A DNA stretch of 64,000 nt from Porphyridium purpureum. Taxonomy: Eukaryota. Location of the stretch: assembly GCA_008690995.1 (NCBI GenBank), contig VRMN01000003.1:124001-188000 (forward strand), read 5' to 3'. The stretch's first letter is position 1, and each line of letters starts with the position of its first letter. Position numbers and translations under genes: made by a program. The notes below the pieces were generated by a model. It was not told the DNA's origin, ran no database searches, and saw only the letters and a list, made by a program, of their open reading frames with translations. This document shows positions 1 through 64,000 of the stretch, piece after piece.

Positions 1-1
1 G

Positions 2-691
2 TGGAGTATCGGGCCGCGGTTGACACTTCCAGTACACGTTGACCATGAGCAGGCTCTCAGCTCTTCGATAGAGGCGGAGCGTGTAGTCCATAGTATCGTC
101 AACTCGCAGGGAGACCCCTGGACATCTGTGCGCGAATCCGAAAGGGCTTGCATCTTGGAACTGTGCGTAGTCTTCAAATCACTCGCAGCGAGGGCTCAGC
201 CACGCGCAAGAAACAGCCCCTGCAAAGTCCGTGGCATCGGCAATGGCGGAGCATTAGATCTAGTCCAGCACTTCATCCAATACGTGTACAAGAACCCAAA
301 TCTAAGCCATTCGCGCGTGGAGCTCCTGGCCGATGGACTCAAGCGCGCTGCGCTGGATGACTCTGATTTAGACCTTGTCGCAGACCATATCCGTGCCTGC
401 CTTGATGAGCAGCTTGAGCGGATTGTCTCGGCACGCGCTGGCGAGGCGCCGCCGGAATGGGTATGCTTTGCACTGATTTCGTTGTACGAACCTTTTCTGA
501 GGCTACCGCACGGCACCCTGGCACTTTGGAGCCTCGTGGATCGTGCCAAGAAACTAGCGCTCCGAGCTAATTTGCTTTCATTCCGCTTGTTCGAACTCTG
601 TGCCACCAGGAGCAGGCGGGAACATGTCAGCGCGGACGATCGACGGCTTCCTGAGACGGGAGGCGGCTGCTCTTTGAACGGTTCCAAATGA
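2..691 (+). CDS. Partial hypothetical ORF, open from the window start; may be the 3' part of a gene or a decayed sequence
   Basis: Frame is open from nt 2 to the stop at 691, with helical, protein-like composition but no recognised motif. Confidence 0.3.
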   Translation, partial: WSIGPRLTLPVHVDHEQALSSSIEAERVVHSIVNSQGDPWTSVRESERACILELCVVFKSLAARAQPRARNSPCKVRGIGNGGALDLVQHFIQYVYKNPNLSHSRVELLADGLKRAALDDSDLDLVADHIRACLDEQLERIVSARAGEAPPEWVCFALISLYEPFLRLPHGTLALWSLVDRAKKLALRANLLSFRLFELCATRSRREHVSADDRRLPETGGGCSLNGSK

Positions 692-1728
692 AGGATGGTA
701 ATGAACCGGCCTTTTTTAGATGCCGAATGTCTGGCTATCAATGCATCGCTTTACGAACATGGCCGACCGTGAAAACAATGACTGTATAGAACATGCGAAA
801 TCACTGATGGCGCTTCGTATCGCAAGCAGGTACTATGCGTTGGGCCAATTGATCAGCAAATATTACCGGCCGAATTGTCAATCATGCTATCCCTTCTCAC
901 GGAAAGCACCACGCTTCGTTTTCGACATGCTCGCACGAGCAGGCGTCGAGGAAACCAACTCAAACGGTCAAAGTAAGCTTCGCTTTTGTGTGTACTTCGA
1001 ATGCTTTGGGGCAGGGCTTGCAGCGCGAGCATCACGTCACACATCGCGAGCTTGTGGCGGCAGCTACCGCGACGATAGAGACTGTGCGCGGCGGTTCAGG
1101 CATGTCCCTTTTCCGAGGCACTTGGATTTCCCATGTGACGATGTACGTGCCGCACATGCGTGCAGTGAGTATGTGACTATGGTACAGGTCTTCGAAATCG
1201 GTTGGCCACCAGCGCGTATGGGCTTGATGTAGCGGTTTGGCTGCCTCCCGCGATATCGTGCCATGATGGTGCGCACTGACAGGCGAGCGAAAACTTGGTG
1301 ACGCGCGCAGATTCATGGCTAGGCCGGTTCCATCCGCTGCTGCTAGCTGGCCAGATGCACACTATTGCGGCCGTGCTAAAGCTGGATGACTCGCATGATG
1401 TTGAAGAGCACCACCTGTACGAAGCTACGTCGATGTCTTGGCATGCTATTACGCATCATTAAAAACCTGTTGATCTCGCGTGAGTGAATGAATAGAGGCG
1501 GCCATGGTCGAACACACGATATGGATGCACAGCTGTTTTCCGACCAGAATCAACCCGAATCGTAAATCCTCCGCTCGGCCAACATAGTTCCCAAGGACAC
1601 ACATGAGACTTTACTGCATTTTTGGTTTTGCCAAGCCAATCGAACTACTGCATCTGACACTATATGGTTTCAAAAGAAAAGAGGAGGAGCAAGAGGAGGA
1701 CTACAGTGGAGCCGTTCCGTTTCGCAGC

Positions 1729-2436
1729 TTACATTACAAGCTGCATCTGGCCGCGAATCAAACCTGCGGGAGCGCACGACGTGTGAATATTGACGTAATA
1801 GTTGGACGGGTTCTCCACCAGGTCCATCAAACTTGCGTCCTCACTGCTTGGGGGAGCTTCCGCGATCCCCATGCTCCACGGACCCATGTTCATCGTCGGG
1901 CACGGAACGCCGGGGCCACCGCAGAGGAACCACCTGGCCGGTCCCGTCGTGGATCCCTCTGACTGAATATGAATGTGCGCCACGGTGATCGGGTTCTCCT
2001 GGCACTCAGGCGTCGTATTCTGCTCAATGAAGAAAGTACCGTCAAAGTACATCGTTCCGTTCCAGATCCAGAACGAAAATTGTGCGTTCGAGGTTCCTGA
2101 AATTTCAGGAGTAGAAGAGGGGGACACCATATCAACAGCAGAAAGCATCAAGGTTGACCACAACGGAGTTGTGCTCAGGGCCTCGGTCACGCCACAGCCG
2201 CCCGGAATGATCTCGTACGCCACGCCCAGGACGTTCTCGCACAGATAATCACCACCCGGCGTGCACGAAGCCCCTGCGCACGGCAGCACTTGACACACGC
2301 CCGGCTCTGCCTGCGCGAACACGCACGAGCTAAACTCTGTGTTTTCGCAGCGGCACAGCGATGGCACCACCTGCGCCGTGGCCATGCCCACCACCGCCAG
2401 CACGGCGATCACAACTACCACTCCCACCTTGGCCAT
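1729..2436 (-). CDS. Secreted CHRD-domain protein with N-terminal Cys-rich module (copy 1)
   Basis: Signal peptide MAKVGVVVVIAVLAVVGMATA; CHRD motifs ITVAHIH...TGP and YYVNIHT..PAGLIRGQM; close paralog next door. Confidence 0.85.
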   Translation of the reverse strand: MAKVGVVVVIAVLAVVGMATAQVVPSLCRCENTEFSSCVFAQAEPGVCQVLPCAGASCTPGGDYLCENVLGVAYEIIPGGCGVTEALSTTPLWSTLMLSAVDMVSPSSTPEISGTSNAQFSFWIWNGTMYFDGTFFIEQNTTPECQENPITVAHIHIQSEGSTTGPARWFLCGGPGVPCPTMNMGPWSMGIAEAPPSSEDASLMDLVENPSNYYVNIHTSCAPAGLIRGQMQLVM

Positions 2437-3022
2437 CGTCGCAGGATTCTGATTTCCCTAGTTCACGACCCACCACTCAAGTCCAAGACCGCAGCCTTCT
2501 TCTCCTTTTCTTTGTGCTGTGGCCTCCAGCAGTCTGCGTGTCATTCGGCGACTTGCAGTTGGCCCACCTCAACTTATAGCCAAACGACGGGCTCGGCTGG
2601 TGGCCTCCAGACGGCTGCCGTAGAAGCGTTACGGCGCCATCTCCCAGTGCCAACGACGCCGTGTCCGACAGAACGCGTCCAATTTGCCAGTTTCATTCCT
2701 CCAGTCCTTTTGTTTTCAAATCATTCTGCAAAAAGCGAAAGTGTTCGCGGCAAATCGTAGGCAGCTTGTCTCATTTTCCGTACAATAAGAAAGTGGATTC
2801 GGACTTTGCCGGGCCTCGGAAGCAAACACGCTGACGTTCAGAAATGCCTGAAGAAAAGTACTCATCTTTCTTTACCTGATTCAAACGTCTGGAAGCAAAA
2901 AGATTCAGAAGGGTGCTTGCCAGAACCGACCGAAAACGAAAGTGTTCGTTATCACGGACTCACCACTGCTGGGCCTGACAATTCAGGCCTCGCAAGTCCG
3001 CACAGCCCCAACGCCTCGCTTC

Positions 3023-3727
3023 TTACATCTCCATCTGCATCTGTCCGCGGATGAGACCTGCCGGCGCGCAAGTGGTGTGAATGTTGACGTAGTACTCGGA
3101 GGGGTTCGCCAACAGTCCCGCTACGTCCGAGTCCTCATTCGCTGGTGGAGCGTTGGACACGCCCTCCTCCCAGATGCCCATGTTTGTCGTCGGGCATGGC
3201 ACACCAGGCTCACCGCAGAGGAACCACCTGGCCGGACCCGTCGTGGATCCTTCCGCCTGCTCGTGAATGTGCGCAACGGTGATCGTGTTCTCCTGGCACT
3301 CTGGCGTCGTGTTCTGCTCAATGAAGAAGGTACCCGAGAAGTAGATTGTTCCATTGTTGATCCAGAACTTGAAGTCGGCGTTCGAGTTGCCCACCGTTAC
3401 AGGGTCCGAGGCAGATACCTCATCGACAACCGAGATGAGCGTGTCCGACCACAGGGGCGAGGTGCTGATCACTTCAGTCAGCTCACAGCCTCCCGGAACA
3501 ATGACATAGCCCGGCGCTGGCGCGCTCATGCAGAGATGCTCACCAGTTGGCGAGCAGGTGGCGCCCGCGCACGGGAACACCTGGCACACACCTGGCTCGG
3601 CCTGTGCAAACACGCACTGAGAGAACTCAGTGTTCTCGCAGCGGCAGGCAGTCGGAGCGTGCGCAGCGGCCGCCAAGCCCACGAGCATCAGTACGCCCGC
3701 GGCGAACAACATCCCATGCTTCGCCAT
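3023..3727 (-). CDS. Secreted CHRD-domain protein with N-terminal Cys-rich module (copy 2)
   Basis: Signal peptide; ITVAHIH and YYVNIHTTCAPAGLIRGQM; collinear with 1729-2436. Confidence 0.85.
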   Translation of the reverse strand: MAKHGMLFAAGVLMLVGLAAAAHAPTACRCENTEFSQCVFAQAEPGVCQVFPCAGATCSPTGEHLCMSAPAPGYVIVPGGCELTEVISTSPLWSDTLISVVDEVSASDPVTVGNSNADFKFWINNGTIYFSGTFFIEQNTTPECQENTITVAHIHEQAEGSTTGPARWFLCGEPGVPCPTTNMGIWEEGVSNAPPANEDSDVAGLLANPSEYYVNIHTTCAPAGLIRGQMQMEM

Positions 3728-3855
3728 CTTGATCTTACAATTTGGATCTTCACCTACTCTACTCTCCTTGCTTCTACCTCTGCCCTTTCCGTCCCTTCTC
3801 TGCAGCTTCTACCTCTCCATCTCAGTCTAGCGCAGAAACCAGGCGACGACTTCGG

Positions 3856-3865
3856 CTTTATATAG
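3856..3865 (-). promoter_or_regulatory. Putative TATA box (TATATAAAG on the minus strand) upstream of CHRD copy 2
   Basis: About 130 nt upstream of the ATG, followed by a purine-rich leader. Confidence 0.45.
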
Positions 3866-4711
3866 GCGAGCCTGAGGCATGTCTCGGCATCGATCTGGAC
3901 GCCAACGGTAGCCTGCTTTGCATCTGCGCGCGTCCATGGGACCACCAGCATCGCGCAAATGCGACTGCGGGCGTGGACACGCGCCTGCTGCGCGCCAGGA
4001 AAATCTGGGCTGTAATGCTGCATCAGCTTCTACGCCCGCGGAACATGCCTGCCACCGTCACTCGCACACGCGCCGAATGTGCACGCTACACACGCGCCAG
4101 ATCACGCACCAGCAGCAGCACAACGGCGGCCGTGATCGTATGTGCGCATTCGATCGATGGACGCGCGTGTTCTGTCCACTCTGGAAACCACCGCGCTTCA
4201 TTTTTCGAACGCCACTTGGACGCCACAACCACGTTCCAACGCTCGCGTGGACAAAATCTTAATCGATGTACCAAGCCCCCTTTTCTCCCTCCTGGCGAAA
4301 AATTAAACGAAAAAAATTACGCCTGGCAATTAAACACGGCTGGAAATTTTGAGTTATTTTTGGCAGACAGTTGAATCGCACAAAGAAGGGTAAAAAGAAG
4401 ACACACGCGAACATGATCACTTGGGATGCGGTAACACCCCACAGGGATTGGGATCCAGCTGATCGCGGTATAGGGGTGAGAGCGAGTGTGAGCGAGTGAG
4501 GCTGGCGGTTTTATTTGCGTTCCGCAGATTCGCTGTGTGCGTGTTCGTGTTCGTTCGACTATGTGGAACACTCTGCGCAAGGGGAGCGAGCTGGTCACGC
4601 AAGATCAGGTCACTTCCACACGCGCGCACCACAAGGCATCCAGCGTCCGCGTTTCAAACATGCGGGACGCGCATTACACGCATTACAGCCGCCGCGCGGC
4701 GCGGCACACCG

Positions 4712-6205
4712 TTACACCCGTCGCCGCGCCGGAAGAACTTCTTCCTCCGTGTCAATAGGCGCACGCGGAAACCCGCCCAGCGCAGTGTTCGCCCTTGGAA
4801 GCACAAACTTGGCTCGCAGCCCACGCTCCTCCCTTGGGCCGCCGGCTCGAGAAAAATCGCGCATGATCGTGTCAGCCAGCTCTATCCCGCTCATGGCCGC
4901 GCTCTCCATCGACGCCTGCTGTCCGAGCCAGTCGCCACACACTCCCACTTTGACGGCGCCATCCCATATGCACCGCTCCTCGGCGAGATAATTTAGCGGA
5001 ACTGCTGCGCCCCAGAGCTGTGCGCGCACAAAACAAGGAGTCAAGGAACCGGGCGCTCGCGCTAGGGCTCTCTCAAATGCAGAGAGCAACTCCTTGACGA
5101 CGATCGCCGCTGTTTCGTCCGGGACGGCCTCCTGCGGCACTTTAAACTTGGTTGCAAATGCCGGAGTGGACAGCAATGTCCAGCATTCGGCGACGCCGCC
5201 CGTACCAGCGTCGCCGTCTTCATGAAGTGGCTGCAGCAGCTTCTTCGAATTGTTCGAAACCCAGGCTAGGGCAGGACAGTCCGGGATGAAGGCGCCCTCG
5301 AAATCAGCAGCGACAGGCTGCTCAAAGGCAACCAGCACTGACCACAGTGAGCTCATCTGCATCTTACTGTTTTTCTCCTCGCGTGCAGAGCAGGTGAACA
5401 GTGTGCGGAGGAAGCGCTGGATATGAGGGATATGCGCCGTCCCAACCAGTCGGTCGGCGCATTTTCCGTTGTGGGCGATGACAACCGCATCGTACACGCC
5501 CATGGCCGCGCCTTCCTTGGCCTTGTGGCGATTTCGGAACAATTTCCACGCTCCCGCTGCATCCTCATCCCTCTGCATCACCGAGACCCAGGCAGGACGT
5601 CGAATGTTCAGCTTCTGACTCAATGCGGAGCTAATGGCCCCAATGCCGCGAGTTCCAATGTAGTATGGCGGTGCGCAATGAAGTGAAGCATCACTGCGCT
5701 TGCCGTTGCTCAGAGAAACCACTGCTGCCTCGCCCCATTCGCGCAAGACGCCAAGACGCTTCCACTCGTCCACATAGGCCTGCAAACGTCGATTGCCATG
5801 CGAAACCGTGAAAAACTGAGCCGCGTGATCTACCACCATGGATGCGCCCTTGACCGTCACCGCTCGACTGGACGCGCGCCCGCCTACATTGTGCACGCCA
5901 GTGTCAAACACTTCTACATCCATATCGAGCGCGTTCTGCTCATTCGCTTGACGCACAAGTTCCGTTGCGCACATCAGGCCGGAGATTCCACCGCCAAGGA
6001 TCGCCACCCGGATCCGCTTCCGCGGTAGGGGCGGCGTGAGCGATGGCCCGTCATGCTCTGCGTGGACTGTGCCATTCATCCGGACGGTCACGCGTCGCGT
6101 ATCGACCGCCGACGGGCATTTTCGCGCAAAGGATTGCACCTGCGCTCTCGTCCAGTTCCGCGGGGGGCCCGCGGGCGTGCGCACATGCAGGACAAACGCC
6201 GCCAT
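4712..6205 (-). CDS. Renalase-like FAD/NAD(P)-dependent oxidoreductase, probably plastid-targeted
   Basis: Rossmann motif RVAILGGGISG, GGRASSR, DHAAQFF, C-terminal CGDW; first ATG gives a MAAFV transit-peptide-like start. Confidence 0.85.
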   Translation of the reverse strand: MAAFVLHVRTPAGPPRNWTRAQVQSFARKCPSAVDTRRVTVRMNGTVHAEHDGPSLTPPLPRKRIRVAILGGGISGLMCATELVRQANEQNALDMDVEVFDTGVHNVGGRASSRAVTVKGASMVVDHAAQFFTVSHGNRRLQAYVDEWKRLGVLREWGEAAVVSLSNGKRSDASLHCAPPYYIGTRGIGAISSALSQKLNIRRPAWVSVMQRDEDAAGAWKLFRNRHKAKEGAAMGVYDAVVIAHNGKCADRLVGTAHIPHIQRFLRTLFTCSAREEKNSKMQMSSLWSVLVAFEQPVAADFEGAFIPDCPALAWVSNNSKKLLQPLHEDGDAGTGGVAECWTLLSTPAFATKFKVPQEAVPDETAAIVVKELLSAFERALARAPGSLTPCFVRAQLWGAAVPLNYLAEERCIWDGAVKVGVCGDWLGQQASMESAAMSGIELADTIMRDFSRAGGPREERGLRAKFVLPRANTALGGFPRAPIDTEEEVLPARRRV

Positions 6206-6261
6206 GTCGTTTCTTTCCCTCTCTGCCACTTTCTGAACTTCAGTCACCCTTTAGTCATGTT

Positions 6262-7929
6262 CTAAATGCCGAGATAGACAACGTTATTTTTTGAGCCATA
6301 CCCATCAGGTTCAGCATCCACGTCGACGTCATACCACCGATTCGACTGGTCCACAACAAATTTGTACGACAACTCGCCTGGCGGAAGCCCCATGCCCAGC
6401 GTCCACGCACCGTCGTCTGCATTCTGACGCATGGGGACCGGCTTCCACTCTGTGAAACTACCTACCAGCTGCACCGTCGAGGCCTTGGTCTTGTCCCAGC
6501 GAAACTCGTGAAATATCTTACCAACTGCGATGAGATTGTTCTGATTGAAACCAGAGGTGTACGGCAAGGTGACGTCAATGAACCAATTTCCGTCGACGAT
6601 AAATTTGACCTCGTATCTCCCCGGGGGCAGCGGAAGTTTCAAGCTGTGTACACTAGCGCCCTGCGCGGACTGCGCGCCGACGCCAGGCGACATTTTATGC
6701 TTCCCCTGCCAGCCGTCAAATGATCCTGTCAAAAGCACTTCGCGAGCGCTCGTTTTATCCCAGCAAAAGCTGGCCTCAAAGACACCCACGCGCAGCACGT
6801 TGTTCTCATTGCCGTAGGGATCGCGACGCCTCTCCTGCTTCGGGTCACATGTCCAGACGTCGTCGACAATAAACTTGCACGAATACACGCCCGGGCAGAG
6901 CACGAGATTTGCGCTCCAGACTCCAGGCGATGCTTCAATGAGCGGAATGCGCTGCGTCCACTTTGAAAATGAACCGACGATAAGCACAGATCTGTGCTTC
7001 TCGGGATCCAAAAAGGTCACGGGACACGAAATGGCAGCGTCTGGCGCTGCATTCGTACCATGCCTCGGTCGCGGCTTTGCGTCTGGACTAGGCACCGGCA
7101 GCGAAGCAGACAGGCGTTCGGATGCCGCGCGCAGATCGTCCTCCTTGCGCGCTTGTCGAGGCCCCGTGGAGTCGCTCGCACCACAGATGACATGAGAAGT
7201 CGGGTCCACAATCTCAATGATCCTTTTGCTGCGACAAGGTCGCGAGCGAGCGCGAGAGTTCAAGCTCCTGCGACCCCGACTGCTTGTGCTCCTCCCGCTT
7301 TCGCTGTTGCGCTCAGATACGTCGTCGGCAACGTCCTTGTTTGATGCTGCGTTTGCCGTGAGCCGATCGAGGATGGAATTTCTTCGAGCAGTCGTATCGG
7401 CTGCATCCTTTTCCAGAGCTGCGCGCGTCTCGACCACTTCCTTCGGCATGAAGTAGTAGCCGCGACTCTGGTTGCTCATGACATCCCAAGGAGCGAGCTG
7501 CTGGTGCGGCACGCTAGGCTGCAGCGGCTGCGGACACTGCGGCGCATCCGGGAACAAGGGATCCTCCGGCGTAATATCGGAAAAATCGGTCATCGACGAG
7601 TCCCTCGAGCTGAATGCCATTCCCGAACTGGGGCCGCCGTTCTTCAAGGATGAGCAAGCGGAGAGTTCCCGAGCCATACTCGAGCCCATCGGCCGCGGCA
7701 CGTTTGGCAGCGGGGGCTGGGACCGCGCTCCGTCTGCGCCGCTCACATCCCAGGACGCAAACGCACCGTCGAGAACCGAGCATGACCGCGAGTCGCCCAG
7801 TGTCATTGAGGGAACGGCGGCGTCCGCATCGCGCGGCGCGTCGAGGTGAGGCGACAGCAGCCTGGTCATCTCCGTGCACCCGGTCGAGCGCGTGCTTCTG
7901 ACGCTGTGGCTGCTACTTGATCGCTCCAT
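6262..7929 (-). CDS. Protein with three tandem CBM48 (AMPK-beta-like glycogen/starch-binding) domains and a Ser-rich N-terminus
   Basis: Three copies of GSFxxW...LxPGxYxxKF(I/V)VD..W...NN; first ATG at 7929. Confidence 0.85.
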   Translation of the reverse strand: MERSSSSHSVRSTRSTGCTEMTRLLSPHLDAPRDADAAVPSMTLGDSRSCSVLDGAFASWDVSGADGARSQPPLPNVPRPMGSSMARELSACSSLKNGGPSSGMAFSSRDSSMTDFSDITPEDPLFPDAPQCPQPLQPSVPHQQLAPWDVMSNQSRGYYFMPKEVVETRAALEKDAADTTARRNSILDRLTANAASNKDVADDVSERNSESGRSTSSRGRRSLNSRARSRPCRSKRIIEIVDPTSHVICGASDSTGPRQARKEDDLRAASERLSASLPVPSPDAKPRPRHGTNAAPDAAISCPVTFLDPEKHRSVLIVGSFSKWTQRIPLIEASPGVWSANLVLCPGVYSCKFIVDDVWTCDPKQERRRDPYGNENNVLRVGVFEASFCWDKTSAREVLLTGSFDGWQGKHKMSPGVGAQSAQGASVHSLKLPLPPGRYEVKFIVDGNWFIDVTLPYTSGFNQNNLIAVGKIFHEFRWDKTKASTVQLVGSFTEWKPVPMRQNADDGAWTLGMGLPPGELSYKFVVDQSNRWYDVDVDAEPDGYGSKNNVVYLGI

Positions 7930-7972
7930 GCTCGCGGCACCGGCGGTTCCGGCCGTTCGCCACCGTACCGGA

Positions 7973-8063
7973 CACCGCACCGCCCACCTCACACCGTTTC
8001 CACGACGCGCGCACCCACCGCACCGCCCACCTCACACCGTTCCACGACGCGCGCCACCCACCG
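7973..8063. repeat. ~43-bp tandem duplication upstream of the CBM48 gene
   Basis: caccgcaccgcccacctcacaccgtt(t)ccacgacgcgcgc occurs at 7973 and 8016. Confidence 0.8.
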
Positions 8064-8806
8064 CGCGCGCCATGTCACGCAAACGACCGTGCTTTCTCAC
8101 CTGCGTGAGATTTTTTTTCTTCCCCCTTTCCCATTTTTCGCCTCCGGTTTGTTCCATGCTTCTTTTCCGATTGCGTGGAATGGGCGTGAAGATAGATTCG
8201 TTCATTTCTTCAATCATTCCGAGCGTCGATCTGGAGGGTGTACAGTTTCGTGTGCGCGCCGTGGTGTACACCGCGCGGCTCTGTCCCGAGTCCGGCCCGC
8301 GATCTGCGTTCGAAAAAGCCGTATCGCGCGAATTCTGTTGTGCGCCTCGCGCGTGTGTGTCCCGCTTGGCACACGACACGTATACACAAACACACACAAA
8401 CGCACGTACCAAAAAACACAGACATCCTCTTGATGTCGACGTGATATCAGCTGCGCAGCGCGTTTTTGCGGCACGTTGCTGTCGGGCCGGTCTTTCTGCA
8501 CTTACGTGTCTGTTCTTAGCGCTGCTGCTTCTGTTTTGCCTGGGCTTGCACGGCGTTCGATCGCGGCAGCATACGGTCTTGGGGACAAGCCCAACTTTCT
8601 CCACACTCAAGAGCCAAAATAGGTGTGTCGGACACGCAGAGTTGGTGGTACATCGGTTCGCAACAGCGAGCAAGCGACCGGCCTTGACTTCTCGCGTGCG
8701 GAAGGAGCGCGCATGTTAGGACAGACGGCAGTGGCGGTGCGACGCAGCAACTCAGGCCACCGAACGGAAGCGCGACGCGGGCGCGCCGAACCAGGAGAAC
8801 CCGAGC

Positions 8807-9811
8807 ATGGCCGTCGTTCGGCCCGCGGCCGCAAACGTGTTTGACTTTGAGCGGAGCGCGTCAAGAAGCTCGACTTCGACGACCAATGCGTGCCACGTGT
8901 GCTTCGATTCTCGAGAGACCGCCGTGCTCTCGCCGTGCCTGCACGAGCTGTGCCTGAGCTGCGTCGCGCAGCTCATTCGGCCAGAGTGTCCATTCTGTCG
9001 CACGCCACTCACCAGCGTCACGAGTAGCGCGGCGTCTGCGCCATCATGCACGTACGCAGCGCTACGAAATTCAAGGCTGGAGCGCGACCTCGTGCAGTAT
9101 CGCAACGTTCTCCAGGTCGTGCTCGTGGGGACGGACACTGCCAAAATGAAGACGCTAGCGCGCAAGCTGTGCCAAGCGTACCGCCTTGAAAACATTCCCG
9201 AAAGCCTGCCCGATGAACTGCTGCTTGCGGGCGCCGGATCTTCAAACTGCAGTCGCTTTCTTCCGAACGCCCGCGTGCGCAACGCTCTGGTGCGGTTCTG
9301 CGTGGTTCCGACCGTCTCAAGCGCGAGCGAGCACCGGCCCGACCTGATCCTTTTATGCGGGGGGCTGAATCAGGGCCAGTTTGACCGTCTGACCGAAATT
9401 GATACGTTCCTCAGTACGTCATGTGCTGGCGTACCGAGGCTGTGGGCGTTCATCGCCAGCCCAGAAAAAGACGAGTACCCGAACTCGCTGCTTCTGCTGA
9501 AGCAGTTCCAGCAAATCATGCTTGCAAACGACCCTGCGCTGCGGCCGCACGGCTACCAGGTTGTGTACCCTGCGGTGCAGTTTCTGCGCTCGGTCACTGC
9601 GTTCATCAGCACACTTGTGTCCGCCGCGTACCAGCACGCGCGCGTGTGCCGGGCGCCGCAGGATTCTTTCCAGACGCGTCTCGACGACCGCATGGAGCTC
9701 CGACCCGGCAGCGACCGCTTTCTCAGCCTGCCCACATGGCTACGTCGCAAGGGCAACACCAGCAGCAGCGGCTACAACCATGGCACCTCGACTCATTTCG
9801 CAAACTCGTAG
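8807..9811 (+). CDS. C3HC4 RING-finger protein with a degenerate small-GTPase-like C-terminal domain
   Basis: CHVC...PCLHELCLSC...CPFC RING; downstream VVLVG, PDLILLC and CAGVP segments resemble Rho-family strands. Confidence 0.75.
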   Translation: MAVVRPAAANVFDFERSASRSSTSTTNACHVCFDSRETAVLSPCLHELCLSCVAQLIRPECPFCRTPLTSVTSSAASAPSCTYAALRNSRLERDLVQYRNVLQVVLVGTDTAKMKTLARKLCQAYRLENIPESLPDELLLAGAGSSNCSRFLPNARVRNALVRFCVVPTVSSASEHRPDLILLCGGLNQGQFDRLTEIDTFLSTSCAGVPRLWAFIASPEKDEYPNSLLLLKQFQQIMLANDPALRPHGYQVVYPAVQFLRSVTAFISTLVSAAYQHARVCRAPQDSFQTRLDDRMELRPGSDRFLSLPTWLRRKGNTSSSGYNHGTSTHFANS

Positions 9812-9974
9812 ATAGAATATGAATAAGGCATTACACTGTCATCTGAATTGAATTCCCATGCCATTGTCATCTTGCGTGCGCGATGCCAGCACCTGGTGGT
9901 GGCAACCACCCGCGAACAGGTCGAGCCGAGCGCAGCGCGTCGTGAGAAGTTGTTGCAGCAGTAGCAGCGGCACG

Positions 9975-11390
9975 ATGGCGCGCGCCAGTGTCGTGCTCGT
10001 GACGCTGGACGAGGTCGATAATCATCGGAAGGATGTGCTGAAGATCGAGGTGACTCCGGCAACGACGCTGGCGGCCGTGCGCGACCAGGCAGTGGCGGCA
10101 TTGCGACCAGCTCCCGCGCACGCGCACGCAGATGCCGAGGCCGGTCCCGACGCCTCGGAGCCCTCGGCCGCGTCCCAGTTTGCACTGCTCGATAGAAATG
10201 GAAATCCAGTGGATCTGTCGCTCCCCATGCGTCTCGCAGGGCTACCAGCCAACTCAAAGCTGCGGCTCGCCACCGCGTCCAAGTACAGAATGGGGAAACC
10301 GGTGCCCAGCGCAGCGCGCCAAAAGGGTAGTGGGCCTGGACCTGCTTCTGGTCTGGTTTCAGTGGCGGTCTTGTTTCACACCTCTGACGCATGCAGAAGA
10401 CGCGTCGTGCTACGCGTCCCCCCGAACACAACGGTAGCACAGTGCTTGGCAAGGGCAGAATTGGATGCCACTTCTATCGATCAGATACTGCTGGATGACA
10501 AGCAAGTGTTGAACAAGAACAGCATGCTTTCCGAGCTCGGCGTTCAGAGTGGGTCGGCCGTGATCCAAGTTGGAGGCGTGGTTCAGGTCATCAAAAAGCT
10601 GTCGTCGACAGTGTCCCAACTTCCGCCGGGATCACAGATGCCTGAGGACTTTGAGACGCCCGCTGAGGATGATGCGATGGTCAAAAATGAGAAAGAGCAA
10701 GAAGCGATCATTCCTGCAGCACACGAAACGATTGTTATTCGCCCGCCGCGTGGCGACCAGCCCGTTGCCATTCCAGCCGAGGACGACTCCTTTTTCGAGC
10801 TCGGCGCCGCAGAGCTGAAGGCGCTTGCGGGCGAATTTCATAAGGACAAGGATGCAGACGTCCTCATGACGAAAAAGATGCGCGAGCAACGCAAAGAAGC
10901 AAAATCGACCGGCAGAAAAATCATAAGTACTCGCATTCGGTTGCAATTCCCTGACAGATGGTGTATTGAGAAAGTGTTTTCCGTGGCTGCGACGGTCGGC
11001 GATCTATACGACCTTTTAGAGTCGAGTTTGAAGGCGGAGGTACTGGCCGCTGCCACAAGGGAAACTTCTGATGAGATGTACTTGTTTGTTGCCCCTCCCG
11101 TGCGGAAATTGACAGACCGCACAAAGACTCTCGCGCAAGAGCAACTTACGCCGGCAGCGCGCATCATGGTACATGTTGCCTCGCAACCGACGGATACGGT
11201 GCTGCTTCTAAAGCCGTCTCTGCTGGACTGCGCTGTAGACCATCCTGTGAGCGGGCCAAACGCAGGAGCATCATCGCAGAACGTAAACAAGGACCAACCA
11301 GCACGTGCGATGCAGGCCGCGTCCAACGGAACATCCGCTGCTGGTGCGGCGGATGGAAAGAAGAAAGTGCCGAGCTGGTTTAAGAAGTAA
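9975..11390 (+). CDS. TUG/ASPSCR1/PUX1-like UBX-domain protein (Cdc48/p97 adaptor)
   Basis: N-terminal ubiquitin-like DLSLPMRLAGLPANSKL; EDDSFFEL; LMTKKMRE; UBX RIRLQFPD; C-terminal KKVPSWFK. Alternative ATG at 9858. Confidence 0.85.
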   Translation: MARASVVLVTLDEVDNHRKDVLKIEVTPATTLAAVRDQAVAALRPAPAHAHADAEAGPDASEPSAASQFALLDRNGNPVDLSLPMRLAGLPANSKLRLATASKYRMGKPVPSAARQKGSGPGPASGLVSVAVLFHTSDACRRRVVLRVPPNTTVAQCLARAELDATSIDQILLDDKQVLNKNSMLSELGVQSGSAVIQVGGVVQVIKKLSSTVSQLPPGSQMPEDFETPAEDDAMVKNEKEQEAIIPAAHETIVIRPPRGDQPVAIPAEDDSFFELGAAELKALAGEFHKDKDADVLMTKKMREQRKEAKSTGRKIISTRIRLQFPDRWCIEKVFSVAATVGDLYDLLESSLKAEVLAAATRETSDEMYLFVAPPVRKLTDRTKTLAQEQLTPAARIMVHVASQPTDTVLLLKPSLLDCAVDHPVSGPNAGASSQNVNKDQPARAMQAASNGTSAAGAADGKKKVPSWFKK

Positions 11391-11744
11391 AATGAAGCAG
11401 AAATCTGAACACGACAAGCCCCGATGTTTGATTCATGCCGTCGTGTGAAAAATATCACTCGCATAAATAGTCAATTCATAAGCATGCCACCCACTTGAAC
11501 TTGTGTGAGAAATTTGCTTGTGGCGAGTGAGAACGAGACACGTGTGTCTGGCTGGAAAGGCTCAGACTCTTTCGGCAACGGGCCCCGCCCGAAACCCGAC
11601 TTTGTATTCCGTTTCTTCCGGGGTTATAAGCGCTCCTTGCGCTTTGACCACCGAAAACGGCTCGCGAGGAGGGTGCACAAGACAGGAACACGTTTCTGAC
11701 GGACTCGCGAATCTGCGCACACCGGCACGTGGAACCAGTGCATC

Positions 11745-13760
11745 ATGGCTGTGGGATCGGCAAAGGAAAAGGTACAAAACGGCGCGGACGGCGCGGACCA
11801 CGACGCTTCTGCGAAAGTGTCGCGCGACTTGGTGCGTAAGCTGCTTCTGGCAGAGAAGTCAAGGAAAAAATGGCGATGGATCTTTGCCTCGCTTATGCTA
11901 GGGTGCGTGGTGGTGCTGGTGCTGGACCGCACCGGCTCACTGTCGCGTAGATCAATGGACACGCTGCACTTGCATGGGACAGCGATGGTCCGAAAGGGTG
12001 CGGCGCTGTTCCGCACATTCGAGCGCGATTTTTTCGCGAACAACCTCGACCAAGCGCTGAAACGACAGGTGCTGCATGACGTATACTTGATCCCGGACGC
12101 CTTTCTGGATGAAGTAGAACGTCAGGACAAACTACACCTGCTGTTCAGATTTCTGACTCAGGAAACGCTCGACGTGACAACGAAAAAGGTGACACGCCTG
12201 CTTGTCGTGCAAGTCGCGCACTCGCTAAACGACAAGCTGTGGGCGATGGGTTCGGCGCTGGCATACGCCAAGAACACAAAGCGCTCAGTTGTAATTCTGT
12301 GGGAGCGTGACTCCTTTTTTTACCCTTCTTTTGATGAGGTGTTCGCACCCCAAGAAGATGTCATCGTTCTAGAAGTTCGCGACTTCAAGGCGCATCGGGT
12401 CTGGAACCCGTCACCAAATGATTGGGCTCGCTTGAATTGGATCGAGCATGATGCCATTGTGAGCGGCTCAGCACCGGAATCGATGCTTAACCCGATCTTC
12501 AATGTTGACAAGAACATTTTCATCCGCACGGGCAGCAGACTAGTGAGCGAGTATTCATCCGACTTGCCGATTCGGCGCGCTCTTAGTTCGCTGGTTCCTC
12601 TGCCCTTTGCTGCAGACCGTGTGCGCAAGCTCACTGACACGTTGCGCTTTGTACAGCACGACTCGGAGGTAATCAGCAAGCTCTATGAAGATTTCGACGT
12701 GCCCAAAATCATGCTTGCGCAAATGAGTCGCTCGCAGAGGATGGATTTGTACGATCAGCTAATATCGATGCAGAAGGAGCTCGACGAGCGTTTGGGAGCC
12801 GCCAACCGAGGGAAGGCCTCGAATGCTAAGCAGCACCGCGCTCGGGTTCTTTTTGCTCATGTACAGTACGGACTAGGGAACCGCATGCGTGCGCTAGGCT
12901 CAGCGATTGTGTTCGCTCAAAAGACTAACCGAGTGCTCGTCGTGATTTGGGAGAGTGACCACCACGTGGAAGGGCAGTTCGATGATTTCTTTGTGAACGG
13001 CTTTGTGATAATGGACCGATTTCCCATTGCGTGGCCGCTTCGAGACGATGGTGACTCCAAGCTCAAGACCTTCATGGACTCGTACAATTTGATGAAGAAG
13101 GAGAACAAGAACATCAAGTCGGCCGCCAGCTTTCATCTCAAAGACAGCCCGAGCAAGCACATTTACATCAAGACAGCCTACATTATCAAGTCAGCATTCA
13201 CAGGTACCGACAGTGTCAAAAAGGCCAAGAATTCGCCGGTGAGCAAGGCCATGCAGACGTTGACGCCTGTATTTGCCGTGCAGCGCCTCGTTGCCCGGCA
13301 CCACGCCAGTAATCTCGACAAGATGGTTGGCGTTCATGTGCGCGCCAAGACTATTGAGAAGGATATTTCCAAGGTGGATCCCACCAAGGAATACACCTCC
13401 GAATCGTCCAAGATTACAAATCTGTGGCGGAAGACCACCTCTCTTCCGGTGTTCGTGGCGAAGATGGCGTCGCTGCTCTCGGCACCTAACTTTTACGTGG
13501 CCACAGACACAGACGAGGCGCTGGCGGAGCTGGACGAATTGTTTCCCGGTCGCATTTTCTACACATACCGGCGGTGCGACGACCGCAGCGCGACGTGCAC
13601 ATTGTATGCCCTGGCCGACATTCTGTGCCTGAGCAAGACGAGGTACATCCTCGGCAGCCACTGGAGCTCGTTCACAGAGGCTGCAGTCCGGCTGGGTGGC
13701 AATGGCGTGCTGTTAGCTGGAGTAGATTTCGGGCCCAAGCCGAAACAAGGGAAAAGTTGA
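11745..13760 (+). CDS. Type II membrane fucosyltransferase-like glycosyltransferase (NodZ/FUT8/O-FucT-like GT-B fold)
   Basis: N-terminal TM; GLGNRMRA; GVHVR; FYVATD; DILCLS...GSHWSSF. Confidence 0.8.
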   Translation: MAVGSAKEKVQNGADGADHDASAKVSRDLVRKLLLAEKSRKKWRWIFASLMLGCVVVLVLDRTGSLSRRSMDTLHLHGTAMVRKGAALFRTFERDFFANNLDQALKRQVLHDVYLIPDAFLDEVERQDKLHLLFRFLTQETLDVTTKKVTRLLVVQVAHSLNDKLWAMGSALAYAKNTKRSVVILWERDSFFYPSFDEVFAPQEDVIVLEVRDFKAHRVWNPSPNDWARLNWIEHDAIVSGSAPESMLNPIFNVDKNIFIRTGSRLVSEYSSDLPIRRALSSLVPLPFAADRVRKLTDTLRFVQHDSEVISKLYEDFDVPKIMLAQMSRSQRMDLYDQLISMQKELDERLGAANRGKASNAKQHRARVLFAHVQYGLGNRMRALGSAIVFAQKTNRVLVVIWESDHHVEGQFDDFFVNGFVIMDRFPIAWPLRDDGDSKLKTFMDSYNLMKKENKNIKSAASFHLKDSPSKHIYIKTAYIIKSAFTGTDSVKKAKNSPVSKAMQTLTPVFAVQRLVARHHASNLDKMVGVHVRAKTIEKDISKVDPTKEYTSESSKITNLWRKTTSLPVFVAKMASLLSAPNFYVATDTDEALAELDELFPGRIFYTYRRCDDRSATCTLYALADILCLSKTRYILGSHWSSFTEAAVRLGGNGVLLAGVDFGPKPKQGKS

Positions 13761-14738
13761 ATGACCACAGTGCAAGCGAATGCATTAGATCTGACTCAGC
13801 GTTGGCGTCCGAAATGTAAAAGTTCGTGGGGCCGTGGGCCAGCTGTAACCTGCCTACAAATTGCTCCACGCTGGAAATGAGCACGTCTTGCCAAACGTGT
13901 TAACGCGGCAGTGCGCCAAGCTGGAAAAACGGTTCAGTTGTTGATGCGTCAGGCCTGTCACGATATGCGATACATTTAGCCGACGTCGATTCACGAACCG
14001 ATTACGCCTCCAAACGACGCGGTATGCGCTGTCATCCCTTCACAAAATGCTGTACTACGGATGAATTCGAACCCTTCGGACAGCACACGGCCAACATCAA
14101 CCATCCATCCCACCCAACCACCTCCCAAAAACCCATGGGTGGAAACAGAGAAGCTTGTACGACACTAAGTTGTAGCCATACGCTCCACGTCCTGCTTTTA
14201 TCCGCCAGACCCCTGCTCTCTCTCTCTCCCTCCATTTCGCAAGGGTCATTCCAGAACCCGGACAAACCCCCTCGAAAAACCCGGCGTGGCGAAATAGGCC
14301 TCAAAATGGCCCCACAAAGCCGCACACGGTTTGAATTTGTCCATCGGCAATAGAAAAACATCGGAATTTCGGCGTGTTGGCGGTGACTCGTACGTGTAGG
14401 GTGCGGAGTGCGTCTGTGTGCCTTGTTTGAGGCTGGTGGGTATGCTACTGCTGCTGGTGGTAGTCTGGAGAGTTAGTTAGATGGGGCTCGCCTGAGAATA
14501 CGCTCCTATCAACACGACCCGGTTTCACGTGCCCATCCCGTACGTACGCAACGACAAAGCGGGAAAGCCTAGTTGTCAGCTGTGGTTGCCTGCTTGCTGC
14601 ATCTATAAAGTGGCGAGGCGCGTTTCGTAACTCCCGGCGAGCGCCGCGTGGTCGAAGGCAAGAGTTGTCACGCACGATTCGGGTGCGAACAAGTCATTGG
14701 TACGTTGGTGTGTTCCGGCCACAGACGCAGCAGTGACA

Positions 14739-15980
14739 ATGAGCGGAATATTCGACCGAAGTTCGCTCGTCCTAGCGGACTTTGGGAAGATGGTCGAGGC
14801 ATCCATCTCTCCAATGCCACACTCTCCGAGAGGCTCGACAAGCATCCGCAGCGCGGCAGGCAGCCCCAGAAGACACCGCGATGGAAGCGCCGAGCAGCGC
14901 TTTGATCGCGCGGAATCCGGCACGAGTCCCAGTCTCAGCATGGGCCCACGCGCCAACTCGGGCTCAAAGACGCTGCGGATGAATCTGTTTCGCTCGGGCT
15001 CAAGTTCGCAGGGGGCGAGCCGTACAATCGGCATCGACACGTCTGAATCGGGCGTGCCAATGAGTCCGCTATCGCCAGACAGCGGCGCCCGAAAGTCAGG
15101 CAGCGGGACGTGGGCCCGAGGGACGCGCAGACACGCTGGCAGTTCCAGCGAGATTATCGACTCGAAGGGGCTTGCGTCGCGTCTAGCGCCCTCAAGCAGT
15201 CTTCCAGCCGCAGGTGCGGTGGCCTTCGTGGCAGGCTACCTTAACGGCATTGATCTATTTGCGCTCGCAGAATCGCTCAGGCGGGAGCTGGACATCAGGG
15301 ACCGTGTCTTCCGACTCAAGACACACGCAAACACATTTCTGGCGATGGATCTGATTCGCTACCTCATCCACAATCGAATTGTCGCGAACCATGCCGACGC
15401 GCTAGAGGTCGGTGAGCGGCTGATCACGAGCGGTCTCATTTTTGATGTACTGGAAGAAGACGAACCGTTCAAGGGCGGCTACCGCTTGTACCGTTTTGCC
15501 GCGGACGAGCGCGAGCTGAACGAGCAGGAGCTCGATATCCCGGGAATCTTGCAGACGCTGCGGGAACGCATTCGGCCGCGTGATCGGAGGCAGGGCCTCG
15601 TTGTTGTCGAGGACTGCTTTCTGGGCGTGGAAGTTGTTCGCGAGCTTATGGCGAGCCAAATGGCAGCTAGTCGGCCAGAAGCGCAAAAAATCGCTCAGAA
15701 GCTGGAGGACCAGGGCCTGCTGGTCAAGGCGAAGGGGAAGGACATGGTCTTTGTGGACGGTGTGTGCTGCTACCGATTCAACTTGTACCCGATGAGCACG
15801 AGCAGTATTGCCGAGTCCTTAAAGAGCGAGACGCACCGATCTGACGAGACGGACACTGAACTATCTGGCGGTTCGCTTGGCGATCTGGTGGGAGGGTTTG
15901 GAGTGAGTGGCCGAACGAACGGCGAGATGGTGTCGGGTCGCGTGTTCCCGAGCGTGTCGTCCAAACTTGTACTGACATGA
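14739..15980 (+). CDS. Tandem DEP-domain protein with Ser-rich N-terminus
   Basis: Two repeats of I(R/P)DR...F(L)xxxx(I/V)xxL...A..(G/A)..L..GL...F..G...YRF; TATA-like tataaa near 14604. Confidence 0.8.
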   Translation: MSGIFDRSSLVLADFGKMVEASISPMPHSPRGSTSIRSAAGSPRRHRDGSAEQRFDRAESGTSPSLSMGPRANSGSKTLRMNLFRSGSSSQGASRTIGIDTSESGVPMSPLSPDSGARKSGSGTWARGTRRHAGSSSEIIDSKGLASRLAPSSSLPAAGAVAFVAGYLNGIDLFALAESLRRELDIRDRVFRLKTHANTFLAMDLIRYLIHNRIVANHADALEVGERLITSGLIFDVLEEDEPFKGGYRLYRFAADERELNEQELDIPGILQTLRERIRPRDRRQGLVVVEDCFLGVEVVRELMASQMAASRPEAQKIAQKLEDQGLLVKAKGKDMVFVDGVCCYRFNLYPMSTSSIAESLKSETHRSDETDTELSGGSLGDLVGGFGVSGRTNGEMVSGRVFPSVSSKLVLT

Positions 15981-16679
15981 TCGCGAGGACGCGTGTACAG
16001 CACGGCGCAAGTCTATGATTAACCCAGTCCGGAACGCGGAAGTATGTACTAAAACGCAGTAAAATCAACGCATGTAACACGATCGCCCTCGCCCTCAAAG
16101 CTCTGCGCGACGTCGTGACGACGCGACCGCAGTGCGCGCGCCATCACAAAGTCATCTGGAACCACATGTGCCGCGAACCGCTCGCGCGCCGGTTCGGCGG
16201 GTGTACTGCACGTCGCGATCGCCGTACCCACATGTACAGGTGGAGGAGTGTGTGTGTTTGTGATCGCGAACGCGCCGGTAATCTCCGCAGGCGCGCGTGA
16301 TCGAGTCGTGTTTGTGTGGCTGCGCGGGGTGGTTGTGGATGTGCTGCGCCGCGCGTAGCAAAGCGGAGCGCTTTCAGAAGCAGCCGCAGCCGCCAGGCCG
16401 CGCGCCGCCACAAAGAACATGGCGGTGCTGCTGCGGCTGCTGGTGGTGGTGGTGGTGGTGGATCTGCTGTGATCGAACGTGCGCTTATTGAGGGGGGGGC
16501 CGCTCTATATGCGGTGCGAGTCGTTCCATCCATGTGTGGACGCGTGCGTTCTTGGTACATGGTTCATAGGTGCGTTACGTCGTGTGGTGAATATAAGAAG
16601 CGCGGGGTTGTGCGATAAGGCTTCATAAGGATTGTGGTGCCGAGTGGATAAGGGGAGGTAGAGTGGCGAGATCGGGGCA

Positions 16680-16740
16680 AGAGGGTGGGGAGGAAGAGTA
16701 GAAGAGAGAGAAAGAGAGAGAGAGAGAGAGGGTTGAGGGA
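16680..16740 (+). repeat. GA-rich / (GA)n tract in the gapA leader
   Basis: gaagagagagaaagagagagagagagagag. Confidence 0.8.
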
Positions 16741-16755
16741 ATTGAGTAGTGCAGC

Positions 16756-17949
16756 ATGGCGTTTGTGTCTAGCTTCTCCACCGTGTCGTCGGCCGCGGCC
16801 ACGCGCCCGCAGAATGTGTGCGCGCAGCGCAGCTTTGTGGGCGCGCCGGTCGGCCGCGTGAGCACCGTGTCGCCGGTCGTGGCCAAGGCCTCGGCCTCCA
16901 GGGCCGCGGGCAGCGCCGGTGACCTGACCATGAAGGTCCGCGTCGCGATCAACGGCTTTGGCCGTATTGGCCGTAACGTGCTCAGATGCTGGGAGGGACG
17001 CGCGGACTCGCCGCTCGAGATTGTCGCGATCAACGACACCTCGGGAGTGAAGACCGCCGCCCACCTGCTCAAGTACGACTCGATCCTCGGCACCTTTGAC
17101 GCGGACGTCAAGGTCGTCGACGACAACACGATCTCGGTGAACGGAAAGAACATTGCCGTGGTGTCGAGCCGCAACCCGCTCGAGCTGCCGTGGAAGGAGA
17201 TGAACATTGACATCGTCGTCGAGGGTACGGGCGTGTTCGTCGATGGCCCCGGAGCCGGCAAGCATCTGCAGGCCGGCGCGAAGAAGGTGGTGATCACCGC
17301 TCCGGGCAAGGGCCCGGAGGTCCAGACCATCGTGGTTGGCGTCAACCACGAGACCCTGGACTGCTCCAAGTTTGACATTATTTCCAACGCCTCGTGCACC
17401 ACGAACTGCATGGCGCCGTTCGTCAAGGTCCTGGAGGAGGAGTTTGGCATCGTCAAGGGCTGCATGACCACCACCCACTCGTACACTGGTGACCAGCGCC
17501 TGTTGGACGCGGGCCACCGCGACTTGCGCCGCGCTCGCGCCGCTGCCCTGAACATCGTGCCCACCACCACCGGTGCCGCACAGGCCGTGGCTCTCGTGGT
17601 GCCGTCGGTCAAGGGCAAGCTCAACGGCATTGCGCTCCGCGTCCCAACGCCGAACGTGTCCATCGTGGACTTTGTGTGCAACGTTGAGAAGAAGACCTTC
17701 AAGGAGGAGGTGAATGGTGCGCTGCTGAAGGCATCGCAGGGCTCCATGAAGGGCATCCTCAAGTACTCGGACGAACCGCTGGTGTCTGCGGACATCAAGG
17801 GCGAGAACTGCTCGTCGGTGATCGATTCCTCGCTTTCCATGGTGATCGGCGACGATCTGGTCAAGGTCGTGGCATGGTACGACAACGAATGGGGCTACAG
17901 CCAACGCTGCGTCGACCTGTGCGACTTGGTCGCGAAGCAGATGCAGTAG
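16756..17949 (+). CDS. gapA: Plastid glyceraldehyde-3-phosphate dehydrogenase GapA with transit peptide
   Basis: [50 protein letters not shown] transit peptide; strong codon bias. Confidence 0.97.
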
Positions 17950-18261
17950 ACAACTGACCTCGTCTAGGTTGTGCCTCGTGGCGCGGTTGACCTCTGCTCA
18001 CAGTACAGTTGGTTAGTAAAAGTAAAAAGGTTGCAGTGGATCTCACTTTTCGATTTATATCTTTTGCATTCGCACCGCTGCGGTCACGCGTGGATTTATT
18101 ATCGCATGATTGACTCCAATGAAAGGGACTGCCGAGCTCGCGCCATTGCATTGCTCGTGCGACACCTCGTGAAAATGAATGTCTGCGTCACGTGGGGCGC
18201 TGCTTATTGAGCCAAGGTGCGAAACATGCCCAGCAGTCTCTTGCGGTGTGCGAATAAGGCT

Positions 18262-19482
18262 TCACTCGCGTGTGCCAGTTCTTGCCTTCTTCGGCTCGGT
18301 GGCTGCATCTCCCGATTCTGACGATTCGCCGTGCATGTCAAGCGATCTGGAAGAACGTGCCTGTGGGCTCGCGACCGCTAACTGCAGCGATCGCTTCGGA
18401 GCACGCGCCGGCGAAAACGTTGAAACTGGCCTCACGGCATCGTGATGAAGATTCAGAGCCTGTGCACGTGGTTCCGCCAGGGATAAGTGCGAATGCAACG
18501 GCAACAAGTGCGGGTCCGTCACTGCTGTGTGCTGGGTTCTTGCTGATTTCTGCGACCGCTTTGGTGGCGGCAGAGTTTGCACCTCCGAAGACTGCATTCC
18601 AAACCGCTTTGGTTCAACGATCGCAAAGCGCGTCTCTGGCTGCACCGATGCAGGGTCTGTAGTCGCGTTTGAGGACAGCGGTACCTTTGCGGAAGAGGTC
18701 TCCGTAGCCCGCAGTGCTGCGGTTCTGGAGCCAATCACCAAGTGTCTGCGACCGCTTTTCCAGTCCCGCTTGCGAAAATTATGAAACCAGTTCCTCACTT
18801 GAGCAATCTCCAAACCCGTGTCCTGAGCCAGTTGGTGGCATTCCGGGTCTGACGGATACGGGTGGTCATCATGCGCGTCGGCCCATTCTCGAAGTAACGA
18901 CCTTGAGTCCGGGATGACGTTTCTTTTGGCCTCGTTCAACGTCTCTGCCTTCGAAAGCTTGGCGACCGCGGCATGAAAGCACTCACGTAGCATTCTGTCT
19001 TCGGCCGGGGAATACCACGTTGCATTGGGCACCATTTCTTGCACCAGCTCGAGCACGGTATCTTTGCACGCGTGCTCACATTGCGCAAGAATATCGTCCA
19101 GTCTTTGCTGGAAGACGTCCATTGTCTGGGGCGCAACTCCGGAGGACAGTTTTAGTCCTAAACCGTTGCCAGCCACAGTTGACGGTAAGACCTCTGGGTG
19201 CGCGTCTGCAATAGAATGATTCTCGAACCCCCTTTCCTCAGCACCCTGTCTCCTACCATTTCTACCAGCCCGGTCACCATCATCGATGACACTTCTAATC
19301 CTTTCCAACTCATTTGCATCCGAACCGACACGCGCTTGTGCGTCGTCCGCTGGACGAGGTTCACCATCCGATGCGTGCGCCATGGAAAGCTGCGTCAATG
19401 TGTCTGCGTCTCTCGCTGATCCTGGTGCTGAGGTGTGTCGCCCTCCGCAAACATCAGCCTGCGTCCTGCCACCCCGCTCCAT
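18262..19482 (-). CDS. TALE-class homeodomain transcription factor, KNOX-like helix 3
   Basis: [46 protein letters not shown]. Confidence 0.88.
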
Positions 19483-20100
19483 TATGCTGGACTTGCTCGC
19501 CTGGCCTCACCGCGCCTCGTTTCTCGCGCTCACGTCGCTGCAGGTCACAACCTTTTCTTTTGAGACTAGGCTGACTCGCTCTATTAAAACAACATTGTTT
19601 TAGTATAAACATGAACTAGTCTCGATGTATGGAACGAGGCAGCTGGGGTCCAACGCTGACTGGGGTTGTTGCGTCGGGGCCAAGTGGCGCGCAGCCCTGA
19701 AAACGAAGCCGCCGCGCCGTGGCACTACTGGGTAGGGAGCGCGCCGCAAGAACCCAAACGTTTTGATGATTGAACATCTTGCTTTACTCCACACCGAACC
19801 AATAGCGGTCAGATCAGCAACAACACTCCTTGCCGGGCAAGCGAGTGTCTTGCGTCCAACCCTCGCCTACAACACTGTGCTTGTTATATTGCCTCGGGAC
19901 AGCACGTTCCTCGACCTCCACTCTACACTGCGCCCGGTCCACGCGCCCGCAGCAACCATCAGCCTCCGCCGAGTCCCGCAATAATGTTCGTAACGTGCTC
20001 GCCCACGTTACGTTATTCCAGCAGCCAAAGCAACCGAAAAGCCGACATCCTCGCGGCACTGTCGTGCGGCCTCGAGAGGAAGACGTGAGAACGGGGAGCG

Positions 20101-30248: not shown

Positions 30249-32468
30249 TCAAAATCGAGTGACGTCGTTCAGGACAAGCGTCTCTTCCGCACCGACCTCG
30301 CAGAATCGATTTGGGCCCTTCTCCCAGTAGACCTCCCCATTCTTCGATACCACAACGTACTTGTACTCAAGATAAAAGTCGCCGGACGTCAGCTCAACTT
30401 CGAGCATTAACAAATCGTTCCGCTTGGCATGAGCAAATAGCGCGGGGGCATCGCGGGCGGACCATGTGCCGAGCTGCGGAATGTTTCCTACCATACGTAA
30501 TTCCGAACCATTCAAAATGAGGGATGGGTGCTGTAATTTGGTCTGGACCCGAAGGCCCGCCAACGACACGCCTGACTTTGCTGCAGTGTCGCTCAGACTC
30601 AAGCTCGTTGACTCTTCCGCCGTATCAGCGGCGACAGGTGACAAAGCAGCGGCAGTACGCGAGGACGAGGTGCGCGGGCCCGTCAAACTTTCGTAATAGC
30701 CAACTTTCTCGCGCACCGATTTCCGCGCTCTAATCCTGGCTTCTTCCTCCTGCTGCTCCTGCTTTTCAAGCATGCGCCTCTTCTCTTCTTCTCGTTCGGC
30801 AGTCAAGACACGGAGCATATTTTCCACGGTGTTTAACTGGCTGACCATTTGAGAAATCTCGCGCTCGGAAGGCGGCGCCATGAATGAGTCTCCGCCCGCA
30901 CTATGCCGATCGTCTTCAAGATCGTCCGCGACTCCGAGCCCTGATCCTCCTTCACCAGTCCCTACTAGTCTTGATGGAGATCGTTGCCTTTTGTCGTCAA
31001 CGAGCGCAGTCCCACGTCCGTTCGACGCCGTGGCGTTCGGGGCTCGACTCGACGACTGTGCCTCGCTTATTTGAGACGCTTCGCAGTCTGAATCATGCAC
31101 CGAGAAGTCCAAGAAGCCGGTCGCACTCCCATCTGGCAGTTTTGGCCTCGAGTCTCGATGCTCAGCCACTGCTGGATGCAGGGGGGCGCGGAAAAAGGTA
31201 ACGTACACGGTCTTGCTACTCTTAGATGGAGCAATTCGGCCATAATTGGCCTCGGAATCGCCCAGCTTGGTGACGCGCTCGGCTTCAAGGCCGAAAGACG
31301 CGATAAACGAAGACGGATTTGGGCACGCCCACTGAAAGTGTTGGGAAAGTTTCAAATCAACGGTCCGCTTGTCCTGAGCAACTAGGCCTCCGTCGCCAGT
31401 CTTGCACAAGTACGGGAGCGCCTCTACATTGAGCACATCGACCGTGGAATTGTAAATGTCTAGCAAGTGGTCAGATGCGCGCTCGTACTTGTCGATCAAA
31501 TAGTCGGCGATGGGTGGATACTTTGCAAAGGACGAAGGATAGTACTCATACGCAGCAAACAGGTCTTGCACGTAGTGGCAAGTCATCTCGATCATCGTTG
31601 CCGCGCGCTCGACTGCGGGAGGCACCATGGAGGGGCTGCTTCCGGGCTGTACGACGGCTGCTGAGGCCGTTGCTGACTTTTCGCGGGCAGACAGCTCCAG
31701 AACCATGCTTGCAATCATGCGACTGCCAGGGGCGCTCAAGTCGGCCACATTCTCGAGCAAGCGCACCACGGCTCCTTCAGGCAAGTAATATAAGAGGCCC
31801 TCCATGACCCACAAGGACGGGCGCGCGGGGTTGAATCCAGACAGAATGAGGCTACGCGCCCAGGAAGAGTGGCACAAGTCGCACGGGATGCGGATCACAG
31901 CTCGGCACCTGGGCAGTGGTGGCATACCTTGTGCGTACTCTTCACGTAAAACGCGAGTTTTCTCACGGATGATCTCTGGCAGGTCAAGCTCAAACACGAC
32001 TGCGTCGTGCAGCGAAGGCAACCGGAAAGCGCGCGCGTCCATGCCGGCACCGAGCATGACGACCTGACAGATGGCCGGATTCTCCCGCATCGCATGCACA
32101 ATCCACTCGTCGAAATACTTTGAACGAACGACGATTCGCGAGCCTGCCGCCTGCGAGGAAGCGTGCGAGCCCGGCGCCGTCGCGCTTTGCGCGAGCTCCA
32201 GCTGCCGCCTTTTCGCGCGCTGCAGCGCGGCCGGCCCGGCCAGCTTTTCGGCAAACTCATCATGCAACAGCGCATCCATGCGCTCGGACTCGAGCGCGCG
32301 CCACGACGCGACGAGCTTTGCCGACGACACGACCGCGTACCGCCGTTCACGTTCCCTGCGATGCCGCGCCTTCTGCACACCGCGCACCGCGTACTCAATA
32401 AGCACGTAGCCGCATAGTGCCGAGCAGCAGACGGCGGCTGCCACACCCGCGCCGCTCTGGATGCCCAT
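30249..32468 (-). CDS. LCM-family SAM-dependent methyltransferase fused to a C-terminal CBM20 starch-binding domain; N-terminal hydrophobic anchor
   Basis: RALES, VRSKYFD, QVVMLGAGMDARAFRL, FELDLP, CDL, MEGLLYYL; CBM20 GNIPQLGTW...EYKYVV...WEKGPNR. Confidence 0.85.
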   Translation of the reverse strand: MGIQSGAGVAAAVCCSALCGYVLIEYAVRGVQKARHRRERERRYAVVSSAKLVASWRALESERMDALLHDEFAEKLAGPAALQRAKRRQLELAQSATAPGSHASSQAAGSRIVVRSKYFDEWIVHAMRENPAICQVVMLGAGMDARAFRLPSLHDAVVFELDLPEIIREKTRVLREEYAQGMPPLPRCRAVIRIPCDLCHSSWARSLILSGFNPARPSLWVMEGLLYYLPEGAVVRLLENVADLSAPGSRMIASMVLELSAREKSATASAAVVQPGSSPSMVPPAVERAATMIEMTCHYVQDLFAAYEYYPSSFAKYPPIADYLIDKYERASDHLLDIYNSTVDVLNVEALPYLCKTGDGGLVAQDKRTVDLKLSQHFQWACPNPSSFIASFGLEAERVTKLGDSEANYGRIAPSKSSKTVYVTFFRAPLHPAVAEHRDSRPKLPDGSATGFLDFSVHDSDCEASQISEAQSSSRAPNATASNGRGTALVDDKRQRSPSRLVGTGEGGSGLGVADDLEDDRHSAGGDSFMAPPSEREISQMVSQLNTVENMLRVLTAEREEEKRRMLEKQEQQEEEARIRARKSVREKVGYYESLTGPRTSSSRTAAALSPVAADTAEESTSLSLSDTAAKSGVSLAGLRVQTKLQHPSLILNGSELRMVGNIPQLGTWSARDAPALFAHAKRNDLLMLEVELTSGDFYLEYKYVVVSKNGEVYWEKGPNRFCEVGAEETLVLNDVTRF

Positions 32469-32635
32469 CGCGCAAGTGAGGCAAACAGACAAACACGTGC
32501 GAGGAAAGCGCTGCCTTGTCGCTCACACACCGCCTGTCGTCACTTTCGAAAAGGCTGCAGCTCGGCTTATTTTTTTTTAAACGGTGTTTTAAGGATTGTC
32601 ATGTGAATAAATAGACGGCATTGCTCGGAATGTTA

Positions 32636-33895
32636 TCAAACGAGGTTGCAGCGCGTCAGAGCCTGCAAGAGGTCAGAGCCGCTTGTCCACGGCACGATGG
32701 TGGCGCGGCAGAGCGCGGGCTCCGACGCAAGCCTGCCAGCGAGTTTGAACCCGGAGCGCGGACATAAATAGTCGCACGCGAGAAGGCGCGTCCCAGGACA
32801 CAAGTCGTTGCCGCCGTCCCCTATGTACACGACGGTGGGCCGGTGGCCGAGCTGCTGCTCTTGGAGGATCAGGAGCTCTTCTAGAACCTTTCCCTTGCAT
32901 AGGTTTGCAGGGCAGTCTGAGCAGCGTGCCGGGAACGAAGTCTCTGTCTTCGGGTCTGCGTACGCTTGGATGCGCAGCTGTTCGTCATGTATTTGCGCCG
33001 AGTTGGTGAAAATGAGTTTGCGATCGAACACTGTGTCCTGCAGATGGTTGCGAGTCAGCACTGCGTTAATGTAAATCGAGTTTGAGTCTGAGATGATTGC
33101 CTGAGCCGCAACAAGTGAAGACGACCGCGCCGCCTGCAAAAGATCTTGCATGCCTGGAACTAGGGGCGTATCGGCAACAGCCGCGCAAATCTCGCCGGCA
33201 CCAATGCCACGACGATGCAACGTCCGAAGAGTTGCGTTCATGATGTCTGTCCATGGCTGCTCGTTGCGCACCTGCTCTGAAATGAAGTGCATTAAGCGCG
33301 GGTAAAAGCGCTTGGTCGGAACTAGGTCCGAGTTCCCGTCCAGAATCGTGTCGTCAAAGTCGTACACTATGAGCACGTACGGGCCGTGTTTTTGTGCAGA
33401 ATCCGGACTTCCTTCGTACGCACAATTGCTTTCCTCTTCTAGGCTTACCTCTGGCCGCGCATGCTTGTTGAATACGGGCAAAGCGCACTCTGTCTCTGAG
33501 CCTTCCCTTTGGCCGCTCGGTGAGTTCTCACCTACGGGCTCGTCCAGCACGCGGGGCGAGCGCCCAGTTTCCGAGTCGGGCTCAGAAAGATCATAAACGC
33601 TGGCATTCTCCTGTGTTTCTGAGGGGAGCGAGGGGGCCAAGACTGCATCGAGTTGTTCCGATTCTCGGTTCCACTCGGAGACCTGATCCTTGGGACTGGT
33701 TCTCGAGAATTCCCCTGCTGAGCCGCCGCCGGCGCTGGCCAAGGAACTGGAATCCAATTGGTATCTGGCCGTGATGTCCTGTTCATGAAAGTCGTCCGAC
33801 CGTGCCGCAACACGTGTCGTTTGCGGCCATGGCCACCACCACCACCACCACGACCACGACCATGCGTCCACGCGGTTTTTCTTCTCATTGATCAT
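32636..33895 (-). CDS. PHOSPHO1/2-like HAD phosphatase (pyridoxal-phosphate/phosphoethanolamine type); 5' end uncertain
   Basis: YDFDDTI, IISDSN, CPANLCKG, YIGDGGNDLCP. Confidence 0.85.
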   Translation of the reverse strand: MINEKKNRVDAWSWSWWWWWWPWPQTTRVAARSDDFHEQDITARYQLDSSSLASAGGGSAGEFSRTSPKDQVSEWNRESEQLDAVLAPSLPSETQENASVYDLSEPDSETGRSPRVLDEPVGENSPSGQREGSETECALPVFNKHARPEVSLEEESNCAYEGSPDSAQKHGPYVLIVYDFDDTILDGNSDLVPTKRFYPRLMHFISEQVRNEQPWTDIMNATLRTLHRRGIGAGEICAAVADTPLVPGMQDLLQAARSSSLVAAQAIISDSNSIYINAVLTRNHLQDTVFDRKLIFTNSAQIHDEQLRIQAYADPKTETSFPARCSDCPANLCKGKVLEELLILQEQQLGHRPTVVYIGDGGNDLCPGTRLLACDYLCPRSGFKLAGRLASEPALCRATIVPWTSGSDLLQALTRCNLV

Positions 33896-34869
33896 ACCGC
33901 ATGCCGGTCTTCCTTCCTCCCGCTACGTGCTCGCGGTTTGCGCGTTCCATTCCCCTGCCCCAATCCTCGCGAACATGGTTTGTATTCCGCGGCCTGCCCT
34001 TCCCCAGGTTTTCCAATCACTGCCAATCCCCCCGACACGTCTGTCCGTCTGTCCATGCGTCCGTCTGTCCGCCTCTCGTTTTGCTGTCCACGCAACCCTA
34101 ATCGTGCCTTTCTGGCGCTGCCGCGCAGCACGCGCTCGCGCCAGCTCGACGCAGCGAGCGCGGCACGAGCCACACAGACGCCGACAGCCGAGCCACCCGA
34201 ATTGGCCGCGTGCTTGCCACACCGCGCCGCCGCCGCAAAGCGCTGCCACTGCCGTCCAGCATCAGCACCAGCAGCACCAACAAGGACAAACGCCCACAAA
34301 CCACCCCACACCGCTGTTGTTTTCGCACGTACAGTGCGAGTCGCGCCCTACACGCCGCCGCCCACACACACACACCGCGCGGCGGGCAGCGCGCACTGTA
34401 CCGCGTGTCTGTGTGCGTGGACCCTTTGCATTTACGGCTTGTTTCTCATATCTTACGAGAGGTACTGTTAGCCCCGTACCTTTGGCTGTTGCTGTTGTGG
34501 TGGTTTTTGTGTGGAGGGTGCGCGCAGCTCAACCGCGCTCCGCTACCAAGAAAAAAAAGCGCGTCTCATATAAACGGCAGTTATTTTGTGATTGAGTCGG
34601 CTCGAACCGGTGTAACCTACCTACCCTGAATTCTATCATTCATTTATCATGGACAGCCCATGTTTATATAGAAAGACACAGCAGAGCGATGAAACACGGC
34701 ATGGTCTATTGATAGAAAAGGGCAACGAGAAAGTGAGCGGAGCGGGAGAAGAAGGAAAAGCGTGGAGGAGTAAGGACAAGTTGAAGGAGCGACGACGGAG
34801 AAGAAAGGAGTGGGAGGGTCGGTGGAAAGGGGGGGAGCTACCACCAGCCGTGCCCAGCAGTAGGAGAAG

Positions 34870-37212
34870 ATGATTGTGGGACATTTGTTGAGCGGCTCGG
34901 CGTTCTTGCCGGTGCCGGGCTCGGTGATTAAGCTCGAGAATGCAAACGTGACAAATAAGCGGGAAGGGTATGGAGCAATAGCGGCGCCCAAGGGCTTGAG
35001 GTCAAGGGTGCAGCCGCAGCCGCAGCCGCAGCAGCAGGCGGACGCTGCCGCGCAAGCCGCGCCGTCGCTTGCGCATGAGCTGTTTTGGGGGTCTGGAAGC
35101 ACCGCGGCACATCTCGCGCCCGTCGTCGTTTCCGCGTCGGCGCACCGGACGGCGCTGGAAGCGACGCCCATGGCGGACGAGCAGCGCGTGCCAGCTGGGG
35201 GCCTGCAGCTGCTGGACTCGACGCCCTGGCGCTCTTCGCTTTTCGATGGAGCCCACCCCGGTTTGGCAACGCCGCGCCTTGCAGTGCACGACAGCGCGTT
35301 TTCGAGCGCGCGCGGTGCTGGCAGCGGAAACCTTTCTGCGAGCACGTACTTCCAGTCGCCGCAGCGCAACTATCACCTGCCAAAGATGATGAATTCCCCG
35401 GTGGCAAGTGGTCCATCACATCGAACCCGCCCGGAGGAGATGCTCACCGTGCGCCTGGGGGAGGCGACAATTCAACCGTCGCAGACAACGCCTATGCTTT
35501 ACAACAAATCGACACTTCCTGATGCAAGTGGAGAGACTGAGCACAGCGCGTCCTCATACGCAAGCGAAAGCTTACCCGCGCCTGCGTCCAATGCAACCTC
35601 GGCGCATGTTCCCAAGGCAACTCAGCGCCGACTTGCGGCGCGCCTTGAGTCTGCGCTCAGGGAGCGCAGAGTAGCGGATGCGTGCGCGTTATTGCACGAG
35701 TACGGGTCGATGCGTGTGTTTTCAACTCGCCACTACAATGCCGTGCTGGATGCGTTGTGCAAGGGGCAGAAAGTCGCGGAAGCGGAGCGTTTATTCTCGA
35801 GTCTGAGCTCACCGGACGTGGCTTCGTATTCAATCATGATTTCCATGTACGCGAAACTGGGTCGCGCAAACGAGGCAGAGCTGCTATTCGCCGTGATGCG
35901 GAATAGCGGCGGGAAGGTACAGCCAAACGCGTTCACGTATTCAGCGATGATTGAAGCCATGGGTCGCATCGGCCGTATCGGGCGGGCGCAGGAAATTTTT
36001 GACGAAATGGTTCGGGAAAGCGAACTGGGAATGGCGAGCAACGTCGTGGCCTGCAACGCCATGTTGAAAGTATTCGTCAAGGGTGGGCAGTTTGACGCTG
36101 CCATGCGCCTCGCGGACCAAATGGAAGCGCATGGCGTGCGCGCGGACGTTGTCACGTACGGCACGCTAATCGACGCTTGCAGCAAGGCACATGATGTTGA
36201 GCGAGCCTTTGCATTCTTCGATCGGATGGTACTGGAAAATGTGAGGCCAAATCGCGTGTGTTATGCGTCGCTGATAGACGCCTGCGGAAAATGCAAGCAA
36301 ATTGACCGCGCGTTCGAGGTCTTCGAGCAGATGAAGCGGGACGGAATCAGCCCGGATTTGTTCACGTTCAACGCGTTGATTGATTCGTGCGGACGATCGA
36401 GAATGGTGGAACGTGCCTTCGCAGCGTACGAAGAAATCGGGCGACACAACTTGAAGCCGGATCGAGTCACCTTCAACGCGTTGATTACGTGCTGCGCACG
36501 CGCGCGGGCGTTGTCGAGCGCATTCAAAGTGCTTGACGACATGACCCGTCTGGCGCGCATCCGCCCAGACCGTCATACCTTTAACTCTCTTATCGACGCG
36601 TGTGGCAAGTCTGAGAGGTTGGATCTGGCTGAAAATGTATATTCAAAGATGTGCGCCCTCAATGTAAGGCCATGTGTGGTAACTTTCAATGCGCTCATAG
36701 ACGCTTGCGGTCGTGCTCGTGCGCCCGAGCGTGCATTTTACTTTCTGCAGGAGATGGCAGCGCACGGCGTCGAACCGGACACTTACACGCTGAATACAAT
36801 GGTCGCGGTCTTATGCCGTTCAGGCATGTTCGATCGAGCGGTGAGCGTGCTTCGCGTCATGCGTGAACGCGCAGACGAGGTTAGCTACAATACGCTGATT
36901 GACTTTCTGGCGAAAGCGGGCGACGGTTGGGAGCAGACCGCAGCGTCATTGATGCTCGAAATGCAGACGAGAAATTTGAGCGCGAGTCGCAGTGCTATTG
37001 CGTCGCTGTCGACGGCGCTTGGTGTGTCGCTGGAGGAATCACGGCCCTCGGGCACTGGAGGAAGAAGCGGTATCGTTTGCGTCTGCATGACGGGTTCGTT
37101 GATTCTCAGAGTTGCGGTCAGCATTCTGCATGTACGTCCTAATAATTTTGTCTGTTGTCCAGGTTTTTGTTGTATGAGTAAAAAGAACACAAAGCAGAAG
37201 AACAAACTGTGA
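34870..37212 (+). CDS. Pentatricopeptide repeat (PPR) protein
   Basis: About 12 consecutive 35-aa repeats (PDxxTFNALIDACG..); the extreme C-terminus may be mis-bounded. Confidence 0.92.
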   Translation: MIVGHLLSGSAFLPVPGSVIKLENANVTNKREGYGAIAAPKGLRSRVQPQPQPQQQADAAAQAAPSLAHELFWGSGSTAAHLAPVVVSASAHRTALEATPMADEQRVPAGGLQLLDSTPWRSSLFDGAHPGLATPRLAVHDSAFSSARGAGSGNLSASTYFQSPQRNYHLPKMMNSPVASGPSHRTRPEEMLTVRLGEATIQPSQTTPMLYNKSTLPDASGETEHSASSYASESLPAPASNATSAHVPKATQRRLAARLESALRERRVADACALLHEYGSMRVFSTRHYNAVLDALCKGQKVAEAERLFSSLSSPDVASYSIMISMYAKLGRANEAELLFAVMRNSGGKVQPNAFTYSAMIEAMGRIGRIGRAQEIFDEMVRESELGMASNVVACNAMLKVFVKGGQFDAAMRLADQMEAHGVRADVVTYGTLIDACSKAHDVERAFAFFDRMVLENVRPNRVCYASLIDACGKCKQIDRAFEVFEQMKRDGISPDLFTFNALIDSCGRSRMVERAFAAYEEIGRHNLKPDRVTFNALITCCARARALSSAFKVLDDMTRLARIRPDRHTFNSLIDACGKSERLDLAENVYSKMCALNVRPCVVTFNALIDACGRARAPERAFYFLQEMAAHGVEPDTYTLNTMVAVLCRSGMFDRAVSVLRVMRERADEVSYNTLIDFLAKAGDGWEQTAASLMLEMQTRNLSASRSAIASLSTALGVSLEESRPSGTGGRSGIVCVCMTGSLILRVAVSILHVRPNNFVCCPGFCCMSKKNTKQKNKL

Positions 37213-37329
37213 ACAGGAGTCAAACGCTGTGTGTGTGTATAAGTGACTTTAAGTCCTATCAAATCTACTCGCAAAGACGGGGGGCCGCCGACGGGAACTG
37301 TCCGGTTGTGGTACTCACAATGAGTCTCC

Positions 37330-39015
37330 TCAGTCCCTCGTCCGATTCAGGCCGTCAAAGGCAGCGATGCGGAAAAGCTCGCTGAATGTCGGGGCGTTGG
37401 TAATCCCCTCCACAAAATAGTGCACGTTTCCTTCATGTGCAAGGACAGCTTGTCCAATATGGATCAATTCTGTGGACAAATGCCCGATGATGGCTGCTCC
37501 GTACAACGTGTGCGGCTCATCTGGACAAAACATGACCTTGAGGAAGCCTTCACGCTCATTCAGGATGTGAGCTTTGGCGAGCTCCTCAAACTTGGCATAA
37601 CCCACCTCGTACGGAATCTTGGCTTGAATGAGCTGATTCTCTGTCTTTCCGACCATGCTAATCTCCGGGCACGTATAAATGCCGTACGGCAAGACGGTAA
37701 ATTCCTTGCGTGAACCGCGTGGCCGCTTGAATCCAAACATAATGTTGGATGCCTCGCGGCCTTGTTCCATGCTGGTTGAAGCTAGTGCCGGAAACCCAAT
37801 GACGTCACCTGCTGCATAAATGTGCGGTACCGACGTCCGGTAATTCGCGTCTACGTCCAACAGGCCGCGCTTGTTCGGAACAATGCCTAGAGTTTCCAGT
37901 CCAAGCCCACTCACATTGCCAACGCGCCCGACTGCGTAGAGCAGGTTATCTCCATGCACGCGCCTACCAGAGGATAAATACACGTGGATGCGCTTGCGCC
38001 CCGACGTCGGGTCGACAATGCGTTCGACATTGACCACGGAGTCACCGAGCTTGAAGTTCGCACCCTGCTTGCGCATGATGTACATAAGCGCGCCGGTGAC
38101 ATCAGCATCAACAAACGACAGCAGCTCTGGACGCCCATCGATTACCGTGACACGTGTACCGGGCAACGTATTGAACATGCTAGCGTATTCAAGCCCGATG
38201 ATTCCACCACCGACCACAATCATGTCGCGAGGCAACTTCCAACGATCCGACAAAATCTGATCCGAATCAAAGATGGATTCGCCGTCAAACAAGTCGGACC
38301 AGCCGTCTGGGCGCACTGGCTTTGTACCGACCGAGATGAGCACATTTGCTGCACGCACCACGCGGCGGCGCACTGTGTCTTCCGAAGACAAGACTTCAAT
38401 ATGGTGTGGATCCAAGAAGCGGGCTGCGCCATTCATGATTTGAACGTCATTTCTGCCCAGCTGACTCTGCACAACCTGACTCTGCCATTGACCAACGGTT
38501 ATCACGCGCTGCATGATGTCACCCATGCTCAGGTTTGCGATCTCCTTGCTGTACTCTGACATAAAGCCCTTACTCTTGACGCCTGTGAAGTGCACGATCG
38601 CCTCGCGGAAAGTCTTGGATGGCACGGTGCCCGTGTGCACATACACGCCGCCTAGGCTCGTGCCCTTGTCAATAACCACGACGCGCTTGCCATTTTTGGC
38701 CGCATTGATAGCTGCCTTTTGGCCGGCGGGGCCACTTCCAATGACGACCAAATCAAACTCGAGGCGGTCGGTGACAGTCAGAAAATCCTCCGCATACTGC
38801 TTGGCACTCGTTCGGACCGGCTCTTTTGGTCCCGCGCTCGCTGGAGCTTCCGCCGGCACAGGCTCCGTTTTCTTCGCCGTGCTTCCGCCATCGACCGACG
38901 CGGACAAGAATCTCGCCGCTGGCGCGCCGAGCGGCCGCGAGTATATTGCAGGATTGCCTCTCGTCACCTGACGAACGAGCATCCGCAGTGGTGCGGAGAG
39001 TAGTGCGTTCCACAT
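37330..39015 (-). CDS. sthA: Soluble pyridine nucleotide transhydrogenase (SthA/UdhA-like) with a mitochondrial-type presequence
   Basis: IGSGPAGQKAA, HTGTVPSKTFRE, FDSDQIL, AAGDVIGFPALASTSMEQGR, PYGIYT, TELIHIGQ, PTFSE..AAFDGLNR. Confidence 0.85.
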   Translation of the reverse strand: MWNALLSAPLRMLVRQVTRGNPAIYSRPLGAPAARFLSASVDGGSTAKKTEPVPAEAPASAGPKEPVRTSAKQYAEDFLTVTDRLEFDLVVIGSGPAGQKAAINAAKNGKRVVVIDKGTSLGGVYVHTGTVPSKTFREAIVHFTGVKSKGFMSEYSKEIANLSMGDIMQRVITVGQWQSQVVQSQLGRNDVQIMNGAARFLDPHHIEVLSSEDTVRRRVVRAANVLISVGTKPVRPDGWSDLFDGESIFDSDQILSDRWKLPRDMIVVGGGIIGLEYASMFNTLPGTRVTVIDGRPELLSFVDADVTGALMYIMRKQGANFKLGDSVVNVERIVDPTSGRKRIHVYLSSGRRVHGDNLLYAVGRVGNVSGLGLETLGIVPNKRGLLDVDANYRTSVPHIYAAGDVIGFPALASTSMEQGREASNIMFGFKRPRGSRKEFTVLPYGIYTCPEISMVGKTENQLIQAKIPYEVGYAKFEELAKAHILNEREGFLKVMFCPDEPHTLYGAAIIGHLSTELIHIGQAVLAHEGNVHYFVEGITNAPTFSELFRIAAFDGLNRTRD

Positions 39016-39569
39016 GACGCGAAGCGAGCGCGTGCGATATCTCACGTCTGCCTATCAGTCGGCCTGTTGCGGTGTGACGCCGACGAGCTCTCCAATGTGA
39101 GCAGCGCAGCGACAGCGTTCCATCGGCCTCCATGTAAAGGGGTTCGAGACTAGCAAAATGCAGCCGCAAAATGAGGCAAACGAGTTGCGAGATTTTTTCG
39201 GGTCTGGGACGTGGAAGCGGGGTCCGAACGCGCAGGTGCGTGGAAGGCGGTTTGTCTTTTTTGTAGGCATTGAAAAGCAGAACGCGGAACAAGATGTTTC
39301 ACTCAGCTGTGGCCATGCGCGATTTATGGACATTTTCGGAATGCCGCACGGAGCGCGCTGTCTTGTGCGTGAGATCGAAGAACCATCCAGGCATTCCCCA
39401 TGGCTTTGTTCATGATACTGCTGCCCACGGGGTATGGAAAGAACAGACAGGCGAAACGAGCGTGTGCGGAAAACGTGAAGACAGATGATCAAAAGCGACA
39501 TTAATCCCATGCCCTGTAATACAACAAAAGCACCCGGTGGGCTCGCAATGTTTGTGCGAGACCTTCTCA

Positions 39570-40790
39570 TCACATCATTCCCATCTCCTCCGTCGGGACA
39601 TAGTAGACGCACTCAATCTCATCAGTGCACTCTGGGGGCGTTACGCAGAAGCGCTCCACCGGTGCGCACGGAATCGTCCCGGATGGACTCGGAATGTAGC
39701 GGAAGTCCATGACTTCCGGCTGACATGCAGACTGTACTTCCAGTCGAATGCACAAGTCTCCAAATCCGCAATCCTGGGCGGAAGCCAAGTCCGTAAAAGT
39801 CAGCAGGGCTCCTGACTCCGGGTCAAAGAATCTGACATAGTCTACACCTTCAGTTCCGAGTTCGCCGTTAGCACCCGTCGCCGTGTTCACCACTGAGAAG
39901 ATGCCCAGACCGGCGTTTTGGGAGATCAGCGCGCCACTGATCGAGAACGCCAGCTGTTCGGCAGTTGCAAATCCAGTGAGTGAACTATCTGGTGGAGTGT
40001 CCTGATGGATGAGACTGTAGTCATAAATATCAGACTCTCCCGGCGTCAACTGGAGAGAGAAAAATCGCTTTGGAGCGCCGTTCACCATGTTGCCCACAGA
40101 AGAGCCGTACAAAATGGCCGAGCAGTCGACGGTCTGATCGCCTGCGATGTAAAAGAAATTAATTGGCCCGACTGCATCCGGGTTTGGTCCCGTGCGATCG
40201 CGAAACTGGTTAAATACAACTGTTTCGGTTGCCTTTCCTGTCACGCGATCTAACAGCGACGCAATGAGGGTCAAGATGCCGGCTGAAGGTGCTCCCTCGC
40301 GGATGTACACGAAGATGTATTGCTCCTGCAAAAAGGCAGCCCCTGATACCACAGCATCGGGCAAGTCCTGCACATAGAAGAAGGCCGGCGCCCCGGGGAC
40401 TCCAGCGCTAATGATGTTCAGGAAGCACAAACGCGCTGCTCTCGCAACATCCGAATTCCAAGCTACAAAGAAGACGCGGGAAATTCCATCGTATCCCAGA
40501 GCGTTCGGTGCAAACAGGTTGAGCGGGGCGCCCGGTCCTGTATTGGCACTGGAAGAATACCCGTAGCAGTTGTACGGAAATGGATCCTGAGTGGTTTCGT
40601 ACGTTGCCATGTTGGCCACCAAAGTGACACTCCCGGTGGTGGTACTCGTATCGACTGCCCAGAACGACTTGTTGGCGGAGCTTTGAGTCGCTCCGAATAC
40701 GACGCCGGGCAGATTTGGGACAAACTGCGCTTGCAGTCCCATCGCCGCCAAGGCCGCGAGGGCAAGAATCGGAAGCACGAATCGCGACAT
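39570..40790 (-). CDS. Secreted protein of unknown function, beta-rich, with Cys-rich C-terminus
   Basis: Signal peptide MSRFVLPILALAALAAMGLQA; 406-aa ORF. Confidence 0.7.
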   Translation of the reverse strand: MSRFVLPILALAALAAMGLQAQFVPNLPGVVFGATQSSANKSFWAVDTSTTTGSVTLVANMATYETTQDPFPYNCYGYSSSANTGPGAPLNLFAPNALGYDGISRVFFVAWNSDVARAARLCFLNIISAGVPGAPAFFYVQDLPDAVVSGAAFLQEQYIFVYIREGAPSAGILTLIASLLDRVTGKATETVVFNQFRDRTGPNPDAVGPINFFYIAGDQTVDCSAILYGSSVGNMVNGAPKRFFSLQLTPGESDIYDYSLIHQDTPPDSSLTGFATAEQLAFSISGALISQNAGLGIFSVVNTATGANGELGTEGVDYVRFFDPESGALLTFTDLASAQDCGFGDLCIRLEVQSACQPEVMDFRYIPSPSGTIPCAPVERFCVTPPECTDEIECVYYVPTEEMGMM

Positions 40791-42051
40791 GTTGTTGGAT
40801 CACGTGCCACCGCCGCCTGGCAATCTTGTCCTCGGAGCCCCAACCGCACGAGCTGCGCTGCTCCCGCGTACCTTGCTCGAAAGTCTTCCACGCCGCTTAA
40901 CCCATGCCTTCCGGCGCTTATCGTTTCCAATTATACAACGACCTTCTGCTGCCCAAATTGGCGCGCGTCGTTGGACTCGTCCGTTTGCGCTCCGCGCCGG
41001 GTGGCAACACGTGCGTGTCCATGCTGCGCATCTTGGAACATCAGAACCGACCTGCTTGCATAGACACGAACCGAGCAATTCTTCGATGCGTTACTTCCAC
41101 AGCACGAATCCTGAAGGCGCCACCTGGACGCTCACTGAAGAACACGCCAGACCCACGCGGAATTTTGGCACGTGGGCTTTAATCGAGTGTCAAGCGTGCG
41201 GCGCGCGGAAATTGCGGTCGCACCAACGGACACGCTGTTGGGATCGATGAACGCATCAGGCGACAGTTAACGGCGTAACAGCATAACGTCCGTCCTCGAA
41301 CCGATAAGACGCGTGGCGGAGATGTGAGACGCTATGCGGCCTAGGTCAGTCACGGAGCACACACAGCAACACAAGATGGAAACATTCGTTGGTGCGGCGA
41401 GCGCGCATAGAGATTGACGACGAGCGTGGTCTCTGCGGTCGTCGTCGAATACGGAATGAACGCCCGTTGGAATAGTCGTACGTGTAGCGGCGGCGTGAAC
41501 AACATGGCTTTCGGATCGCGCCGCGACATTTCCATGCATGCGTACACGCGCAATGGGTTCGGCGTATGAGCTGAAAGGCGCAGTGAGAAATCCACTCATG
41601 CACGCGTCCTGCATCTGTGCCTTTACCTGCCGCCACTGGCTTTAACCACCGGCAACTGTCAATGCCTTGCTTTATCATTCGGATGGCAATATGTCATACT
41701 TTCGCTTGGTCCGGCGGCGTCGTCGTGATGCCGGGTTTAGAAGAAGAAAAAAAGGTGCGAGATGGTCATGTAGCAGTTGGGTTCTGTTTGATTCTCCGGG
41801 ATCCGGGGCACTTATTGCGGGTATTCTCGACTGCACACGCTTACTTATCTAGCCACTCTTCCACCAGCTTCTTGCACCGTTGCCTAAAGGCGCAATGCGC
41901 CACGCGCATCTCTGTGCCTCACTCAGCGTGATGTCCCGGTGACGAGACCTACCCTTCCACTTGATTTGGGCCAGGTGGGTTATTTTCCCGAGACAGGTAA
42001 GGAAAAATTCACCTGGGAAGCAGCTTGGCCACCCTCCGAACATTACCTCCT

Positions 42052-43677
42052 TCAAGCGGATTTCAGGTTCTCGCCACGGTCGAGTGGCGCACTGATGGGC
42101 AGCTGAAGAACTCCCCTCAGCACAGATTCGCCACGCTCGACGGCAATGAGCGTGAAGACGACGAGATAGAGCATCCAAGTCCATTTGCCGAACATAACAG
42201 ATTCATCCATGATGACAGGTTTCCACAGATGCACGTAAAAGTGGGCAAATACGCATAAGCTTGCGACGAGCTGAGAAACGTGCTGAGGGTCACGTACTTG
42301 CACCATGGTGCGAATGATCATGCCTAGCAGTGATAAGAAGGCAAACAAGTACCACGACGCGCCATGTGAGCACAGCGCGGGATACCGCTTCTGCAGCTCA
42401 CTCACCACGTCGCCGTTCATGGAGACCGATGCGACAAGGCACACCATACTCGTCAAACTCAGGTATGCGCTGCACAGCAGAATAAAATGAGGCAGCTTGA
42501 GTCGCCGCACGCGTCCAATCAGGTGGCGCGCAAAGCTGAGCAGCATGAGCAGGGGGAAAAGAAGGATCACGTAGAACCATATGCCCTTGACAAGCTCGTC
42601 GCCGGCATTCGTATCGTGTATGCTGACGCGGCCGCCAACGTCATTCACGTCCACTTTGTTGCCGCGCGCAGCACTACGGCCGTCGCCCCACATCACGTTC
42701 ATACGCTGCTGAACCTCATCAGCGAGCTTACTGTTCATGCGCGCCGCAGACTTCACACTGCTGACGAAAGGGTCCACAAGGGCGGAGGACGATTTGCGGA
42801 GGGCCGCGCGCAGCACTGGATTGAGGCGCCCGACGCGACGCTCCAACCAACGCTCGAGCGCAGGGTGCTCTCGCAGCTCTCCCACCAGCTCGTGGTATTC
42901 AGACACCAGCTTCTTGTAGGTGGCCTGCAGCAGCTCGCTCTCACCGTACAGCCGCTCCATCTCCTCTCGCAGCACCTGAAGCTGCTCTTCAACCTGCGGC
43001 AACTCGCTCTTCACCATCTGGGCGCGCTGCTCCGCTCGCTTCTTCTGATCTGCCTCGCTCTCGCGCGAATCTTCGAATGCCCTTAGCCGCCGTTGAGAAA
43101 GCTCAAGGGCTCGCAGCGCGGAGTCTAAGGACTCCTGGGCCTTTTCCTTCTCGCTCTCCAGAAGCTGCAGCTGCGCAAATCGATGCTTCACGAGGCCGAC
43201 CAACTGTGACTTCCCGTGGTCATTCGGATCCCATTTCGGCCGCGTCCCTACATGAGACGCCGTTTTGTCCATCCCCAGGCCCTCGGTTTTTGACAACGGA
43301 GCTAGCTTTTCGCGCTCCATGTGTTTCTCCTGCAGCTGAATTTGCTCTTCCAACGCTTTCAACTTGGCGCCCTCTTGCTCCTGCATATTATTCTGGGGCA
43401 CCTCTTTCTGCAAGCCCTGATCTTGGAGCAAAGCCTGAAAGTTGCCGTCAAAAGCCGCAGCGCCCGGACCGCGCGCCAAACATCTGAGTAACAGCACAAT
43501 CACCGCCAACTGCATCAGCAGTAACTTATCACCACACCCGCGCGGACGTACAATGGAGTCCAGCATTGTGACAACGTTGCCGTCCAACCTGACCAACAAC
43601 AGATGTCTAGCCACAGCGTCCCTTCCCCGAGCGAGTGAAAGTGGTAAAACAAGGGGTGCGCATCTTGGTCGGGACAT
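42052..43677 (-). CDS. Coiled-coil plus multi-pass membrane protein of unknown function; start may be 43515
   Basis: Signal-like MQLAVIVLLL, long E/Q/K/L heptad region, about 5 C-terminal TM segments. Confidence 0.75.
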   Translation of the reverse strand: MSRPRCAPLVLPLSLARGRDAVARHLLLVRLDGNVVTMLDSIVRPRGCGDKLLLMQLAVIVLLLRCLARGPGAAAFDGNFQALLQDQGLQKEVPQNNMQEQEGAKLKALEEQIQLQEKHMEREKLAPLSKTEGLGMDKTASHVGTRPKWDPNDHGKSQLVGLVKHRFAQLQLLESEKEKAQESLDSALRALELSQRRLRAFEDSRESEADQKKRAEQRAQMVKSELPQVEEQLQVLREEMERLYGESELLQATYKKLVSEYHELVGELREHPALERWLERRVGRLNPVLRAALRKSSSALVDPFVSSVKSAARMNSKLADEVQQRMNVMWGDGRSAARGNKVDVNDVGGRVSIHDTNAGDELVKGIWFYVILLFPLLMLLSFARHLIGRVRRLKLPHFILLCSAYLSLTSMVCLVASVSMNGDVVSELQKRYPALCSHGASWYLFAFLSLLGMIIRTMVQVRDPQHVSQLVASLCVFAHFYVHLWKPVIMDESVMFGKWTWMLYLVVFTLIAVERGESVLRGVLQLPISAPLDRGENLKSA

Positions 43678-44110
43678 CGAACCTGGTGTTGAGATAAGCA
43701 AAAGGGATGCATAGTACCGACAGCGTTGCCTGATCCCAGCAGAATGGCCCCAAGCGATGTGAAGGCATGAGTGTCGACGCCAACAGCAAACGCGGCTGCG
43801 AAAGTATCACAGAGCCGTTTCTCGCGCAAAGGCCTTAATCCTCGTGCTGCGCACCGAAGGCGCACGGCTTGTTTATAGCAGACCGGACGGTGCAGCTTTG
43901 GTTGTCACTCAATCTGCATCTCGGTTACGAGCAATCGCATGAGTAGCCGTCTGATGCCGAAAGTGTTCGCTCAAGAGCCGCGGATACGCGGCAGAGCGTG
44001 TGTAGTTTGACGATTTCATAAGTAAAGACTATCGGAAGCAGCGAGATTGTCGGACCTCGCCGGACAGCAAACGAGACGTGGCCACAGCACGCGGAAAGAG
44101 CCGCTAGATT

Positions 44111-45076
44111 ATGTGGCGGAATTCACCAATGCGACTCAAAGGATGGATCGATGCTGCGCGGAAAAGTTCATCGCTAGTAGCGGTGCCTTCCAATCCGCTT
44201 CGGTCGCCGGCGAGCTTCCATTGGCATCGGAGCGGGTTGCTGAGCTGGCGGAAAAGTTTGGATCATGGACATCGGGGGACAGATCAAAGTGCACGCGCGT
44301 GCTTCTCTGACTTTAAGAGTGAGGTACCAGATGGGGATCGCCAGCCGGAAATCGAGCTCTCTGATGCTGATTTGAAGCAGATCATCAATCGGTCAACGGT
44401 GATTCGACTTCGGCGGCACTTGGAACTGCAGGAAAGGCAAAGCATGAGCAAGGCAGAATTTCTAGAGCTATGCTCACACCATGGTTTGGAAGATGCCGCT
44501 GCGGAGCAGCTGCTGACTGATTTCGATGCAGCGGGCGTCGTGTTTCATATGCCCAGCGCAACGGCACAAGAGCTCAGGAATAGCGTTCTGCTTGAACCGG
44601 ACAAGTTGCTGCCCCCTGTGGCGCATGCATATGAATCCACTCTAGAAGAGCATGTGCGTGAAGAGCTGGTCCAACTGGAGGCCGAATTTGAACCATACCG
44701 GCAACCTCTAGCGCTCGTGCGGAGTAAGGCGAAGCAGCGAGCAAATGCAGTGCTGTGCGGAGGGTTAGCGGCGCTTGTAGGACAGACTGCATTGTATTAC
44801 CGTCTTACATTTGTGGACTTGTCATGGGAAGTGATCGAGCCGATTGCGTGGTTCACGGGTCAATGTGTCATGCTGGCCACGTACGTCTACTTTATTCGCA
44901 CAGGCCGGGAAAATTCGTACCAAGATATGTGGAGTCGCGTGTATAAGAAGCGATTCTCCAAGCTCGTTGTGCGCGGTGTCGACGGCTTAGATCTCTCACA
45001 TGGCCTTGCTCTCGAAACCAAAATAGCGAACTACAAGGAGTTCCTCGCAAAGTCTGTGGCGCTAACTTCACAATAG
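44111..45076 (+). CDS. MCU: Mitochondrial calcium uniporter pore subunit
   Basis: Coiled coil, TM1, YRLTFVDLSWEVIEPIAWF, TM2; Arg/Ser-rich presequence. Confidence 0.88.
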   Translation: MWRNSPMRLKGWIDAARKSSSLVAVPSNPLRSPASFHWHRSGLLSWRKSLDHGHRGTDQSARACFSDFKSEVPDGDRQPEIELSDADLKQIINRSTVIRLRRHLELQERQSMSKAEFLELCSHHGLEDAAAEQLLTDFDAAGVVFHMPSATAQELRNSVLLEPDKLLPPVAHAYESTLEEHVREELVQLEAEFEPYRQPLALVRSKAKQRANAVLCGGLAALVGQTALYYRLTFVDLSWEVIEPIAWFTGQCVMLATYVYFIRTGRENSYQDMWSRVYKKRFSKLVVRGVDGLDLSHGLALETKIANYKEFLAKSVALTSQ

Positions 45077-45637
45077 TACTACTTGTAGCTAGAACGTGAC
45101 GCGCGTGCTTTCTTCTCGACTGCATGCGAAATCCTCTGCGACAAATTTAGAGCACGTGCCTGCACTCTGATGAATCGATCCCGTAAATGCCTTCGCTGCG
45201 ATCTGGCGGCAAAATCAGTGCAACATGTCAAAATTGTCAGCTTTTCCTCGCATGACATCTACAGGGCATCTCTGCGTTGCTTCAACACATGCCCAATATC
45301 ACCTTGTAGTCAGGTGCACACGTTTCGAGCATGCTATCAGCGTCGATAAACCGTTGGACTAGATTACGCTCCTGGTATCGAGCAAGTTGGTACGGCTTGA
45401 GTGATACTCAAGAATGCTATTCTGGCGTCAAGCTGACTGCACCGCACCACAAATGCTCTCAAGTCATGTGACGTTGTTCCATCAAGGATAAACGCAGGTC
45501 CGCGTTGAAAAGTGAACAACCTTGCTGTCCCTCTCGGTGGGTCATGAATCACCACCTTTTCGCCTTGACCTTTATGCCACCTTCTCCAGCGCCATGTCAC
45601 AGGAACTCCAGGGCAAGCGAAACAAAAGGACTAAATC

Positions 45638-46435
45638 TTAAAGCCTGGCAATAGCATCAATCATCACGAGAGCCTCCTTGGGAAGTGCGGCGACCTGGAA
45701 CGCAGTACGCGCCGGTTTAGGATATTGGCCTTCATGATAATTATTCAGAAACGCCCCATAGAGATCGTTGATCCTACCGAAATCGCGCATATCTTTCACC
45801 ATTAGAGTCATTCTTACAATACGCGGTGACACCGATCCTGAAGCCGAGTTCTTCAAGACTGCTTCCAAATTTGCAAGCGCACGAACTGCCTGTGTCTCGA
45901 TTCCGCCATCCACGAGCGTATCCGTCTTCGGGTCAAGTCCCAGACATCCACTCACAAACACATACTCGTCCTCCACAACTACAGCCTGACTGTACGGCCC
46001 CACTGCCTTGCCCGCGAGCTCAGTCTGCACACTTCGAAGGCACGGCTGCTTTGGCAACGCGCCCGACTGGTCCGCCGCACCGACGGCGGCCACGACTTGT
46101 ACCTCGACGAGCAACGTGGGTCGCACGAGCTTGGCCTCCACGGTAGCACGAACAGGTTTACACTCGGGATCGACCCATGCATTCCAAACAGCGTTCATCT
46201 CTGCCACTGTCGCGATATCTGCTAGCCACACACTGGCGCTAAGAATAGACGACTTGTGGCCGCCGCCCATTTCTAACAGCCTGTCGATCTTCGCAAGACA
46301 TGAGGAAGTCTGCTCTCCGACCGTGGTTTTCTGGTGCTCGTCGTCGGTCACCTGTCCGGCTAAATAGATTATTCCGCCGTGCACAACCATCTGGCTGAAC
46401 GAAGTACCCGGTTCGTATCGCACAATCGTTTCCAT
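45638..46435 (-). CDS. Tandem Rid/YjgF fusion: YoaB-like domain plus RidA-like domain
   Basis: Domain 1 SQMVVHGGIIYLAGQV...MNAVW..W..PVRATV; domain 2 AVGPYSQAV..FVSG...PARTAFQVAALP. The frame is open further upstream to 46984. Confidence 0.88.
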   Translation of the reverse strand: METIVRYEPGTSFSQMVVHGGIIYLAGQVTDDEHQKTTVGEQTSSCLAKIDRLLEMGGGHKSSILSASVWLADIATVAEMNAVWNAWVDPECKPVRATVEAKLVRPTLLVEVQVVAAVGAADQSGALPKQPCLRSVQTELAGKAVGPYSQAVVVEDEYVFVSGCLGLDPKTDTLVDGGIETQAVRALANLEAVLKNSASGSVSPRIVRMTLMVKDMRDFGRINDLYGAFLNNYHEGQYPKPARTAFQVAALPKEALVMIDAIARL

Positions 46436-47931
46436 GGCGATGAATTCCCCACCGCTACGCTCGACGGCGTCACCGAGCGACAGAAACTTCTCAAGCCACG
46501 AGGCTGCGTAAATGACACGGTTCCTGTTTTGATCTTGCTCACACTTGTGGCAACATTCGACAAGGGGTTGTCTGGGTGCTTTTTTTTGGCGTGCTTCCGT
46601 AAGGGAGATGATGCAAGAAATGCCGACCAGGATATCGACAGGCGCCCTGTGCATTCTGTGAAGCAAATTGGGATCGCCGGGTGCGCAGAGCTGGTTGTGC
46701 TGTGGAAATACTCTCGTAGAAGCGCGAAAGATCCCTCTGCTTGAGGCAGCCTCGTGTACGTTCGCGCAAATGCTCGAATGATGAAGGCAAGGTGTGGCTA
46801 GTATTTTCAAGTCCAAACGACCATTTGGAAGGTACGCAAAGTTTCGCCACGTACAAACACTCGTGGGAACACGGGCATGAACAAGGCTCTGTTCGCTTTC
46901 AATGCGAGCATGATGTAGATCAGACCCACTACGGCAAATGCACACGAGCGTGTCCTCACAATTTAGCACGGCAAGAAGGAACATGTTTCAGTCCTCGAAA
47001 AGACCATCGGTGTTTGGAAAGGCAGCTTTGTGCCCAATCTGCACAATATGCTTTGCTAGTGGCACATTGGAAAATGACAGACAACCAGGACCCCAAGCCC
47101 TGTGCGCGAAATGACGACCTTGTGGTGCAAAATCACGACGATGCTCGACTGCACATCATTGCTCGACACTTTCCAATCTCCTCGAAGAGCCGCTGATCGC
47201 ATGGAGTACCTGTGAAAGGTACCGTGGTCGTCCACATCTTTGAGAAGATGCACTGAATGAAACATACACGCAGCACAAAGGGGCTGATTGCCGACAAGAA
47301 GCGCTTGCGTGGGTATATAGCAATACTGTCAAGTCTGCTTTGCTCATGATGCTCGTCCACGTGCCGTGTAAGGAGCTCGGGAGTTCCTGTCGCAAACACG
47401 AAAGGTGCGCGTTGATGCGGTGCATTCCGGTCGAACCGCGGGACAATGCCACGGCGCAATCGCGATGCGCTGGCCGTGCACCGTTCGCTTGACCAGCTGC
47501 ATGCCTCCAGTGCCACAACCTTGCCCACTCGTCCGTTCAGCGACTAGCCCCTGGCCTGCAACATCGCGTCTGCCATCTTCGCTCCAGCTTCCCGCATTTC
47601 ATCATCACATGGTCATCATTGAAAATGTGAACGCTGGGTGTACAGCGTGGCCACCACAGAGCGTGAAGCCAAGGTTCAGTTTCATGTACACCCGGGAGTA
47701 CAGTCCATCATTGCGGGGGGAGGTACAGTCATCCGCGACGGCGGCGCTGCGAGTGGTTTTGTGTTTCATAGTAAAAGGTGTCTCTTTGTCAGAACTAGGG
47801 TCGAGGGTGTGCGTAGAGAAGAACCGAGGTGTGGCCGCTCATGTACGCATGTTTCAAGGCTTGGGTTTGGGCAACGGAGTCGAGGCGGAAAGGTAGAGGG
47901 GTTGGGAGGGCAAAAGTAGTTCTTGGGCAAG

Positions 47932-48099
47932 ATGGCGAAGAGCAAGAATCACACTAACCACAACCAGTCGCGCAAGAACCATCGAAATGGGATCAAGAAG
48001 CCGCGCAACCATCGGTTCAAGTCCACCAAGGGCATGGACATCAAGTTCCTGAAGAACCAAAAGTACGCACGCAAGGGCAATAAGGTCGAGTCTGCGTAG
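47932..48099 (+). CDS. RPL29: 60S ribosomal protein L29 (eL29), 55 aa; absent from the ORF track
   Basis: [24 protein letters not shown]...[18 protein letters not shown]. Confidence 0.96.
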
Positions 48100-48586
48100 A
48101 GTGGACAACGCAACGCCGCGGCGGTGAATGAACGACCGGGTATGAGACTTCGGCTCTTGGCTGGATCGCGAGCGGACCTTGGCGAGCGTGTGCGCGTCGC
48201 CCGGGCACTAGGTTCTTTGTGAGAAATAGCCCGCTGCTTTTTTTGCAGCGGGATTCTGAACTTTAGAGACTCGGGAGGAAAGCGAGTGCGAAAAGCTGTG
48301 TTCCTCATTCTTGGAAATTTCCAGGACATACTAAAAGCTTGGGCAGAACCATAGCCGCAACGTTCACGGAGCTCTGCGGACGTATTTTAATGACTGATAG
48401 CGTGTATGAAAACACAAAAAGACAAGGAGTTTGATAAATACAGCGGTCTTTATTGGCTCTCGAAAACTTAACGACATGTCCCCAGGACGTGGCGCGCCCC
48501 ACGATGCGTCTTCTCAGGAAGGATCTCACGTCAGGAAGTCGAACCTGAAGGTGCAAATGAAAAGAGAGAAAGAGGATACAAGTCCA

Positions 48587-49507
48587 TCATTTCGTGACCT
48601 GCGTGATAACGATGGGAATTACGATCGCGCAGATAATCAGGATGACGCAGATCAGCAGGAGGATTTTCTTCTTACGCGCCGATAGCTGGTTTTTCCGTGC
48701 CTCGACAAGTTCCACCTCTGCAGACCTAGCTTCGTCCTTGGTTGCCTTCACGTTATACTCAATGTTGTTCAGGAGCTCGCCCTGGTTCTCCACTAGAATG
48801 CTTAGGTCCACGAACATCTGGTTCAGTTCAATGATTTGCTTTTCCAGCTCTTGGACGTCTCTGTTCCGTGATTCAATTTCCATGAGCCGCGTTTTCGTGG
48901 TCGCATGCGCACCACTGAGCTGCTGAGCGTTAATGAGATGACCGTACTCATTCGACTCGACTGCTTTTTCAATGTCGCGTTCCTTCATGTCGGGATTCAA
49001 GGCCTGGAGGTCCTGCACAATTAGCTTTTGGTTGTTCTTTTGCTCCCTTTCCTGTACCTTTTCAAAGTTTTGAACCGCGGCCATGAACTCCTTTGTCGTT
49101 GACTGGTGCGTGGTGACACGAATTCTGCCAACAGCCACGCTATTTGGATTTTGCTCTAAAAACGCCTTGTTCTCGGTGGCCAGCCTCTTGAGGCGCTTCC
49201 GGATCGCCTGCGCCTTTGCGTCCGTATTTGCGACGAGCGCCTTGATTTCGGCTTCCCGCTTGGGATTATCGTGCGCAATATCTTCGTAAATAAGCACAAG
49301 CTTGTCTGTGTTGACGTTGATACGGTTAATGGCCTGCGCAAGCGCGTCCATCTCACGGTAGAACTTCTTCAGCTCCTTGTTTTCTTCCTCGGACGCGCCT
49401 TCAACCGCGGCGCGCGACCCGCCGGCCTCTACGTCGCCCGCCGCCGGCGCGTCCCCCACGTCGATGTCATCATCCAGACCCGTCTTCAGATCCGCCAGCC
49501 GGTCCAT
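48587..49507 (-). CDS. Syntaxin (Qa-SNARE, plasma-membrane type)
   Basis: MDRLADLK start; Habc helices; SNARE motif LNQMFVDLSILVENQGELLNNIEYNV; C-terminal TM. Confidence 0.92.
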   Translation of the reverse strand: MDRLADLKTGLDDDIDVGDAPAAGDVEAGGSRAAVEGASEEENKELKKFYREMDALAQAINRINVNTDKLVLIYEDIAHDNPKREAEIKALVANTDAKAQAIRKRLKRLATENKAFLEQNPNSVAVGRIRVTTHQSTTKEFMAAVQNFEKVQEREQKNNQKLIVQDLQALNPDMKERDIEKAVESNEYGHLINAQQLSGAHATTKTRLMEIESRNRDVQELEKQIIELNQMFVDLSILVENQGELLNNIEYNVKATKDEARSAEVELVEARKNQLSARKKKILLLICVILIICAIVIPIVITQVTK

Positions 49508-49725
49508 CGTGTTCCGGACTCCACTCACGCCGTGCCTCGCCCTCACATCCGCAGCACGCACCTTTGCAACCTTGCTGGCTAAACACCTCCTTGCTAGCCT
49601 AATTGTCTTTTCTCCTCTTGTATCAAAACATCTCGTTTTAGTTATGGCGCTGTAACGGGTCAACATCACGCGCTCGCGCACACGCCATGGCAGTCGAGTT
49701 CGTGGCACCAGTGTTTCTCGCTGTC

Positions 49726-51063
49726 TCATTCCTCGTCCGACTCGCTGTCAGAGAAGTCGAGATCGCTGTCGTCGAAATCCGACCCGTTTTCTTCTGCATT
49801 GTCCAGCTCAAAGTCGAGCTCATCCTCAAATTTGGCTTCGAGCATCTCGAGGATAGACGACGTCCGCACCCGGAACGCCAGGTTGCCCGGAAATCGCGCG
49901 TATCTGCGAAGTAGATTGCCGTATCGCGCCACAAAACTGTCCCAGTCAAGACCAACAAAGTCGACTGGGATTTCGACGCACAGACTGCTGGGGTGCATGT
50001 CCGCGCCGAGCGAGCTTTCGAGTTCGCCGAGCAGCACATTGATGTCCACACACGAGGCGTTGGACAGAGCGGCACAGCTCAAGCCTTTGAATGAAAGCGT
50101 GCTCGACACCTGGACCCGCTCTACCAAATGCTTAACATCCTCCGAAGATTCCTTGGCGGCGCTGACAAAAACACGAAAGCCAGCCGCGCGCTTCTCCCGA
50201 TTCTGCGAGAACACCTTTTCGAGATCCTCAATGCACGTCATCGACGCAACCTTGCATACATCCTCAAGATTCGGTAACTGACGCAACTCACGCGTGTACT
50301 TCATAAACATTTTGTGCGTGCCTGAGTACCGCCAAATACTCAGCGGCAGCATGGTCGCCTTGTCCTGCAAGGCACGCGGATCGCTCTCTGCAAACTGCAC
50401 GACGCCTCGATCGGACATGACTTGCGCCGAGATCCACTCAACCCCAGAAACATCAAGCACAACAGCAAACTGCTTGACGAGCTTTTGGTCCAAGGATGTT
50501 TCGGAGCACAGCCGCTGAAGGTTCAAATGGACCTCGTCGGCCACAGCGTCTGCCGCCATCAACTCGCGGACCGAGAGCACGAGGTCCAAATCATCGATCT
50601 GTTTTTCTTCCCTTTTCTCCTCTCGCTTTCTTCCAAAGCCACTGAAAGAATCCGATTCAGCGCGCATTCGAGTGCTCACCCGCGCCAGACTTCTCGAGCT
50701 ATTCGGGCCTGAGGAAGCTATGCAAATGGCTTTCTGTGTCAGCACCCACGCGCCCGGCACAAGACGCCTTGCTACCGAACGAACTTCCCTATTCCGCACC
50801 CGAAAGCCATCTCCATGCGTGCATAGCCCTAGTCCCAGCCCCGTCCGGCTTGGCTTGGATTTGTGTCTGTCGTCCTGCGTCTCCGTCCGGCCACTACAAC
50901 GACCGTGTTGATAACACTTATCTGCCCTTCGCCCACAGTGGTGCGTTCGGGTGCTTCCCCGACTCCCGCATGGACCAACAGACACCACAAAGGCCAGTGA
51001 GGCGTACTGCGCGAGCTGCGCGCCAGCCGATTGCGAAGCCAGGCTTTGTCTATGCGAGTCCAT
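49726..51063 (-). CDS. Degenerate YggS/PLPBP-like TIM-barrel protein with acidic tail; start uncertain
   Basis: GVVQFAE..LQDKATMLP..W...LPNL...RVFV...LSFKGL follows the YggS motif order. Confidence 0.55.
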   Translation of the reverse strand: MDSHRQSLASQSAGAQLAQYASLAFVVSVGPCGSRGSTRTHHCGRRADKCYQHGRCSGRTETQDDRHKSKPSRTGLGLGLCTHGDGFRVRNREVRSVARRLVPGAWVLTQKAICIASSGPNSSRSLARVSTRMRAESDSFSGFGRKREEKREEKQIDDLDLVLSVRELMAADAVADEVHLNLQRLCSETSLDQKLVKQFAVVLDVSGVEWISAQVMSDRGVVQFAESDPRALQDKATMLPLSIWRYSGTHKMFMKYTRELRQLPNLEDVCKVASMTCIEDLEKVFSQNREKRAAGFRVFVSAAKESSEDVKHLVERVQVSSTLSFKGLSCAALSNASCVDINVLLGELESSLGADMHPSSLCVEIPVDFVGLDWDSFVARYGNLLRRYARFPGNLAFRVRTSSILEMLEAKFEDELDFELDNAEENGSDFDDSDLDFSDSESDEE

Positions 51064-51169
51064 TCCGAGTCTCCGACTGCTCGTCATGTTTGCGATGACT
51101 CAAGAATGGCCACATCGATCTCCGGCACTCCAAAACCTTTTGGCCGCCGTGTGAAAGCGAACGACCAAC

Positions 51170-53368
51170 ATGAATGGGCTGGTGCGGGGAGAGGACATGG
51201 TGGCGTGGTCGGTGGCATTGAGTGAAGTGGCGGATTCCGCGCCATTCACACGGCGGAATGAGATTCAGAGACTGACGTGTTTGGCACCGCAAAGACCTGG
51301 GAAATGCTGGAAAGGCCGGGTGCGGCGCTGGTCCACTCACCCTCCCATGCAGATGCAGCAGATATCAGACGCCTTTGAACGACCACGCGAAATGGCGAAT
51401 CTGCCGAGGAGGAGGGCAAATCAACTACCGCTGGGTCCAGGGGCGCGGACGGCGCCTGGGCTCGGCACACCGGTTTCGCCTACCGTGTCCTACTTTAAAC
51501 GGCTCGAGCACATACCGTCGAGCAGTGAGCGAGACACTCTGGGTTGGACTGAATGGTTCGAAAAGGTGACTGCGGCTTTCAGATTGCAAGGATATGATGC
51601 ACTTTCTGCGGCTCGGCATATTCGCGTGCTCGCCAAATTCGCAGTGACCTCACCTGAGCATCGCGAGGCGGTGATGGCTTACTTGGAAACATCGGCTTTT
51701 CTGACGCTTTGGAGGGAGAGGATGAACGTGCTGATGGGCGCCATGAACGAAGCGCAGCTTACAGATGCGCTGTACAACATGGCATACCTCGAAATCCGTT
51801 CTGATCGGTTGTTTGGCTCGCACTTTTTTGAACAGTGGTTCATTCATGTTTCGAATCTCAGCGATCTTACTGCGCCGGCGCTGGCCAGGATGGTGTGGGC
51901 ATTAGGTATACTGCGCGTTTGCCCGGACACCATTTTCTTACAAAACGTAGCCCTTGCGTTCAATCGCGAGTTTGGTGATTTTCGCAGCTATCACTTGGCC
52001 GACATGATGTGGGCACTCGGTCGCTGCGAGGCACAGCTACCAGATGAGCTCGTAGAGCTTTGGTTTTCCGCGTTTGAAAAAGAGTGCAAGAATTTCTCTG
52101 CAAACGATCTAGCGGTGTCGCTGTGGGGTCTTGCTCTCGTGAATGTGCGTCCAGACCGCTTGGTTTCCCAGTATTGGATGGAGAACGCTACTCGGCTGTT
52201 TGACGAGATGACTCCGCTCGACTTGTGTAACATTATGTTTGCCCTCGGAAAACTCGAATGGAATCCTGGCACGCAGTTTCTGAAGCTGTGGCTTTCTCGA
52301 TGGATGAGAATGACCATCGAGGCAGATGTGCAAGGCTTCGTGGATTCCTTTTGGGGATTGACAAAGCTTGGAATCAAACCGAATGCTGCTTTCCTGGACG
52401 AGTTCTACGATGGCTGGCGTCGTGAACGAACTTTTATTCGAACACCGCAGGTGAGAAACTCTCTCTACGCGTTTGCTCGATGCGGGATTCTACCGGAGCG
52501 CGACTACTTTGAGCACTGGTACGAGGCATTTAAGTCCAATCTATCGGATTATGACTACGCCGCTATGCCGCTTTACCAAGTGGAGCGCCTTCGTGGCAAT
52601 GGACCAACTCTTGCCATTATCATCTGGAGCTTTGCCAAGCTGGATCTCACGCCGTCTTCCAAATTCATGTTGAAGTGGTACAAAATGGCCGAGTTCTTTG
52701 TACCGTACATGGGCGCACAGGATCTAACAAATTGCGCGTGGGCATTCGCTCGGCTTTCGCTGGCCCCTTTGCCGCGCTTTTCAAATGATTTGCTGAAGCA
52801 ATTCTATTTGAGTCGAAAGGAATTCCGCGCAGATAATCTCGTCCTCTTTCTCTCAGCATTAGTTGGCATGGGTATCAGCTTGCCGGATGTGTTTTTGCTC
52901 CAGTGGTCGCGACGCTTCCGAAAGTTGGTTAACGACGCGTCTCCACATCATCTGACAGAGACCATCAAATCTTTTGCCTATCTCGAGCTGAAGCCGTCGC
53001 TTGTGTTGTACGAGGAGTGGAAGCACCTTCTATCCGCATGGTCACTGCACTTTATTAGTTCCCTGGATTCCTTTTCATTTCAGCAACTAGTAACGTGCCT
53101 GTGGTCCTTTGCAACGCTTCGATTAAGTCCTCCGACGCCGGTTCTGGACGGTTTGCTGAGCGCTCTTCACGGCAAGGGCCTGGATGGCGCAGACTCAGTA
53201 ACTCTTGCCAATGTTGCTTGGAGTTTTGAACAACTTCGTATTCGACCTCCGCGGGACTTGTGGAGAAGTTGGAATCGCGCCTGGAAGCGTGAGGTAGACT
53301 TCGCTTCCGAAACCGTATCTGCTCGCGCTGAGCGATCACGAGAAAAGATTGAGCTGATGGCCACATAG
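51170..53368 (+). CDS. Octotricopeptide-repeat (OPR)-like helical repeat protein, probable organellar RNA-binding
   Basis: Repeats of about 38 aa: F..xL(A/T)xxxW(A/S)(L/F)(G/A)xLxxxP...FxxxW. Confidence 0.8.
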   Translation: MNGLVRGEDMVAWSVALSEVADSAPFTRRNEIQRLTCLAPQRPGKCWKGRVRRWSTHPPMQMQQISDAFERPREMANLPRRRANQLPLGPGARTAPGLGTPVSPTVSYFKRLEHIPSSSERDTLGWTEWFEKVTAAFRLQGYDALSAARHIRVLAKFAVTSPEHREAVMAYLETSAFLTLWRERMNVLMGAMNEAQLTDALYNMAYLEIRSDRLFGSHFFEQWFIHVSNLSDLTAPALARMVWALGILRVCPDTIFLQNVALAFNREFGDFRSYHLADMMWALGRCEAQLPDELVELWFSAFEKECKNFSANDLAVSLWGLALVNVRPDRLVSQYWMENATRLFDEMTPLDLCNIMFALGKLEWNPGTQFLKLWLSRWMRMTIEADVQGFVDSFWGLTKLGIKPNAAFLDEFYDGWRRERTFIRTPQVRNSLYAFARCGILPERDYFEHWYEAFKSNLSDYDYAAMPLYQVERLRGNGPTLAIIIWSFAKLDLTPSSKFMLKWYKMAEFFVPYMGAQDLTNCAWAFARLSLAPLPRFSNDLLKQFYLSRKEFRADNLVLFLSALVGMGISLPDVFLLQWSRRFRKLVNDASPHHLTETIKSFAYLELKPSLVLYEEWKHLLSAWSLHFISSLDSFSFQQLVTCLWSFATLRLSPPTPVLDGLLSALHGKGLDGADSVTLANVAWSFEQLRIRPPRDLWRSWNRAWKREVDFASETVSARAERSREKIELMAT

Positions 53369-53634
53369 TACTCAAGGAAATCGTGTGGAGCAAACACAGA
53401 TCCACAGAATCCCAGTATCCCGGGCCTTGATCCCGTGCCTGATTTCTTAGTAGAGTCTAGTACTTGACAGGTCCGGACCGCCGAAGTGAAGCGACTCTGA
53501 TTTTTCAAGATCCTTCTCCGATCCCATGTGAACACAATTGATGCGGTTCTGCGCCTAGAGAGAGGTGTGGCCCGTCGGCAAGCGGAAAGGAAATTCAGTA
53601 GAATATCACTTGAGGCACGTGGAAAGCAGGGTCT

Positions 53635-56600
53635 TCACGACCAATCAGAATCCTGCCAGTCAGGATACTTTGCCGGAAGAGACTGACGATTCTTAGCACC
53701 AGGACCTGTAGGCGTCGCTCCTCTTCCACCACCAAGCCTACCACGGTTTCCAACGCGTGGCTGCGAATCCAGTCCGGAGTGATCTAGATTTTCACCTCGC
53801 GAACTTGCGAATTCTTTGCTCGCATCTCCTCGTGAGAACCCTCTCATTTCCGAAGTCGGTGCTGATGCAGGTGGCGAGGGTCCAGCTTCATCCATCGTGT
53901 ATCCTTCTGACCATGCCGGTGCACGGGCTTTTCCACGCCTTTCCTCAGCACTCGCACCAACACGAGCAGGCTCCAATCGCGTGGTTGCCGGCACCGCGCC
54001 ACGTGGAGCTGCGGAAGCGCCGCTCGCAGGGGTCGGAGTATTCACATCTGCAGCACTGCCTGAGAGCCACGCAGGTAAAGGAGCCTTTCCACGTCTTTCT
54101 TCTGCACTTGCACCAGCACGGGCTGGCTCCAATCGCGTCGCCGCCGGAACCGCGCCACGTGGAGCTGCGGAAGCGCCGCTCGCAGGGGTCGGAGTATTCA
54201 CATCTGCAGCACTGCCTGAGAGCCACGCGGGTAAAGGAGCCTTTCCACGTCTTTCTTCTGCACTTGCACCAGCACGGGCTGGCTCCAATCGCGTGGCCGC
54301 CGGAACCGCGCCACGTAGGGCTGCGGAAGCGCCACTGGCACGGGTCGGAGTATTTACATCTGCAACATTGCCTGGTAGCCACGCAGGTAAAGGAGCCTTT
54401 CCACGCCTTTCTTCTGCGCTCGCACCAGCACGGGCTGGCTCCAATCGCGTGGCCGCCGGAACCGCGCCAAGTGGAGCTGCGGAAGCGCCGCTGGCAGGGG
54501 TCGGAGTATTCACATCTGCAGCATTGCCTGAGAGCCACGCAGGTAAAGGGGCCTTTCCACGCCTTTCTGCTGCACTCGCACCAGGACGGGCTGGTTCCAA
54601 TCGCGTGGCCGCCGGCACCGCGCCACGCGGAGCTGCGGAGAGGCCTCCGCTCTTCGTCGCTGACCCATCAAACAATACCTCGCGCAAGTTTCTATCTGGT
54701 GGGAATACCGATTGTGCTTGGGCTGTTGCGGTTACTTGCAGGGGATCTGGTCCAGAGAACGGTGCAACTTCTTCGTAAGGCCTGTCGTCGGCCCGCCCCA
54801 CACTGCCTCTCTTTCCAGGTGGAGCACCAGCGTCGACAGCCTCCGCCTCTTCCCGAGCCAAATGCCGCTTCCCACGTCTTTCTTCGGCGCTTCCACCAGC
54901 ACCTGCTAGCTCTCGAGAGCCAGCAATATTCACACGCTGGTCCACCACAGAACGGCTCCTTGCTTGTCCTATTATTGATGAGGACGGCTGATCTAATGGA
55001 CGCGTTGCTTCATGTGGGTCTGACACAGAAGAAGAAAGGGCGCGACCGGGAATCGCGGTAGCTGGTCGCTGTGGCCAGGTACCGGTGGCACGTTCTTGGG
55101 TTTCATTCTCCTGGACTATCCTTATCTGAGAGTTGCCACTCTGTGCCAGCGGCAACCTCTCGCTTTCTTCCCGACTTGCCCGCACGCGTGTTTGCGTGTC
55201 TCCGGGCGTTCCTAATCCGTCACGGTTAGAAATCAACTCGGATGGATGCGGGTTGTAGAAATTGGCATCGGCTACCGCACGAGGCCGCTTTGGGTAAACA
55301 GAATCTTGCACTTCTGCTGGTTCTCTTACGCTACGAAAAGGGCGACCAGGCAGCGACGATGCACTGGGCAGCGCACGACCTGGAAACCCCACTCCACTAC
55401 CAGATGTACCTTGCCATGATGGATCAGACCACCCGAACGGTCTTGCAGACAATGGTTCCGTACGAGGGAGTCCGTCTGAAAACCCATGACTATGATGTTC
55501 AGCCCATCCCGAAGGAGGCGCTGCTTCAGCAACAGGGGAGGCGCCTGCGCGTTCGGTGTAATGCCCCGGACCTGGATATTCAGCATGCGTGTGATCATAA
55601 GAATTGGGGGCCCAAGCCCTTGGAGCATCCCATTGCGCACCCTGATGGAAATCCTCGGGCACAGATTGACGCGCGGTGAAAGTGTCGGCACCACGCACCG
55701 AAGTATGCCCGAAATCACCTCTGGCCGAGTCAATGTACGCCTGCGCCTGTGGCGCTGGTTGCATGTAAGCCATGGTGTGCCCTGGCCTCGTGTCAGCGTG
55801 CAGTGCGTCTTGATCATATTCGTAATTCTGAACATGCACATGAACACGAGGGGAAGCTACTCGGTGCGGCGCTTCATGCGTTGGGAAAGGCTCCTGATCA
55901 TATTGCCTTTCAAAAGAACCGCTCCTAGGTATCACAGCGGTAGCTAGAGTATCTTCTGGTGACTGAAAATCAGGAGAAGGGTCTTCCATAACCACTTCCG
56001 TTGCCGATATCCTCGCCTCGACTGCAAATGTGTACGTGACCTGTGCTGTACCGAACTTCAGCACGTTTCCTGGATATAGCTCCACCTCTTCGTCCGTGCC
56101 GAGTATAAATTCATCTCCGCCTCGTGCGATACGTGTGATCTCGCCGTGGTCCGCCTGTTTAATCATGACTACCGGACGTGCTCCGTCAGGAAGAATGGTC
56201 CAGTAGCAGGCTGAATGAATATCCTTGACTGAAGGATGACCGACAAGTTCCCATTTGTCATGAAACGTCAAATCATCGTACGGCGACTCCAAGCCGAACA
56301 TCATCATGTATGGGTGGCTGCCAAACAACAGCAGCGACTTCTGGCCCGGCCTGTCTGGAATGGGGATGCGAGTTTTCTCCGACTCCTCATCCGGATCGCC
56401 AGGGCGCATTTTCCCGCGATCTCTCCAAAAGTATGCCTGGTACGCATGCGGTTGCGGCTGTGCGCGGCCCCAGATGTACTTTTTAAAAATGGTGGCGTTG
56501 GTATCTGTCTGGGCGTCCACGTCTGGCACATTTTCCAGTCGTCCGAAGAACTTGGCCAACTGCTTCAACTTGATCTCGCGCGCGCGCTGAAGCACCGCTT

Positions 56601-56664
56601 TCAGGTTCACTCGTTTCCCGCGTGGGTCCGGCAAAGTCTCTGTCTCGTTTCCATTTGATGTCAT
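53635..56664 (-). CDS. Protein with a divergent FHA-like domain, long disordered region and 52-aa tandem repeats
   Basis: 1009-aa ORF; EEVELYPGNVLKFGTAQVTYTF resembles an FHA C-terminal half. Confidence 0.7.
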   Translation of the reverse strand: MTSNGNETETLPDPRGKRVNLKAVLQRAREIKLKQLAKFFGRLENVPDVDAQTDTNATIFKKYIWGRAQPQPHAYQAYFWRDRGKMRPGDPDEESEKTRIPIPDRPGQKSLLLFGSHPYMMMFGLESPYDDLTFHDKWELVGHPSVKDIHSACYWTILPDGARPVVMIKQADHGEITRIARGGDEFILGTDEEVELYPGNVLKFGTAQVTYTFAVEARISATEVVMEDPSPDFQSPEDTLATAVIPRSGSFERQYDQEPFPTHEAPHRVASPRVHVHVQNYEYDQDALHADTRPGHTMAYMQPAPQAQAYIDSARGDFGHTSVRGADTFTARQSVPEDFHQGAQWDAPRAWAPNSYDHTHAEYPGPGHYTERAGASPVAEAAPPSGWAEHHSHGFSDGLPRTEPLSARPFGWSDPSWQGTSGSGVGFPGRALPSASSLPGRPFRSVREPAEVQDSVYPKRPRAVADANFYNPHPSELISNRDGLGTPGDTQTRVRASREESERLPLAQSGNSQIRIVQENETQERATGTWPQRPATAIPGRALSSSVSDPHEATRPLDQPSSSIIGQARSRSVVDQRVNIAGSRELAGAGGSAEERRGKRHLAREEAEAVDAGAPPGKRGSVGRADDRPYEEVAPFSGPDPLQVTATAQAQSVFPPDRNLREVLFDGSATKSGGLSAAPRGAVPAATRLEPARPGASAAERRGKAPLPAWLSGNAADVNTPTPASGASAAPLGAVPAATRLEPARAGASAEERRGKAPLPAWLPGNVADVNTPTRASGASAALRGAVPAATRLEPARAGASAEERRGKAPLPAWLSGSAADVNTPTPASGASAAPRGAVPAATRLEPARAGASAEERRGKAPLPAWLSGSAADVNTPTPASGASAAPRGAVPATTRLEPARVGASAEERRGKARAPAWSEGYTMDEAGPSPPASAPTSEMRGFSRGDASKEFASSRGENLDHSGLDSQPRVGNRGRLGGGRGATPTGPGAKNRQSLPAKYPDWQDSDWS
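53925..54637. repeat. 156-bp tandem repeat, about 4.6 copies, in-frame coding
   Basis: (c/t)tccaatcgcgt recurs at 53971, 54127, 54283, 54439 and 54595. Confidence 0.95.
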
Positions 56665-56947
56665 GATCGTTATCGCTTGACCTTGTCTCCCTCGGTGTCC
56701 CGCAAGCCGTATATCTCCACTTGCGCTTCGGGTGTTTCTCTCGGCAACTACTTACCCGGCGTTTCATAATAAAATAGGGGTGTTTTAGTATGCATTTGCG
56801 CACATGGGTTCGCTGCTGGTGGTGGTGGGTTGTTTTGTGGGAGTGTTGAGGTAGCGGGCGAACAGTGAAGAGAGAGAGCGAGAGAGAGAGAGGGCGGAGC
56901 AGGAAGCGAGGAACGAACGTGCGTGAGTTGGGTTGACGAGGCGTAAG

Positions 56948-57487
56948 ATGTTTACATTGAAGCGGCAGGCAAAGGAGACAGCGGAACGTAAGGCCTCGGG
57001 ACAGGAAGGTAATAAGCAGACGGCGGGGGAGCTGCGCGTGCAGAAGGATGTGAGCGCGCTGGACGTGCCGAGCTCGATGCAGCTCGAGTTTCCAAACCCG
57101 GACGACCTGATGCTGTTTGAGGTGACGCTCGCACCAGAGGAAGGCCTGTACAAGCCCGGGAAGTTCAAGTTCCAGATCAAGATTCCGCCAGACTATCCGT
57201 ACTCGCCGCCAAAGGCCACGTGCCTGACCAAGGTGTACCATCCCAACATCGACCTGCAAGGCAACGTGTGCCTCAACATTCTTAGACAAGATTGGAAGCC
57301 TGTTTTGACGCTGAACGCGGTGCTTTACGGCTTGCAACTGCTGTTCATGGAGCCAAACCCAGACGACCCGCTGAATAAGGACGCCGCCGAGCTCATGCGC
57401 AACAGCCCGAGCGCATTTCGTGCAAACGTGTACACATCGCTCAGAGGGGGCTATGTTGCAGGCGAATATTTCCAAAAGTGCATCTAG
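56948..57487 (+). CDS. UBC12: NEDD8/RUB-conjugating enzyme Ubc12
   Basis: MFTLKRQ.., AGELRVQKD, YHPNIDLQGNVCLNILRQDWKPVL, EPNPDDPLNK. Confidence 0.95.
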   Translation: MFTLKRQAKETAERKASGQEGNKQTAGELRVQKDVSALDVPSSMQLEFPNPDDLMLFEVTLAPEEGLYKPGKFKFQIKIPPDYPYSPPKATCLTKVYHPNIDLQGNVCLNILRQDWKPVLTLNAVLYGLQLLFMEPNPDDPLNKDAAELMRNSPSAFRANVYTSLRGGYVAGEYFQKCI

Positions 57488-57709
57488 ATGTGAAAGAAGC
57501 GGATTTTGGTTTTGGAGCTCGCATTCCATTCCTGTGACGCTAACATTTGAGCATTTCGCACGGCAGTGATGCGTTAGGATGCACGCAAGACAAGAGGAGC
57601 GGGAGCAAGAGGGAAAGTTATCCAATTAGCGTTCTGCGGGCTTGAGTGTTTTGTGTTTCGTACATGCTGTATATTGAGCCATCTTTCCGCTCATTCCAAG
57701 GTTTCTTTC

Positions 57710-59491
57710 CTAAACCTTTGTTGCGTCTTGCTCATCCCGAAGCTCTTTAAACCAATTACTTTGCAGCGCCTTTTTTGCATCCATGCGCCGCAGGGGATTT
57801 GCTTGCAGCAACCCTTTCAATAATGATATCACATCCGCTGAAAACACCGGAGCCAGGGGTGAAAAGTCTACTCTGGGATTCGCCGCAATCATCTGCAGAG
57901 TCTCTTCTGTCGAGCCGCCATCCACCGGATAGCTGTACGTCAGCAAGTAGTACAGCAAAACGCCGCAAGACCATGCGTCCACCTTCTGGCCATACGGCTC
58001 TTCGCGGGCGCATTCTGGTGCGACGTACCACGGACTGCCCACGAGCGAGCGCACGTCCTCTTCCGCGTACCCTCCAATTCTGCCCCATGTGTAATACCGC
58101 GCCAGTCCAAAATCACAAAGCTTGCATTGTTTGAAATGTATGCTGTCGACGACCAGAACGTTTTCCGGTTTTATGTCCCGATGCATAATGGATCGAGCGT
58201 GCAGTTCGGCCACGCCAGAAAAGACGCAGTACATGACTCTGCAAGCCTCCGCCTCTGACAGAGGGCCTGACCTTGCACCAAGCACGCGATCAAGTGAGCC
58301 GTTCGGCACCCACTCACTCACAAACACGATCGAGTGCGTATCAACCATAATATCGTAGAATTGCAGCAGGTATGGACAACTGACCTGACTGCTCACAATA
58401 TCGGTCACGATGCGCACCTCACGAAGCAGCAAGGACGCAGTAATCTCTTTGCCTTCTGCAACGTCAGCTATCTTCAAAAAGCGCAGTGCGCGCAAAAGAT
58501 TCTCATCATCGGTTCCGCGACGGCGTGCAAGGTAAATATTCGCGTAGGCTCCGTGGCCTATTGGTCTTTCAATGGTATACGTATTCAGAAAGTTCCACGT
58601 TATGCCCACCTTGATCACATTGTACCAAAGCATGTGCACGTGAGGGGCGCTGAACGAGAACGAGTACTCCGCTGCCGCAGCAAGTTTCGGATCGTCTCGG
58701 CAAGAAACTCTTTGGTCTCGCAAAGTGATTTTTAACGGGTCATGATAATCAATGACCAGCTCCGCCACAGCCAAGTTGAGCCACCACGAAACTTCCGGAG
58801 TCTCTTCCTTGAATCTGCAAAAGATCATGCTACCCCACACCAATTCGACGTATCTCCTCGCCGGGTACGGGGCTTGAGGGCTCTTCACCAGCACGTACTC
58901 GCCGAGCATGCGCTGGCTGGAGCTTCTGCTGGGCTTCAGATCAGTCAGGTCGTCCGAATGGGGCTTCAATACGGGCATGTTTGTCTCGGACGTTGCGCGC
59001 TTCATTGAGTAGCTGCCCTCTTGGTCCAGCTTCAAGCTCTCAAATGCACCGGGCAAGCCGCGCTTTTTCGCAGCATTCAGCCTGCGGCCCAATGCAGTAC
59101 CACCAAAGGAGGAGAATGTACTGCCGTCATTTGATCTCAGGGTCGAGGGGGTCCGGTCACCCGGAGTATCCCCACTCGACGACAGATCCAGAAAGGACGG
59201 CAGCGAGCAAATACTTGCGGAGCGCTGGCGGCTGAGAGGCGGCGGACGCACGTCGGCGTCTGCGTCGCCCTCCAAGGATTCCGAGTCTCGTGTTCTGTCG
59301 CGCGAGTGATGCGGACGCAGCTGCGTCTCGGCGGCGGCGGCGGCGGGCGCGCGCGGTGGCGGCCGGCTGTGCGCCGCGAGACGGCCATCCTCTGCAATTT
59401 GCCTGTCTGCGGGCCCCACGCTGGGACCCGCGAGCGGAGACAACGGGGACGGCATGTGGAACCGCGTGTTACCGTCTTCCTTCATTCTCAT
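57710..59491 (-). CDS. CAMK-group Ser/Thr protein kinase with a PH-like region upstream
   Basis: IGHGAYA, HRDIKPEN, DFG, GSPWYVAPE, DAWSCG. Confidence 0.92.
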   Translation of the reverse strand: MRMKEDGNTRFHMPSPLSPLAGPSVGPADRQIAEDGRLAAHSRPPPRAPAAAAAETQLRPHHSRDRTRDSESLEGDADADVRPPPLSRQRSASICSLPSFLDLSSSGDTPGDRTPSTLRSNDGSTFSSFGGTALGRRLNAAKKRGLPGAFESLKLDQEGSYSMKRATSETNMPVLKPHSDDLTDLKPSRSSSQRMLGEYVLVKSPQAPYPARRYVELVWGSMIFCRFKEETPEVSWWLNLAVAELVIDYHDPLKITLRDQRVSCRDDPKLAAAAEYSFSFSAPHVHMLWYNVIKVGITWNFLNTYTIERPIGHGAYANIYLARRRGTDDENLLRALRFLKIADVAEGKEITASLLLREVRIVTDIVSSQVSCPYLLQFYDIMVDTHSIVFVSEWVPNGSLDRVLGARSGPLSEAEACRVMYCVFSGVAELHARSIMHRDIKPENVLVVDSIHFKQCKLCDFGLARYYTWGRIGGYAEEDVRSLVGSPWYVAPECAREEPYGQKVDAWSCGVLLYYLLTYSYPVDGGSTEETLQMIAANPRVDFSPLAPVFSADVISLLKGLLQANPLRRMDAKKALQSNWFKELRDEQDATKV

Positions 59492-59863
59492 GCTCTTCAA
59501 CTGCCTCCACCATGAGCTCACACGCTCTCATTCTCCCTCTCTCCCTGCGCTCCCTCCAATGCCAACCGACGACACCACCACCGCCACCACCACCACCACC
59601 CAGTCTCACCTTATTTTTTTACTGCGTCCAGTGTCGCTGTCCCGCGGAGAGTGTAAGTACGAGCGGACTGTACTCGCGCATGTGGAAAAACCGACTTTCG
59701 CATAGAATTCGTGAGTGATGAAGCAAACACACGCGTTTCGGAGAAGACGTTTGATGATAGGAGCGGTACAGTTAAGAGTACAGTGCGTGGTTTCAGTTTC
59801 TGCGTGCTTTTTTAATCAACAGCAAACACGCGAACGATAAGCAACTGACTGCTGCCGGGGGGA

Positions 59864-62281
59864 TTAGAGCGCCATGCTGGCGCGTCGCCGTGCGCGTTGC
59901 GAAAAGGTGGGTGCGGCCTTGGCAGCGGAAGAAGGCGCCGACGCGGCTGACGACACTGCGCGTGAGACATCCTCCTGGTCGCGGGGAGAGCTCATGCAGC
60001 TCGAGATGTCCGCAAGCGACGAGCGCGGCGGGTAGTCGTGGCGCTCGCATGGCTTCGCAACAGGTCGGTGCTGCTCGGCTGCATTGTCGGCCGGTCGTGT
60101 GTTCTGGTGATCCACACTGCTGCACTCGTCCTCTCCCTTGGTGGACCCTTCGCCTTGCGCGACCTCAAACTCGAACAGCCGGCACACGAGATCCTTCTTC
60201 AGGCCTGAAGAATCTATGCCATGCGACTTGAGAGCACTCCTCAGTTGCAGCACCTTCATGGATGAAAGTTCCGTCATCTTTCGCTCCTTTGCAGCAGAGG
60301 AGATTGTAACAACGCCCGCGTCTCCATGAGCGGCTTCTTCAGCCTGAGGCTCGTTGGTCTCTGTACCATCTCCGCTTGACGCATCTTGCTTTTCCAACGG
60401 TGGTGATGGGCTCTGGTCAAAGTCGATGGTTCTGGAAGCTACACACCCGTCGCGCTTGACCGACGCTTCCACGGCGCGTTCAACGAGCGCGGCCTTCTTG
60501 CCCACAGTGGAGAGCGACAACTCCTTCAGAAAGAGACGAAGCTCGGCGACTTTCATAGTCGACATTTCCGCACGCACCTTGGTGGACGGGCAGTGCGAAT
60601 CGGAGGATTCCCGAGCTGCAATCGTCGGTGTCGACTCTCCTGCATTCATCTCCGGCGGGTGAAGCGGCTCGCCTCCTTCTCGCAGGGTTCCTTCATTCAT
60701 GGTCTCCTCTGCACATGCAGCAGAGATAGGTTGCTCGTCGTTCTCTTTTGTTTCGTCTCCGCGTGAATCCTCACTCATGGTCATGGTGCCCGGCTCCACG
60801 CCAAGAGTCGGCTCCTGCTCAGGTGCCTTGGTGGTCATACTGTCATCAGAAGTCTCTGAGGCAGATGGCGAAATGCTGCGAAACGAGCCGAACAGACCTT
60901 TCATGGGAGAAAACGCGCCGGAAATTCTTTCCAGCCGGGAGCGGGACGGTTCCGCTGCGGTTTGCACCGGAGGTGGCTGGAGCGGCGCAGACGACGACGG
61001 CTTCCCAGCGTTGCCTTCGGGTTGTTCCGAAAATAGGGATCGCCTCAAAGTAGGAAGCATACTCATCACGCGCGAGCGCACCTGCGACGCCCGTCCAGCC
61101 ACACGAACGCTCGCTGGTGAGTAGTGCGGCCCCTGTTCTAGCTCGAGCATGCTTGAAAAGGCGACTGATTTGCGCTTCGCCTGAGTGGCCAGGACAGCTG
61201 CGCAGTCTTTGTGCGTGCCGATCACCGCGGAGCCGCGCGCTCGAAGGCCAGAGCCCTTTTTCAAAAATGTATGTCTCTTCTCGATGCGGTCCACCGTCCG
61301 ATGCATCCAGGAAAAGGTCTGAGCCTTGTAAACACGCGGAACACTCCCAGGAGGGGCCGACGTCGGAGTGTCGCTGTTTCCATTCTCCATGAAATCGTCT
61401 GCGTTCGAGCCGTGCTCTGCAGCAGCCTTTCCGGAGGAAGCGGCGTCGCCACACTGCAAATCCGGCGTATGCAGCTCAGGTTTCTCCTTTGCAGCACGCT
61501 TTTCAGACTTTGTCGGTCGCTTAGAGCCTTTTGCCTGGCGTGGGTCCACAAAGGCCATGGAAGCCTGGAAAATATTCTGGGCATTCGCGCCAGGTACCTG
61601 CGCGCTCATGGAGGTTGCAGGCAAGGACAAGCGCCGAGGAGCGTCCTCGTGGTTCATCGCTGGCAAAGATCTCCTGCGCTCTGTTGCAGGAGCAGAAAGA
61701 CACGCACGAACACTTTTCAGAGCATCGAGCTCATCCGACACCAGCAGCGAATTGCGACGGCGCTCTGTGGACTTCGCCACGGTGTCCTCCGCAATATTGA
61801 GGGATGAGGCCTGCTCCACCGCAGGCTGAGCGTCCTTGGTCATGATTTCATGGGCCGACGTGAAGACAAAGCAGCGGTTTGAGATCCACAGCTTGTCGCC
61901 ATTTATGAGGGCTACTTCTTGCCCTGGTCCCAGAATATTCTCATTCACCGCCATGACAAGATCCTCACTCATGACCTTGATCCGCGCCGCTTTGGATGCT
62001 GGATCCACAGAAATCATCGCGTGCAATTTGGAAACATCCTTTCTACGAATCTGTACATCACAACGCTCATCGCGGCCAATAAGGCAGCAGGCCTCGTCCA
62101 GAATGAGAGAAGCACCTTTCTCTCCTGGGGGGTCAGTCCGCAGGACCGTGATCACTCCGTATACTGGGCCGTCAAATCTTTCCACCGCACGCTCTACTTT
62201 GGTGCCTAACTGCTGTTCATTCTTCTGGTTCGCTCTGCGCTTTCCGCGCAGAGCTTGTGAACGAGAAGCCTTGCCCACCAT
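59864..62281 (-). CDS. FHA + PP1-docking motif + two SAP domains (Ki-67-like architecture)
   Basis: FHA CLIGRDERCDVQI...VSKLH; KRKSVAF; SAP motifs MKVAELRLFL..LSTVGKKAALVER and MKVLQLRSAL..GLKKDLVCRL. Confidence 0.85.
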   Translation of the reverse strand: MVGKASRSQALRGKRRANQKNEQQLGTKVERAVERFDGPVYGVITVLRTDPPGEKGASLILDEACCLIGRDERCDVQIRRKDVSKLHAMISVDPASKAARIKVMSEDLVMAVNENILGPGQEVALINGDKLWISNRCFVFTSAHEIMTKDAQPAVEQASSLNIAEDTVAKSTERRRNSLLVSDELDALKSVRACLSAPATERRRSLPAMNHEDAPRRLSLPATSMSAQVPGANAQNIFQASMAFVDPRQAKGSKRPTKSEKRAAKEKPELHTPDLQCGDAASSGKAAAEHGSNADDFMENGNSDTPTSAPPGSVPRVYKAQTFSWMHRTVDRIEKRHTFLKKGSGLRARGSAVIGTHKDCAAVLATQAKRKSVAFSSMLELEQGPHYSPASVRVAGRASQVRSRVMSMLPTLRRSLFSEQPEGNAGKPSSSAPLQPPPVQTAAEPSRSRLERISGAFSPMKGLFGSFRSISPSASETSDDSMTTKAPEQEPTLGVEPGTMTMSEDSRGDETKENDEQPISAACAEETMNEGTLREGGEPLHPPEMNAGESTPTIAARESSDSHCPSTKVRAEMSTMKVAELRLFLKELSLSTVGKKAALVERAVEASVKRDGCVASRTIDFDQSPSPPLEKQDASSGDGTETNEPQAEEAAHGDAGVVTISSAAKERKMTELSSMKVLQLRSALKSHGIDSSGLKKDLVCRLFEFEVAQGEGSTKGEDECSSVDHQNTRPADNAAEQHRPVAKPCERHDYPPRSSLADISSCMSSPRDQEDVSRAVSSAASAPSSAAKAAPTFSQRARRRASMAL

Positions 62282-62835
62282 TGCGATCTGCTCGCGATGC
62301 AACTCAAAATCGTGGCTGGCGACCTCAAGCCTGGTCCAGTCCTTCTAGCGCTCAATACGGTATAGCACGAGGTACCCGATCCAAGCTGGTTTCCTCACCA
62401 AAGCAACACCCAAACTCGACACTCACGAGGACCACTCTCTCTTTTCACACCCTCTGCACCTTCCTGGCTGACCGACCTCACTCGCCTTCCTTATATCCTC
62501 TCCTTGCCCAGATTGCGCGTGGAGCAACCGGATCTAGTTCAAATGTCTTCATCGTCGTCTTCCACATGATGCAACAGCTAGCGCCGTGCGCCATACGCAC
62601 AAAGGACATCATCCAACTCGTGGTTTCATCGCAAAACACGCATCGACTCGTTGCAGTTTCGGTCCTTCTTGCCAGAGCGGCGCGTCCCACGTGTCCCATC
62701 TGGTGGTGTCCCGACTGGAGCCGTAACGGTCACTTCGCTGTACACTATCGCACTGCCACGCAGGCGTGTACAGCACTGGGGTACAGTTATGTATCGAGCC
62801 CACAACAGGAGGTACAGTGACAGCCTCGAGCGGTG

Positions 62836-64000
62836 ATGATTTCTGGCGAGGAGACGACGCAGGTGGGTGGTGGCATGGAGCAAGGGGCGCAAGGTGGGGA
62901 AGAAGGCCAAGGTGCTTGCATGGCGGGCTCATCTGCAGGGACGGGGAGTCGCGCAGGAAGCGGACGCCCAAAGGAAGAAGAAAAGTGCAATGAGCTGGTA
63001 GCCAGGTCGAAAAGAAGCGGCAGGGGAAAGACGCGGGAGCCTGAAGAAGCGGCGCAGAAGAGAGGTCCAGAGATGAGCGCCCGCGGAGAGTCAGATCTTG
63101 AACATGAAGGGAACGGAGGTTCTGGTAGGCTAGGAAGGACAGTAGTTGGCTCATCCCGGAAGGTTACTCGGTCGCACGGTGACAGTGGCTCGGAAGCTCG
63201 TGGATCGCGTAAGAGGCGTCGTTCTGAGCGCGAAAATGAGCGCAGAAGGTCCACGAACCGTCACAGGAGGGACTCAGCCAAGAATCGCAGCAAAGAGGCA
63301 GATTCGGATTCTGAAGCCCAGTCCCAGTCCCAGTCCCAGTCCCAGTCGCAATCAACGCAGTCCGAATCTGAATCGAGGTCGCGGTCCGACTCAGTGTCAG
63401 ACTCGGAATCTGAGTCAGAAGCAGGCTCACGCACGCGTCGGCGAAGAGCAAGAGCGCAGTCGCACTCTAGCACCGGCACATCTGCTGCCCATTCACGAGC
63501 AAATGATCTTGCAGCGCGCACGAAGCGGGAGCGGGAGCACCGTAAGGGTGAACGACGCGAGGTGAAGCGATATTCATCTTCGGATTTGTCTCGAAGTGTC
63601 GGGGCTACGCGCCGCCGCCACCGCTCCCGTCGAGACCAAAATGCGCATTCCTCTGATTCGTCGCACGGTTCGAGTACTTCCTCGTCGTTTTCTTCCTCTT
63701 CCTCTCGTGCATCCTCCGCATCGGCGTCGGATGCATCTTCGCTCTCATCGCAATCGAGCTCGTACAGCTCTCGAGACCGTAGGAGAAGGAGGCGTTCGGA
63801 GAAACCTCAAAAGAGTTTCAAGCCGCTGTACGAAAAACGGCGCGCGACATTTTGGCACGTGCGGCAGTCGCCGTACGGGTTCCCGCTTCCATCACCTGAT
63901 GCTGTTGCGGAAGGTGCAGGAGTGCGAACGCCGCTGTCGCGCTTGGATAAATTTGATTCTCGGTACGATGATACACCAAGACTTCCGTTGAAGGAAGCAA
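62836..64000 (+). CDS. Partial Arg/Ser-rich protein running off the window end; possibly a splicing factor
   Basis: Manually translated frame is open from ATG 62836 to 64000 (not in the ORF track); RS/SE/SQ low complexity; FWHV..PYGF loosely resembles the U2AF65 WDVPPPGF linker. Confidence 0.65.
   Translation, partial: MISGEETTQVGGGMEQGAQGGEEGQGACMAGSSAGTGSRAGSGRPKEEEKCNELVARSKRSGRGKTREPEEAAQKRGPEMSARGESDLEHEGNGGSGRLGRTVVGSSRKVTRSHGDSGSEARGSRKRRRSERENERRRSTNRHRRDSAKNRSKEADSDSEAQSQSQSQSQSQSTQSESESRSRSDSVSDSESESEAGSRTRRRRARAQSHSSTGTSAAHSRANDLAARTKREREHRKGERREVKRYSSSDLSRSVGATRRRHRSRRDQNAHSSDSSHGSSTSSSFSSSSSRASSASASDASSLSSQSSSYSSRDRRRRRRSEKPQKSFKPLYEKRRATFWHVRQSPYGFPLPSPDAVAEGAGVRTPLSRLDKFDSRYDDTPRLPLKEA

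What the first reader, a model, noticed from the sequence alone, without database searches (positions are those of the whole stretch)
59864..62281. Ki-67-like architecture (FHA, RVxF, chromatin-binding C-terminus) in an alga
Seen: the N-terminal FHA (YGVITVLRTD..GASLILDEACCLIGRDERCDVQI..VSKLHAMI) resembles my recollection of the Ki-67 FHA (LVTIKRSG.DG..FPL....CLFGR..ECDIRI..VSKQHCKI). It is followed by a KRKSVAF PP1-docking motif, a long disordered region with SP/TP sites and two SAP domains. Known: vertebrate Ki-67 has FHA, a PP1-binding motif and a C-terminal DNA-binding domain, and coats mitotic chromosomes. Inference: a deep homolog or analog in Archaeplastida that uses SAP domains as the chromatin anchor.
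Basis: partly seen in the sequence, partly recalled or inferred. Interest (0 to 1): 0.7.

Follow-up and report, generated by a model that had tools for sequence, protein, structure and literature searches.

The report
Red-algal Ki-67 relative with SAP anchors
This algal gene encodes a likely distant relative of the human cell-division marker Ki-67 that has two SAP domains in place of Ki-67's basic tail and is predicted to bring the phosphatase PP1 to chromosomes, which would extend the family into red algae.

Summary
59864-62281 (-) is one intron-free, transcribed ORF of 805 aa: FHA domain (41-141), RVxF site (371-375) and two SAP domains. The FHA is most like Ki-67's: top PDB match alone by a thin margin (22.6 vs 21.2 bits), and 55 vs 27 bits with a profile including its relatives. 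A Rhodosorus marinus protein has the same FHA type, the same extended PP1 site (RVxF..EL..HYSP), a C-terminal SAP, 17 TP-ending repeats and CDK-site enrichment. Another protist protein has this FHA plus six SAPs. The PP1 site matches a profile of other family members (17.9 bits; 0 of 75 unrelated RVxF windows and 0 of 2000 shuffles as high). Against a full Ki-67 equivalent: no repeats, no CDK-site excess (9 vs 9.1 expected), no KiR-SLiM, no long basic tail, and weak tree support (79/84). The family is already known in fungi (bridgin), amoebae and a stramenopile; a 2026 preprint reports none in plants. Verdict: a SAP-anchored variant of the Ki-67/bridgin family, likely a chromatin-bound PP1 recruiter. 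Function is untested, and red-algal origin is inferred.

The parts
59864..62281 (-). Single-exon ORF, 805 aa, Ki-67/bridgin-related protein (P0001)
   Evidence: RNA reads without joints, contig 59804-62436
61859..62161 (-). FHA domain, Ki-67 type, aa 41-141. Keeps G69-R70 and S84-x-x-H87; lacks the Asn seen before the last conserved strand in most other FHA rows
   Evidence: Pfam E 1.7e-6; PDB searches; model pLDDT 94, Foldseek top hit 2aff, rmsd 1.5; alignment
61112..61177 (-). Extended PP1-docking site, aa 369-390: RVxF (KSVAF 371-375), then an EL pair and HYSP
   Evidence: shared with Rhodosorus and a JGI protein group; 17.9 bits against a profile without the query
60467..60565 (-). SAP domain 1, aa 573-605, predicted DNA-binding
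   Evidence: Pfam PF02037; pI 9.8 for aa 566-608
60419..60433 (-). Second RVxF-consensus match RTIDF (617-621); Rhodosorus has RTINF. Suggestive only
60167..60268 (-). SAP domain 2, about aa 672-705, predicted DNA-binding
   Evidence: second SAP stretch and HeH 672-690; Tho1 SAP 671-712
59900..62140 (+). Antisense RNA reads over the gene body (approximate span)
   Evidence: strand calibrated on the neighbouring genes; means

Best explanation
This is likely a red-algal homologue of the Ki-67/bridgin family whose two SAP domains are predicted to hold it on chromatin while its conserved RVxF site is predicted to recruit the phosphatase PP1 there during cell division. Shown: the domain order, the Ki-67-type FHA, the conserved extended PP1 site, the same architecture in Rhodosorus, and transcription. 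Inferred: (1) SAP domains bind DNA (established for the family, own knowledge) and do the job of the Ki-67 LR domain or the bridgin basic domain; (2) the disordered linker projects the FHA and the PP1 site away from the DNA; (3) PP1 docking is switched off in early mitosis by phosphorylation at S372 (R-K-S-V, Aurora-type) and S388-P (CDK-type) and on at mitotic exit, by analogy with Ki-67/RepoMan (PMC5005033), although the Ki-67 Aurora site is the x of RVxF, which is Ala here; (4) the FHA binds a nucleolar or kinetochore partner, perhaps without needing phosphothreonine, because the Rhodosorus-type relatives have lost the Arg and Ser of the pocket.
For: FHA alone against the PDB: Ki-67 first, 22.6 bits; next eukaryotic FHA Dun1 at 14.2. 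Profile of query + Rhodosorus + two Logan fragments: Ki-67 55 bits, next 26.6, NIPP1 12.3. Nine-row profile with no row identified as animal or fungal: Ki-67 72, bacterial DgcB 55, Dun1 42, CHFR and NIPP1 35. Of 17 single-domain hits among 51 non-self hits in 1.84 billion representatives, 15 are Ki-67-type by my reading, including a Coemansia protein named Ki-67 antigen and a chytrid protein with Pfam PP1_bind. A nine-row profile of Ki-67-type FHAs (six named animal/fungal, three unnamed) scores the query 71.9, above all 66 other FHA domains (max 59.8). Foldseek ranks 2aff and 1r21 first. Rhodosorus KAJ8904151.1 / EP00189_P000786: same FHA type, extended RVxF, SAP, 17 KELP..TP repeats, 47-49 S/T-P vs 16 expected. 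PP1-site profile test: 17.9 bits, 0 of 75 background windows, 0 of 2000 tail shuffles. R[RK]xS/T sites 5 vs 1.2 expected, p 0.011. 0 of 12 strain differences fall in the domains or motifs (p about 0.04).
Against: Alone, the query beats a bacterial FHA by only 1.4 bits. A profile of the six named animal and fungal Ki-67 FHAs gives it 58.4, below 2 of 66 other FHA domains. Tree support for the Ki-67-type group is weak (79/84; SH-aLRT 94), the outgroup is mostly bacterial-type FHA, and the query does not pair with Rhodosorus in either tree. VIA Z-scores are tied within 1 unit (16.5 vs 16.1), and the model was built with Ki-67-type rows. No Pfam PP1_bind or KI67R match at E<=1. Against only three opisthokont PP1 sites the tail match is not significant (257 of 2000 shuffles). 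No repeats, no CDK-site excess, pI 8.1, last 100 aa pI 6.3, R/K 1.35, whereas the preprint finds low R/K in all its homologues. Motif order differs from Rhodosorus. No binding, localisation or cell-cycle data exist. Profile rows were picked by eye from the hits.
Confidence: 0.6

Rival explanations
1. [quoted passage not shown] This is a more specific version of the same family membership.
For: Same layout and similar size class as bridgin (FHA 1-124, PP1 site, acidic disordered middle, DNA-binding C-terminus; PMC7794384). The acidic stretch 441-565 has pI 4.4. Aurora-type sites are enriched. Most CCAN components are reported as not identified in Archaeplastida (PMC9252888).
Against: Bridgin function depends on a long basic domain (pI 11.2), absent here. 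No kinetochore evidence was obtained, and the CCAN content of this genome could not be checked (no genome).
Confidence: 0.25
2. It is a full functional equivalent of vertebrate Ki-67: a brush coating mitotic chromosomes and organising the perichromosomal layer, with NIFK as FHA partner.
For: Ki-67-type FHA with G-R and S-x-x-H intact; the Rhodosorus relative has TP-ending repeats and many CDK sites; plants have a perichromosomal layer without an identified Ki-67 (PMC8419432).
Against: A quarter of the length of human Ki-67, near-neutral charge, no repeats, chance-level CDK sites, no KiR-SLiM. Red-algal mitosis is closed (recalled, not checked), which lessens the need for a surfactant.
Confidence: 0.15
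3. Independent assembly: an unrelated FHA, a chance or convergent RVxF and mobile SAP domains form a nuclear PP1 regulator for DNA repair or RNA processing, in the manner of NIPP1 or PNUTS.
For: FHA, RVxF and SAP are all promiscuous modules; single-sequence margins are thin; tree support is weak; the PDB does not hold every eukaryotic FHA family.
Against: NIPP1, CHFR, MDC1, Dun1, CEP170, SNIP1 and kanadaptin FHA domains all score 30 bits or more below Ki-67 with the profiles. The residues after RVxF follow the family pattern. The Rhodosorus relative adds repeats and CDK sites.
Confidence: 0.12

Closest known systems
Vertebrate Ki-67 (MKI67; PDB 1r21, 2aff; PMC8354752, PMC5005033)
   Same: N-terminal FHA of the same type (26-27% identity, rmsd 1.5-1.7 A for the model); RVxF site downstream, with a similarly placed E-hydrophobic pair and S/T-P; long low-complexity middle; DNA-binding C-terminus.
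   Different: 805 vs 3256 aa; no KI67R repeats; no KiR-SLiM; no CDK-site excess; SAP domains instead of the LR domain; pI 8.1.
Bridgin (Bgi1) of Cryptococcus neoformans (PMC7794384)
   Same: FHA, putative PP1 site, acidic disordered middle, chromatin-binding C-terminus; placed by its authors in one family with Ki-67.
   Different: Bridgin uses a 290-aa basic domain and has 13 repeats; this protein has folded SAP domains and no repeats. Its homologue list has blank rows for Micromonas and Arabidopsis and no red alga. No direct sequence comparison with Bgi1 was made.
Non-vertebrate Ki-67-like proteins (bioRxiv 10.64898/2026.06.18.733134)
   Same: Defined mainly by the FHA; variable size, charge, PP1-site position and number; includes Dictyostelium, Thecamonas and the stramenopile Hondaea.
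   Different: The preprint concludes there is likely no homologue in plants; its main text mentions neither red algae nor SAP domains; it reports low R/K in all homologues, here 1.35.
Rhodosorus marinus KAJ8904151.1 (hypothetical / 'SAP domain-containing protein')
   Same: FHA type (pairwise E 9e-9), extended RVxF..EL..HYSP, RTI[DN]F, RRxS motifs, C-terminal SAP.
   Different: 1252-1272 aa, 17 repeats, one weak SAP (just under the Pfam cut-off), FHA pocket degenerate, PP1 site near the C-terminus. It is uncharacterised.

Membership tests
Ki-67/bridgin family (wide sense) | N-terminal FHA of the Ki-67 type | tested here: met
   Ki-67 ranks first; wide profile ranks the query above 66 of 66 other FHAs; thin margin alone, tree support weak
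Ki-67/bridgin family (wide sense) | RVxF PP1 motif downstream of the FHA | tested here: met
   KSVAF 371-375, conserved with its tail in Rhodosorus and other members; sequence only
Ki-67/bridgin family (wide sense) | Predominantly disordered outside the FHA | tested here: inconclusive
   No other Pfam domain but SAP, Atlas pLDDT 0.47; no disorder predictor run
Ki-67/bridgin family (wide sense) | Repeats in the disordered region (most, not all, members) | tested here: not met
   No tandem repeat in the gene; 17 repeats in the Rhodosorus relative
Ki-67/bridgin family (wide sense) | Many CDK S/T-P sites | tested here: not met
   9 vs 9.1 expected; the density is still inside the published range of one per 8-128 aa; enriched in Rhodosorus
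Bridgin (authors' screen) | Long basic C-terminal chromatin-binding domain | tested here: not met
   aa 441-805 pI 5.1; last 100 aa pI 6.3; only the SAP domains (pI 9.8, 9.1) and a 46-aa tail (pI 11.3) are basic
Bridgin (authors' screen) | KMN-dependent kinetochore localisation | not testable with these tools
   needs imaging or pull-down
Vertebrate Ki-67 / RepoMan | Pfam PP1_bind domain with KiR-SLiM | tested here: not met
   no PF15276 hit at E<=1; the published KiR-SLiM consensus is not matched by eye beyond the S/T-P
Vertebrate Ki-67 | KI67R repeats | tested here: not met
   no PF08065 hit
Vertebrate Ki-67 | FHA binds phospho-NIFK by beta-strand addition | not tested
   no NIFK sequence of this organism was available (no genome)
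Vertebrate Ki-67 | PP1 binding and chromosome-periphery localisation | not testable with these tools
   needs experiment

The most novel reading that the evidence does not exclude
The Ki-67/bridgin family dates to the last eukaryotic common ancestor as an FHA + extended-PP1-site + chromatin-anchor protein. A branch outside opisthokonts (red algae and at least one other protist) uses folded SAP domains as the anchor. Red algae thus kept a Ki-67 that green plants lost, and offer a minimal, genetically tractable version for asking what Ki-67 did originally.
Probability: 0.45. Interest if true: 0.72.

Novelty: new variant of a known kind. Interest (0 to 1): 0.56.

Why it matters
Ki-67 was long held to be vertebrate-specific, and its ancestral role (chromosome coat, kinetochore bridge or PP1 scaffold) is open. 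A red-algal homologue, together with rhizarian candidates and the published stramenopile, amoebozoan and fungal ones, points to an origin before the major eukaryotic splits and to loss in green plants, where two papers found none. The swap of a disordered basic tail for folded SAP domains is a natural test of whether the anchor is interchangeable. An 805-aa single-exon version is easy to tag, delete or graft onto human Ki-67.

Tried and rejected
Word-based homologue search with the query FHA found only the query among 168 candidates of 442-1409 aa. The search with the nine-row profile missed two of its own rows (P0030, P0028), so its blanks are weak. Folding the FHA without an alignment failed (pLDDT 34). 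Alignment A4 used a C-terminal Rhodosorus fragment by mistake and was discarded. The metagenome scan matched 160 stretches, none confirmed; a second scan could not be run. The Atlas search of the whole protein gave only hits under 0.9; a 'KI67 protein' cluster appeared third by structure, under the bar; the FHA-only Atlas search did not complete. The S/T-P argument was rejected as chance. The idea that the neighbour at 53635-56664 has a degenerate FHA was rejected (no score with three FHA profiles). Hits P0005, P0006 and P0008 are repeat artefacts (Pfam shows no FHA for the two scanned). No complex was predicted, since no PP1 or NIFK sequence was in hand. Earlier scan findings: none. Rows left out of trees: near-duplicates, fragments P0016 and P0035, and all but 30 or 14 of the other FHA domains.

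Full report
Observation. The stretch 62281->59864 is one open frame of 805 codons. Pfam finds an FHA domain (67-133, E 1.7e-6) and two SAP stretches (E 1.7e-18). Two raw-read RNA runs and two contig sets cover it with no splice joint, and one contig spans 59804-62436. No genome is held and no tool named the organism. I infer a unicellular red alga from three things: the intron-poor, dense genes; a GAPDH with an N-terminal extension starting MAFV, which I recall as the red-algal plastid transit-peptide pattern; and the fact that the named protein sharing most features is from Rhodosorus marinus.

Which FHA is it? Alone against the PDB, the domain's best matches are the two Ki-67 FHA entries (22.6 bits), just ahead of a bacterial FHA (21.2) and well ahead of the next eukaryotic one (Dun1, 14.2). 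A search of 1.84 billion representatives gave 51 non-self hits. Most multi-domain hits are bacterial-type tandem FHA proteins that score by summing. Of the 17 single-domain hits, 15 have a Ki-67-type N-terminal FHA by my reading. Named ones are a Coemansia 'Ki-67 antigen', a Chytriomyces protein with Pfam PP1_bind, and two Reticulomyxa proteins; a fish protein with two FHAs and PP1_bind is also among the hits. A nine-row profile with no row identified as animal or fungal scores Ki-67 at 72 bits, bacterial DgcB 55, Dun1 42, CHFR and NIPP1 35, MDC1 20. A four-row profile (query, Rhodosorus, two Logan fragments) scores Ki-67 at 55 and the next entry at 26.6. In reverse, six named animal and fungal Ki-67 FHAs score the query 58.4, below 2 of 66 other FHA domains, but score Rhodosorus 73-75. 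With three unnamed Ki-67-type rows added, the query scores 71.9, above all 66. The alignment-based model (pLDDT 94) matches 2aff and 1r21 first in Foldseek (rmsd 1.5-1.7 A; the other listed rows 2.3 or more), but VIA Z-scores are tied. In trees the Ki-67-type rows form one side against mostly bacterial-type FHAs, with SH-aLRT 94 in a quick tree of 53 rows and 79/84 in a careful tree of 32 rows. The query does not pair with Rhodosorus, and other eukaryotic FHA families were not available as rows. Conclusion: a divergent Ki-67-type FHA, supported by profiles and weakly by trees. Rows were chosen by eye, which favours the result.

The PP1 site. A bare RVxF match is cheap (16% of shuffles). But Rhodosorus has RRK[CS]VFF..EL.SGAHYSP opposite the query's KRKSVAF..EL.QGPHYSP, and a group of seven unnamed JGI proteins with the same FHA type has KSVRFS.FNEIK.NGQ.VYSP. 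These align with the fish and chytrid PP1_bind regions at RVxF, an E-hydrophobic pair and a final S/T-P. A profile of 13 such windows without the query scores it 17.9 bits; 0 of 75 unrelated RVxF windows (max 9.0) and 0 of 2000 tail shuffles reach that. With the three opisthokont windows alone the tail is not significant (257 of 2000). Pfam PP1_bind is not hit, and the KiR-SLiM consensus of PMC5005033 (passages) is not matched. A second consensus match, RTIDF, recurs as RTINF in Rhodosorus; this is post hoc and only suggestive.

The SAP anchor recurs. Rhodosorus has one C-terminal SAP (21.9 and 23.5 bits, just under the 23.9 cut-off). An EukProt protein (GECG01015369.1, organism not given) has the same FHA type, five or more short TP-containing repeats and six SAPs, but no RVxF. 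Rhodosorus also carries 17 KELP..TP repeats and 47-49 S/T-P sites against 16 expected, and so meets criteria the query misses. The query has 9 S/T-P (9.1 expected), no tandem repeat, pI 8.1, R/K 1.35 and no long basic tail. R[RK]xS/T sites are enriched (5 vs 1.2, p 0.011). Twelve strain differences in the ORF, 9 non-synonymous, all lie outside the domains and motifs (p about 0.04).

Mechanism. The most economical reading is a chromatin-tethered PP1-targeting subunit. The SAP pair binds DNA, the linker extends, and the RVxF module docks PP1 once mitotic phosphorylation (S372, S388) is removed. The FHA binds a partner, possibly without phosphothreonine, since the Rhodosorus-type rows have lost the pocket Arg and Ser. 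All four steps are inferred. The short, near-neutral chain fits a scaffold or bridgin-like linker better than a charged brush.

What is known. Bridgin (PMC7794384: abstract, discussion, passages and Supplementary Data 4 read) is a fungal kinetochore protein with this layout. Its authors name Ki-67 as the animal homologue and list Dictyostelium; Micromonas and Arabidopsis are blank, and no red alga is listed. A 2026 preprint (10.64898/2026.06.18.733134: results parts 1-2, part 1 of section 9, discussion and passages read; Table 1 and supplements not seen) finds homologues in invertebrates, fungi, Dictyostelium, Thecamonas and Hondaea and concludes there is likely none in plants. Ki-67 features are from PMC8354752 (passages); absence from barley chromosomes is from PMC8419432 (passages); PMC9252888 and 10.1101/2025.11.28.691167 were seen as passages. 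Eight searches (listings only for unread papers) showed no report of a red-algal or SAP-bearing Ki-67; the library lacks most subscription papers.

Verdict. It is not vertebrate Ki-67 and not a standard bridgin, since defining features of both were tested and not met. It is likely homologous to both through the FHA and the PP1 module, with a different anchor: a new variant of a known kind. Interest 0.56.

Noticed in passing
window 59900-62140: In two stranded RNA runs of one study, antisense reads over the gene equal or exceed sense reads (mean depth sense/antisense 14.6/17.1 and 3.1/18.2), while neighbouring genes show the expected strand. The longest ATG frame on that strand is 178 aa. Possibly a regulatory antisense RNA over a cell-cycle gene; rests alone (means).
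   Followed up: partly
window 53635-56664 (-): 1009-aa ORF with no Pfam match and a 156-bp unit repeated 4.6 times at 53930-54639; FHA profiles do not match it.
   Followed up: partly
window 18262-19482 (-) and 20101-21648 (+): Two divergently transcribed TALE/KN-type homeobox genes side by side.
   Followed up: no
window 1729-2436 (-) and 3023-3727 (-): Tandem pair of secreted-looking CHRD-domain genes with Cys-rich N-termini.
   Followed up: no
window 56927-57487 (+) and 57710-59491 (-): A ubiquitin-conjugating (E2) gene and a Ser/Thr kinase gene converge, with overlapping transcripts around 57335-57870.
   Followed up: no
proteins P0024, P0053-P0058 (JGI, unnamed): A group of very short (300-414 aa) basic proteins with a Ki-67-type FHA and one or two copies of the extended RVxF motif; perhaps the smallest family members, taxon unknown.
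   Followed up: partly
proteins P0070-P0072 (Rhodosorus), P0009, P0027: Their FHA has lost the Arg and Ser of the phosphothreonine pocket yet scores higher than the query with Ki-67 profiles in most cases.
   Followed up: partly
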